A stretch of 64,000 nucleotides of DNA from Sphaerodactylus townsendi. Taxonomy: Eukaryota. This document shows positions 1 to 64,000 of this stretch, piece by piece. The number at the start of each line of letters is the position of its first letter. Position 1 is the first letter of the stretch. The DNA lies in NCBI RefSeq assembly GCF_021028975.2, contig NC_059440.1, positions 30,628,001 through 30,692,000 of the forward strand, written 5' to 3'. Under the pieces are notes generated by a model. The model ran no database searches and was not told the DNA's origin. It was given only the letters and a program-made list of their open reading frames with translations. Made by a program: the position numbers and the translations under genes.

Positions 1-1435
1 GGGGGCAGTACCTGCGGAAGGCGAATCTGGGGAGGGATTCCACCTGGTATCTGTGGTATGCCACGGTACCCACCCACTGAAGCAGGAATTTTCTCCAGGG
101 AAATGAACCTCTGTGGGCTGGACATCAACTGAAATTTCAGGGGAACGCTACCCCCCACCCCCACCCCCAGCTGCTGCCAGTCAGGACTTCTCAGCCTCCT
201 TGTTCCACAACTGCTGTAGGGCAGAATTACAGAATTGCTGGGCTTTGGGTTGACACTTCCTATGATCTGGGCACACTGTGAGTGCATTTGGGCTTGCTTG
301 CGGCTGACGCAGACCTCCGCGTGGCCCAAATGATGTCTCTCTACTTGGTGGCTGGCTGTTCTCTGTGCAGTTGTTGTGCACATGTGTGTTTGAAGCCTGG
401 CATGGCCCCTGTGGGACAGTTTGTTTGTTTTGATTCATGCATGCATCGAGGTTCTCCATGACATACCCAGATGAAAAGCAAACCCGGCCCTTCTGCATTG
501 GCCTGGTGAATAACTTTGGCATCCCTTCTCGCCTTCCAAAAGACTTCCCCAAAGGCAATATAAAAGCCCCCCTGCCTTCAGACCCGGCTCCTCTTTCCCC
601 TTCTTCAGATTTGTTTTAATTTTCTGTTCAGGTATTTAATTCCCCTTTTCACACAGTTCACAGGCCCTTTTCTTCTGCCCCCATTCCATTCCTTACTTTT
701 GGCCTTAATCCCACAAGATCAGAGAGTTTAACCTTTTCAAAAAATGTGCTCCTGTGTCCACGTCGCTGGAAGGGCGTCGGGTTGCCCAAGTGGGGGGTGA
801 AATACCTGAAAAGTTGGTTTCCTATGAGTCTGCACACCCACTTCGGAGTGTTCGGGCTGAGCTCTATTTGCCAAGGTGTGGATCAAACCAAACTTAATTC
901 TGGTTCATATGTGTGTCTTGTTTCCATCTTTAAAAAAATTATTGAAGCACAGCTAGGGTGGAAATTGCTTCAACCACCTGTGTGCTGCTGGGACGATAGA
1001 GAGCTCTGAGGACATGGCGTGAGGCTGGAAAAGCAGAAGCCCCCCCCCCCCCCCCCCCCCACAACACACTTTCTAATCAGCGGAGCCTCAAAGTTCATAA
1101 AGTTGGACTTCAAGGGACCTTGCTGTAATTTCTGCCCATTTGTATGCTAAGGAGAGGGGGTGGGGTGGGGGAACAGTGACTGGAGAACCAGGCCCCCTCC
1201 CCCCCAGGACTTTTAATGACTTCATACCTTGGTTTGGAGAGCCCTCTTGGCTTAAAATTCGCATAGGGGACAGCTGAAGACCACAAGTTCTCCTGTGAAC
1301 CATCCTGTCCAGGATATATCCTTTCGGAGGAAAGAAAGGCCATTGCTTTGTTCCTAGGAGGTGTAATGAAGGGTTGCAGCTCTGAGTTGGTACTTCCTGG
1401 AGATGTTAGGGCTTGAGGAGGGCTGGGTTAGGGGG

Positions 1436-1528
1436 CAGGGGTCTGCAACCTGCGGCTCTCCAGATGTTCATGGACTACAACTCCCATCAGTCCCTGCCAG
1501 CATGGCCAATTGGGAATTGTAGTCCATG
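1436..1528. mobile_element. Truncated palindromic hAT-type MITE (CAGGGGTCTGCAACC terminus), nested in an older repeat
   Basis: Same left arm and core (ggactacaactcccatcag...gccagcatggccaattgg) as the copies at 32273 and 62758. Confidence 0.8.
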
Positions 1529-3472
1529 TGAGATATCCTGGAAAACACTGCAGGTGGAGGCACGAATGAGGCCTGGAGTCCCCAAGCAACCATTTTCTCC
1601 ATCATCTGAAGATAAGCTGCAATTCCAGGAGGCTGCCAGCCCTGCCTTCCCCCTAAAAGTACCCAACTTTTTAGTGCACCAGGTCATTCATACATGCAAG
1701 TTTTCACTTGATTCTGCAGTGTGTATTCTGTTATGTATTACAGAATCCTACTTTTATTATGATTCCTAACAAACATCCCAACAACCAAAAGCTGTACTGG
1801 GAATTCTTGGATAGTCTGTTAAGGATTTAGGCATAAAATGCCAGCCCAAGGGGTGGATTTTGTCCTTCTAAATCTCCAACGTAAAAACACTAATCCAGTA
1901 CTGGGGTCGAATAGACCCCAGTTTATCCATAGTTCTAAAAAAAGGGGGATGTATTTAACAAGGACTTAACTGTAATGTAAAAATGGAACTCTGTTGAGTA
2001 TTGTTTATAGTTGAGGCTTACAAAAGCAGGATCGGGTCTCTAATGGCCCTTGTGGGGTCTGATGCTTTTCTCATGTACTTTCTCTATAAAGACAAAGATG
2101 TCGCAAGATATCCATTCAAACAAAAAATCTGGACATCTCCTTGTCCTAACTGCTCCATCCGTTCAAAAGCTGGTGGGGTCATCCAGACCCTCTCCGGTAG
2201 CTTGAATATTCAGGATCCGAACTTGGGTCCAACTGACTCCAGTGCTGTTTTTATAACGCCCTCAATTAAGAATAAGAAGTAGTGGTGGTAGTGGTGGCAG
2301 CGGTGGCAGTGGTGGTGGAGTCTCCTACAAGGACAGACAATATTTTGAAGAGGTGGCTGGCTGGGGATAGAGGGCACAGGGACTGGCGTGGAGCAAGGCT
2401 AGTGTTGCGAGGGGATTGTCTGGAAGCAAGCAGCCGAAACGAAGCAGCGGCTGGGATCTGGACGCTCAATTAAGCCCATGTTCGGCAAAGCTGTCAGTGT
2501 GTTTGGGATGGGATGCCCTAATGGATTTGACTCGGAAATCTTGACCCGCTCAGTTTTCCCTCTTTAAAACAAACCCATTAAACTTGTCAACACTCATTAA
2601 GGCTTTTAAAGGCTGAACCAAAGTCACCAGGGGGAGGTGTCTGGCTGGGGAGGGGAAACCGGTAATAAGGGGAGTGGGAGGAAACACAGCTTTTAAAATG
2701 GAGTTTTGCATGGATTTGAAGAGCTGTGGGGGGAGAAAGCAAGATGGTTTGAAGACTTGGTTTCTGCCAGGCAAAGGAGCGGATTTGGAAGAATTGCTTT
2801 TACAAAGATTGTCGTATAATTCTGAAGAACTAGATGGAGCAAAATTTTCACATTTCCTCCCAGCTTTTGCAGCATCCTGAATTTTCTTCCCAAGTGTACC
2901 AAAATAACTTCTGATATAAGTGTGTGTGTGTGGGGGGGGTGTATTTCCTGTGTCTGTAATTCATAACAGAAAATGATGGGTGAAAGAATGCTCATTTGAC
3001 TTGGAAACCTTTGCCCTCTATGAGCTAAAAGCTCCTGCCCCGGTTCTGTTCTAGCCTCTTGGTGACATTGTACGGTCAATGTGACTTGGTCAGTAATGAC
3101 AACTGAAGGCAAGGGGCTGAGGGCAGTGATTTCCATCTTCATTCTGGACTTTTTTGTCAATGAAAAGAGTAGGAAATGATGGCGCAGGGATCAGTCTGTT
3201 CTTCTGATTTGAATCTTGGTATTGACTATTGATGGGGAATTTAAATTGGCTTGTGTCTTAAATCTAGGTTGTGTCTTAAACCTCTTAATTTTTAGCTTGT
3301 GGGATTTGTTTTTTCAATGTTGTTAGCTCCCTTTAACCCTTTAGGAAGGAGGGGTGGGGTAAGAAATGCTTAAAAGAAAAAAAGATAAAATGCAAACAGG
3401 AGCAATTGGGGGTGGGGTCGGCTCAGCCATAGATCCTCCCCACAAGAGTCACACTGGTGTTTATGCACAGAG

Positions 3473-3720
3473 CAGAGCCAGTGGGATGCAGTGGCTGACC
3501 ATCAAACTAGAACCCGTTGAGGCAAATGTCTGCTTGCTGTTGGGTGACCTTTGACCTGTCAGCTTCTCAGCCTATATCTGCCTAACAAGGTTGTTGTGAT
3601 GATAAATGGAAAAGGGGAGAATTTGTTGATCCTGCCTTGCATTCCTTGAAGGAAGGAGCGGAGAATAAAAACAGGACGGTTATGTGAAGATGGCATGACT
3701 TCCAGTGTGTGCGCTGAAAT
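3473..3720 (+). mobile_element. Degenerate tRNA/CORE-type SINE
   Basis: agagccagtgg...gcagtgg head, gggtgacctt CORE-like motif, then ctcagcc...aaggttgttgtga, as in the younger SINE copies. Confidence 0.5.
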
Positions 3721-5269
3721 CAGATTTTTTTTTTTTAAATTAAGGATTTTTAGATGAGTTTTTAAAGAGCTGATTCGGAAAAGACATGGCATAGAAGATT
3801 TTAAGGGTTTATCCCTTATGTAAATAGCCTCAAAGCTTTGAACCTTTGAAAAATCCCATTGCTCTGAATTGTTCTGGAGTAAATTGGAAGATACACAAAC
3901 ACATAAGCAGTGGGAGGGGATGTTGCTAATATTCTTCAAAATTTGTGGCAAAGTGAGAAAATCCTCATTGTTCTGAAGTTTCAACATTTTTCAAACAGGT
4001 TAAAGCAAACTTGGGCATGGGTGTTCTAAACCGAGGGTAGAAGTCTGGCCCCATTTTAAAAAAAACAGTTTTATGCAGGTGACTTTATTTTTTAAAGGCC
4101 TCTCTTATTGATTATTCTTTGCTTCTCAGATGGGCGGTAGATTTTTATCTTTATTTGTCAAAATAACAAAGGGGTTTCAGAATTCCCAAACTACAATCAA
4201 ATCTTTTGTCATTGTTGTGAATGTTTAAATCCACTCAACCCATTTATGCCTACGGAATTGGCAATGTAAAATCCTCACTGGTAAAAAGGCACACGCCTCT
4301 CCCGTCTAGTTCATTTTGTGCGCTTTTCAACCTGTGCCTTCCAGGTGAAATGATGCATCCAGCATTTAAACTGCACCCGAAATTCCAGGCAAACTCCCCC
4401 ACCCCACCCCTGCAGACAAGGAATGGGAGCTGTGCAAGGAATCTGGCTTTGGCATTTCGAGCTGAATTTTGTGTATAGATAGATGGTTTAATGAAGTTCA
4501 GTGTGACTTGCTCTGGGAAACACTCTGATGTTGTCCCAAGCAATGCTAAGAGAAAACCTTTTAAGGCCTTGATCCTAATCGCGTTTTCTTAGAAGAAAGC
4601 ACAGCTGAATTTAATAGGGCTTTCTCCCAGTCACGATTTCTCGTATCTAAACCTGGAGCCAACCAAGGGCCAATGCTTTTCCTGGGGGAATGGATGCCCA
4701 GGCATCAAAAACATGTGAGAACTTTGTCTCAAAGGCAAAGTCTGCAAAAGTGTTTTCCAACCGTCCTTGGAGAGAGGTCGAGAGAACACTGGCCAAATCA
4801 TTCCAACTTTTTAAGAAGTTGATGTTTTCATCTGAAATGTTTAGACAACAAAATTAATTTCCCTCCCTTGAATGGACTGAATAAAAATCATTCTGGAAGG
4901 GCGGACCAGGAGAAGGTAGGAAAGAGAAAGCTAACTTTTTAAACGTCCATGTGCTCTCTGAACTTTTTGTCCAAACCCGACACACTGCCTATATTTTGGG
5001 TCTTTTCTCCCACTTCTGTCAGCCAAATAAAAAATTTCCTAGGGGGACGTGGATTGGAGAAAGAGAGCATATTTCACCGGCTGTATATTTCAGCATGTCT
5101 CTTTGAATGGAAGTTTTTGTTGTGGTTGCACATGGGCTCCCCCTCCCCTTTTTTAAAGGGAATTTTCTGATGCTTTTCAACTCTTGCTACTCTTTTTGAA
5201 GAAAATCCTTCACCCCCCCTCCTCTTTTATTTTTTTTAAACCAGCCCTTCTGTTAGTTCCTCTGCTGAC

Positions 5270-5600
5270 AATGAGAGCATCAGCTATTCAACTGGATTGA
5301 TTAACTCTCCGAAAAAGTTTATTAAGAGAAGGCAAAACAAAGGCGGCAAAGGGATGCCTGCAACGGGCCAGCCAGTTATAGACTGGGCTCCATTGTCCCT
5401 TTTAAAGGCAGATGCCTGACTAGTTTTGAATGGGTTTTCTTTGGACTGACAACAGCCAGCCTCAGACACCAGGGTGTTAAAAGAGAGGAGGGTCGCTTTG
5501 CCTCCCCCGCCCCTTTCCAGCTCCCAGATCTGTTCTCCCTGCTTCTCTTTTGCATTAATGTACATCTGCAAGGGAGAAATAAAGTCCATTTTCTCCCCAC
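5270..5600. promoter_or_regulatory. Candidate intronic enhancer / conserved non-coding element
   Basis: Repeat-free block with SOX-type (aacaaag, cattgtc, acaatg), homeodomain (gattgatta, tttatta, cattaatg) and TGACA motifs. Conservation not verified. Confidence 0.4.
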
Positions 5601-8563
5601 CGCCACCCTCCCCAGCCCCCCAAGGCAAAGTTTCTTCCTCCATATGTTGCCCATCAGACCCCCAAACTTCTATCAAAATGGGGAACTGAATAGGTTTCAG
5701 CAAGACCACTCCTGAAAGAAAAAGTATGTGGGGGTTGTTTAAAAACTGAGCATCAAGTGAAGGGGGCTGGTGGGGATTGCTAGTTTTATCTTCAGTGCCC
5801 CCCCCCCAGCACACAGATGTTGATTTACATATATTGCAGGAAGCAAAAGCATTGGTTTTCTGTGGGTGCCACAAATAGTCGCATTTGCACCAGGGGCCTC
5901 TGCATGTTTCCTTGGAGGGAAGTCTTGTTGATTTCAGTAAGGCCAAAGAAGTGTTGCTCCAGTCCAGACTTAGAAGAATGTTAACCGTCCAACAGGGACA
6001 GCCCCTTCTAAATTCAAAAGTCATTCTGTGCGGGGGTGGTGGTGTTCAAGGCTAGATATACAGTATTGAGACAATTGCATCCAGTGTGGGAGATGCTCAG
6101 GTGTGTGGTTAACGAAGATGGTCAGTGGACAGAAAGCATATCCGGCTAAAGGGGCGTGATATTTGCAAAAAGCGCCCCCCCCCCCTCAGAGACAGACTCT
6201 GGAAACTTGTGGGTAACTGAGCTTGGATAATTTGAGCAACTCTGAGATTGCAAAGAGGGTGGGATGATGCTGTTATTGAACCAGGAGTTCAATCGGAGCT
6301 TAATTTCAAAGAGAGGTGCTGGAATCCCTATAAACCTCTGTATTGCCCTGGAAACCTTCATCCCCCATGGCTATGAGCAGAAGGCAGTCTGTACAAGCTC
6401 AGCTTCCCCCCCTATATCCATGTGCCCGGGGCACAGGTGGAGTTAGTAGTCATTCTTCAGAGTGGAAAGGAGTTTTCAGAGCAGCTCTGCTTTCCAAGAG
6501 GTTTACACACCTCTCTCTTATCCTTCCACCATCTATCTGTGTTGGCAAGTTTTTGAAATGACACAAACCTTTGTTTGATCTGAGGAGTGTGTGGGATGAA
6601 TGTAGGGATTTCTCTTTCAACACCCCTCCCCCTGCTGCCAAATTGTTTATCAGGGATGAGTGACTCTCCAAGGTTGTCCAGTTTTGTCCATATATCCTTG
6701 TTTCCATCTGGATTCACCCTTGTGAGAAACAAACTGGAGAGTTGTTCTTTTCACACCAATTCCTCTTTCCCCCCAGCTGAATTTGCCTCCCCTCATCAAG
6801 GCCAACGTATTTTTCAACATTATTTTTGAATCAGTTGTACATAAAGGGCACAAAGGGATCTTCGATGACAGCAGCAAGTCATCAGATTAAGGAAAACTGG
6901 TGACAAGAGATGCAGAATCAGAAGAAACAGCCTTAACCCTATCAGCTCACCCCTCTCTAGCATAAAAACTCCTGCCTCAGTTTCCCTGAAAAACTCTCCA
7001 GCCTCCGCTCTGCCTTGGCCAATCTTCCCTTTAAAATCTCCATTTTGCAAAAGGGGGGGGGGGAGCTGAGAGGGCCAAACAAAAGATCAGCTCCAAAGCA
7101 AGGAAGAAGAGAGCTTGGATCCCACCTCTCTGGCAAGCCCCCTTTCCTCTGAGTCTTAAGGGGCGGGGAGAGGATTACATCAAAAAGGGGCGGGGAGAGG
7201 ATTACAATTGCTGGAAATGTTGGTGTGTGTTTGGGGGGAAAGGGAGATCTTTTGAGCAAGAAACAGGCAGTGCTCCAATTGTCGCAGCACGGCTGGGCTT
7301 CTGTCTGCTCTTCAGTTTAATTGAGCGGCTCAGGGCAAGTCATAGTCTTGTGGTCCTAACCTACCTTACAGGGTTGTTGTGTAAGAAAATGGGACGTCCC
7401 TCATGCAGGCTGAGCTCTAGAGGAAGAAGGGCAGGACACAAATCTTACTCAAACAATTTCTTGAGGGTCCAGGGATGGGAGAGGATTGCGGAGTTCTTCC
7501 TGGGGTGGGTGGTTTCTTCTTGATGATTAGCTGGCCGTGTTGTTCTTCTGCACCTCCGCAAGAGGCTCTTTCAACAGTTAGGCAGGAGAATCGGGCAACA
7601 GCCATAAAAGAGGAGGGGAGGGAAAGGAAGCCCACCCCCCCTTTCCTCCTTCTCCCTAGAACAGTGACTATTTCATGGCTGACTAAAGGCTGCCGTTCCT
7701 CAAGGGAGATCTTTGACATATGACCCTGGTAACCTGTACTTAGCACTTTCAAAAGGGACAAGTACCCCTGCAGAGATGACCTTAGCAAGGCCTAAATTGC
7801 CAGGGCCAAGCGGGGCTATATATATTTTAAAGCAGCATCAAGAGGAAAGGAGGGGAGGAAGGATATTGAAAGTAAAACCAGAAGAGTTCCCAGCTAGGGG
7901 CACAACAGCTCAAATTAACTTGCCCAGTGGTATCCAAAATAGCATTTAACACGCCTCCCGAGTGCGTCGGAAGGGTCAAAGAGAACACAGGCTTATAATG
8001 GCGCCAAACCACATAATGCAAGGAATAATCTTGCAGGCAGGAGACAGACCATCGGAAACCTGAAAGGAAGGGGAAAGTAATGGGACTCTAGGGGGCTCAT
8101 AACCTTTTGCCTTAAAGAGACCTCAATTCTGTTCCTTTCTAGGAACCGCGAGGGACACCAGCTACATTGTGACTTTGAGTACATTGGTGTGGCCGTCATA
8201 GTCTTCATCCTCCTCTCAGGCCTATTTGCATGGCTTGTAACCAACTCACGCCGGTGATGCTTCTTCAAAGAAGTTGTGGACTTTGAGGAGTCCGCCTAGC
8301 TGATGTTTTGATGACTTAAAGACTATGCTGAGTAAGGGAGGATAAGTCTTGGGAAAGGTGGTGGAACACCAGTGTTTGGAGTCAGTCTGCATCACCTTTT
8401 TAGTCTGCAGCTTGCGGGGGAGGGGGGCGGGCACACATAAATCTCTTCCCAGCACCTGTGTGGCAGGTGAGTCTAAGATAAATCGATTGGCCCGAGTCTG
8501 AGAGTGACATGGCTGAGTGAAGGGGCCAGCCCTGGGTCTCCTCTGCCATCCACATTCTAATTG

Positions 8564-9128
8564 TAGAAAATTAAAAGGTCAACTATTGGATAGAGAGTTC
8601 TCTATTCTAATCACCGCAGCCAAGAAAACGTGCTCCCCCCTGTATTTTTCTCTCCCATTTGAACGGGGCCACTTGGCACACTACCTGTGTTGCTTAATAA
8701 ACCCTGCTCAAAGGAGAGCCATAATGCTTGCCAGGTTTAATGTTATGCCTTCTGCCTTGTTACATGGCAGATTTAATAAGCAAGAAAAGGCTAAAAGATT
8801 GTGCCCATGTAACGATGGCTCAGTTGAATCTCTGGCCCACCAATTACTACACTGTCTCAGATTCAAGGAAATCAGATCCAAGTATGTGAATCTTACTCCT
8901 TTACATTTACCCCATCTCCCCGATTTAATTAGATTACACTACTTGTTGGACAATCCTGATCCTTCTCTCTGTATGATAGTGGCAGACTTTCTCCTGGAAA
9001 TTACTAAACGACAGTAGATTTCCTTCGATCTAACATTTATTTCCTGTATTGTATATCCTTTTTAATCCGTCTTTTATTATTGTTGCACTGTTGTCTATGC
9101 CAATAAAGGCTTGCTATCTGCTATCTAT
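8564..9128 (+). mobile_element. 5'-truncated non-LTR retrotransposon (RTE-X-like): ORF2 C-terminus with zinc knuckle plus 3' UTR
   Basis: Open frame to 9017 including GRF..RLCPC-x8-H-x3-HC. AATAAA and a (ctat)-type tail. 13-bp TSD cacattctaattg at 8551-8563 and 9129-9141. Clade assignment is tentative. Confidence 0.85.
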
Positions 9129-10322
9129 CACATTCTAATTGATACAACACACTGCCTCTCTGAGGGCTTTGGGGAAAAGGCAAAAGGAAAGGATCCCAGA
9201 AAAAATGCAGAGAAATAGCTTAGAAACCTTCCTTGCCCCAAGTCTAACTGCTGCTCTATCTTCCCTCCCCCCTGTCTACCCCAAATGGCAGCAGCTCTCT
9301 AGGGCCCATAGCACAGAAAAATCTTTGCCAGCCCTTGCAAGCAGGGATCCTTGCCCTGGAGTTTGTCGCTGGGACCTGTTCAGCTATGGCCCTTGTGCCA
9401 GAAAACTGTAGAAGGCTTTCAGGATGAGTCAATGGCAGGACTGAAACCCAGTCACCGGTTTCCTACATCCAAGTCCACTTCACTGCCATAAAGTCATACG
9501 GGGTTTTTGCCACTTCCAGTCATTCATGCTTCCGTTGTTTTCATCATCATAACATTTGAAAGTTAGAGCCAATCTTTCCTACGGAACTCTCCAGGTTTTG
9601 AAGCTAGATCTTAGCGTTTGGTAGCTGGCTGCATCAGATGATAGTCTTGGCTGAAGTACTGGTGGAGTGAGTGATGTTTGTAGGACGGGAATGCATTTTT
9701 GCGATGTTCTGCTTACAGACAGGCAAGCAATCCGGGCTATGGATGAGTAGGTTTTCATTCTTCTGCTTCAGTGTCCTTCCAGACTCTCTCTCTCTGTTCT
9801 GCATTCCTCTCCTCCTCCTTTCTGGTTGAACAAGGGGATTTTCTAAAATTATTTCTGCATTTGGATCATGTGCAGTTTGAATAATCTTGCAGATAATTTG
9901 TTTCTTTATTTCCTTCTGTATCATCACATCACAGACTCATGTCAATCAGCTTGAATGCGAGCATACGGATGAGTACATTGAGTCGTTCTGTCTGGTGCAC
10001 TGCGTGCCGATGCATGTATGTGCTCCTGAGCACTCATAGATCACGCATAAAGATTCATGATACAGCCACACAAGATCACTTGTTTGCGGTGCTGGATCCA
10101 TCATCCAAGTACACAAGCATGTCAGTAATACGAAAATGCAAGTGGATAAACTATCTGGAAGATGCAGTAGCTGCCACATGGAACATTCATTCTCTAAACT
10201 TGAGGGGGAGGGGGCTAAAATGGAATAGTGGAATGGTCCTAATTCAGGGGTTCCACTTTGAGGGAAAGACCGGACCTTGAAAATCAGTGTAGAAATCTGA
10301 AGGAGAATTTTGGAAGTGCTCC

Positions 10323-10683
10323 AATTATTATATACTTATTATATAATTACTGCACTACTTTTTTCATCATTCCTATTACCCATCTCCTCCCACTTATGAC
10401 TGTATGACTATAGCCTGTGCTGACATTTTATTTTATTTTATTTTATTTTATGATTTTACATTTTATGTTTTCATTACTACTGATTGTTTCCTGATTGCTT
10501 ACTAGACCTATATGACAATCATTAAGTGCTGTACCTTATGATTCTTGACAAATGTATTTTTCTTTTATGTACACTGAGAGCATATGCACCAGAGACAAAT
10601 TCCTTGTGTGTCCAATCACACTTGGCCAATAAATATTCTATTCTATTCTATTCTATTCTATTCTATTCTATTCTATTCTATTC
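10323..10683 (+). mobile_element. LINE 3' UTR fragment (Rex1/Babar-like) with (TATTC)n tail
   Basis: ...gacaaattccttgtgtgtccaatcacacttggccAATAAA followed by (TATTC)~10 at 10634-10683. Family recalled from similar squamate repeats. Confidence 0.6.
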
Positions 10684-11894
10684 ATGACCGTTCTTGGACA
10701 TATTTTCAGGTGGGCCTGTGTCAAAGAGGCATGGTATTGAATGAAGGACAAAACCCAAACATTCCCTTGCTACCTTTTGGGCTACAGACTCCCCTCCTGC
10801 TGAAATCTGAGTGTTAGCTCCTTGGGGCAGGCACTTGTGGTAAATGCCACATGTACATCAAGAACATAACGGAGAGCATGACAGGACTGTTGTTTTTAGA
10901 GAGGTTTTCCTGTTGCACAGGGATTTCCCTCTTCTCTAAGATGGCTCTGTGCTATTCCCCCCCCCCCCCCGCTCTGTGCATGTTTTAAATGCTTCAGGCC
11001 TTTAATACTAGCTTGGAATTCATTTCCCCCCTTTTCAAAGCGTTAGACAAGAGGTCGACACCCCCAGCTGGGTCCTTCAAACTTCGAGGAGGAGATCAGC
11101 ACAATATTACTTCAATTAATTAACTCAAAAGACAAAGGGCTTTGGGGATCCCACCTTGACTTCCAGGGAGGGGATCTTGTGCTGAATTCCCCACAAATGA
11201 ACACACTGAAAGGCAGGCAGCAAGGAGACCAGAGCAGAAAGAAGTAGTATCATGTAGTTGTTTTCTGAGGCTGTTTGTATCTTGGTGTGGATATTCTCTC
11301 TTTAAAAAAAAAACTCCTCCAGCATTAAAAACTCAGCTGGGGATGTTATTTAAGGGGGGGGGGGTATTCTCTCATTGCATTTGCTGCCGAAATCAAAGCA
11401 ATTTCTGTCTCAAGGGGGAGTGCACCCAACTTCATAGCTTTTGGTGTTTTTTAAAAAAAATAAACACAGTTGTGTGTGTGCGTGTGTTTAAGCTTTTCAG
11501 GTTAAACACAACAAATCTTGGCTTTGATGATTTAAAAAAAAATGCCATGAAGAGCTACAAGCAAAAATCAAAGTCAACAAAACAAAAAGTTTTAAAAACT
11601 TGCAGTTGAAGTATTTGTGGGCATGAAGCTTTTTGAGTGGAACAGTTTCCTGAATTCTGGTGTTTGGGGGAAAACTGGTACTTCCTTTTTCGCTTAGCAT
11701 CATGGCATAGGAGCAAAATGTGCCTCTCTCAATGCCACCAACATGTCTCAATGGATCTTCTTAAGTCTTTTCACCCTGTTTTAACCTTTGTGTGTTCCCA
11801 CAGTATCTTAATCTTATTTCATGAACTACACCAAGTAAATTTAAGTATCAGCTCTTCCTAATCTTGTGTTGATTTTATCAACCAAACTCAAAGC

Positions 11895-12085
11895 CAGAGG
11901 TGGGATCCAACCAGTTCTCACCACTTCTCTAGAAGTGGTTGCTAATTTTTCTGAGCACCGAGAAGGGGTTACTAAAGCAACCTCCCTGCCCAATTGGGAC
12001 TGGAGGTGCATGTGTGCGGCGCCGCCACTGTTTGAATCCCACCACCATCGGAACCAGTTATTAAAATTTTTGGATCCCACCACTG
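11895..12085. mobile_element. Non-autonomous hAT element, about 190 bp
   Basis: TIRs CAGAGGTGGGATCCAA and TTGGATCCCACCACTG; perfect 8-bp TSD ctcaaagc at 11887-11894 and 12086-12093. Confidence 0.9.
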
Positions 12086-13234
12086 CTCAAAGCAGCTGGA
12101 AACCAACACCGTTTCCTAGTGAGTTAGTTGTCCATGCCTTCTGTGACTATTTGGGATGTAAGGCAGAGAAAGGTTTTCCCCAAAGATCCCTTAACTGGAG
12201 ATGCAGCCAGGACTGGACCTAGGCAAAGGACATGCTCAGTTGCTGGGTCACAGCCCTTCCCCATAATATCATTTTATGGGTCCACATAGAAATGTTTTGC
12301 ATGTCCTTATTTTGAAACACGCCACGCATGAAGCCATTACAGCCAGGCGACATGTGAATCAGAATCAAAACCTCCAGACAGGCCGGCCGGCCGTGCCTAC
12401 TGGTTCCCCAGAGGGCTTTGCCGAGACCAAACAATGGGGGCGGAGGATACATTTTTGGAAGAAAAGGACCTCGGAAGCCACCTGGTTCTTTCTCCCATCA
12501 GGCTCCACTTAAGTTGATGTACCTTTAAGTGAGGTGGGGCGGGGGTTTGCTGGAAAGCCTTTAGAAATGGAAATGTTGGCCAGTTGTTTATAATTTTCTG
12601 CCCCGCCAGTAACCTGAACCTGATGGAGTCAGCAAAGGTTCTAAGCCCCGGCATGTTTTCTGCCTCCAAAAATATTGGAATGAATCCAGAGCCTTTGCTA
12701 GCTAAAGATTTTTTAAAAATTGAAAGCTGCAAGGTCTAAAAGAGGCAGTTTGGCGATAGAACCTTTGGCTTACGCTGTGTCTTCATTGGGCAGCGGGAAA
12801 GCTTTTTCCAGCCTAGTCCTGTTAAAAAACACACAAATTATTATATTCCACATGGATCAACTGGAAGGAAAGAAACTGGATTCTAGCAGAATGAAATAGG
12901 CCGGCTTGAGAATGGCTGCAGGAGACAGGCCTAGAGATTTTTTTTTTTTAAAAAGAATAAGTCAATTTCCTAATTTGTCTCCTATGCAATTTTGTTTCAA
13001 TCACACGGGAGCATTTCTAAGAAAGGTCAGTTGGCTGCCCAAAAGTTGAGCAGGGCTGGTTCAGTCCAGACACCTGGGACGTGCAGTTTGGGACACTGGC
13101 GGCCAAATGCTGTTGAGTCCAGGCAGGTGGCTCAGTTCTAAGGTCTTGCAAGAAACTACCTGCAAATAGCTTTTGCTCTTCTCTTGGTAAGGTCAAACTG
13201 GGGGAGGTGGAGATGATTCCAGGTGGGTCACACC

Positions 13235-13426
13235 CAGAGGTGGGATCCAACCAGCTCTCACCACTTCTCTAGAAGTGGTTACTAATTTTTTCTGAGTGCC
13301 GAGAAGGGGTTACTAAAGCCACCTCCCTGCCCAATAGGGACTGGAGGCGCGTGTGTGTGGTGGTGCCACTGTTTGAATCCCACCAACATCGGAACCTGTT
13401 ATTAAAATGTTTGGATCCCACCACTG
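13235..13426. mobile_element. Second copy of the same ~190-bp hAT element
   Basis: Colinear with 11895-12085; TSD gtcacacc/ctgacacc matches at 6 of 8. Confidence 0.9.
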
Positions 13427-14249
13427 CTGACACCCCTCTCAGCGGAGTGGCTAAACAGTGACTATTTTGTGTGTGTTAACTGACTGGGAATCTGAACTCA
13501 AGACGACCACTGGGTTTCTCTGCTTGGGGATGGGGGACTAGCACTATCCAGTCATGCAGCTAGAAGGCCCTTTTGCCTTGAGGCTGGACCAGGTTTCTGC
13601 CCTGGAGGGATGTCTCAGACATCTTATGGCCAAACCCAAAAACCTTTCCTTTGCAAACAGACAGGCCCACGATCTGCCTCCCTGCCTTTTCTCCAGGATT
13701 CCTCCCATTGTGGGTAATCAATTTAAGCATCTTGCCCCAAAGATGCAGGGAGGACCAGGCCCCTGTTGGCTTTCCAGGGAGGGCAGAAGAGGCACTGAGT
13801 GTCTGCGGGGGGGGGGGGGGGGGGGGTTGTTGTTGATCAGAATGGCTGAAAGGAACCTTTAGGACGAGCCCATGAAGATAACCTCGCCAGCCCACAGGTG
13901 GGGCCTGGGCAGTCTCCAGGAATTACAACTGATCCCAGATGACCAGAATAAATTTCCCTTTACAAAATAGCTGTTTTGGATGGACACTGTGGCGTTATCC
14001 CAGGGGAGGCCCCTTCCAACCCCCAATCCTGGACTCCACTTTCACAATTTCCCAGAGTTGGGAGCTCCCAGTGAGCCACAGCTTGGGCCCTGGTGGCACC
14101 CAGCTTTCGGGAACGGTGCCCTGGAGTGGAGGAGTGCTGGGTGCCAGCCACGGAGGCTTCTGGGGTGCCTTCTCCCTGCCCCTGTGGTCTTGCCTCCGCT
14201 TAATCCAGACGCGGAGCCATCGCCTTCTCTCCCCTCCCCTTCCGCTTGG

Positions 14250-14440
14250 CAAACTTTTAATGTGGCGCAAGCTCGCCGTGAAGTGTCAGCAGGACTTAAT
14301 ATGTAGCACTAATTAAGAAATAAGTCTCTTGGCCAGTTCCACGGCAATCATTTAGCGGAGTTTACCAACCATGGTCGGCTGCCTCAAAAATCGCCATTAG
14401 CCCACGCTACTTACGGGCATAAAATTTCTTGTTTTCTGCT
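14250..14440. promoter_or_regulatory. Candidate intronic enhancer / conserved non-coding element
   Basis: Repeat-free and retains CpGs; contains ctaattaa, caatcattta, ccattag, cataaaa and tgtcag motifs. Confidence 0.45.
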
Positions 14441-15966
14441 TTTCATTGGCCTCACCCTGGATTCTTGGTTTTGCTTTATTTATAAATTTGCACTCAAACA
14501 ATGGCCATAAACCCATTCCTAGAGTGTTGCAAATCAGAAATTTGTCGACGTTTCTTTCTGCCACCTTCCAGGGGCGAGGCTGCTTTTCTGCTTGGGAACG
14601 GTGGGGTCCATCGCCAGCTGGGAAAGGGGGCTGCGGGTGCGGGGGGGGGGGTTAGCTGTGCTGGAGATTGATTGGGGGCTGTTGGAAGGCGGCTGGGGGG
14701 GAGGGGGGAGATGGAAAGCTCTGGCATGAAAGGGTGGTTTGTGGCTGCTATTGTGTGGAGCGACTGAATCAGATCTTGGGGGGCGGGGCTGAGGGTGCGG
14801 CGGGGGGGGGGGGAGACACTTGCACCAAATGGTTTTCGGCAACTTCAGGCACAGGAGCGCACGTGGAGCCGTTCGGGGGAAGGATGTTTCCAGATTTGTT
14901 TTTTTGCATTTGTCAGAATTAGTTCAGTGTTTTAAAGCTGGGATGTTTTCACAGGGATGTACCAGTTTATCAAGGCCAAATCTCCTGTCTGGTACCTGTT
15001 ACTGGTAAATTAAAGTTCCTAATTAGCCTTCTGGGGAGGTGGGGAATGCTCCTGTCTGCCCGTCCATTCTGGTGGCCTCTTCTCCAGGGTCTCCAGAAGC
15101 AAGTCTGCTGCTCTGTTTTACAGACTCGGTTTTAAACTACCTGTGCAAATTTCTCCCGTGTGCAGAGGTTCAAATCTTTATTTTTGCCCCATGTTTTGTT
15201 CCAAAATGTGCCAAATGTATCCCTTTACATCAAAAAGATTGGTTATTTTTTATTTTCTTTTGCATTGCAAGTGGAATCTGACATGTACATGACGTAAAAA
15301 TCATACAGTAATGTTGTAAAATTCTTAAACCAGTCAGGAATACCAGCAATGAAAATCTCCAAAATGAAATGGCTCATCTTTGTAAACAGAAAAAACTGGA
15401 GAAGTGTGTATTTTACATCATTAGGTAGTGCCCATCTTTTCTAAGGAGTTTCCTGTGCATTCCTGGCCTCTCCTCTTGGAGGGTCTTCCCATAAGGGTAG
15501 GGGCTGCTTCTAATTATTTACAGCCACTTTGAACCTTCTTTGAGTCTGAAGACCTGAGCTCTGACTCATGAAAGCTCATGCAGGGACAAATTGAGATAGT
15601 CCTTAAAGTGCCGCTGGACTCCAGCTTGAATTTGCTTTGCACCGGACTGTGGTGCTTAGTGGGCGGGGGGGGGGGGCAGACCTTAGTGGTGAACGGCTAC
15701 AGGTCTGGTCCTTGGCTTCTCCAGTCAAAAGAGCTCAGTCAACAGATACTGGGCATGTAAGGTGGCCAACTCTACCTTTGGAAATTCTGGAGCTTTGGAG
15801 GTGGAGCCTATTGCTCCAGAGGAACAGTGATCTCGTTTGGAGAGCAGTTGTAATTCTTGGAGAATGGTAACCCCATGGACATGACCTTTCTCTGCCTGGA
15901 GGGCCATTATCAATTGCAGGAGACAACAGGTGGATAATTTATCTAACCCTGCCTGAGGTCCTAGGC

Positions 15967-16206
15967 CAGGGATCCAGCAACCTTTACCACCCAAGGAGCC
16001 ATTTGGACCTGTTTTCCACGGCCCCGAAGATCTACCGAGCTGGAGAGGTGGCTCCCCATGGAGCCATGCCTCCAGTTTGGCCCCTCCACTCACCTTTCCT
16101 GGAGGGACACGCCCACGCTACCCTCCGACCTCCAGGCCAAGCGGAGCTGCAGTATAAGGCTGAAAGAGCCACATTTGGCTCTGGAGCCGCGGGTTGCAGA
16201 CCCCTG
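15967..16206. mobile_element. Non-autonomous hAT (Charlie-like) element
   Basis: Termini CAGGGATCCAGCAACC and GGTTGCAGACCCCTG; the 3' subterminal ggctctggagccgc is also seen at 31874-31916. Confidence 0.7.
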
Positions 16207-16538
16207 CCTTAACCCTAACCCTAACGTATTATTTTTATTTAATTTTTTCCAGTCATAAATTGTTCCCAAAATTGTTATAAAAACCCAAAACCTAAAACTG
16301 GCCATAGCCCTTTCCTCAGACTGTGCCCTAGAACTCAACGTAACACTAAGGCAAGCCCGAGCCCCTGCTGTTGCCTTAACCCTAACCCTAATTTATTATT
16401 TTTATTTAATTTTTTCAGTCACAAATTGTTCCCAAAATTGTAACAAAAACCTGAAACCTAAAACTGACCATAGCCCTATTCTCGGACTGCGCCCTTGAAC
16501 TCAACATAACACTAAGGCAAGCCCGAGCCCCTGCTTTT
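16206..16538. repeat. Two-unit tandem repeat (period about 167 bp), each unit starting with telomere-like (CCCTAA)
   Basis: Units 16206-16372 and 16373-16538 align throughout; both start gccttaaccctaaccctaa. Confidence 0.9.
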
Positions 16539-16773
16539 GCCTAGCCCTTTTAATGGGTTATTTTCCACAGGGCGGAAAAAGAGTCTCTGATGACCAAGAG
16601 AGCCTGGACCCATTTCTGGGTTTGAGGATCTGGTGATCGTCAGCTGATTGACTCACACTGTTTAGTCTTGCCCCAGAGTTTTGGAGGGTTCTGTTTTTCA
16701 TTAAAAGTTGCCATTTGGGCAGTCAGGAAAAAGTTTGTCAATCTTGGCTGCAGTAAGTGGCCAGCGTGTGGCG

Positions 16774-16983
16774 TAGGGTTGCAAACCTTCGGGAAGTGGT
16801 TGGAGACCTCCTGGATCTCCAGGAGACAGAGATCCATTCCCCCTGAGAAGATAATGGCTTTGGAAGGTGGAGTTTATGGCATTATACTTCATTGATGTCC
16901 CTCCCCTACCCAAATTCTGCCCTCCTTAGGCTCCGCCCCCCCAAATCTTCAGGTCTTTCCCAGCCCAGAGGCTGGCAACCCTA
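16774..16983. mobile_element. Abundant ~210-bp MITE with TAGGGTTGCCA-type TIRs (hAT-Blackjack-like)
   Basis: TAGGGTTGCAA ... TGGCAACCCTA. Decayed relatives near 1-180, 1130-1410, 13880-14070, 15760-15870, 21740-21890 and 39543-39640. Confidence 0.75.
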
Positions 16984-17494
16984 TTATGGCTGCTCTTGCA
17001 GTCTTTGGAAAGCTGGTTCTTCAGAACACTGCCCCTCTGTTGACTCTGCCTCCAGAATCCCCACTTGAGCCCATCAACGGCAAGGTCTCCAGTCTTGGTC
17101 TTGATTGATCCATGACACTGATGCCCATCCTTCATCCCAGACCTCACCTTGTGGGTCCTTTAGACATCTCTTTGAGACCTGGAACTTTCTCTCTGGTCCC
17201 TTTGCTTGTTCAGAAATGAAAATCCATCTTGGGGCTTGCCAGGGCATGTGTGCTAAAGAACCCAGAAAAGTTCATCTGTTCATTGTCACATTATGGCTAG
17301 CAAATGCTCTCAGTTGGCAAAGGAATTTCCTAGTGCATGGATGGAAGTTGTGGATTGACTCTGAGTTTCTCACCTTGAGACGCACACAATGGTTTTGGTA
17401 GGATCGGCGATGTTTGACAGTTGCTTTTATGTTTTGTTTTTACATCAGTTTGGCTTAACATTTTTTGTGATATAGGCTACAACGGATAAACATA

Positions 17495-17725
17495 CCGTGT
17501 TTCCCCGAAAATAAGACAGTGTCTTATATTAATGTTTGCTCCCAAAGATACGCTATGTCTTGTTTTCAGGGGATGTCTTATTTTTCTGTGTTCTGTTCGT
17601 CGGGCATGCTTCCAAACAAAAACTTTGCCACGTCTTACTTTCGGGGGATGCCTTATATTTCGCACTTCAGCAAAACCTCTACTACGTCTTATTTTCAGGA
17701 GATGTCTTATATTCAGGGAAACAGT
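17495..17725. mobile_element. Tc1/mariner-superfamily (Tc2-like) MITE
   Basis: ta|CCGTGTTTCCCCGAAAATAAGAC ... GTCTTATATTCAGGGAAACAG with flanking TA; internal reiterations of the gtcttattttc.ggg subterminal motif. Confidence 0.8.
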
Positions 17726-17867
17726 TATTTAAACTGCACCTTAACTGTAAGGCGTCTTTGCCTTGAAGATGTATTCCATCTAAATTTTCCCATCCCTTCA
17801 ATGGGAGGGAAATAGGAAAGCACGCACAGGTGGATGATGCCCTTCAGTGGTTTTGCAACATTAAATC

Positions 17868-18005
17868 TGTTGTCGAAAGCTTTCACGGCCAGAATCACTG
17901 GAATGTTGTGGGGTCCAGAGGATCTTAAGATGCCAGCCACAGATGCAGGCGAAACATCAGGAAAAAATGCTACTGGAACACGGTCAGACAGCCCAGAAAC
18001 CCCAC
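17868..18005. mobile_element. Penelope-like element terminal fragments in inverted arrangement
   Basis: tgttgtcgaaagctttcacggccagaatcactgg (reverse end) next to aagatgccagccacagatgcaggcgaaacatcagg...cagcccagaaacccc, which matches the lizard Penelope pLTR sequence as recalled. Confidence 0.7.
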
Positions 18006-18489
18006 TCCAGTTTCCCCATTTTGTTTGTTGGTTTTCTGCTATTTTTGTACTGTTGTGTCACAGGTTGCAAGTAGATTTTACTGTTTCACTGAAAGTGGCT
18101 GGATAGGGCATTACTCAGCCTGTGAGAGCCCCTCTTTTGGGCGAGAGACAGAATTGAAGCTGGGGTTTTGGACAGGAGAGTTTTCAGTGTGGCACTGCTA
18201 CCCCCAGAGCTCTGCACCGTAATTACTGCTCAGCCACGTTTTGCAAACCTCCTGGAGAGGAGTAGAAGACCAGCTAGGCAGACCCTTGTGAAGGCATCAG
18301 CTGTTTACCATGCTGGGCTTCTGCTGCGGCTGGCAGCATCTCCCTTTTGCCTTCATTTCTCAGCTAGTTAGCTGCCTTCTTTCCCCCATTCCTTGACTTT
18401 TCTGCTCAGGCCTCCTCCTCCTCCTCCTCCTTTTCCTCCTTCCTCCTTCTTCCTTTTCTTCTCCCCCTCCTCCCCCAAAACACCACCAC

Positions 18490-18770
18490 TTTCAAGTGGA
18501 GCGCCTTTTCTGGGCAGTTGAAGGAGATTTTAATATTCAGGCCGCACCTTCCGCAAGAGCTGTGGCGAGGAGCTGACGTGCCGGAGTTTATTGATATCGC
18601 TTTGGCCTGTCAGCTGCACATTCAGCTATTTAATGGCCCCCTAAGGTGCCTGTCCGGGCTGTTCTAAAGACAGTGGCACCAAAAAAAAATGCCCTTTTCC
18701 CCGTTTTGTCCAAGGTGAGACAATGTGTCCTGGTGCAACAGATGACAGAATTGATAAAGGGCCCGACGAC
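18490..18770. promoter_or_regulatory. Candidate intronic enhancer / conserved non-coding element
   Basis: Repeat-free and retains CpGs; contains tttattgat, ctgtcagctg (TGACAG plus E-box), tttaatgg, acaatg and tgacag. Confidence 0.45.
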
Positions 18771-19224
18771 ACAGGGATATCGTTCTTTTCACTCCTGGCT
18801 CCAATTCTTCTTTCTGTCACTTCCATTCTCTTCTCCCTCTCTTTTGCTTTCTTTTCAGGGATGAGGAGAGGGTGGCCAAGTCGGGCCAGGGGGTTCAATT
18901 TCAGGCGACTGTCACACTACTTGGGGGGGGGGGTGAGGGGGGAGGGAACCCCAGGCCGGTTTCTGAAGACCTTTTCAAGGGCATCTCAGGCTTGCTGTTG
19001 GCCAACGCGGAGCGTGATTGGAGGGCACCCTTTTGCTAGTGGCTTACTTTCATTCTCTTGGTCATGTGCTTCTTCAGTGGGGGGGCATGATGGGAGCGGG
19101 AGGGGAAATGAGGTGCAGAGGGGTGGAAGGATGGAGCCACGCCACCACAAAGATGGGGGGGGGGGAGGTCAGTACTTCCAAGAGAAAGAGAAGGGAAGAA
19201 AGGAGGACCCAGCTGGGTCATTGT

Positions 19225-19445
19225 TAGGGTGCAAGGTCCATGTTGGGAAACCCCTGGAGATTTGGGGGTGAAGCGTGGGGAGGACTGGGTTTGGGGAGGG
19301 GAAAGGCCTCACCGAGCACAACGCTATAGAGCCCCCCCCCCCCTCCAAAGCAGCCATCTCCTCCAGGGGAAGCGTTCCCTGTTGTCTGGAGATAAGCTGT
19401 CGTCCTTTGCTCTCTCCAGGTCCCGCCTGAAGGTTGGCAAGCCTA
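19225..19445. mobile_element. TAGGGTTGCCA-family MITE copy
   Basis: tagggtgcaa ... ttggcaagccta; reverse orientation relative to the 16774 copy. Confidence 0.7.
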
Positions 19446-20439
19446 GTAGTTGTAGTGGTGTTTGGAGTGTTGTACCAGGCCTGGGTGTGTTGGGGGTTCA
19501 AGCCCCCACGTGGCCATGAAGTTTCCTGGGTGCCTTTGGGCCAGTCACCTCGCCTCTGCTTCAGCTGTTTTATGCCGTTCTTGTGAAGATGAAACGGAAG
19601 AGGGGGAAGAGTAGCAGCGCCCCAGTTTCTTTGGAGGAAGGGCAGAGGGGAGGGGTGTGGGGGCGATTCTCTGCCCCCCACGTGACCCGCTGGCATGTGC
19701 CCAGGGACATGTGACCGCATATGTCCCCTTGAGCACTCTGCCTCTGCCCTGCCCTGGTCCTCCTGTTCCTATACCTCAGGAAGATGGTCTGGCCACTGTT
19801 AGCCCCATTCCTGTGCTGGAGTTCTTTCCACCTTTATTATTGCAACGTGGGTCTGTCAGTGCGACAACGCAGTGCTTAGAGCCCTGAACCGAGGCCGGGG
19901 CAGACTCATGCCCCCAGTTGGCCAGGTAGGCAGGGGCTGCTGCAAAGATAGCACGATACTCAGAACCAGTCATAGAGATCTAGATTCCAGTCTGGCAGCT
20001 CCTTGCAAATCGACATTTGGGGGGTTAGAAGCTGTCCAGCATTAAGGACCCCTTTATCAGCTACCCCCTGGAAATCTTGGGGGTCTCTGTCCATCTTGCT
20101 CCTGCACTCACAGCTGGCTTTTTTACTGCAGGCCAACACGAAATATTCATCTGAAATAAATAAATGTAGTTTTAAGAAACCCCCCAAATGCTTTTCTGTG
20201 CTCTGTGGCATTCTTTCCAATGGCAAACCACCTCTGCCTAACGATTGACCTTGAAAGCCACTGGCTGGCTGGGGTCACTGTAAATCAGCTGGGACTGTGG
20301 GGGTGGGAGGCCTCTCCTCCACCCCACCCCCACTCCCAGCCCAGCCCCCAACCAGTTCTTTGCTTGGATCGTGGCCCCTGCTTCTAGCCAGATTTCCAAA
20401 CTGTAGCACCCACCCTGGAAAAGATGGGTTTGGTTACAG

Positions 20440-20725
20440 CTGACCAGTTCAGTGCTGAGCCGAGCAAGAACGGGGAGGGGGGAAGAGAGGGGGGGGAGAG
20501 AAAAGGCGACCCCCCCCCTCCCCTGGCCGTGCGCGGCTGAAGAGGCCGGTCCCCAGCTGAGCTGAAAATGACTTTTTCATTTGGCGAGCCCGGCTGCCTC
20601 TTTGCCCTCCGCGGCCGACGCGCTTTTCATTCAGCTCCGGCCGAGGGACTCGATTAAAACGCCGAGCCGCGGTCCCGCCAGCCTGTGTTCTGCTCCGGCC
20701 TCCGCGCCGCCGAACCTGAAACTAT
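20440..20725. promoter_or_regulatory. Small CpG-rich island / candidate regulatory element
   Basis: Dense CpGs (gcggccgacgcg, cgccgagccgcgg, ccgcgccgccg) against a CpG-poor background. Confidence 0.45.
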
Positions 20726-22094
20726 GTTAAAGGGCGAGGGGGGGGGGGACTTTTTTTTGGGGGGGGGAGGTTGAATGGACAGGTTGAGAGAAGAGCCCCC
20801 GAAATGGATCGCAGGCTCTCTGGGGCTGGATTTTCAGTAGTGGGGGGAGAGGAGTCTTGTTCGTTGCTTCGGAGTATTGGGGGGGGGGGGGGGCTTGCCA
20901 GCTAAACAAACTGCTTTTTGGCGCGGGGGGGGGGGGGGGGCGCATTATTCTGTAGCAATCTTATTTCATCCCCCTGTCCCTGGTGCCTTTCTCATTTAGG
21001 ATCCAACACTCCTTCAGACTGTCTCAAAGGAAAATGGTGTGTGTGTGTGAGAGAGACATGGGGGGGGGGGGGGGAATAGAGGGCTGTTTTTTTTAAAGTA
21101 ATCCTTTTGGCTCCTGTAGCTGCTGCCACCTTCTTCTTCGTCTGATTTAAGAAGACTTCTTTGCATTTTGATGGATTTCACAGTCTCTCCGTCCCACGCT
21201 TTCCACCAAACAGAATGTCAGAAGGGGAGGGGGTGTCAGAAGCGCTTCTCTAGAAGGGTGGAGGAGGAGCTTGGGTCGAGGGGGGGGGGGTTCCCTCACT
21301 TTTTAAATGTGTGTATATATATCTCAAATGTTATTGTTATTGTTGACTTTCTGGGAAATTTTCTGATCCTGCAAGGAAGCAGAAGCATAGAATTTCGAAG
21401 CCACACCCAAACCTGATATTGGAAAGGAAAGCAGGTGGACAGGGACCAATGGTCCCCACCCCCCTGCTCATGGAATCGGGCTGTCCATGGGCCACTGTGA
21501 TCTGAAGGGTCCCATAAAGAGTCTAAGACATTTGACTAGTGATATTGTCCAACTTTGACACTCTGCACGTGCAAGTGTGTCTTGGCACCCACCGTTGCCT
21601 TCAAGCCCTGCAACCCAAGCCCTACAGATGTGGTGTGGCACGGCTGGTTTATGGTGTTTGGCAACTCCAAGCAAGGGACACCAGCCCAACCATACGCCAG
21701 ACTTTCAGGAATGACCACCGATTATAACTCAAGACTACGAAGGTCAGTTCCTCTCAGGAAAACAGCTGCTTTGCAAGGCGGGCTCCCTGGGGCTCTACTG
21801 TCTGAGGCTGAGGTCCCTGCCCTCTGCAAACCCTACAGCCCCACGCTCTCCGGTTTCCAGGAATCTCCCAGTCCTGAGTTGGCAACTCTTCTGGGCCCGC
21901 ATGACCACTTGTTCAGGTCAAGTTTGTCCACACGTGGCTGGGGGGGGGGCGGGAGTTGAGCCCCTGTGGAGCTCTTCATCGGGTTGCCCCAAACAGTCAG
22001 GTTGGCAGTTTCTGTGGGTCACCTAAACCCACAGAAGTGTCTAAAACAGGGGTCGTCCTGTACATCAGGGCCTTGTGCCGTTAAGAGTCTAAGG

Positions 22095-22226
22095 CGCAGG
22101 TGTCAAACTCGCGGCCCTCCAGATGTCATGGACTACAGTTCCCATCATCCCCTGCCAGCATGATGCTGGGTAGGGGATGATAAACCGCCTCAGGCTATTT
22201 CCAGGGCCGCGAGTTTGACACCTATG
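22095..22226. mobile_element. Palindromic hAT MITE (C.CAGGTGTCAAAC terminus) with corrupted right arm
   Basis: TIRs present; TSD gtctaagg/gtccaagg. Confidence 0.85.
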
Positions 22227-22336
22227 GTCCAAGGCTTACAGCTAGATGACCTCAACCCAAACTTCAGCCTTAAGATTGTCAGAAGAGTCCAAGGAGATCA
22301 AGGGTCCATTAGACCAGCATTCCAACAGCAGCCAAT

Positions 22337-22556
22337 AAAGTTGCCAACTGAGGTTGGGAAATTCCTGGAGGGTTTGGGGGGCTGAGCCTGAGGAGAGGGG
22401 GTTTTGGGGAGGGGGAGGTGCTCAGCAGGGTATAATGCCATAGACCCCTCCCTCTACAGCAGCTTATTTTTTCTGAAACCATCTCGTCTGTAGCCAGATG
22501 AAGCGCTGTGGCCTCCACAGCCTTCCAGGGCCCCAATCTGGATATTGGCAACCCTA
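22337..22556. mobile_element. TAGGGTTGCCA-family MITE copy
   Basis: aagttgccaac ... ttggcaacccta with the family's internal sequence. Confidence 0.7.
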
Positions 22557-23368
22557 GTAGCTAACGAGGAGCGCCTCTCCTTTATTCCCTGTGATAGGGG
22601 ACATGTAGTATAGCTCCCCCCCCCCAGTTGCTCTTTGAGGTATTGTCTTCGAACATGGTAGCCCTCTTTGGGTTGTCAGAAGGTAGCAGCTGTCGAAACC
22701 GATTAGCTGATCCTGCTCCGTGTGTTTGTCAAGCTCTTTTCCGAGAGCCACCAAAACGAACAGCTCTTGCCGCGAGCAGCAGCAGCAGCAGCAGCAGCTC
22801 TGATTTCCACAATTAGATTATACCTCGTGCATTTTTTTTTGTCTCCGTCCTGAATCTACGAGGCTTGAGGAAAATGCAGAAGAAATCAAGGGCTGCGTTT
22901 TCAAAGTTGGCAAGCGATTCCTCCGGATTCTGTCAGCCTCCCATCAAAGAGCTTTGCAAAAAAGGCTTCGCTGGGATTCTCACCAGGCTCTTGGGGTTTT
23001 TTTAATGATGGTCCAGGGATGGTAACCTAGGGAAACTTAGAGGGGGGGGTGCTGGTACATAGAAGCAGAGAACCACCTTAAAGATGGGCTTAGCACTCTC
23101 CCCCCCTTCCAAAATTTTACAAAAGCCATACATGTTGGCAATCTCCTCTTAGCCGAATGCGTCTCCATGCCTGTTGGTGGGAGTAAATCCTTCCAGACAA
23201 TGGCCAAGGTGTGCTTGAGGGAGAAGTATTGCAAGGGGCCCTCAGTGCGCCTCAAGGGTTCCAGCCGAGCTGGAGGGTCTGGCTGTGGCCAATTCCTACC
23301 TAATCCTGTTGATTAATTTAAGTTTAAGGCCTCAAGAGGCTCCCTGAAGTGATCAGAGGGAGGGATAG

Positions 23369-23600
23369 NNNNNNNNNNNNNNNNNNNNNNNNNNNNNNNN
23401 NNNNNNNNNNNNNNNNNNNNNNNNNNNNNNNNNNNNNNNNNNNNNNNNNNNNNNNNNNNNNNNNNNNNNNNNNNNNNNNNNNNNNNNNNNNNNNNNNNNN
23501 NNNNNNNNNNNNNNNNNNNNNNNNNNNNNNNNNNNNNNNNNNNNNNNNNNNNNNNNNNNNNNNNNNNNNNNNNNNNNNNNNNNNNNNNNNNNNNNNNNNN
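23369..23600. other. Assembly gap
   Basis: Run of N. Confidence 1.
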
Positions 23601-24879
23601 TTCGCATAGATGCTGGGTAGCAAGGCATGATGGCACTCCTTCGCAGACTGGGTTGAAGGTAGACATATTTGGGGACTACTGGCCAGTTTCTGCTGTGACC
23701 CCTCATGCTTGTTGGCTGTGAGTCCTTTTGTGGAGGTGGACCTTGGTCTGCTTGAGCCATCTTATGTTTGGGAGCAAGAGTGCAGACCTGGGATTAGTTA
23801 TGCCTTCAGGCACCCTTGCCACAAAACCGCAAAATGAAAACACTGTGCAATTGTTGCCGTACCAAAAATACTCCTCTGACATCTGCAACCATTTGCACAA
23901 GGCTTTGCTGCCCTGAATGAGGTCCTTGCAGCAGCCAAGATGGCAGTTCTCTGACTCTGGGGGAAGGAAAGTGTGACAGCAAAGGAAAGGGGGGGTTCCT
24001 GGTCCCCCCCCCCCCAGGGCTCAGGTTCTCTGGCTGCTGTGAGCTCCTGTTGACTCTTCTCTCTGCCTCAAATTCTCCTCCACCCTCCCTCATCCCGTCC
24101 CACTTTGGCTGGCATCTTCCTCCTTCGCCGCACAAGAATGCAGCCAACGGGCCTCACCGCTAATGCGCTTCCACGCGCTGGGCTGCTCCTTCCTCTCCCT
24201 GCCCCTGGAGGTATCTCCGCTCTGTGCACACCTCTGTGGTCACATCAAAGCACAGGACAGGTGAGCCCCCTCCAGCCATCACTGAGGGGTCCCAGTCCAG
24301 TTTTTGTTGCTGTTCCTGGAATGAAATTGAACAGGTTGCTGGACTTTAGGGGCTGGAGCTTCTGCCACAGAGATACAGGAGCAGAGCAGCATTGCTCTTT
24401 ATGCCCAGGAGCCATACCTCCCCGGGGGAGGGGCTGCAGGGCTCAGTGGCAGAGCACACGGCCCCAGGTTTGATCCCCTGGCATTTTCCATTACAGGCAG
24501 CAGTTCCTGAGAGAGGCCTTGGAGAACTGCTGCCTAAGTCAGAAGTAGGCTGAAATTAGCCACCAACAGTTGCAATTCTAGTGGTGGCAGTGGTTAGTCC
24601 TGAGGTACCTTTTAAGTATCTGTATTCAAAATGTCATTTCAGGCAGAGGCCGTGTGCCATGGGGGGGGGGGGGGAGACAGAGGAAGGCCCTGTTGGGAAC
24701 CCCTGCTCCCCCAAATCCATGTGTTAGAAGCAGGGACAGCCCTTTGGAAGGTTCCAGTAGGGCGGGAACCTTCATGTTCAGATGCAGTCTACCAGTTGCT
24801 TGTAAAAACACTCAGGGGGCAGCTCTTCTCTGTTCCCCATGCCCAAGCATCCACATTTGTCTCTCTTTGTCCTCAACAG

Positions 24880-25079
24880 GTAACCGGCTGGACGAAGGCT
24901 CCGACGTGGAATCCGAGCCAGACCTGCCGCTGAAGCGTAAGCAGCGCCGCAGCCGGACCACCTTCACCGCAGAGCAGCTGGAGGAGCTGGAGAAAGCCTT
25001 TGAGAGGACTCATTACCCGGACATCTACACTCGAGAGGAACTAGCCCAGAGGACCAAACTCACCGAGGCCCGAGTCCAG
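24880..25079 (+). CDS. PAX7: PAX7 coding exon (human exon 5 equivalent): linker plus homeodomain helices 1-2 and start of helix 3
   Basis: Acceptor ctctctttgtcctcaacAG and donor CAG|gtgaga; 200 bp. Encodes (G)[66 protein letters not shown]. The residues [15 protein letters not shown] and RTKL fit PAX7 rather than PAX3 (DIDS, ERAF, RAKL). Confidence 0.97.
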
Positions 25080-27182
25080 GTGAGAGGGTTGGGCCTGGCA
25101 GGGGGGCCTAGCAGGGGAGGGAAGGAAACCCCACACCTGACCCACAGATGTTTGCAGTCTTCAGAGGTGGATCACGGCAGAGGGACAACTTGCAAACCCC
25201 TTCAATAACAAATAAAACAGGGAATTGGCGGTCTACTTGAGCCCTTGTCTTGCCCGTGTGCTGGAATTCTTTTCTTCAGGAGAATGGTTGGTTATCCTCA
25301 AGATAGTCCTACTTAGTGGGAATGGGTTTTTTTTTTTTAAGCTATGAAGGTGCATTCATTCCCCTTTGTGTTAGGAAGCTGCACACGTAAACATTTGGAT
25401 TCAGTTAGCGGGTGCCCTCGCCAGGACAGGGGAGCCAGGACATGACAGTGCTGGGGAAGCTCTACAAGCGAGGGTTGCCAATTGTTCACCCAGCCCTTGT
25501 TGCTCTGCATTTAATAACAGCGGTTAAAAATGGGAAAATGTTGAGTTTAGGGAGATACAGCAATATATGATGAAAAACAAGTTTAAAAACTAGCATATGT
25601 GTGGGGTATGGTCGGGAGCCTTTAAGGGAAGAAGAAGAAAAAATGGGTGGTTGCTCATGCTTTACAGTCCTTTTACAGCACTTTGCAGCAGTGCCAGGAG
25701 CAGACCACTTTCTGTTCCGATCTGCTTTCCCGCAGTCCTCAGAAACAGGCTGGGTGGGTCTCCTGACCCACTTGGCCTCCAGAGTCATTCTGAGGTTTCA
25801 TTGGACATCTTCCAAGTTTGTCTTCCGTCGTGCAGATATTTTCTGTAGGTTATTCGATATCTGCGTTCCATTCTCCCTTCATTCCAGTTTAACTGGAAAA
25901 ATGCCTAAAGTGAACAGATCGGGGGTTTTTTTGGCGGTTCCTGCATTTTGTTTGCATCTTCTCCTCCCCCTCTGCATTCGCACACTGTGCAAAGCAAACA
26001 CAGCAAAAGCGACAGTTTTGTTCCAATCAGGTGCGCAATTGTTGTTCCAAAAGGTTTTCCCCATATCTTTTTATTGCTGCAATTGCTCACTCCTGTCCAC
26101 CAGGAAGACATCACAGCAAAAGAACCTGGAGTTAGCTGTAATCACAAGTGCATCAGGTTACTTCCTTAACGCAAAGCTGTGCATTAGTGATGTAGCAGAA
26201 GGCGAGATGTATTGGTACTTTGAAGGTCTTGTGGCAAACTGTCCATGCACAGAGGCTATATACAGACTCAGAGGGTGGCTGCATTGGTCTGCAATAGCTG
26301 GGTTTGCATCCAGCAGCACCTGAAGAGACCAACAAGATTCTCTGACTGTGATCTTGTGAGCGTCAAAGATCTTGTCATGGAGTTGAAATGGCAGCCTCAA
26401 GTTTAAACCAAACCGGCCAGCTCTCTGAAAAGGTCCCTCTCAGCCTTGCTAACATGCCCTGGCTGACGTTTTGGTGATGTTCAGTAAGCACAACTTCCAA
26501 TCGGCAGACCTGTGAGGCGCTTACAGTTCTGTCTGAAGGGTTTTGGCGGCTGGTGAGAGATGGACCAAAAAATGCACAAGCCTTTTCTTGGAAGTTGTGG
26601 TTTGTGAACTCCTCCTCCTCCTCCTCCTCCCCCACCCCTCCCCACATTTGCGCGCACACCCTCACTACCACCTAGCCGATGATCCTCCTCCCAGGCCCTT
26701 CACCCGGCTGGCCCTTGCCAGAGTCCCAGCAACAGCTGTTTCCCTCGCTGCATTCCTGGGGGCTCTCTCACTCCCGCCTGCTGGCACGATCGGTTTCTTC
26801 CCACCGCTTCTAAGCCGGCTGCCCCTTGTAAAATGTTCTGGGTATCAGAGAGGATCTGTTTACTGGCTCTCCAGAGTTACAAGGGGGCGTTCTGGCAAGA
26901 AACAGGAGGGGAAAAGAAAGCCCCAACTCACCTGGGGGTTGAAATCCAGCCACCAGGCAGGTAGCCTTTCCTTTTCCGCTTCCAGTCTTTCCTCCCTCTC
27001 TTGCTCAACATTTTGGGAAGGGGGTTGTCTGTTTAATGCTGCTCTCTGGCCCAAAATTGCCCCCCAAATTGTCTTGCAGCTGGGTAAAAGTCAGAGGGGC
27101 TCGGCTGGACCTGTGTCCAGGTTTGACTGAAGGATGCCCGGCTCTTCTTCCTCCAGCCACCCTCAGCAATAGTGGTCACCAG

Positions 27183-27480
27183 GAGGGGTTGTAGCTCAGC
27201 AGAAGAGCCTCTGGTTGGCACGCAGATTCAACCCCCAGCATCCCCGCCTGAAAAGGCCAGGCGGAAGGACCCATCTCTGCCTTCAACCATAGGTGTCAAA
27301 CTTGCGGCCCTCCAGATGTTATGGACTACAGTTCTCATCATCCCCTGCCAGCATTATGCTGGGAACTGTAGTCCATCACATCTGGTGGGCCGCAAGTTTG
27401 ACACCTGTGCCTTAGACCCTGGAGAGCTGCAGTCAGACAGATAATACTGGTCAGGGCTTGGTTGAGTGTGTTCATATGTT
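27183..27480 (+). mobile_element. Older tRNA-derived SINE interrupted by a MITE
   Basis: Head ggggttgtagctcagcagaagagc...ttcaaccccc; the body resumes at gaccctggagagctgc...aatactg after the MITE. Related copies at about 24428-24550 (+) and 36322-36512 (-). Confidence 0.65.
27288..27409. mobile_element. Palindromic hAT MITE (CATAGGTGTCAAAC terminus)
   Basis: Inverted arms; TSD ccttcaac/ccttagac. Confidence 0.85.
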
Positions 27481-29167
27481 CCTTGGAGGGAGGGGCTGGA
27501 GTTGCTGGACGGGGCCCCAACTTGAGAATGAAGCAGCAGCAGCATGATGGAAACTGCTGGACTTCCCCCTCCCCCCTCCGGCCACTCAATCTGAGGCTGC
27601 CTGGAGGTCAGCGGTGACTGTGAACATGTTGAGATATTTGAAGGACGATCCTGGCGTCCTCCCTGAGGGGAGGGGAGCTTCTCCCAGTGGGTCATGAGGA
27701 GTGTGAGCCAGGTGGAGGGGGTCACAGGCAGGGTCTCCCCTTGGGATATGACTGGCGCACTGCTTGGTCTTTGCCGTTCTGTCGGGTTTGGGGTCGTCCC
27801 AAAGTGTTTTTGATGCAGTCCCTGTCTCTCTTTAGAAGAGGTGCCGGTTGCTTCCAGAAGTTCCAACTTTCGTGTGTGTGTGTCTGTGTCTGTGTGTGTC
27901 TGTGTGTGGAGATGGGCAGCCACCCAGAGATGGCATGAAATCAGTGCCAGCCCACGTGGGAAGTCATGCAGGTAAAGAGAGCAGTCAGAGGTAGTGAAAC
28001 CCAACCTCCCATGCGTTGCTGTTGCTGGAAGCAGGCTCAAAAGGTTCGGCTCAGCACGGTCTACTGTTTGACCGAATTACGGCTCCCTCACTTGCCCGCC
28101 CGCCCATCCATCTTCCCCACCATCAAGTCCTTATTAAACCACAGAAGCTCCTGGGCTTTTCCCACAAACAGGGCGCCCACCTGACCTCCCTTCTGACTGA
28201 CAAATTGTGGGAGCTGACCCAGAGCCGCCCTAATTCACTCCAGCTTCTCCCTGGCAGGGAAGCGTCTGCAGCTGTTGTGCTAGAAGGGGTGTGATGCGGC
28301 TACCTTCCACAGGCCCTGCTTCTCTGCGCTGGTGTGTGGAGCAGGTCCTTTTTCTGCCTGGGGGCAGGGAGGGGATGCAGAGGGCTGAAGCGCTTTGTGA
28401 AAAAGAAAGGAAGCTACCAGACATGGACTCCAAGTGATGCTGAAAAAATAGTACATCAGAGTGGATATTAAATGATGCCCTGGCCACACACCCACGCCCC
28501 CGGAAGCCCCCCTGCTTTTAATTATTTTTTGGCCATATACTTAATGATGCACATCCATCCCAGGCAATTGGCTGTTCCTGTACTGACCTCACCTAGGGAA
28601 GTCTAGCCTCCGGCTTCCTTGAGCCTCCGTGATGTCAGCCAAGTATCGAGCCAACTCTGAGGGACATGGGATCCTTTCCTATTGGGATCTCCCCACCTAA
28701 CAAATTCAGGAAAGCAAAATTATAGTGAAGTTGTGAAGATGGGACAGGGAAATGGATGACGGAAGTAGCAATTACAGCGACCCACTCTGACTGGGATCCT
28801 AAAAGTATTTTCACTAGCTACATGCTTTTTGGAACACATTTCGGCCTCAATGCCTACCCCACATTTTGGTCCTGAAAATAAAAAATGGCAGACCATTTTC
28901 AGCAATATACCTTGATTCTGCATGCCCACATGCTGGTGTTCTTTGGTCTCCCAGTATTAAGACTTGTGGATTTGTTTCTCCTTTCCAGCATCTCAGGCAT
29001 GAATCCTGTCCTTCCTCTCAAATCATTGATCAAGACATTGAAAAGACTTATAACCTCCTGTGATAGTGTGTGGATTGTGTACCTCTGTTGCTTGCCATTA
29101 GTGCAAGTACCCCAACAATTTATCCTGGGTTTTGCTTCTTTGCTGAGAGTTCAATCTGTGGGAATCC

Positions 29168-29185
29168 GTGTGCGTGCGTGCGTGC

Positions 29186-29241
<56 letters not shown>
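29168..29241. repeat. Compound microsatellite (GTGC)n(GT)n(GA)n
   Basis: Directly visible. Confidence 0.95.
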
Positions 29242-29245
<4 letters not shown>

Positions 29246-29950
29246 CATCCACGAGATTTCCTGATTGAGTGATCCCTGGCCACCATGCTCACACACCCAC
29301 CCTCTGATTATCTCTACCTTGAAAAACCCACAGGGTCCCTATAAGTTGGTTGGGACTTGATGGCATTTTCCACCACCATCACAAATCAGGTATCAGATCT
29401 GGGAAGTGCCTTTTTCTGCCTGAAACCCTGGAGAATCTCTACCATACTGGATAGATAATATTTGGCTGGATGAATGAAGACCCCTGCATATGATATCTGC
29501 TTGGAACCTCCACACTCAGGGACAGCATATCTCTGAATATCGTAGGCTGGGGGCTACATAAGGGGAAAGGCCCCCCCCCCCCCCATGTCATCTGAGGCAC
29601 CTGAGTCCACGGACCCATTTACTGCTTTATTGTTATTCAAGGTTATGGATTTTTAAGTATTTTAAGTCTCATGCATTTGAGTCATGGAGAAACGGTCCGA
29701 TACAAATGTTTTAACAAATAGAGAGGTCGTCTCTAGCCTTGATTAACTTTGGCCTGATCCAGAAAGCTCATTTTTTTCACTCTGGATATTTAAAAAAATT
29801 AAATTTTGGATTCTTTCTAAAATTGTTTTAGCATCTCTAAAACTCACACTTCTAGGATGAGTTTTTGGTCCTAAGTAATTGCAGGTGTTTGTGCAGGAGA
29901 GCTGCTGCATACACATATATATATATTGTTGCTGTTGTTGTTGTTGGTGC

Positions 29951-30242
29951 NNNNNNNNNNNNNNNNNNNNNNNNNNNNNNNNNNNNNNNNNNNNNNNNNN
30001 NNNNNNNNNNNNNNNNNNNNNNNNNNNNNNNNNNNNNNNNNNNNNNNNNNNNNNNNNNNNNNNNNNNNNNNNNNNNNNNNNNNNNNNNNNNNNNNNNNNN
30101 NNNNNNNNNNNNNNNNNNNNNNNNNNNNNNNNNNNNNNNNNNNNNNNNNNNNNNNNNNNNNNNNNNNNNNNNNNNNNNNNNNNNNNNNNNNNNNNNNNNN
30201 NNNNNNNNNNNNNNNNNNNNNNNNNNNNNNNNNNNNNNNNNN
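29951..30242. other. Assembly gap
   Basis: Run of N following a (GTT)n tract. Confidence 1.
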
Positions 30243-32272
30243 TCTCAACCAAGGACTTTTCCATCTGTTCTTCCCTGGCAGATGGCAGAAACAGAAGTAA
30301 GGACAAAATGGAAGGAAGGAGGGAGGAATAGAATCCCCTCCACACACAAAAAAAACCTAGGGGTTTCTCCTACACATTGGTGTCCTTGTTGCTTAAGCTA
30401 CGTAATTGTTTTGTTTGTCAGTCTGTCTTCCCTGCACTGTAATTTCAGGCTGAATATTCCTTGGCTCTCCTTCCTTGTTGTATACAAAACCACAATCTCT
30501 GTGGGAAATATATTCATCCCGTAGCCAAGGGTCAAACACAAATCCACTGGATGAAATTCCAGTGGCCGAAATGCCTGGGCTGCCATCTTGGCTCTTGCAG
30601 GGTAGTGGTGCAGAGACCCTAGTCCCATGTCAAGCCCCGTTGGCCTAGAGGGGCCTAGAGGAGGGGCTGGAATCACAAATTAGAAATAAAAATTCCTCCC
30701 AGTATCTCCTTCCTCTCCTGTCTCTGAACTGCAGATTTGGTATTGGGACACACCTGGGTCACAATTTTTTCAGTGGGTAACAGCATCCCCCTGGCAGGTG
30801 AGAATCTTTTAATATTTATAAAACCTTAAATTGTGGTTAAATGAGTGTATTCTTTGAAGAGGGGCTCATGTTACCATTTCCGTGCTCAATGCCATATATT
30901 TAAACCACCAAATAAATGATATACGAGTGCAAAAGAAAAAAGTATTTGGCCACCTTTCAAAGGTTGGGCAAGAGGGAGGATGGTGGGGATAATTTTAGGA
31001 CACTCTCTTAGCTTCTCTTCACCCTTTTCTCACTGTCACCAAGGAAGTATTGGTAAATAGTAGGCATAGGGGAGGAGTCCACTCTCATTGTAAATTTAAG
31101 CCCCCCTCCCCCCCACTAGGACACTTCTCTCTTTAATTCTCCATGACAGATAGTATATAGAAACTCTGTGACATGTTGGGATCTTCCATGCTTAGAGGTT
31201 GCTTGAGCTTTTTAGCAGTTGGAGACCAGCTTCTAGATCCCCAATTGCTGGCAGGCTTACACTCCCTGTGGTTTCTAGTAGGAGGTACTCTGGGTACTCT
31301 GGTCCTTCTGGGTAATAGGGGCTTTAGATCTACAGTGGCCCCTAATGCAGCAAGACAAAATTCCTGTGCATTATGCCCCAACTTAAATCGTACAAAAACA
31401 CCTGGGTTTTTATGATCGCAAAGTTCGAAGAACTATCTTTAACCCCTTTAAAGCTTAACACTCTTTGTTGGAATTGTAGCCATGTAGGGAAACCTTAGTC
31501 ATTCTCAAAACGATTTGGAACCGTTTGCCTAACAGAAAACACTTGGAGCTCTAAAGGAATGGTGGACATGGAAAAGAAAGAGACAATGAATGGTATTGAG
31601 TTTTTTACCCTTTTAATCCGCTCATTCTCTAAGGGTATGGATTAAACGCCCTCCTGGTTACCAGGTAAGGCAAGTGCATGGGGCCAGCGGTTTCAGCCTC
31701 GCCGGCCACCGGGAAAGCGCCTGGTTTGCTCCAATAGTTTTGGTGAGAGGGGAAAGCCCTAGTACTGCCCTGTGCTGCGGGCTATGGAGTAGTTGTATGC
31801 CCGCTCTGTTGCCTGCAGGGTAGGCAAGGTTGGGGCCAGCGTTTTGGCTCATGGAGCCGCAGTGCAAGGGCAGAAGAGCCGCATGCGGCTCTCGAGCCGC
31901 AGGTTCCCTACCCCTGGACTAGGCCAAGAGAGGGTCACATAAACTAACACCCTTTCCCAGTTGTGGTCACCCAGATCTTTCTAGGGAACCCAAAGCTCTC
32001 TGCCCTGCTGATCTCTCCAGGCATCTGATGTTCAAAGATATGCTTCACTTGAACATGGAGGAGCCATGCCCACATTTGAGTTCCTCACTGCCAGTCTGAG
32101 AAATCGATTCACTGAGATGTGTGATTCTCCAAGAGCGAGATGCCGCCAACCACGTTGTCTGCTGAGAAATGAGAGGTCAACCCCAGCAGCTCTGCTTGGG
32201 GCTGGGCCCAGTGCAAGGCTGTGGGTGTTTGGGGTGTCCATTCATACTGACCCTGATGCCAGTCCTGCTAGT

Positions 32273-32398
32273 CAGGGGTCTGCAACATGTGGCTCTCCAG
32301 ATGTTCATGGACTACAATTTCCATCAGCCCCTGCCAGCATGGCCAATTGGGAATTGTAGTCCATGAACATCTGGAGAGCCACAGGTTGCAGATCCCTG
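32273..32398. mobile_element. Palindromic hAT MITE (CAGGGGTCTGCAAC terminus)
   Basis: Inverted arms caggggtctgcaac...gttgcagatccctg; tgctag on both flanks. Confidence 0.85.
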
Positions 32399-33261
32399 TG
32401 CTAGCTGAATGCTTTCTGCTCCTCCAGCTGGTATCTCACCAAGATCATAGGCCTTTAGGTCTTTCTACCATCCTGCTGTCTGAGATTCTTCTAAATGGAG
32501 GTGCCAGGGACTCATCCTTTGAGTAGATGGCAAATTTACTAGTAAATATTTTTTTTAAAAAAAAAAATTAATGCCAGCAGAGATCTAAGATAGGACTTTT
32601 TTTATTTAGTCTGGACGGCTGAGGACTGATCTGTGTTGCAGGAGGCAGAAAAGGCGAAGGGGCTGTTTGGGGGGCGCGTATGCTGCTGAGAAAGACGAAG
32701 CTACAGCTTTTGCGATGTTTTGAGAAATTCATCTGGGGGCCTCTCCTGGGCCTAAAGGGCTAAGAAACATGATTAAATTTCACAGCAACAGAGGGGGAAA
32801 ATTGAACAAAAACTCGAGCCTGAAAGGCAAAGCAAGTGGGCCGGGGAGTCTGGGGGAGGGAGGCGTGAAGCCGGCCTTAAGAAATGCCTGTTGGCAGAAG
32901 ATGTTTTTTAGATGGACCATTGGAAGGTGGATAGCAGCGTTACTTTGGGGGAGCCCGACTGGACATTGCTGTCTTTCTACCTCAAGCCAATCTCTAAGTG
33001 ACTCAGCCCCCAAACTCTCCTCCCAACTAGGGAATCAGAATTTGGCTGCCCATAGTGGTCATGTATAAAAGTCTGGCTGGCCAATGACAGGCCTGGCGCT
33101 ACCTGTCCCCTCTTCCGGAGAACGTGCTGGGCGAGGCAGGCAGTGCTTTGGATCTCCCCTTGCACAGTATCCTGCCCTCCTTGGAACTGGGGATGCCCCC
33201 GGGGTTCTAGAATCTTCCCGCCTTTGCCTGAGTCACCCGTGTCGCCCTCTCTGTCCCGCAG

Positions 33262-33427
33262 GTCTGGTTCAGCAACCGAAGAGCCCGGTGGCGCAAGCAA
33301 GCAGGGGCCAACCAGCTGGCTGCTTTCAACCACCTCTTGCCAGGGGGATTCCCGCCCACTGGGATGCCAGCCTTGCCACCCTACCAGCTGCCAGACTCGA
33401 CCTATCCAACAGCTGCAATTTCCCAAG
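33262..33427 (+). CDS. PAX7: PAX7 coding exon (human exon 6 equivalent): homeodomain recognition helix (Ser50) and start of the P/S/T-rich region
   Basis: Acceptor ccctctctgtcccgcAG and donor CAAG|gtgact; 166 bp, joined in phase 0 to the previous exon. Encodes [55 protein letters not shown]. The intron between homeodomain positions 46 and 47 is typical of PRD-class genes. Confidence 0.97.
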
Positions 33428-33467
33428 GTGACTGCAGAGGGTGTGGGAAGGGGAAGGGCTTGTCTAC

Positions 33468-33492
33468 CTGCTGCTGCTGCTGCTGCTGCTGC
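33468..33492. repeat. (CTG)8 microsatellite 40 nt into intron 6
   Basis: Directly visible. Confidence 0.9.
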
Positions 33493-33536
33493 ACCTCCTT
33501 GATCCAGTCTGATTCTCCTTCCTTTCCCATTTGCCT

Positions 33537-33835
33537 AGCGGCGTAGGAGGTTAAGAGCTCGTGTATCTAATATGGAGGAACCAGGTTTGATTCCCAGCTC
33601 TGCCGCCTGAGCTGTGGAGGCTTCTCTGGGGAATTCAGATTGGCCTGTGCACTCCCACACACGCCAGCTGGGTGACCTTGGGCTAGTCACAGCTTCTCGG
33701 AGCTCTCTCAGCCCCACCTACCTCTCAGGGTGGCTTGCTGTGAGTGGGCGCGTGGAGCCGGAGCCTGTCAGCCCCTTTGAGTCTCCTGCAGGAGAGAAAG
33801 GGGGGATATAAATCCAAACTCTACTTCTTCTTCTT
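33537..33835 (+). mobile_element. tRNA-derived CORE SINE (Squam3-like)
   Basis: A box (ggcgtaggagg), B box (ggtttgattccc), CORE gctgggtgaccttgggctagtcac and (TTC)n tail; near-identical to the 52973 and 56640 copies. Confidence 0.9.
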
Positions 33836-34521
33836 TGCAAGCGACTCTGTATGTCCCCAGTGCAATGCTGGGTAGGCCTCTTTGTCCCAAGAGTGCAAGA
33901 TTAATTTGCAGCAAGATTTTAGGGGAGTGAAAAGTTCTGCCGTCCCTGCCTCTCCGTAGGTCTTTCTGTCCCTCACCTCCCACAGACAGATACATGATGT
34001 GCCACACCTTAAAAGACAACAAGACAAACATTTCCCCTTCATTAGCTTTACCTTCCCCTCTTTCTCCCACCCTAAGTGAACCGCCCCTGCCCACCTATCT
34101 GCCCCACCTTTAGACTTCCCTTGCTAAATCCTTTGGACACTGGATTCCTCCTACTTCCCTCCACAAAGTGTAGCCAAAGACAGCACAGTTTTGTTGTGCG
34201 GGATGTGGGAAGCTCGGTGGGTTATTGTGCAATTAGCCCCCCCCACACACACACACACACACACACAATCACAATGGCATCTCCCAAGGTTCTGTGTGAG
34301 GATTTCCCTGACTTCATATTCACAAATAGAAGTCACTTTTTGTGTCAATCCTCCTTCAAAAGTATACATAGGTGCTCTTTCTATTAGTAGTAGTAGGGAG
34401 GTGGCCTAGGGAACTTGGGAAAGCAGTTGGCTCCCCAGCCCTAAATCTTTTCTCTCTACTGATCTAGGGATGAAGGCACTGCTTGTTCTTTTTTACTTGG
34501 CTCCTTTGTTCTCCTTGGTAG

Positions 34522-34728
34522 ATTTGGGGTGAACAGGCACTGTGCACAGACCCCAGCCTCTCCCGCCATCCACCATGCACCAGGGGGGTCTCGCAGCCGC
34601 TGCTGCAGACTCCAGCTCAGCTTATGGGGCTTGCATGTTTCTTCCAAGCTATTCGGACAAGCTCTTGCTGAATGTCACGGGCTCCTAAACCACAAGGAAC
34701 TGGTCAAGTAAATCTGGCCCTCTCTCCA
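34522..34728 (+). CDS. PAX7: PAX7 exon 7 homologue, disrupted in this sequence (in-frame stops and indels)
   Basis: 34539-34631 reads TVHRPQPLPPSTMHQGGLAAAAADSSSAYGA and is later followed by SYSD, matching PAX7 exon 7. Polypyrimidine tract plus AG at 34520-34521. In-frame TGA at 34530-34532 and TAA at 34686-34688; remnants of N-H/V-S-N-G-L-S-P codons precede GT at 34729 and 34733. The 3' boundary is approximate. Confidence 0.8.
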
Positions 34729-36321
34729 GTGGGTGTGCAGTATTTCTGTCATCTCCTTACGCCAGGTCATTCCTCATAGTTTGGAAATCCACATCACGCA
34801 TGCCTCAAACTTCATTAGACTCTCTATGGTTGTTCCTAAGGGGCTGGGACTTTCTGTTACAGCTCCTACCCATACAACCATGGTGCTTGCAGGAATCCGC
34901 TCAAGTGCAAAAGCCTGCCAGATGTATGCAGCTGCTGCTGTTCCCAATAGCAGCCCACTTGAAGCTATCAGCATGCCACGCCCTTCCCATCGTGGTAGGC
35001 ACTTTCCCAGCATTCTCCTGCTCTAGATTTCTTCCCAGGTGATGGAGTTCCAAATAATTTGCTCTTGCTTCCAAAATGGAGCTGATGGGAATCCTCCATA
35101 GCTTAATTTCTTTTAATTTCTGAATTTTGGATGGAACACTGTGTCAACGTGTGTGCACTTCTGGATTCTGCTACCTGGGGTGCCTTTCCTTTCTGCTCTT
35201 CTTCCCCATTCCATGCTGCTGGTATTCCTGCATTTAAAATTACTAATCATATAATTGTACATACAAACACACATGTTATACACTATTATTAAAGTGCAGA
35301 CCGCATGCAATCCTAATATAGCAAAACATTTATAAAATAAGTGGGGGGCTTTTATGCAGCGTTTTTTTGGGGGGTTCATCAAAAATGCAGATGGGGGGAA
35401 GACACAGGTTCAGCCCTGGCAAACAGCATATATGTTCTACTTCTCAAATTAATTTTAGAAATTCTCCTAGCTAAATGGGGAGGACAGAGGAGTGGGGTGT
35501 CATACAGAGAGTTTCCAAATCTACAAAGGCACAGAGCCTGAACAGGAGTCTGCTTGGCCACCGTCAGTAGACAGTACAAGCTGTCTGTTTGTTTCCATCT
35601 GCCTTGCTGAAGAGAAATGCATTCTCATGGGGGAAAGTGAGGACCTTGCTCTGATTCTCAGATGTGGAGTTTGCATGAAGAAATTCTCACACAGGGCCTT
35701 CAAGTCCTGTCTATGGCACTCCAAACAGACAAAGCCTTCGGCCTCCAGACTGCAGCTGTGAGGGTTGTGTTTCCCTGGGTGGACGGAGGTCTGATTTTGA
35801 CAAGATTACATCATCCTTCTGCAAATGCAGGCGGTGGTTTGTGATTGGTTGGTTGCTGCTGCAGGAAAATTTGGCCAGGAACTCTTAAATCGGGTTGAGC
35901 TGTTGTGTGAACGGTGAGATGTTTGCAGAAGCTGCGAACGACGGCTGTGGTTTGAGTTGCCAGCTCTGGATTTTGAAACTCTTGCCTTGTGGACCGGGAC
36001 AAGGGGGGATGTTGAGGCAAGCAGAGCATCTGGTAGATCGTAGTTTGGAGCGGAACAGAACCAGAGAGATAGTATGAGATCAATTGCCAACAGGTTGGCA
36101 ACTCTGAAGCAGCGGCGGAGGACAGGTTGTTTGATGTTATGTCTACTGTTGATATGGTACTCAAGTGATTAAGGTTTTCAACGGAAAGGATTACCTGTCT
36201 TAGTATTAACTAATTAAATGCATGTATATAATATCTATATATACATGATGCATGTGTACATGGAGAGAGAGAGAGAGAGCCTTTCAGTGAGCAAATCAAT
36301 TCCAAGTACAAACGGGAGCAC

Positions 36322-36512
36322 AAATGAAGCTACCTTACGCTGGTCCAGCAAGGTCAGTATTGTCTGCTCAGATCGGCAGCTGCTTTCTGGTCTCAAGAGG
36401 AAGTCACCCCCAACACTTGCTGGCTGGTCCTTCTCACTGGAGATGCCGGGGCTGAACCTGGGGCCTCCTGCATGCCCAGCAGAGGCTTCGCCCCTGAGCC
36501 ACAGCCCCTCCC
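36322..36512 (-). mobile_element. Older tRNA-derived SINE
   Basis: Reverse complement reads ggggaggggctgtggctcagggg...ccaggttcagccccggcatctccag (A- and B-box-like head). Confidence 0.65.
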
Positions 36513-36703
36513 CTCAGATCAATGATCAGCGTCAATCATACACCTGTACAAACTGCCTCCCCCCTCCAATTTTTGGAGAAAAGTTGTTTCAGCAGCATAG
36601 TTCAAATGAGCATCATGCTGCATTTTCAGGCCCAAGATGTGTTTTTTGGGGGGGTGAGGGGGGGTGAATTGCCCCAGAGCAGGAGGTGAGAAAGACCTTC
36701 CTG

Positions 36704-36902
36704 TCTGGGATGCCAACCTCCAGGAGCTCTCCTGAAATTACAGCTGATCTCCAAGTGACAGAGATCAATTTCCCCCGGAGACCACGGCAGCCTTGGAGGG
36801 AGACCTCTGTATGGCCCTGTGCCCTGCCGTCATCCCTCCCAACTTCCCCAGGTTTCACCCCCAAATCTCCAGGAATTTCTCAACCTGGAGTTGGCAACCC
36901 TA
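36704..36902. mobile_element. TAGGGTTGCCA-family MITE copy
   Basis: gggatgccaacc ... ttggcaacccta. Confidence 0.7.
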
Positions 36903-37109
36903 CTTTCCTTTCCACCCACTTCCTACCATGTACAAAGAAGTGGTGGGAGAGAGAAACAGGAGACAGACAAAGGAGAGGAGGCCCCGCTTGGCCTTCCCAC
37001 GCATCCGAAGGTCGGGGATTTCCCCAAAGGCCTTGTCCCTACATGGCGGTAAGCTGCAGCAATGAATCCTTATCCTCACCAACCCGGCCCTGGCAAATGT
37101 GCAAGCGGG

Positions 37110-37720
37110 CAGAGCCGGCCTCCCTTTCAGGGGGAAATCCGTAATGCCTCCCCCTGTGCAACTGTAATGCCAGGATGTTCCCAATCTGCTTTGAGGGATG
37201 GAGAGATTAAGAATAATAAAAAAATTGCAATAAAATATGTGTGAACGAGGGGGTAATTGTGGACAAATGTGGCATTCAAATTCATTTTTTCGGCTCCTTT
37301 ACTCACCATTTCAATCTTATTTTCTGCTTGTTAATGAGATCTTGTTGGTTGGGGTGGGCAGAGCTGCCCAGTTTTGCTGGGTAATTGCACGTAATTTTCT
37401 TTCCACTAGTGATTTGCATCTGATCTTTTTTTCCTAATTCTTTGCTATTTAACCCCCCCCCCCTCTTCTCTCCTCCCAAATCTCTCCCCCCCCTTCCCTC
37501 TCCTCCCTTCCCCTGGTCTGGCAAGACTCATTTTAAATGCTTATTACAGTCAGAGACACTTGGACAAAAAGAGAGAGAAATAGAGAGGCTAGGCTGAGCC
37601 CGTCTGCGTCAAGAACGGAGCCCGTGCGGTTGCGCTGCGCTTAAGTGACGTGACGCACTTGGCGGCAGGGAGACATTGTCAAAGATCAAATTCTTGGTCG
37701 TTTTTGTAAGGCAAGATTGT
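37110..37720. promoter_or_regulatory. Candidate intron-7 enhancer
   Basis: Repeat-free; multiple TAAT cores (gtaattg twice, gtaatg twice), gtgacgtgacg, and cattgtcaaagatcaaa (SOX- and TCF-like). Confidence 0.45.
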
Positions 37721-38158
37721 GGGTCAGCATTTTTGTGTGTGGAGGGGCAGACCTGCCTTGCTACAGCACTTAATTTTTGGAAACGTGAACGGTCGTAGCC
37801 AAAGGCTACCGATCTTGGTTCTCATAACCAATCGGGCAGGAATGCTGGTTCACTTTTAAGGAGAGGGAGAAAAAGCGATAACGCTCACTTTTCAGTCTCA
37901 TCTTAACAATGTGGCACACATATTTGAAAGCTCCTTCTACCAGGACAGGTCCTTCAGTCCAGAATTGCCTGCTCTTACCGGCAGCTGCTGTCCAAGGTAA
38001 GCCATTCCCAGCACCTGCAACCTGAGTTTGTTTAATAGGCCCAGTTGGAGAGCTGAACTACCCTCCATTCCTGAAATGACCCCCCCCCCCCTTTGTGGCT
38101 TCAGAGTCCCCCTCTAAATAGCGGGGTCCACTCTGACTCATTTCTATCCTGCTGGAGA

Positions 38159-38345
38159 TTTATTTTATTTATTTATTTATTCTTTGGACTTTTATACCGC
38201 CCCATCCCCAGAGGGCTCCGGGCGGTGTACAACATACAGTCACAATACAATCATAAAATTGCTAAAACCTTTAAAAGCAGCGATAGAAAAAAATGAAAGA
38301 CTAAATATAATAAGTAGGATGAATATAAGTGGCGTCTGACAGCCC
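38159..38345 (-). mobile_element. LINE/SINE 3' end (L2-like) with (TAAA)n tail
   Basis: (ttta)n followed by tataccgccccatcccca...ggcggtgtacaac, a typical reverse L2-type terminus. Confidence 0.6.
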
Positions 38346-39399
38346 CATTTAAAAAAAAATCCTCTCCCAAGAGGGAGGGTCGGCGGAGATCCCCATCCAG
38401 ATGTATTTAACAGGAGGCCCGGGGATGTAGGGCCAGGAAAGATGACATTTCTTTGGGGTGGCCAACAGAAGATTGTTTCTGTAAGGGAAAGTTACTAGGC
38501 TACCTGTGGACCAAGGGCTCCTGGTCTTTCGTGGAGCATGAATTCAGATTTTAAAAAAGATTTCCCGCTTTTGTCCCAGAGCAAACTGTCAGGCCTGCTC
38601 CTTACAACTGAGAAGGGTTCTTTTCCCCAGTGTATCAAGTACTGCTCTCACTCAGTCAACTTTTAACCTAGACTGTCCCACAAAGCTGGTATTTCTTTCC
38701 CGTAAAAAACTTTCTTTCTTTCTCTGCCCACAACCTCACCATCTGCTCTTGTCAATTAGACGCCTCAGCAACAGCAGTGGGAAAAAGGAATCAAACATGA
38801 CATTTTTTTTTCTCATGTGAAAAGGGAGATGTTTATTTTCCTTGTTTGGGCTTTTGAAATATTGGGGGGGAGGGGAATCTTGTAGGAAATTTCCCTGGGC
38901 AGTTTCTGAAACTTGTGTTTCACGTGGAGGGTGTTTTGTAAGGAGGAGGAGGAGGAGGTTGCGTTGAACAAAGAGTACGTGGAATGAGTGTGTAGAACAG
39001 AGTCTTGCGCTCACCCAAATAAAAGCAGCTCCGAAGAATTGGGGTGCTTCAGAAACAGAACGGGGGTGCAGTAGAAAGAAGAGGGAATTGGCAGAAATAG
39101 CTATCACTCTTGTGAACTCTTCATTGTGAGTTCTTGTCTTTTTTCCTAGGCTTTTGGAAAAGGCCCTACTTAGCCACTATGTGAAACTGGAAGCTGGATT
39201 ATATGACCCCGACCAGGTCCAATCTAGTGGGGCTCTTCTGATGTTATTATTGGGGGGGTGGGGCGTTCGCTTCCTGTCCAAGCCTGGTGAACAACATGGG
39301 CTGACTGTCTGATGGCCCCTTGTATGATGCAGCAAGGAAGGCGTCTTCTTCAGGGGGAGGAAGTTTGGGAAGGGACCAAGCTCAGCGTACAGTCTAACC

Positions 39400-39534
39400 C
39401 ACAGGTGTCAAATTCGCGGCCCTCCAGATGTTATGGACTACAGTTCCCATCATCCCCTGCCAGCATCATGCTGGCAGGGGATGATGGGGACTGTAGTCCA
39501 CAACATCTGGAGGGCCGCGAATTTGACACCTGTG
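39400..39534. mobile_element. Full-length palindromic hAT MITE, 135 bp
   Basis: Near-perfect hairpin CACAGGTGTCAAA...TTTGACACCTGTG; perfect TSD gtctaacc at 39392-39399 and 39535-39542. Confidence 0.95.
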
Positions 39535-42500
39535 GTCTAACCTCTGAAGCTGCCAATTTCCCTGGAGGAATGGGTCCTTGTGGTCTAGAATTCAGTTATA
39601 ATTCCAGAGAGCTCCAGCCCCCACCTGGAGGTTGGTAACCTTTGTAGAGAAGCATCCCTGAAAACCCTGTCTCCTCACCACAGGCGTATCCAGCCGGGGG
39701 GGGGGGGGCACTGGGTGTGCCTTTGGGTCCGTTCCTGCCAAACGCCCTCCCAGTGTCCCTATAAGCCACAGAAAGAGGGTTTCAAAAACCAGAGTCCCTC
39801 GCCCACTGCTGCAGTCCCAATCCGATCCCCTCCCCACATCCAAAGTTTTAGTGACACAAGCCCAATGTCATGAGTCATTTGTCCCTTCCACGAGGCTGGA
39901 TGCAGAAATTAATTCTCCAGGTCCCAATTAATTGCCCTACAAATGCCTCCTTTATGATCATGCCAAAACTTTCAGTTTCAGTGGAAATCTTGGCACCTTT
40001 TGATGTGTAACCCTGAATGAAGGTAGGAAGTCCCTGCTGTGTGGGGGCTCCATTCCAAAAGTCAGCCTCCCAAGGCCCCCCCCCCCCGTCCTGGAAGGAG
40101 AAGTAGCCGGCCCAGGCACTGCCTCCTAGGGCTTTCTCTCTCTCTCTGTCTTTGTGCCGGAATGACCGAGATGCTGCCGTGGCCCAGAGACGTGGACTGT
40201 GGAGAATTGAAAGGCAGAATTTTTGTCCTCTTTTATATGATTAATAAGGGCACCCAGGAGGCGGTGAGTGGGGCTGATAGAGGGAATGAAAGGGAGAGAT
40301 TAGCAATTAATGTCAAGGCGAGGACAGTGACGGGCAAGGATGGGCAAGCTCTGGAGTTCCGGGCGGGTGGCACTTTCAGGGGGCTGGGACGGCGGCATCT
40401 CTGATGTGGGGAGAAACTGGCAGAGGCTGCAGGAGGCACAGATGGGGACAGACAATGACACTGAAACACTTGGAGTGCAGAATCAGGTAGAAATATTGGT
40501 GGGGGCACCTGTTCTTCCTGTGTGCCCATCTCTGGCCAATCCTTTTGTTTTTTGCTAACTGAGTAATTTGCACCTAGGCCTAGACTCCGTACCAACCATG
40601 GAGATCCACGCCCAGCACAGAATAAACTGGTCAGTACTAGAGAGGGAATTCCCATGACTCCAAGCTTCCTTGGACGTGCTGCAGCTAAATAGCAGAATTT
40701 GGGGCCCCAGCAGACTCTGCAGTGGCCCTTACCACCACCACCACCCCGCGCGCAGACGGCTCCAACCGAGCAGTGGCTCTGAGTTCCCCTGGTGCCCCCG
40801 CTCCTAGGACAGTTTAGGAAAACCCCATTAGTGTTTAGGCCAAAGCTAAGCCCTTGGGGGGGGGGGGGATTCAACTGACCCTTAGAGGGAACCTCTTGCA
40901 CAGCTGCTAGTTAGGATGATAGCAGAGATGGAACCTCCATATGCAACTGCAGCATGCCCCTGAGTGCTACATCTCGGGGCTGTGTGCCTTCATGCTCAGC
41001 TTGTCTTTTGGGACATCTGGCTGGGGGAGGCAGGAGTTCGATAGAGGCAGTTGTAGGCAGAGGAATGTAGGCCAAAGACACGGGGCTGTCAACGGATTCA
41101 GCGAACAATATCCTATCCCTTTAATAGAGGCTCAGTTATAGGGACGGGGAGCCGAAACTTTTCTTGCATGGAGGGCCGATAACATCCCCTGGCAAGACCC
41201 CAGTAAGACTCTGTGAAGGGTCTTGCTGGCAACTGGCAGGAGAGTCTGGGGGCTTTCTGGCACCCCCACCGACCCCGCCTCCCACTCCCGGGAGATGTTT
41301 CGGCCCCGGCAGCGGCAGCAGAAGATCAGCTCTCCTGGCGAGGTCTGCGGTCAGGCAATGAGGAAATTGATCAAAGGTGCGGCGGGCCGGGCTCTGCCGA
41401 TAAGCCCGGCTCTTGAAGATTATCTGGTCGGGGAAATGAGGGGATCTTATTTCAGTCAAGAAGGCCCTGAAAAGAGATCATGAGCAACTCTGGGAGCTGC
41501 CAGAGAGATGGAGGGAGGTGCCTGCGGGGGGGGGGGGGGGCTGCTCTGATCTAATCTCAGCTAAGCGGCATAAAGCAAATCCCGGCTCCTCTCCTGGGAT
41601 GTGCACAAAGGGGATAAAAAACAGGGATTCTCCCCCCCCCCCCCATTTCAGGGGAACTTGCCCGAGACTGCTGAGCAGCTGGTTCCGCTGGGGAAAGTCC
41701 TACAGTCCAGCCTGGCCGGACAAAGGAATTGCGGCTGAGGACATCCAGGCAGGTTGTCCAGGCTTTGAGGCCTTCAGTTGACCAGGACCAAGGCTGGGTT
41801 TGTCCCGGAAAGAAGACCTCCTAACTCAGGAGCCGGCTTGGACCCGAAGCCAGATCAGCAGAAAGCACAAAGCGCACTTTAGGCATGTGCAGGGTATCTT
41901 TCCCCCTACTCCTGAGCAGTCTTAGCCATGAAGCATTTTGGGAGCTCTCAGTCGCCCTCATTTATAGTAATGGAATATGTGATCACTCTGCCTTCATTTG
42001 CCTGAGGTGAACTTCTCTGGAAAGATATGGTGGATTTACACCATTGTCCTTATCGTGGCTTCCCTCATTCTCCAACAATCCTAGGGACTGTAGCTTGGCA
42101 AGGGTGCAGAGAGCTCTTTGTTAGAGGACCCTGGCAGTACTACAAGTCCCGGGGTTCTCTGGGAAAAAGAAATATTAAAGCCAGGTGTAGAGGTGGAGGT
42201 CTGGCCAGCCAGTCCCTAGAAAGCCATAGAGTTCCAAGCACTGGAGTCCTAGAGGGGCTTTGGTTTTCTCCATTCCTCCATGGAGATTGGTCCTTTTCTG
42301 CCTCCGTGCAACTTTTTATTTATTTATATACTCAATGGATGTGCCCCCCAGTAGGGCTCAGGGTGACTTTTCCTCCCATCCATGCAAAACAGCCTATCCA
42401 GCCCGCAGTTTGGTGGAAGCCCCTGGCTCAGACCAGTTGTGTGTGTGCAGCGCTAGCCCTGGTCGCCAGTTGGCAGGCTGGGTCTATCAGGACGATGGGG

Positions 42501-42849
42501 ACATCAAGACTGGTGGGTTTTGAGCTCTCAGGGGCAGTTCAGTGTCCTGCTTGATGGAGCTGGACCTTTTCCAGCCAGGCAGTGTCAGGAGTGTGGTGGC
42601 TACAGCCAGGATCTGCAGTGGTGGTCCCAATGGAGTGCCAGGCGTGGCTGGCTGGGCCACTCGGGGCCTGGTCGCCATGACAGTTTTCCAGCACCACTGC
42701 CAATGAGAGCAGCCCCCCTGCAAGCCATACAGGAACTCGGCAGTGTTTCCTTTTGCCCCAATGCCCCTGGTCTTCACAGAGTGGGAAGTGACTCTCTTTG
42801 GAGCTGATCATTTTCGAGCTGTTATCCTTTAGGGGGACCGCCCCCCCAC

Positions 42850-43900
42850 TCCTTTGCTTGGGAGCCCGAGGCCGTGGCAGGCAGGGGTGCTGTCCGGGGG
42901 GGGGGGCATCCTCGACGCCCCCTCGCCTTCCTCCCACTGAGCTTAGTTGGACAAACTTGGGGGGGCGGGCGGGGGTGCCCACTGCCCAGCGACCTCTTCT
43001 GGTCCCTCAAGGGCAGCCTGCGCTTCGTCCAAGGCGGGGCAGGGAGAGAGGGAGCCAGCGGGGGCTGCTGGGGGGCTGCGGAGGGAGGATGTGCAGCGCC
43101 GCTCCCCCTTGGGCCGCAGAGCGCGCGGAAGGGCTGGGGGGTGGCGGTGGGGCGGCTGGTTGGCAGCCCCGGCCTCTTCTCCGGGCTCTGGCGCGTCCTC
43201 CTCCCCCTCGTCCTCCTCCCCGGGAGCGCTGCGTGGCACCGGGGCGCGCCTGCACGGCGGCGGAGGCGGGCTGGGCCGTTGCGCGGAGGAGCGCCTTTGA
43301 TGCATGGCCCGAGGCCCGCTTGACGGCGGCGCAGGCGAAACCGGGCAGACAAAACGAGCCCGTCAAAGTGATGCCTGACAACTGTCGCCGGGCGATAAGG
43401 CAGCGCGCCGCGTCGGGGTGTTTCGTGCGCCGCTGCCGCCGCCGCCCCTTCCCTTGCTCGCTTTCTTCCCTTTCTTCCCAACCTCTCCCACCCCCACCCC
43501 CCGTTTCCAGAAGGCGCCGCCGAGTCCCTTTCAAGCCAGAAGCGCCGGCCAGGCAGGCAAGCAGGCAAGCAGCCTCGGCGGAGCGCAGCGCCACAGCCAG
43601 GCAGTCCGGGCGGGGCCCCACCTGTCCGCCGGTTCCTCCTGCGAAAATCCTCCTCCCCCCCCCCCTTCTCCTCTCCCCTTTCTCCTGCTGCCTAATGCGC
43701 TGTGTCGGATGCTGCCGGTGCCGAGTTTAATTATGTACCGAAGAGAAAAGGCTCAGAACATTTGCAGGTGGCCCCGATCATCGCCAGCTTATTATCCTCC
43801 GCTCTATCCACAGGGAAACACCTGCAATTCAAAGGCGAGGGTGGGGGGCGCCGGAAAAAGCCCTCTGCGTTATCTCGCAGTGGCCGTTCCTCTGACAACT
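42850..43900. promoter_or_regulatory. Intronic CpG island with enhancer-like core
   Basis: About 1 kb very rich in GC and CpG; core 43270-43410 has cctttgatg (TCF/LEF), tgacaactgtc and gataa. Confidence 0.7.
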
Positions 43901-44990
43901 GCACGAGACTGGGGGGCTGCTGGTTCTTAGCAGCCCTGCAGGCATCCCGGCAAGCTCTCCGCGTTTTCCTTGTGCCATCCATGCTTTTTTTTACCCAAAG
44001 GGGGCCAGAGCTACTCTGCCTCCTCACTGGCAAAGGACCAGGAGGCCTGTGAGAATCTACCCGCCACTGGATGGGAGGTTTGCAAGGGAGGCTCCAAGGG
44101 GGAGTGTGGCACGCACTCACACCCCCTGCCCTTTCTCACAGACTTAGGATGAGCAAGGCTTCCCTATTTGGTCTTTCGTTGGAGTGAAAAGGGCCCAGAG
44201 ACACGGATCTGCTGCTCAGGAGGAGCGCAAGAGTTTTGTTAAAGTGGAGGTCCAGGCAGGCCTCCTGTGAACCAGAAGGTGGAGCCCGGGCAAGGCCCTG
44301 GGGGTCCAGAAGCTCTGTTGCCCGTGGCTACTTCCTGGCTGGCCTTCCCGGCTGCAGCCAGTTCAGGTGCCAAATTCACTCAGTGCTTCATGCATTTGTT
44401 TACCTCGCTTGGACTCAGCCCCCCTGCCCAAGAGGGGCACAAAGAGACTTATCCTTTCCTCCTTTTCCTCCTCACCCCCACCTTGTGAGGTAGGTGAGGT
44501 GTGACTGGCCTGCGCTCACCCTGCCAGCTCCCACGGCTGAGTGGCGATTGATGCCTGGCCCTCCCAGATCCTTGCCTGTCATTCTGCCCAGTAGAATTCC
44601 CCTCAAAGACAGCTTGTCCGCCATCTCTGGTTTGCAACATTCCGTCTTGGGAAAGGTCTGGGTGTGAGGTGAGGAGTATCGCGTGTTTCAGGGGGGCAGG
44701 ATGAGGCCAAGATTGAGCCGTGGGTGCCCCACAACAACCTCTGCGCCACGTTGGGGCCCCACATCAGACAAGTGGGTGGTCTTCAGTAGGGAAACATTCC
44801 CTGAAGGCAGAAAGAATGTGAAAGGCTCTGTTTCTTCCTGGTTCTCCCAGGCCCCAAATGAGAGTAAGCAGGCCGCTGCACGCGTTCTTCAGGCCAGAAT
44901 TGGGGCCTCCTGTGCAGCCACTCAGTCACTGTGCTTCACGCTCCCCAGCTTGTGCAAGCAGTGACTGTCAGGGCAGTTCAAGGGGTAGGG

Positions 44991-45136
44991 CCGTGGTGGC
45001 GAACCTTTGGCACTCCAGATGTTATGGACTACAATTCCCGTCAGCCCCTGCCAGCATGGCCAATTGGCCATGCTGGCAGGGGCTGATGGGGATTGTAGTC
45101 CATAACATCTGGAGTGCCAAAGGTTCGCCACCACAG
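44991..45136. mobile_element. Full-length palindromic hAT MITE, 146 bp (CCGTGGTGGCGAACC terminus)
   Basis: Near-perfect hairpin centred on ggccaattggcc; perfect TSD gggtaggg. Confidence 0.95.
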
Positions 45137-48026
45137 GGGTAGGGCATGTACCCCCTCCCATACCCCTGGAGGAGGAAATGGGTAGGAATGACCATGGGGG
45201 GGGGGTTGCAGGGGGTGGTGGGCAACCAGGTGGGCAACCCCCTCCCCAACTGTTGAGCAGCAGCATTGACACCCCATTGTCTTCCATCTCCCCCCCCCCT
45301 TATTAGTTAGCACAGCATACTAGCGCATGCCTCTGTTGATTAAATAGAAGCACGAAAAGCAATGAGTGAAACCACAGCTGCAGTTTCAATCCATGCTCAG
45401 TTGCTACGTTTGGGTAAGAATAAAATGTTGAAAATCCCCCCCCCCCCCAGCAAATTCCAAAACCCGTTGTAGACCTCCTCACTGTTCCGTCAAGAAGAAC
45501 GGCAGAGCAAAATAAAATCCCAGCCAAATAGAACGGGCACACGTTCTCTTTGTCCCTCGTCTTGGGATGGTCACAAATGTCCGTGCATATCGCCAAGGGA
45601 ACCATTTGTCTAAATCCGCTCTGTTCGCATTGGAAATTAGAACCCCTTGGGGAGGGGTCCCTGGGGGCACCATAGGAGCCCCCTTATTTTAAAAAATATT
45701 TAAACCTCTGGTTGAAATAATTAGACTATTGTTATATCAGCTGCTCCGGAGTGGAATTCCATTAGCGCGTGGGCAGGGTGGCTGAGCGGTGTGAGGGACT
45801 GCAGAGGTGCTACGGTGGCAAAGGGGGGAAGGAGATCTGCCCCCCCCTTCCCAGAACCATACTGCACTTCACTGATAAACAGGAAATATCGGGGAACGGG
45901 ATTTCCACATTATCTGAGCGCGGCAGAAAATCAAAATTTCAGTCTAAATCCAAAGAGACGAGTCTCTAAGCCTCCTCCAGCTGATACGGCCAGCCCTAGC
46001 CAGAGAAGGAAGCTCAGGAGGCAGGCAGAAGATTTCTGCACTGGGGGGGTGGGGGGAGGAGAGAAAGATGATACCGTGTGGTGGAAAGAGGGGAGAAGGA
46101 GAGGGAAAGCCAAAGGCAGGAGGGGGGAGCTGAGGGCTGCCGCCCCGAGTGGCCCCTCCACTCACTCCTGAGATCTGTTTTGGACGGGGTGTTTGAGGCT
46201 CACTTATACACACACAGCCGCACGCTTGCTCACACTCAGCCGTGAGCTTCCTGCACTGCAGGGATTGGGGACGGCTGCTTTGGAAGAATGACAACCCTTG
46301 AATTAGTGATTAGCATGCACAGCCAAGTGCTCAGAGCCGCACGAGGTCTCCTTCGCACCCTAAAAGCCAGCAAGCCATTCCGCAGCCTGCTTAGAAAGAA
46401 AGCCCTGTTGCACAGCCTTGAATCCGTCTCCCTGCCTTTTTTGCCACTGGGGGCCTTCACCCACCCCATCCCCCACCCCCCCACTTGGCACTGAGCTTGG
46501 TAGAGACCTTTATCTTCTTACCTTTTTTAAAGAACCCAAAAGATCCCGAGTGCCGTTGAGAGTACCTGGAGATCACCCGGGTCTTTGGCCATGAGGGTGG
46601 CTACACAGAAAGGCCTTCCACTCACCTTCCACCAGTGAGTTAAACATTTTTGTCTTGCGATGATGTCATAAAATGGAACCTGCTGAATTTTCCATCCTCG
46701 TTCTTTTTACTCAAAAAAATTTCTCTGTTTCTGTTGCTCTTTCCCTTGTGCAAATCAAACTGGCAAATCTTGCTTTTCAAGCCGTTTCCTTCTCTCCTCG
46801 TGCCAGGGTTTCCCAACTAAAACAGACAATGTTTTTAAAGTTTTACTGTGCCAATGGCATGTAGACGGTTTACAAGAACAAAATGAACCAGGAATGCTGA
46901 AACTAAAAGGGGGCAGAATGAAAAGGCCTAGGGTGACATTTTATTTTATACTTATTGGTTAAAACACTTATATCCCACCTTTCCTTGTGGTTCGAGGCAG
47001 CTTCTGATAGTAATAGATAAAAACCGTTACCCGTTGAAAACGAAAAATAAAAAGCAAACCCCAAATCTCTCCCTGCCCCCTCAAAAGCCTCTAGCCATTC
47101 AAATATACACCACCACCCCGCATGTCATGTGTCCATGATGGGAGAGAAGGATGGCTGTAGGTTTGCAGTATTTTGCCTCTGTCAGTCCACAGCATTTGCC
47201 ATGCGGGGTGTTGTCACCAGTAGGTGAGACTCCAGCCCAGCCCTCCATCCAGGCCCCGCCCACTCGGGTTCATTCCCCTCTCTCTGCCCCCCCCCCCCGA
47301 CTTTCCTGTCTCCTCCTTGCTCTGTACGTATTTTGCACAGGATTCCAGGTTTGGCCACACTAAGGCAGGTCTGCTAAGCACGGGCAAGATGCATGCTCTG
47401 GTCCGGAAGGCGGGGCAGGGAGGCTTGAAGGTGGAAGGTCATCTGCTGGCAAGTGTTTCCGTTTAGTTCCAGATGCCAGCCTGACAGGTGTGTGCCTCTT
47501 GATTGATTCCTGGCTCCCTCAAATGTCCCTTCCAGCTTTGGCCAGACACAACAACGGGAAAGCAGAGCTACAGGAGCCATCCAGCCAGAGAGAGCTGGTG
47601 CAGCAGGCCCTTACCTGCCCAGATTGTTGGATGAACTTGAGAGGCACAAGCCTTGATCAAAGTGCTCTCACAGCCTAGCCTACCTTACAGGGTTGCTCCA
47701 AAATAAAAGCGGGAGGAAACTTGCACATGCTACATAAGGTCCTTGAAGAAGTGGGGGGGGGGGGGGGGGGATCAGCACATGCACCAGTCATTGTAACAGC
47801 ACAAAAATGTTGAACATCACAGTGCAAAGCAGGCAGCTGAAGACTCCCGAGCTGAGATGCCACCACCAAGAAGGCCCTGACTCCATCATCAGCTCACCTT
47901 GTTTCAGAAAGGGAGGAAGGGTGGAACAGCCCCTCCCAAGGGGCTTCATTCACAGCACTCTACCATCTTGAGTGTTTCCTGGCTTCTTTCGTTTTCTTCT
48001 TGAAAAAGCTGCTAAGTCTCACTCGA

Positions 48027-48060
48027 ATCGCTTCTCGGCCTTTTGGCTAAGATCAAGTGT
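48027..48060 (+). pseudogene. RNU2: 3'-truncated (tailless) U2 snRNA retropseudogene
   Basis: ATCGCTTCTCGGCCTTTTGGCTAAGATCAAGTGT equals U2 nt 1-34; flanked by taagtctcactcg (48013-48025) and taaatctcactcg (48062-48074). Confidence 0.92.
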
Positions 48061-50240
48061 GTAAATCTCACTCGCCTTGAGGGTTGGAAGACCGTCCTCT
48101 TCTTTCAGACAGTGGCAGAAAGGGCAAGAGGAAGGAGCACTTTGGACAAGGAAGGACCTCAAACTCCACCTCCTGTTAGTTCAACTTGAAAAAAAGATCC
48201 CTTTTCTCTGGTGCACATGGAACCTGTGACTCCATTTTCACACCACTTTCCATACCCTGGTGCTGATGTCTTCCCATGAAACGCGTGCAATTTTTCAACC
48301 AACTTTTTCAGCAATTGCACCCAAATGCCATATAATGCAGACTCGAGTGTCCTAATGATATGAAGAAAAAAACAAACAAATTGGAACACAAGCAACGAAA
48401 AATGGTAGAAAGAAAAAGCAAGGAACGGGATCAGAAAGGGGCACCTGCGTTCCTCCTCCTCCTGTTCTTGGGCTTGCTGGGGAACTTTGCGCATCCTGTT
48501 TTAAAAGGGAACAAAAACCAAGGAGCCTGTATTAAAAATTCACCCCAGCCGAATGCAGCATTGTCTATTCCAATCGTGTCCCTCCTTGGCTGATAGGATC
48601 TCTTGGTGCTCTGCAGCTTCGGCATTCGGCAAAAGAGGGACTGGAAGGGAGCAAATTGTATAAAGCTCCTATCTACCAGAATCTCTCCTGAGGAAACTGA
48701 GTTTGTAGGGTTTTTTTTTAAAAAAAAGAGCCTTGTTTGTGTTTTCCTTTCTCTCCCTCTCCCTCTCTATCTCTCTCTCTCTCTGCCCCCACTGGTGCCT
48801 GTTTAAACGTAAGAGCGCCACGGGCGCATTTGTGCTAATTTTTTGTGTATGCTTTTTATCGTCCTGGTGATGCGCCGGCAGCTTTATCCACCGATAAGTG
48901 GATTAGTTGTTGAGCTAAACAAAAAAGGTGTTTGACAACTAGGAAGTTCCAAAGAACATATTTTTGTTTTGCAAAGAATGGAGCTGTGTTTTCTTGTTTG
49001 TGTTTTTTTTTTCCCCGGCATTGCAGTTTGCAAATTCCGTAAGCTGGAAGAGAGCAAGAGAGAGGGAAGAATCTTGCAGCTCACCCCTCATCTCCACTCC
49101 TTACAGTTCGGTTTTAAAAAACTCTCTACCTTCTTGGGCCAATTGCCCAGTGGCTGATGTGGCGTAGTTGCCCATGTGGCCCAGTGGCAGAATACCTGCC
49201 TTGTAAGCAGCAGGTTTTGGGTTTGGCCGATGTCATCTCCACTTTAAAAAGGGGTTGGAAAGAGAGCTTCTCTGCCTCTCAGGGGAGGCATTGATGGTCT
49301 TCCTGTTAAATGGCGAGAATGGAATTGCTGGGCCTTGTATCACATTTGCAGCTAGGAAGGGATTTTCTGTCAGATCTGATTGGCTAGAAGAAGAAGGTGC
49401 TTCAACACCCAACTACTTGCACCCATCATCCCACACTATTTTTTTTTTGGTCCTTTCTAAGCCCCTAAGAGTTTTGGTGGAGCAGACCAAACAAGAGTTT
49501 CCTAACAATGACCAAGTATGTGCTGCTGCGAATCTCTCAAAGGAGGGTAGGAAAGTGATGACTCTTTTCCCCTTGTTGCTTAAAGCCAACCTCTGGGCTC
49601 CTTTCCTTGCTATTGGGGTCAATGAGAACCCTGGAAGACCAGGCCAGGTGGCCCCCTGGTCCAGCATTCTGTTTCTAAAAGAATTCACCACTGAGAATCC
49701 TCCAAGCAGGATTTATGGGCCTTTCACTATTTTCCTTCTCCAGCAGTCGATTTTCAAATCTAGTGAGTGTGGAGGTTCTGTTTAACTAATGTGGCTCATA
49801 GCTGTTGAAAGAGGCACCTCCAAACAATATTCCAAATGTTTTTTGAAGCAACCCAAATAATCCATACCTTATGGTTGTTCAATGTCATCATGTTGTAAAA
49901 AGCTTCTTTGAGACCCTTCTTTGAGACCCTTCCTTGAATGCAGATTCTAGCCTTAAGAGAGAATGAATGCTCTTCCTGTCTGAGGAACCTTAAACCAATT
50001 GCCTAAGCTACCTTGCAAGGTTGTTGTTTTTTTAGGATAAACAAATGAGGAAAAATCCACCTATGATGCCTTGAGTTCTTGGGAAAGGGGGCAAATAAAA
50101 ATCTTCCAGATTTTGCAACTGCCCTCAACCCTGTTCTATGCGTGGTTTCAACCTCAGAACATAACAAAGTATGAAGAGGAGGTGCACTATACTCTTCCTT
50201 CCCCATCAAGTAACCCTTCTGCATCAGAGACAGCATAGAG

Positions 50241-50356
50241 CAGGGGTGTCCACCTCTGGTGCCCCAGATGTTCATGGACTACAATTCCCATGCTGGCAGG
50301 GACTGATGGGAATCATAGTCCATGAACATCTGGGGCACCAGAGGTGGACACCCCTG
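50241..50356. mobile_element. Palindromic hAT MITE (CAGGGGTGTCCACC terminus)
   Basis: Inverted arms; TSD gcatagag/gcacagaa. Confidence 0.85.
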
Positions 50357-50619
50357 GCACAGAAGGAGCCAACTCCCCCAGACTAGTTTGGGTTGCCCTA
50401 CAGTGGCAGCTATGAACCAGCAGGGGGCTCTTGACTAAAAACCGGGGCAGCCTCAGTCAGGTATGAAGGTGAGACCTTTTACGTGGGCTTCGAATGAAGT
50501 GTGGTTCCTTGGTCTTCAGCAGGAAGGAGAAAGAGAAAGGGAGGGGGTTAGAAAAAAAACATGTTAAAAGTCCCCAGCTGGCAGTTAGAGGCATCTGCAC
50601 TCAGACTGAAGGCTCCAGC

Positions 50620-51360
50620 TGAGAGCTATTTTGCTATTTATCTACATATAATTATTGCTATGAGGTGCAGACATTAGCTCTGTCAAGAGCAATTTACCCT
50701 GACATTTTTCACTTGCTCTGTACCCTGATGGGGTTTTTTCTTCCCCCTCCCTCACATTCTCGCTCACTCGCACACGCACACACGGCTAAATACGGTTCAC
50801 GGTTCTTGGCAAGGCCTAGAACGTTCTTTCTCATCCAGGCAGCTCTTTCGCAACTCATTAAACTTTGAAATTTAATTCTGTCGGAGAGAGCCTGGGAGAA
50901 GCGCAAGCCCCTCCCTCCTCCCTGCTCCTCGCCACTACAACCCCCCCTCCCCGCAATGCTATAGCAGCTCAAGCATTTCCACTCAACACAAACTGAATTT
51001 ACCGGTTAGTGCGTTTTCAATTGGAATGCAATCTGAAGCATTAACCTCTGCTTTCAAAGCGGCCTTTAAAACACGGCCTGCCATTTACGAGGCAAGATTT
51101 CAAGTTCAATATTGAAGGAGGCGAGCCTCGGGCACCGATCCTGACAGCGTTTAAGCTGTACTCTCCTATGCCTCTTTTGCTCCAGTCCTGGCTGGCCTGT
51201 TTCCCATAATTCACCCAAACCAGTGACGCTTTAAATTAAGGCGCCTCGGCCTGTGCTTGGCTCTTGATTTAACGAGACAGCTATTGTATGTTCCCTAATA
51301 AATATCAATTGCCCATTTGAGGCACATTTGCAACAAGATGACAGAGGAACAAACCAGAAC
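50620..51360. promoter_or_regulatory. Candidate intron-7 enhancer block
   Basis: Repeat-free with retained CpGs; taatta, ctgtca, tttaatt, ccatttacga, tgacag and taaatta motifs. Confidence 0.45.
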
Positions 51361-51797
51361 AGCCTCCCCGTCCCTCTCCAATATGTTCCCTGTAATCTGT
51401 CGTAATTCTGCAGCAGCCGGAATCTACTGTAAGCCAGTGACTCAGTCGGTCCAGCGAATGTTGATTGACAAAGAGGACGTGAAGCAAACCAGTGAGGGTT
51501 TGGGCATCCCGAGTGGCCAGTACTAGCAGGAAATGCCCTATGGGTTATGGATACAGTGCCTAGTTCCATCCTGCCACTAAACTCTGTGGCCAATAAATGT
51601 ATCTAAACCACATAGCCAATAGCGTTTATATTCTCAAAGAGATGTTCACCCCTAAACGGTCGTGGAAACAAGCTCTAGATATCCTTTTTTGCAGGCTTTG
51701 TTTGGGAAAGCACCGGACATCCCTGCAGTAACGTTCTGCCCATACCCAGGCCTGGAAAACCCAACCCAGAATCTGCTGTGCCAGTTGAAGAGACTTG

Positions 51798-51938
51798 GGC
51801 CCCTTCTGCACACGCAAAATAATGCGTTTTCAAACCACTTTCACAACTGTTTGCAAGTGGATTTTGCCATTCCGCACAGCTTCAAAGAGCACTGAAAGCA
51901 GTTTGAAAGTGCATTATTCTGCCTGTGCGGAATGAGCC
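51798..51938. mobile_element. PIF/Harbinger-like MITE
   Basis: Imperfect TIRs ggccccttctgcacacgcaaaataatgc and gcattattctgcctgtgcggaatgagcc; 3-bp flanking duplication ttg. Confidence 0.7.
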
Positions 51939-52972
51939 TTGGCTCCAGTTACAAGCAGAGACCTGACAAGACCATCTTAAGCGGAGGTGCTTCCTTTTCC
52001 ACACTTTGGCCTCAGTAGACTTTGAAAGGTGTAACTCTGCTCAGGGCAGACACCGAGAGAGAATGTCACACGCGCACACGCCCATGTGCGACTGAGCGTT
52101 TATCGTCCATCGTCGGCAATCACTCATGACACCTGGGTGGACAATATTCAGTTGACTTATTGTATCCAAGGACTATGAGCTCACATTCATTGACTACTTG
52201 CCTACGAGCCAGCCACACTTGAACACCACGGTGAAGCAACGCAGGGCTGTCTCCAAGGATTATGGTCTGAGGGACACCGTAATAGCAACAGACCCAGGCA
52301 CTATTTCCCAAACCGATGGAGCTGAAAAGGGCTACACAAGATTACCAGCAAAAACTGATTCCTCACCTGAGAGGATGTCATATCTCAGTTACCTTTTGGG
52401 GAACCACTGGGGATCACATGAGTGGACCTGCTTTAACGGTGCTGTGGGTTTATTAGGGCAGAGTGGAAATTGGGTTGTTCCATCTGGGAAGGCATGCAAT
52501 GAAGCGCAGGGCATATCCACCCACCCGGCAACACAGGGAGGCTGAACCTGTGGCTGCGGAGACAAACCTGAGCTGAAGGCAGAAGTGGCATCATTATTCC
52601 AGCCGAGTTGGCCTGAGAAGCCTGTTGTCCGAATGTGTGGTGAAGAGATCACAAGAAAATGTGAATTTGTGACAATACAGTGAGGTGATTGGCATGCTTT
52701 TCGTATTTCCACCTGCCCAACTTGGTAGTCTGAGGGACTCATCCAGTCGTATGATCCCATACTTGGCACAGTCATTACAATTCTGCCAAGTGGGATCCTG
52801 TTTATCTTGGTGACAAAGGGAAGAGTCGTTAATCAGCTCATCTGGAGATGCAACATGTTTTCATAGGATGCCCAAGATGTTCTGCTGCCAGCTGCAGCAA
52901 TGGAAGATCTTGCCCCTGAAGATACAGGAGATGCACATTATAAAAAGCTCTGCACATGAGTGGACATGAGAA

Positions 52973-53269
52973 CAGCAGTGGCGTAGGAGGTTAAGAGTTC
53001 GTGTATCTAATCTGGAGGAACCGGGTTTGATTCCCAGCTCTGCCGCCTGAGCTGTGGAGGCTTATCTGGGGAATTCAGATTAACCTGTGCATTCCCTCAC
53101 GTGCCAGCTGGGTGACCTTGGGCTAGTCACAGCTTCTTGGAGCTCTCTCAGCCCCACCTACCTCACAGGGTGTTTGTTGTGAGGGGGGGAAGGGCAAGGA
53201 GATTGTAAGCCCCTTTGAGTCTCCTGCAGGAGAGAAAGGGGGGATATAAATCCAGACTCTTCTTCTTCT
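52973..53269 (+). mobile_element. Full-length tRNA-derived CORE SINE (Squam3-like)
   Basis: A and B boxes, CORE motif, and (TTC)n tail. Confidence 0.92.
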
Positions 53270-54429
53270 ATATTGACAGAAGCACCTTTGGCTGTGACAG
53301 AACCAGGTGGCCGGCTGAAACTGTCCATCTGTTGAAGAATAATGCTCCCAAGTTCACTCAGCTACCTAGTGCAGTAAAGTGCTGTACAGGACAAGGACAG
53401 CCGATGGAAAACCTAAGATGGCAATATTTTATGGCCTCTTATCAGGCTGGCTGCTCAACGGGGGGGGGGGGGGGCATCTTTGGCAGAATCTTCCCCTTCC
53501 CCCATCTGTCAACTTTTCTGTTGCTGTTGATTTTTGTTTGAGGTCTAGCCCCCCCCCCCCAATATATTTGTTAAAAAATGGACCTATTTTTCAAAAGTGC
53601 AGTTTGGGGATGGATAGCGGACCCATTTCTAGACCTTTAAGAGTCCTGCCCCCACCCCCAGACTGCTTCATCTCCAGTTGTATTTATTTCTGTTGGCTTT
53701 GAAGAATGAATGAAATCTCCCTGCCTCCCCATGGGGGGAAGAAGTCCTTTTGAGGGGAGGAACCGTGGGGAGGGGAAGGGTTGAGTTCGGCCCTCCCACT
53801 CCTGTGCCAGCCTGGGGGAGACTTTGGCAGAAGGTGGGCCGTGCAGTTGCTGGAAACAAGGATGCTGCTCTGGACGGCCCTCTAGAAGACAGTCTGGCCC
53901 ATCAGGGCATAACGCTGACAAGAGATCAGATGCAGACACAGAAATTTAGGGAGGCAGCGAGCACGCACACATGCCCATGTGGGGACCACCCATGCAGTCA
54001 AGTATGAGCCAAAACAGTTGGCATGAGGACAAGAAACAGTTCTCCTCCGCCTTCATTGTGTTCTTCATTTTCATTCCCTCTTTCTGGTTGACCCATTCCT
54101 TGAACTCCACCACAGCTCTTGGAGGGAGGCTGGGCCAAGACAGAAATGGATACCCAGCTAGCTTCATGTTGGGGTAGAGATTTGAACCCAGGCCTTTCCC
54201 CCCCCCCTCCAAGTCTGATGTTCTTCCCACTGCCTCACCCTGCCTGTGTTGAGGGCAGAGCCTCGTCCTGGCCAGGAGAGCTGCAGCACTTTCCCCGCCA
54301 CAAAATCATCCCCGTTGTTGTCATCATCGTCAGCGGGACTTAACGTGTTGTGAGATCTGGCAGCTTGCTTGTGCTGTGCTTAATCATCTTTTCCTGTCCC
54401 CTCCTTGTCACTGCCCAGTTGCTGCCACA

Positions 54430-54830
54430 GCCAATCTACATCCCTAATCTCCATCAATTAATGAGGAACACTTTCTCCCTCCTCTCCCCCCCCCCACTGG
54501 CAGGCGCACCCACCCCGAAGCCATAGTCCTGGAGGAGAAGTGAGCCCGCCCCCCCCTTCCCTTTCCACCAACTCAGTGCACCCAATTAGGCGTTTGACAC
54601 CCGAACCCGCTGACAAATTGTTTCTGTCATCTGCTTTCTGTCTTTCATTAAATGGAAAGACAGAAGGAGGGATTGGGGTTGGGGGGAGGGGGAATGTGGG
54701 GGGAGGAGATGTGATCTCCCATGCTTAGCAGGGCTAGATACATTAATTACAAAACGGCCATTTGCAGCATGAAAAAGCATTAATTAAATTTATGCAATCA
54801 TTATCTTTAAATAGTCATATCTTCAGGACG
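54430..54830. promoter_or_regulatory. Candidate homeodomain-site-rich enhancer
   Basis: catcaattaatg, caatta, tgaca twice, cattaattac and cattaattaaatttatgcaat in a repeat-free block. Confidence 0.55.
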
Positions 54831-56006
54831 ATCAGCCCTTCCCTCGTCTTCTCTCTCCTCCGCTAAGTAGTTCTAATCCCCCTTTCCACAACTTATCTGG
54901 GGATCAGCAGAATCTTCTGTGTTCCAACTTGCCAGTGAGGAGCCTCCAACTCGGAAACGCGGGGTGGGACACCCTTCCCTCTTGTGCTGAGGACACGGAG
55001 ACCATTTTTAGAACTCGATGCAGATGTGTTTAGGAGGCTGAAGCGCCCACATCTGGAAGGGGATGAGTCTGGTAGAGCAGACAGTTCTCAAAGCATCTAC
55101 TGGAGTTGCCAGAGCCCTACAGAAGGAGACCAGACTGCAGACAAAGGGTCTGAGTGGGGAATGCTCCCCCCAAGAAACCATACTGCTGGTTTCCTTGCTG
55201 TTCTCTTTTTATTTTATTTTTTACATATGCTGAGTTTTCTAATGCACCCACACCAGCAGTCTGGGAGGGTGCAGGCGCTTTGGTCCTTTGGGGACTCTTG
55301 TACTTCCTTCTTCCACATGTGTGAACCCAGCCTAAGCACTCTTGTTGCCTATTAGTTCAATGTATGGTCCCTATCATCATGTGGCCCAGCCCCACCAATC
55401 AGATTTGGCAGCATGCTGAGGACAATTGACAGGGAAAAGAATTTAAAGGAAGAAACTTTTTTTTTTGCCCTAAGGGGCTGAATTTTTTTCAACACTGACA
55501 AAACCCTAAAACTTGTTCCATAATTCCCACTCAGCCCTCACTTGGTTCTGGGCACGTAACCCCCTCTCAGCTTCAGGCTGATGTGTGTAAAATAGAGGGC
55601 CAGGAACACACCTGATACTGAGAGATATAGAAAGGATACAAACATGAACTCTGTAAATTGCCCATCAGTGCAAATTCTGATGTTGAAATGATTCTTCGGT
55701 CACTGACTTCTCTTCTCAGCAAGGTATAGGTGCAAGGCTGTAGGGTTTGGATATGGGAACCCAAGATTCAAAGACCGGTTTAGCTGAGAATACAATACTC
55801 TGTTTGATTCAACATTATCTAACAGCTGAAACGACCTTATATCCAAAAACACAACCCCTGCCCTGGTAAATCTGGCTACTGGTCCATCTGCTCCAGCATC
55901 CTATTTCACACAGTTGCCCTGGATAGTCAAACAAACAAGGCACAGGGCTGAGGCCTTCCCCTGATGTTGCCCCCTTGCACTGGGTTTCAGACATTTGCTG
56001 TGTCTG

Positions 56007-56283
56007 AACATAAGAACATAAGAACTAGCCTGCTGGATCAGACCAGAGTCCATCTATTCCAGCACTCTGCTACTCGCAGTGGCCCACCAGGTGCCTTTGG
56101 GAGCTCACCTGCAGGATGTGAAAGCAATGGCCTTCTGCTGCTGCTGCTCCCGAGCACCTGGTCTGCTAAGGCATTTGCAATCTGAGATCAAGGAGGATCA
56201 AGATTGGTAGCCATACATCGACTTCTCCTCCATAAATCTGTCCAAACCCTTTTTAAAGCTATCCAGGTTAGTGGCCATCACCA
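56007..56283 (-). mobile_element. Younger CR1 3' end
   Basis: gaacataagaacataagaa octamer tail (TTCTTATG)n, then ctggatcagaccagagtccatcta; ORF-end remnant ...aaagctatccagg. Confidence 0.85.
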
Positions 56284-56639
56284 TGAACGTGGAGGTTCCC
56301 TTTATGCGCCATGACTAGTAGCCACTGATGGTCCTCTCCACTCTGAATCCAACTCCCTATTAAACACAACTAAGCTTGTGGCCATCACTACGTCCACTAG
56401 CAGTTAATCCCACGATTTAATGACTTTTGGGGGGGGGGGGAAAGAGGTGTTTTCTGCTTTTTTTTTGTCCTGAACCTATTTCCCGACAACTTTACTGGGT
56501 GCCCCAAAATTCTAAGAGGGAGAAAAAAGCTCTCTCAGTCCAATTTCACCCAATTCATAACTTTATTAACCTCTATCCTGTCCCTCCTCCCCTTAGCCTA
56601 AAAGTCCCAGACTCTTAGCCTTAGCCTAAAAGTCCCAGG

Positions 56640-56907
56640 AGCAGTAGTGGCGTAGGAGGTTCAGAGCTTGTGTATCTAATCTGGAGGAACCGGGTTTGAT
56701 TCCCAGCTCTGCCGCCTGAGCTGTGGAGGCTTATCTGGGGAATTCAGATTAGCCTGTACACTCCCACACACGCCAGCTGGGTGACCTTGGGCTAGTCACA
56801 GCTTCTCAGAGCTCTCAGCCCCACCTACCTCACAGGGTGTTTGTTGTGAGCGGGGAAGGGCAAGGAGATTGTCAGCCCCTTTGAGTCTCCTGCAGGAGAG
56901 AAAGGGG
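56640..56907 (+). mobile_element. tRNA-derived CORE SINE (Squam3-like) running into a gap
   Basis: Near-identical to the 52973 copy. Confidence 0.9.
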
Positions 56908-57085
56908 NNNNNNNNNNNNNNNNNNNNNNNNNNNNNNNNNNNNNNNNNNNNNNNNNNNNNNNNNNNNNNNNNNNNNNNNNNNNNNNNNNNNNNNNNNNNN
57001 NNNNNNNNNNNNNNNNNNNNNNNNNNNNNNNNNNNNNNNNNNNNNNNNNNNNNNNNNNNNNNNNNNNNNNNNNNNNNNNNNNNNN
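56908..57085. other. Assembly gap
   Basis: Run of N. Confidence 1.
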
Positions 57086-57869
57086 AAGCTGTTCCACCCC
57101 ACCCCACAGTCATCTTGGTTGACCTCTTCTGTACCTTTCCCAGCAATGCACTATTCCTCTTGAGATCCAGCAACCAGAACTGACCACAGTATTCCAAAGG
57201 AGGCCTGGACCCAGGCCACTGCAACCTGAGCTGTTTTATTTTCAGTTCCTTTCCCAATAATTCCCTGAGCATGAAGCTTGGGATCCCAAGTGGCCCTTCC
57301 TCCTCTGTCGTTGTTGGTTTGAGCGCTCTCAGCATTTATCTTAAGTTGTGATTTACCTAATTACCCCATTGGTCCATCTAACTTGGTAATTTTGTAAAAA
57401 TTTCATCAATAGACACTTCTGGACTGGTGGCTCGATTGAAAAGGATCTGATTGCCCGGCTATTCATGTTAGAATTTTTTTTTTCAGAATTAATTTTTAGA
57501 AGCAATTTTAGAAATTCTCTGAAATTAAGCTGGAATTGAAGTGGGGGGAAATGCAGGCTGGCACCAGCCTCCTCCTCCCGAGGGCCCACTCTGCTAAGCA
57601 ATCGCTTTCCACGTATTCGTGCGAGGGTTTGCCGGCTGAACTCTTCTACATGCAAATCATGCGCTCCGCCACTGAGCAACGGCTCTGCCACTGAGCATCA
57701 GGAAGGAGGGGACGAGGAAGACTTTCACAAGAGACCCCAGAGAGGCAGCAGCTCTTTGGGGTTTCTCGTGGAAGTCTTCCTCGTCCCCTCCTTCCTGATA
57801 ATTTCAGCTGGAGACTCTGAGGGATTGAGTTTGGGAGCTTGACCATTGAGCCCCACCCCTCTCCTAGAA

Positions 57870-57952
57870 CGTAGGTGTCAAACTCATGCTGGCAGGGGAT
57901 GATGGGGACTGTAGTCCATAACATCTGGAGGGCCACGAGTTTGACACCTGGG
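57870..57952. mobile_element. hAT MITE (CGTAGGTGTCAAAC terminus) with left arm deleted
   Basis: TSD tcctagaa on both sides. Confidence 0.9.
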
Positions 57953-57960
57953 TCCTAGAA

Positions 57961-58084
57961 CCGTGGTGGCGAACCTTTGGCACTCCAGATGTTATGGACT
58001 ACAATTCCCAATTGGCCATGCTGGCAGGGGCTGGTGGGAATTGTAGTCCATAACATCTGGAGTGCCAAAGGTTCACCACCACTG
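57961..58084. mobile_element. hAT MITE (CCGTGGTGGCGAACC terminus)
   Basis: TSD tcctagaa on both sides; same subfamily as the 44991 copy. Confidence 0.92.
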
Positions 58085-58450
58085 TCCTAGAAGGTTAAAA
58101 CAGCCCTAGAGTTATCAAGCAAGCCACTAGATTTCCTTGACTTGGTCCCAGGCCGAGGTGGTGGTGACCATGAATGGCTGGTTGCCATGGCAGCCAGTTG
58201 ACCATTCCTTGACCATTAGCAGGCCTGCAGTACAGCAGCCCACAAGAAACCTTCCTGGCACATTCAAGAACCTCTCCACCCCACCCCCTCTGTTCTCCAA
58301 GGGCCGGCCGGCCGTTCTGCTGCCAATTGAATAAACTTGGTTATACCTGATGCAAGAGGTGATCTGCCTCCCTCCCTAGCAGGCAATGACTGGAGGGAGG
58401 CAGGGCAAAGACATAAGAGCCTTTCAATGGTTGAAATTAATGTATTTTTC

Positions 58451-58698
58451 TTTTCTTTTGTTTAAGACTTTAATACTTAATTACAACAATGATATTATGA
58501 TGCAAGGGAAAATCAGTACATAGAAAGTTAAAATTAGAAACGTAAATATAACTATACATCGTCAGTACCTGACAGATATCTTCTTATATTAATATGTTAT
58601 ATTAATGTTTGTGTCCCCCCCTCCCACCATGTAATTTCTCCTTCCAGTACAGCATATTTTTTATTCACTTTCAGTCTAATGGTGTAAGAAAAACTATT
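58451..58698 (-). mobile_element. Retroposed insert, probably an L1-like 3' UTR
   Basis: 17-bp TSD aaattaatgtatttttc at 58434-58450 and 58699-58715; minus strand ends ATTAAA...aaacaaaagaaaa. Confidence 0.75.
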
Positions 58699-59339
58699 AA
58701 ATTAATGTATTTTTCATGGCATACAGTGTAGGGATCAGTGAGTGAATGAACTTTACGCTCTCTCAGGAGCAGTAAATAGGAATCAGCCGTGACAAGGAGG
58801 CCACCTGGGGGGGGGGGGCGGTTCTTATAGTGGTGAGCTCTACAGAATAATCTGTTTGTGGCCCCACATGGATTGGGAGATCCCCCCTCCTCCCATGAGA
58901 CCCCCAGTCTTTCCCTGGTCCTGGGGGAGCACCTTCTTGCTTGGCCTGTAAACGGAGCTCTCCGTGGTGCTGATCGCAAGCCAGGCAGGGCCAAGACCAG
59001 CACGGCTCTTCGCCCGCCCACCTAACAGCGTCTCAATGAAACTGTGTACGTTTGTGTGAAATGTAAATATGCAAAGCACCAATACAAAGAATGGGCAAAA
59101 ATGGACAGGTGCTTTGGAGCTGGGGAGCAAACATGTTTCCACTGTAGAGGAGACTTCCGGCACCCCTTCAAGCAAAGCCACCCACTTATGTTGTTTTAAA
59201 ATGTTTCATTTTAGTTTCAAACTGAACCTACATTTCTTGTGTAGACACATCGTTAAAGCGGAAGAGACCACAAGTCGTTTCCGGGGTGCCCTCTGGAAAG
59301 CGCTGGAAGGACCACAATAAACTCAGTTCGGACTAGGAA

Positions 59340-60270
59340 AGAAGAGGGAACGGGCGAGCCGCTTTTCAAAAATGCACCCGGTTCCAAAGGAAGCAAACGG
59401 CGGGCGAGCAGCCGAGAGCCCCTCCTAAACGACGCTCCCCCCCCCCCCCTCCCGAGTCCTTAGATGTCTGATTCGGCATCTGGCTGGCCGGCACGGCGTT
59501 GGGGGGGGCGTGTCTTTATCGGGGCCATTTCATCTTCCCAAGAAGACCTTTCTCGGGGCTGCCGCCTCCCCCTGGAAGAGCCCGCAGGCGCTGGCGCGGC
59601 TTGAGAGGGGTATCTCTTACAGCGCAGTTAGGCAGGCGGAGGCGCGGCGTCCGATAGGCAAGACTATCAGTGCGGCAGGCAGCTTCGCCCCAGGCGGGGC
59701 TGAGGCGCTCGGCAGTCTCTCTGGAGGCCGCCCGGCTCTCCTTGGCCGTCCGGGGGGAAGGTGGCGCAGGGAGCAGCTCAAAGGATCGCGCGAAATCCTG
59801 TTTGGAAGCCCCGGACCTGCGCCCGCGCTCCGTTCCGCCTGGTGGCCGCAGGGGGTGGCGAGGGGGAGCCGGGCCCAGCGGCTGAAAGCGGATAGGGGAA
59901 GGGGGGAGAGTCCAAGGCCAGGCAGGCGTGGGGGGGGGGGGGGTCGCATCGGTGCCGGGACAAGGAAGAGGAGAACCGCGAGCCCACAGTGCCCCGGCGC
60001 CGGTTCGAAAGCGGCCGGGATGGGGCGTCCTGGCGAGCTTTGGAGACCGCGCACGCCTGCGAAAAGGGGCTGGCTGGGTGTGTGGGGGCGGGGGGCGGGG
60101 GGCGGGGTCTTTCCTCGGTCTCCCGCATCCAGCCTACCCCACCCAGACCACAAGAGACTGAGTGTAGAAAGCAAGGGAGTGGGACCGCTGACCCTGCTAG
60201 CTCAGGCTAAATTTCCACCTGGAGCAGCCTCCTATTTCTGACAGCGCCTCGTGGATCTCTCCCGCGTGCT
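59340..60270. promoter_or_regulatory. Intronic CpG island
   Basis: About 0.9 kb of GC- and CpG-dense sequence. Confidence 0.65.
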
Positions 60271-61587
60271 CTTTCGCACATGGCATGAAGACACAGCCCC
60301 CCTGCGCTAGTTTGTCCCTAAACGCTGGTCTTCAGTGGTAGACTGCCTCTGACTATGGCCGTTCCATAAGAGCGTATGAATTGCCTCGCTCGTTCAGACA
60401 GCGAGTTCAGCATTCTGCTTCCAGCTGTATAAACCCGAGAACCCCGTGGGCAGGGGACGAAGGTGGCAAACTACCCGACCGCCCCCATCCTCACCACTTG
60501 GCAAACAGAGGTACACTTCCTCTGAACATGGAAGTTCCAATTGGCTAGCACAGTTTCAAAACAGACTATTGCTTTTCTTAAAAGCCTCCCAGCAAAGGAG
60601 CCACGAGCCACCAAGTGGCCATGAGTTCTGAAAGCTAATGAGGCACCTTGTAAAGAAGAATGCTGTTCTGTCAGCCTTGAGCCTTGGGTCTTCAGGTGAC
60701 TCCTAGTATCATGGCGAGGGGGAGATGGGGGGGCTTTTCCTTGACCCATTCTTTCTGCGCTGGACATAACTTTTATAAAAAGGATTACTGTCATGTCTCC
60801 CTCTCCTGCGCCAACTTTCTGCAATCCTCAACTTTTCAAAAAGCCCCCCTTCCCTCCCTCCCTCCCTCCCTCTTTCTTAGTGACTCTTCAATGTACATTG
60901 AAAATAGCTGCTTCTTCCAATTCCCACCATAAGAAAAACTGCACAATGATTATGGAAGAGGTATTAACTCGAGCGAAGGCGGCGGCCGAGGAGTTTGCTT
61001 TGCACCTGAGAGAGGGATAAAGTGAGGTTTAAGGATCTCAATGCAGAGGCGGGAAGTACTAAGTAAGGAACGACGGAAGCGTCCTCTGAATAGTCTCCAG
61101 GGATTAGGAAACTCACCGGCTACTGAAAGAGCCGAATCCTCTTTAATGATGGTAAGATCCGCAAGGCATCAAGGGATTCTAGGGAGAGAGGGGGCTGCAG
61201 CAGTCTGAAGCAGGGGGGCAGAAATAAATGACCCTGCTCTCCACCCCACACGTCTTTGTTTCTGATCGGAATCCAGACCAGCACTGCAGATATGAAGGCG
61301 GGGCAGCCGGGGGGGGGGGGGTTGTGGTGGCATCAGGAAGAGGCTTTTCCTTCTGATCTCAGAGGTCTGTGCAGAAGTGTGTCTTTGTCCTGCCAGGAGG
61401 GGAGAGAGCCGGTGAAGGGGCTCCCAAGGAAAATCCTGTTCCAAGAGCTGACTTTTGGATCCCAGTGAGGGGTTTCTTGAGTCCAGCATCCAGCAGAGGC
61501 CAGTCAGATTTTCAAGATGTTTACCAGCATGGCATTGCTCTTGGACATTTTCATGCCATCCTTCCTCTGAGGAGCTTAGGATGGTGT

Positions 61588-61858
61588 AGAGCCAGCGTGG
61601 TGTAGTGGTTAAGAGCAGGTGCACTCTAATCTGGAGAACCGGGTTGGATTCCCTGCTCTGTCACTTGAGCTGTGGAGGCTTATCTGGTGAACGAGATTAG
61701 CTTGTGCACTCCAACACTCGCCAGCTGGGTGACCGTGGGCTAGTCACAGTTCTTCGGAGCTCTCTCAGCCCCACCCACCTGACAGGGTGTTTGTGGGGGG
61801 GGGGGGGAAGGGGGAGATTGTAAGTCCCTTTGAGTCTCCTTACTGGAGAGAAAGGGGG
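61588..61858 (+). mobile_element. tRNA-derived CORE SINE, second subfamily, running into a gap
   Basis: Head agagccagcgtggtgtagtggttaagagc, B box ggttggattccc, CORE motif. Confidence 0.88.
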
Positions 61859-62102
61859 NNNNNNNNNNNNNNNNNNNNNNNNNNNNNNNNNNNNNNNNNN
61901 NNNNNNNNNNNNNNNNNNNNNNNNNNNNNNNNNNNNNNNNNNNNNNNNNNNNNNNNNNNNNNNNNNNNNNNNNNNNNNNNNNNNNNNNNNNNNNNNNNNN
62001 NNNNNNNNNNNNNNNNNNNNNNNNNNNNNNNNNNNNNNNNNNNNNNNNNNNNNNNNNNNNNNNNNNNNNNNNNNNNNNNNNNNNNNNNNNNNNNNNNNNN
62101 NN
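61859..62102. other. Assembly gap
   Basis: Run of N. Confidence 1.
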
Positions 62103-62578
62103 GTGAAGACAGAGTGCTGAACCTAAGGTGACCAAGAGACCTCCTTGGCCCAGGGGGCATCTGATGCCAGATTTCCTTTCCCCACTTGTGGTCCAGCTCT
62201 CTCACCCCTTCTCCAGCAGACAGGGGCAGAATGAGAGCCAGTGTCTCTCCAAGATATACATCCTGCCTCTGAGCTAGTGATGGACGGCACCATTTCAGAA
62301 TGTGAACACTCCTCTGCTGCATCCTAGTCCGTGCCATCTCATGCTGACCCTTCAGATATCCTGAAAACCCAGGAATGGGGCTCAGAGGGAAGGACTTCCC
62401 ATGCATCTGATCTTCCTAGCCATAGACTGCCTCTAAACATGGAGGTTCCATTTACTATGCATACGGTGCTCCCTCCTGGCATCTCTGTTGATCAGGCAGC
62501 AGCAGGGGATGTGGGAGAGACCTTCCTCAGTCTAAAACCCTGGACAGCTCCGGCCAGTGAGACTGGATTGACCAAGAT

Positions 62579-62726
62579 CAGGGGTAGGGAACCTGTGGCT
62601 CTCCAGATGTTCAGGAACTACAATTCCCATCAGCCCCTACCAGCATGGCCAATTGGCCATGCTGACAGAGGCTGATGGGAATTGTAGTTCCTGAACATCT
62701 GGAGAGCCGCAGGTTCCCTACCCCTG
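62579..62726. mobile_element. Full-length palindromic hAT MITE (CAGGGGTAGGGAACC terminus)
   Basis: Hairpin; perfect TSD accaagat at 62571-62578 and 62727-62734. Confidence 0.95.
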
Positions 62727-62757
62727 ACCAAGATGATCCAATGGTTTTTGCCTAGAG

Positions 62758-62851
62758 CAGGGGTCTGCAACCTGTGGCTCTCCAGATGTTCATGGACTAC
62801 GAATCCCATCAGCCCCTGCCAGCATGGCCAATTGGAGAGCCGCAGGTTACA
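62758..62851. mobile_element. Partially deleted palindromic hAT MITE
   Basis: Left arm intact; right arm collapses at ccaattgg|agagccgcagg. Confidence 0.8.
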
Positions 62852-63978
62852 AGGCAAAGCAATTTATAGGAGTTTGATGCTGTATATCAGGAGGGACGTT
62901 TTGGTTCATCTGGCCCAGGGGCTGTCCCGGGTCAAAGGTCTTTCTCCTGCTGACTGAGAAGAACTAAATTTGCCAGGCATGAGCCTTCTGAGAACTTCGG
63001 CATCCTTGTCCTTGGCAACTCCATGGGACCCCAGGCCCTTAGAGAGCCACTGCCGGACTGAAGGAATAGTCTTGGGCTGCCGTAGGAAGCTGGAATGGTA
63101 GTTTTGATTGTACTGAGAAAAGATTGATCGTGGAGATGATGCCCGGGGTGGGTGGGAGGTACAAGACATCACTTAAAATTGGCTGTTGCTTGGTGGGGGC
63201 CAGTCTTGCCTTGGGATAATGTTCCTTCCGCCCGCAACCAACCTGGGACTTTGGGCTGCCCTGTTATTTCTCTCCCCCCCCCACCTGCCCCCAGACTTTG
63301 CAGGCTTCCCTCACTTGACACTGCCCCACGCGTGCCACCTCCCGACCCAAAATAAAGCGGCTGATGGCAGAGATTGGACCTCCTAATTGTGCATCGCTTT
63401 TCCAAAGCCGCCTTCGTTTATCGTAAAGGGCACACATTTCCCGGCTTGAGTTTCCACGGCCAGAGGCCCTGAGGGCCAGCTCAGAAATGGAGAGAATTAA
63501 TTACATTTTTAAAGGTGGGGGGAGTCTTCCCCTTCTTTTAAAGTATGGAACAGAGTGATGAAATCCCAGAGGGGGGAATGAGGCATGGGTGGGGGTGGGG
63601 GTGGGGGGGACAGTTGTAGAAACAGAGAAAAGTCTGGGGGGAGGACCCAGGATGGGAGGGGGGGAACTCTTCCTTCGTTTAAGGCAATCCTGTCAGGACT
63701 ATAGAAAAATGTGCCTGGCTCCTGCTTCTCATCAAAACCCAGTTCTGCCACTGAAGGGAGTGACTGGCATTCTGGGATCAGGCTGCCAGCCTCAAGAAGC
63801 CCCCAGTTCAAATCATGCCTCAAAATGGACAAAGCGGGAGGCCAGACGCTATTTTTGTGGCCTCAGAACCCAACTTGCTGAGGCCCTATTTAGAAAGGCT
63901 CTCTGTCTCAGCTGAAGACTGGAGCAGGACTGGGACACATGAGGGCTGATGTATGTTCTCCGGGATGGGGGGGGGGGG

Positions 63979-64000
63979 CAGAGGTGGGGTCCAACCAGTT
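63979..64000. mobile_element. Start of a third copy of the ~190-bp hAT element
   Basis: cagaggtggggtccaaccagtt matches the 11895 terminus. Confidence 0.7.

Follow-up and report, generated by a model that had tools for sequence, protein, structure and literature searches.

Is the PAX7 gene of the gecko Sphaerodactylus townsendi truly broken in exon 7, or was the exon damaged when the genome was assembled? The question arises in a 64,000-nt stretch of contig NC_059440.1 (assembly GCF_021028975.2, positions 30,628,001 to 30,692,000), hereafter called the window, to whose plus strand all coordinates refer. A first-pass annotation, made from the letters alone, had found exon 7 present and interrupted by stop codons. 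Our analysis indicates that the broken exon is almost certainly an assembly artefact of some kind and very likely not a real feature of the gecko gene. The most probable origin, to which we assign a probability of about 0.88, is a noisy and partly corrected long-read gap fill in a gene that is otherwise normal.

The neighbouring exons are intact. Exon 5 (24880-25079, 200 nt) encodes most of the homeodomain between AG and GT, and all 66 of its 66 residues are identical to six amniote PAX7 proteins. Exon 6 (33262-33427, 166 nt, with AG/GT flanks) ends in phase 1 and differs from the six amniotes in 2-5 of 55 residues and from the S. townsendi UniRef model in none. By tblastn and exon checks, exons 5, 6 and 7 lie in order on one strand, and the core of exon 7 is of the PAX7 type: MHQGGLAAAAADSSSAYG agrees with the PAX7 rows, where Varanus PAX3 reads VHQSSLPSNPESSSAYC. 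This order and this core bear out the initial assignment of the locus as PAX7 exon 7. Three full-length PAX7 proteins, searched against the window by tblastn, revealed no PAX7 exon beyond exons 5-7.

As written in the window, exon 7 occupies 34522-34730, about 207 nt up to a blurred donor, the squamate norm being 197 nt. Its acceptor AG is positioned at 34520-34521. Continued from exon 6, translation runs through D-L-G and then meets a TGA (34530-34532), which is likely spurious and at which the public S. townsendi model stops. There follow T-G, a 31-codon core (TVHRPQ...SAYGA, 34539-34631), CMFLP, SYSD and KLLLNVTGS, until a TAA closes the frame at 34686-34688. The sole GT near the expected exon end, CCA/GTGGGT at 34729, is without the Gln codon, and the final remnant L-S-P, followed by V-G, sits in a different frame. 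The preserved core, the TGA three codons past the acceptor, CMFLP ahead of SYSD, the TAA at 34686 and the blurred donor had all been described by the first-pass annotation, and our coordinates agree throughout.

The exon 7 of other squamates (Gekko kuhli, Podarcis muralis, Varanus komodoensis and Hemicordylus capensis) shares with the window the position between exons 6 and 8, the phase-1 start and the 31-codon core. Compared with this canonical exon, the window carries the SYSD and LSP remnants in shifted frames, needs at least 31 edits, contains two stops and is without a proper donor. In the related gecko Gekko kuhli (P0333, KAL8198195.1), a comparison that had been proposed earlier, exon 7 is intact, and its exon 6 has residues in common with the window. 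Of 177 retrieved PAX3/7 proteins in which the HRPQ core is present, 168 remain in frame through to GL[SA]PQ. The other nine are two intact variants, four shorter or partial forms and three odd gene models; three of the four shorter forms are labelled as cartilaginous fish and the fourth, an unlisted member of such a cluster, was judged by likeness. Some of these cartilaginous-fish PAX7 models (among P0086, P0095, P0103 and P0119) end exon 7 eight codons early. The naked mole-rat, a manakin and one unnamed model (P0023, P0047 and P0057) have a lost or scrambled 3' half of exon 7, possibly through errors in draft assemblies.

We aligned exon 7, with frameshifts tolerated, to all codon choices for the residues of 13 squamate exon-7 peptides followed by a GT donor. 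The minimum path from the window to such an exon edits 31 bases (15 inserted, 5 deleted and 11 substituted). Shuffled controls needed 60-69 edits in 15 out of 15 shuffles, so the resemblance to exon 7 does not arise by chance. The edits are clustered. Six inserted bases fall within 34522-34537, one of them put at 34537 through a GG ambiguity; not a single edit is required in 34538-34631, and the remaining 25 are crowded into the 99 nt of the scrambled 3' half (34632-34730), which holds the TAA and the blurred donor. Under uniform decay, a clean block of this kind has a chance of 7e-9, or at most 8e-7 over all placements. Single-base insertions had been said to dominate the damage. The four single-A insertions named there (34646, 34659, 34706 and 34710) are all in the minimum-edit path and insertions form the largest class, but with 15 of the 31 edited bases they are not a majority.

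The scrambled half is where the Pfam Pax7 domain (PF12360) falls. In the intact controls P0140 and P0176 this domain is found at 3e-21 and 1e-21. The Pfam search with the read-through exon 7 (P0170) returned 0 families at E<=1, with PF12360 unscored. A protein search with the read-through exon (21 hits, 41 candidates) gave no ORF with the intron flanks of this gecko among the 17 unnamed hits.

Accurate reads around exon 7 had been suggested as a check, and the short-read contigs indeed depart from the window in patches. Contigs from four of 13 listed runs (X2, X3, X4 and X7) were compared over 33840-36200, with the SINE and exon 6 excluded. X2 and X3 are two samples of organism A, X4 is labelled organism B, and the four runs represent three studies. 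One organism A sample may be the source of the window assembly. When 409 words were sampled from 32420-36260, only 0.73-0.76 of them were present in the three best runs, all of organism A and from two samples.

In intron 6, the contigs contradict a patch at 34037-34171, where they have 122 other letters in place of the 135 of the window. X2 and X3 each yielded a 421-nt contig that bridges the patch and is exact on both sides of it, at 33840-34036 (197 nt) and at 34172-34231 (60 nt). At the start of the patch, X4 and X7 omit one base at 34037 and insert a C behind 34043. All four runs, drawn from three studies, contradict the window here, so its letters are in error 350 nt upstream of exon 7.

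Exon 7 itself is covered in one of the four compared runs (X4) among the contigs listed. X4 record 16 (240 nt, depth 12.3) matches the core at 34537-34631 with 0 differences over 95 nt, while its first 73 and last 72 letters misfit the window; for these overhangs the comparison gives length and non-fit. Both breaks coincide with the points at which the reading frame fails. The 73 unfitted letters before 34537 stand against the intron end and the first 15 nt of the exon (34464-34536, the left limit being approximate). By bin arithmetic, no other X4 contig fits those two bins. The overhangs would be expected to translate as a normal exon 7 start and as RHSFSSYSDSFM-type sequence.

X4 looks like a mixed run, as it also has pieces that are 13-17% diverged, and the share of the words found in its two sister runs is 0.00. 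Since X4 equals the window at sites where X7 differs, its close component should belong to the same or a very near species. Further exact pieces of X4 lie in intron 7 at 35414-35549 (136 nt), 35520-35656 (137 nt), 35892-36040 (149 nt) and 36078-36200 (123 nt). The intron-7 control at 35440-36007 was clean: X7 record 27 runs through its 568 nt with 13 substitutions and 0 gaps, and X4 records 18, 19 and 21 are exact inside it or overlapping it. We considered X4 record 20 (14 substitutions, no gaps) as a sign of another assembly error and rejected it, X7 and the window being in agreement at that place. Record 17 (32 substitutions, no gaps) was judged likewise by inference from record 20. Both records are consistent with the presence of a more distantly related lizard in X4. 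Separately, the diverged, gap-free X4 pieces at 34885-35072 and 35776-35879 mark conserved non-coding parts of intron 7, which are possible enhancers.

The listed contigs of X2 and X3 give no cover at 34235-35024 or 35499-36200, and those of X7 none on exon 7. These holes are uninformative, since the filter drops records and the word fractions given above exceed what such holes would allow. As a weak consistency check only, the patches revealed by contigs that join or overhang account for 0.10 of the 31-mers, a share that rises to 0.12 once the SINE segment is counted. For all uncovered stretches combined the share would be 0.26, close to the 0.24-0.27 that is missing. No RNA runs holding words of the window were listed, and this says nothing on expression.

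We also compared the kinds of change in exon 7 with those in clean intron. Counted as events, exon 7 has 11 substitutions and 17 indels, whereas three X7 contig pieces from the intron have 24 substitutions and 2 indels (Fisher p=5e-5). Adding two diverged X4 pieces gave 70 substitutions and 2 indels (p=4e-10). Five X7 records were left aside in the count: 26 and 30 are second alleles, 23 enters a suspect patch, 24 is a 57-nt piece flanked by suspect patches, and 28 is a repeat piece. The contrast supports an artefact and stops short of proof, as the test is biased: pieces that can be placed align well and are gap-poor, and the minimum-edit path may exchange substitutions for indels.

Could the stops nevertheless be real? 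The gecko would then have lost the C-terminus of PAX7, its protein ending after the homeodomain and exon 6, or its mRNA being degraded. The stops are present in the sequence, and none of the listed contigs, nor any listed RNA, shows exon 7 intact in full. A gecko can also live with its PAX7 disrupted, as the Mack Super Snow leopard geckos with their exon 4 donor deletion show (PMC11260152), but the Super Snow allele retains in-frame isoforms in muscle-bearing tissue (PMC11260152), and in humans the biallelic loss of PAX7 results in a satellite-cell myopathy (PMC12939336). Exon 8 speaks against a loss. A genuine TGA would leave it untranslated, yet the S. townsendi exon 8 peptide is conserved, with 81 of 81 residues identical to Podarcis and 70-78 of 81 to nine other amniotes. 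A decayed exon should also have its lesions spread evenly, mostly as substitutions, and confirmed by independent reads. Instead, a perfect core lies between flanks that are 25-40% scrambled, unlike neutral decay, and the only exon contig is identical to the core and fits neither flank. Skipping of exon 7 was rejected as well, because its 197 nt shift the frame and skipping therefore cannot rescue the reading of exon 8. The PAX7 splice variants listed in the available part of PMC5852603 lie around exon 8, and none of them skips exon 7.

The conserved exon 8 would also be accounted for if exon 7 had been remodelled, with a cryptic acceptor CAG at 34534-34536 and a phase-0 GT after 34673 giving a shorter exon with a new 3' half and exon 8 in frame. 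On paper, joining exon 6 to 34537-34673 gives an open frame with a phase-0 end. The donor this would require (AAT/GTCACG) is far from the consensus when compared with CAG/GTGAGA and AAG/GTGACT of exons 5 and 6, and the cryptic acceptor is preceded by purines, with no pyrimidine tract. The Pfam Pax7 domain would be destroyed, and record 16 leaves the window at 34632, well ahead of the cryptic donor. A real loss or rebuilding of the C-terminal half, whether by a stop after exon 6 or by a cryptic-site exon 7, is thus very improbable in our judgement, and each of the two taken singly is more improbable still, to the same degree. If it were true, a tail-regenerating lizard would have satellite cells running on a truncated or rewired PAX7, and the species would be a natural test of the need of lizard satellite cells and pigment cells for the PAX7 C-terminus.

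Contigs drop rare variants and show presence rather than absence, which leaves some room for a damaged haplotype private to the single assembled animal. Such a haplotype would have to combine indels and substitutions in a number of dense, distinct clusters while the sequence between the clusters stayed exact. No single mutational event is known to yield such a pattern, and we regard this as the least likely of all the explanations.

An assembly error in the form of a long-read gap fill would account for the pattern. The wrong patches (34037-34171 and both flanks of 34537-34631) alternate with base-exact stretches on a scale of 60-200 nt, which is the patchwise disagreement with accurate reads expected of an artefact. 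The damage is also rich in indels and biased toward insertions (15 inserted, 5 deleted and 11 substituted bases in the exon, and 135 versus 122 letters in the intron), except in the SINE segment described below. We propose that a noisy long read fills this part of a short-read scaffold. Accurate short reads would have corrected it where they could be anchored, and the worst stretches, 25-40% wrong and insertion-rich, would have been left as they were. Both stop codons (TGA and TAA), the frameshifts and the blurred donor would then stem from these uncorrected patches, in a gecko that probably has a normal 197-nt PAX7 exon 7.

The first-pass annotation had preferred an unpolished long-read fill to a true loss. 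The preference for an artefact is supported by the contigs and by the conservation of exon 8, but "unpolished" is too simple. At 17% error, a raw read would stay free of errors over 95 and 197 nt with probabilities of 2e-8 and 1e-16, which is very unlikely, so the fill was likely corrected in part. Gap closers take one long-read fragment per gap and correct it with Pilon or Racon, and the mean raw error was about 17% for one ONT set (PMC7476103). As the density of 25-40% exceeds this mean, a selection of the worst segments must be assumed.

The surroundings of the exon were also inspected. Four N gaps remain in the window (23369-23600, 29951-30242, 56908-57085 and 61859-62102), and two of them begin in the G-rich tails of SINEs of the same family as a copy in intron 6 (33537-33831). 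In this respect the region is like a short-read scaffold. The suspect zone has the intron 6 copy at its left edge, and the segment 33725-33770 of this copy had been called garbled. The segment departs from the two closest sister copies, with 15 private differences over its 46 columns where the 188 columns of the SINE body have 5, although 13 of the 15 are substitutions, so that it is not insertion-rich like the other patches. This comparison relates SINE copies by their letters only, and the segment is also variable in the oldest sister copy.

Its many substitutions and the very high error density count against the gap-fill route. They would agree with an artefact of another origin, for instance a bad local consensus, polishing with mis-mapped reads or a patch taken from a poor contig end, again with the gene intact; the gap-fill step, too, was inferred and not observed. 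Single-molecule long reads are biased toward insertions. The gains in length (13 nt more in the intron patch, and 15 insertions against 5 deletions in the exon) suit such noise, and so does the spread of the damage over a number of distinct patches in at least 700 nt. We therefore consider a consensus, polishing or patching error to be unlikely, and the partly corrected long-read fill remains our preferred explanation.

Several other features of the window were recorded. At 16205-16542 there are two tandem 166-nt units, each opening with telomere-like TAACCC repeats. Palindromic, MITE-like hairpins of 130-150 nt are numerous and fall into several subfamilies (1436, 22086, 27279, 32273, 39391 and 44982), with more hairpin elements of this kind at 50280, 57876-58090 and 62579-62850. 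In intron 7, positions 42001-44000 resemble a CpG island (GC 0.62, CpG observed/expected 0.58), and no exon was found there. Rfam gave no match to the window.

Automated annotation had been predicted to mis-model the gene, and this is borne out by the public S. townsendi proteins. The PAX7 model UniRef100_A0ACB8EEN9 has 171 aa and ends in ...AAISQDLG at the TGA, so that the homeodomain is present and the Pax7 domain is absent. Its exon 6 peptide is 100% identical to that of the window, and its unusual first 33 residues are encoded at 24163-24261. The model opens with spurious exons from intron 4 (24163-24261 and about 24507-24540) and is without the paired box. The exon 8 peptide begins a separate, "uncharacterized" S. 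townsendi protein of 137 aa (UniRef100_A0ACB8EE55, P0206). In residues 82-137 of this orphan an unrelated tail replaces exon 9 and the OAR; exon 9 may itself be absent, interrupted by a gap or wrongly modelled. The S. townsendi PAX7 gene is likely spread over three models or more.

From split models of this kind, gene-loss screens could falsely call a loss of PAX7. A study of tokay-gecko regeneration, in which pax7 is expressed in the regenerating tail, relied for its single-cell data on an S. townsendi reference genome (PMC11715542), which may carry the same patch. As biology the finding is very likely unimportant, since the gene is probably ordinary. Its value lies in the correction of the annotation, and it illustrates that N-free sequence can conceal 25-40% error.

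How does the locus compare with known cases? The retrieved parts of the literature naming both Sphaerodactylus and Pax7 report no broken PAX7. The Mack Super Snow leopard gecko resembles the window in having a PAX7 lesion in a gecko, and there the lesion is real: the donor of exon 4 carries one deletion of 13 nt, skipping is in frame, and the captive morph is without xanthophores and iridophores (PMC11260152). The window, unlike this morph, has dozens of clustered changes that are contradicted by contigs. Human MYOSCO, caused by PAX7 loss of function, indicates what price a genuine early stop should carry, namely the loss of satellite cells, but it is a disease allele and not the fixed trait of a species (PMC12939336). 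The locus also resembles fills of the TGS-GapCloser type, in which a long-read fragment is corrected with short reads and basecalling errors shift the frame of coding regions (PMC7476103). Such fills differ from the window in quality, since the inserted sequence reached an accuracy of 99.97% in a human test (PMC7476103), and by this standard the exon 7 region would be a bad outlier.
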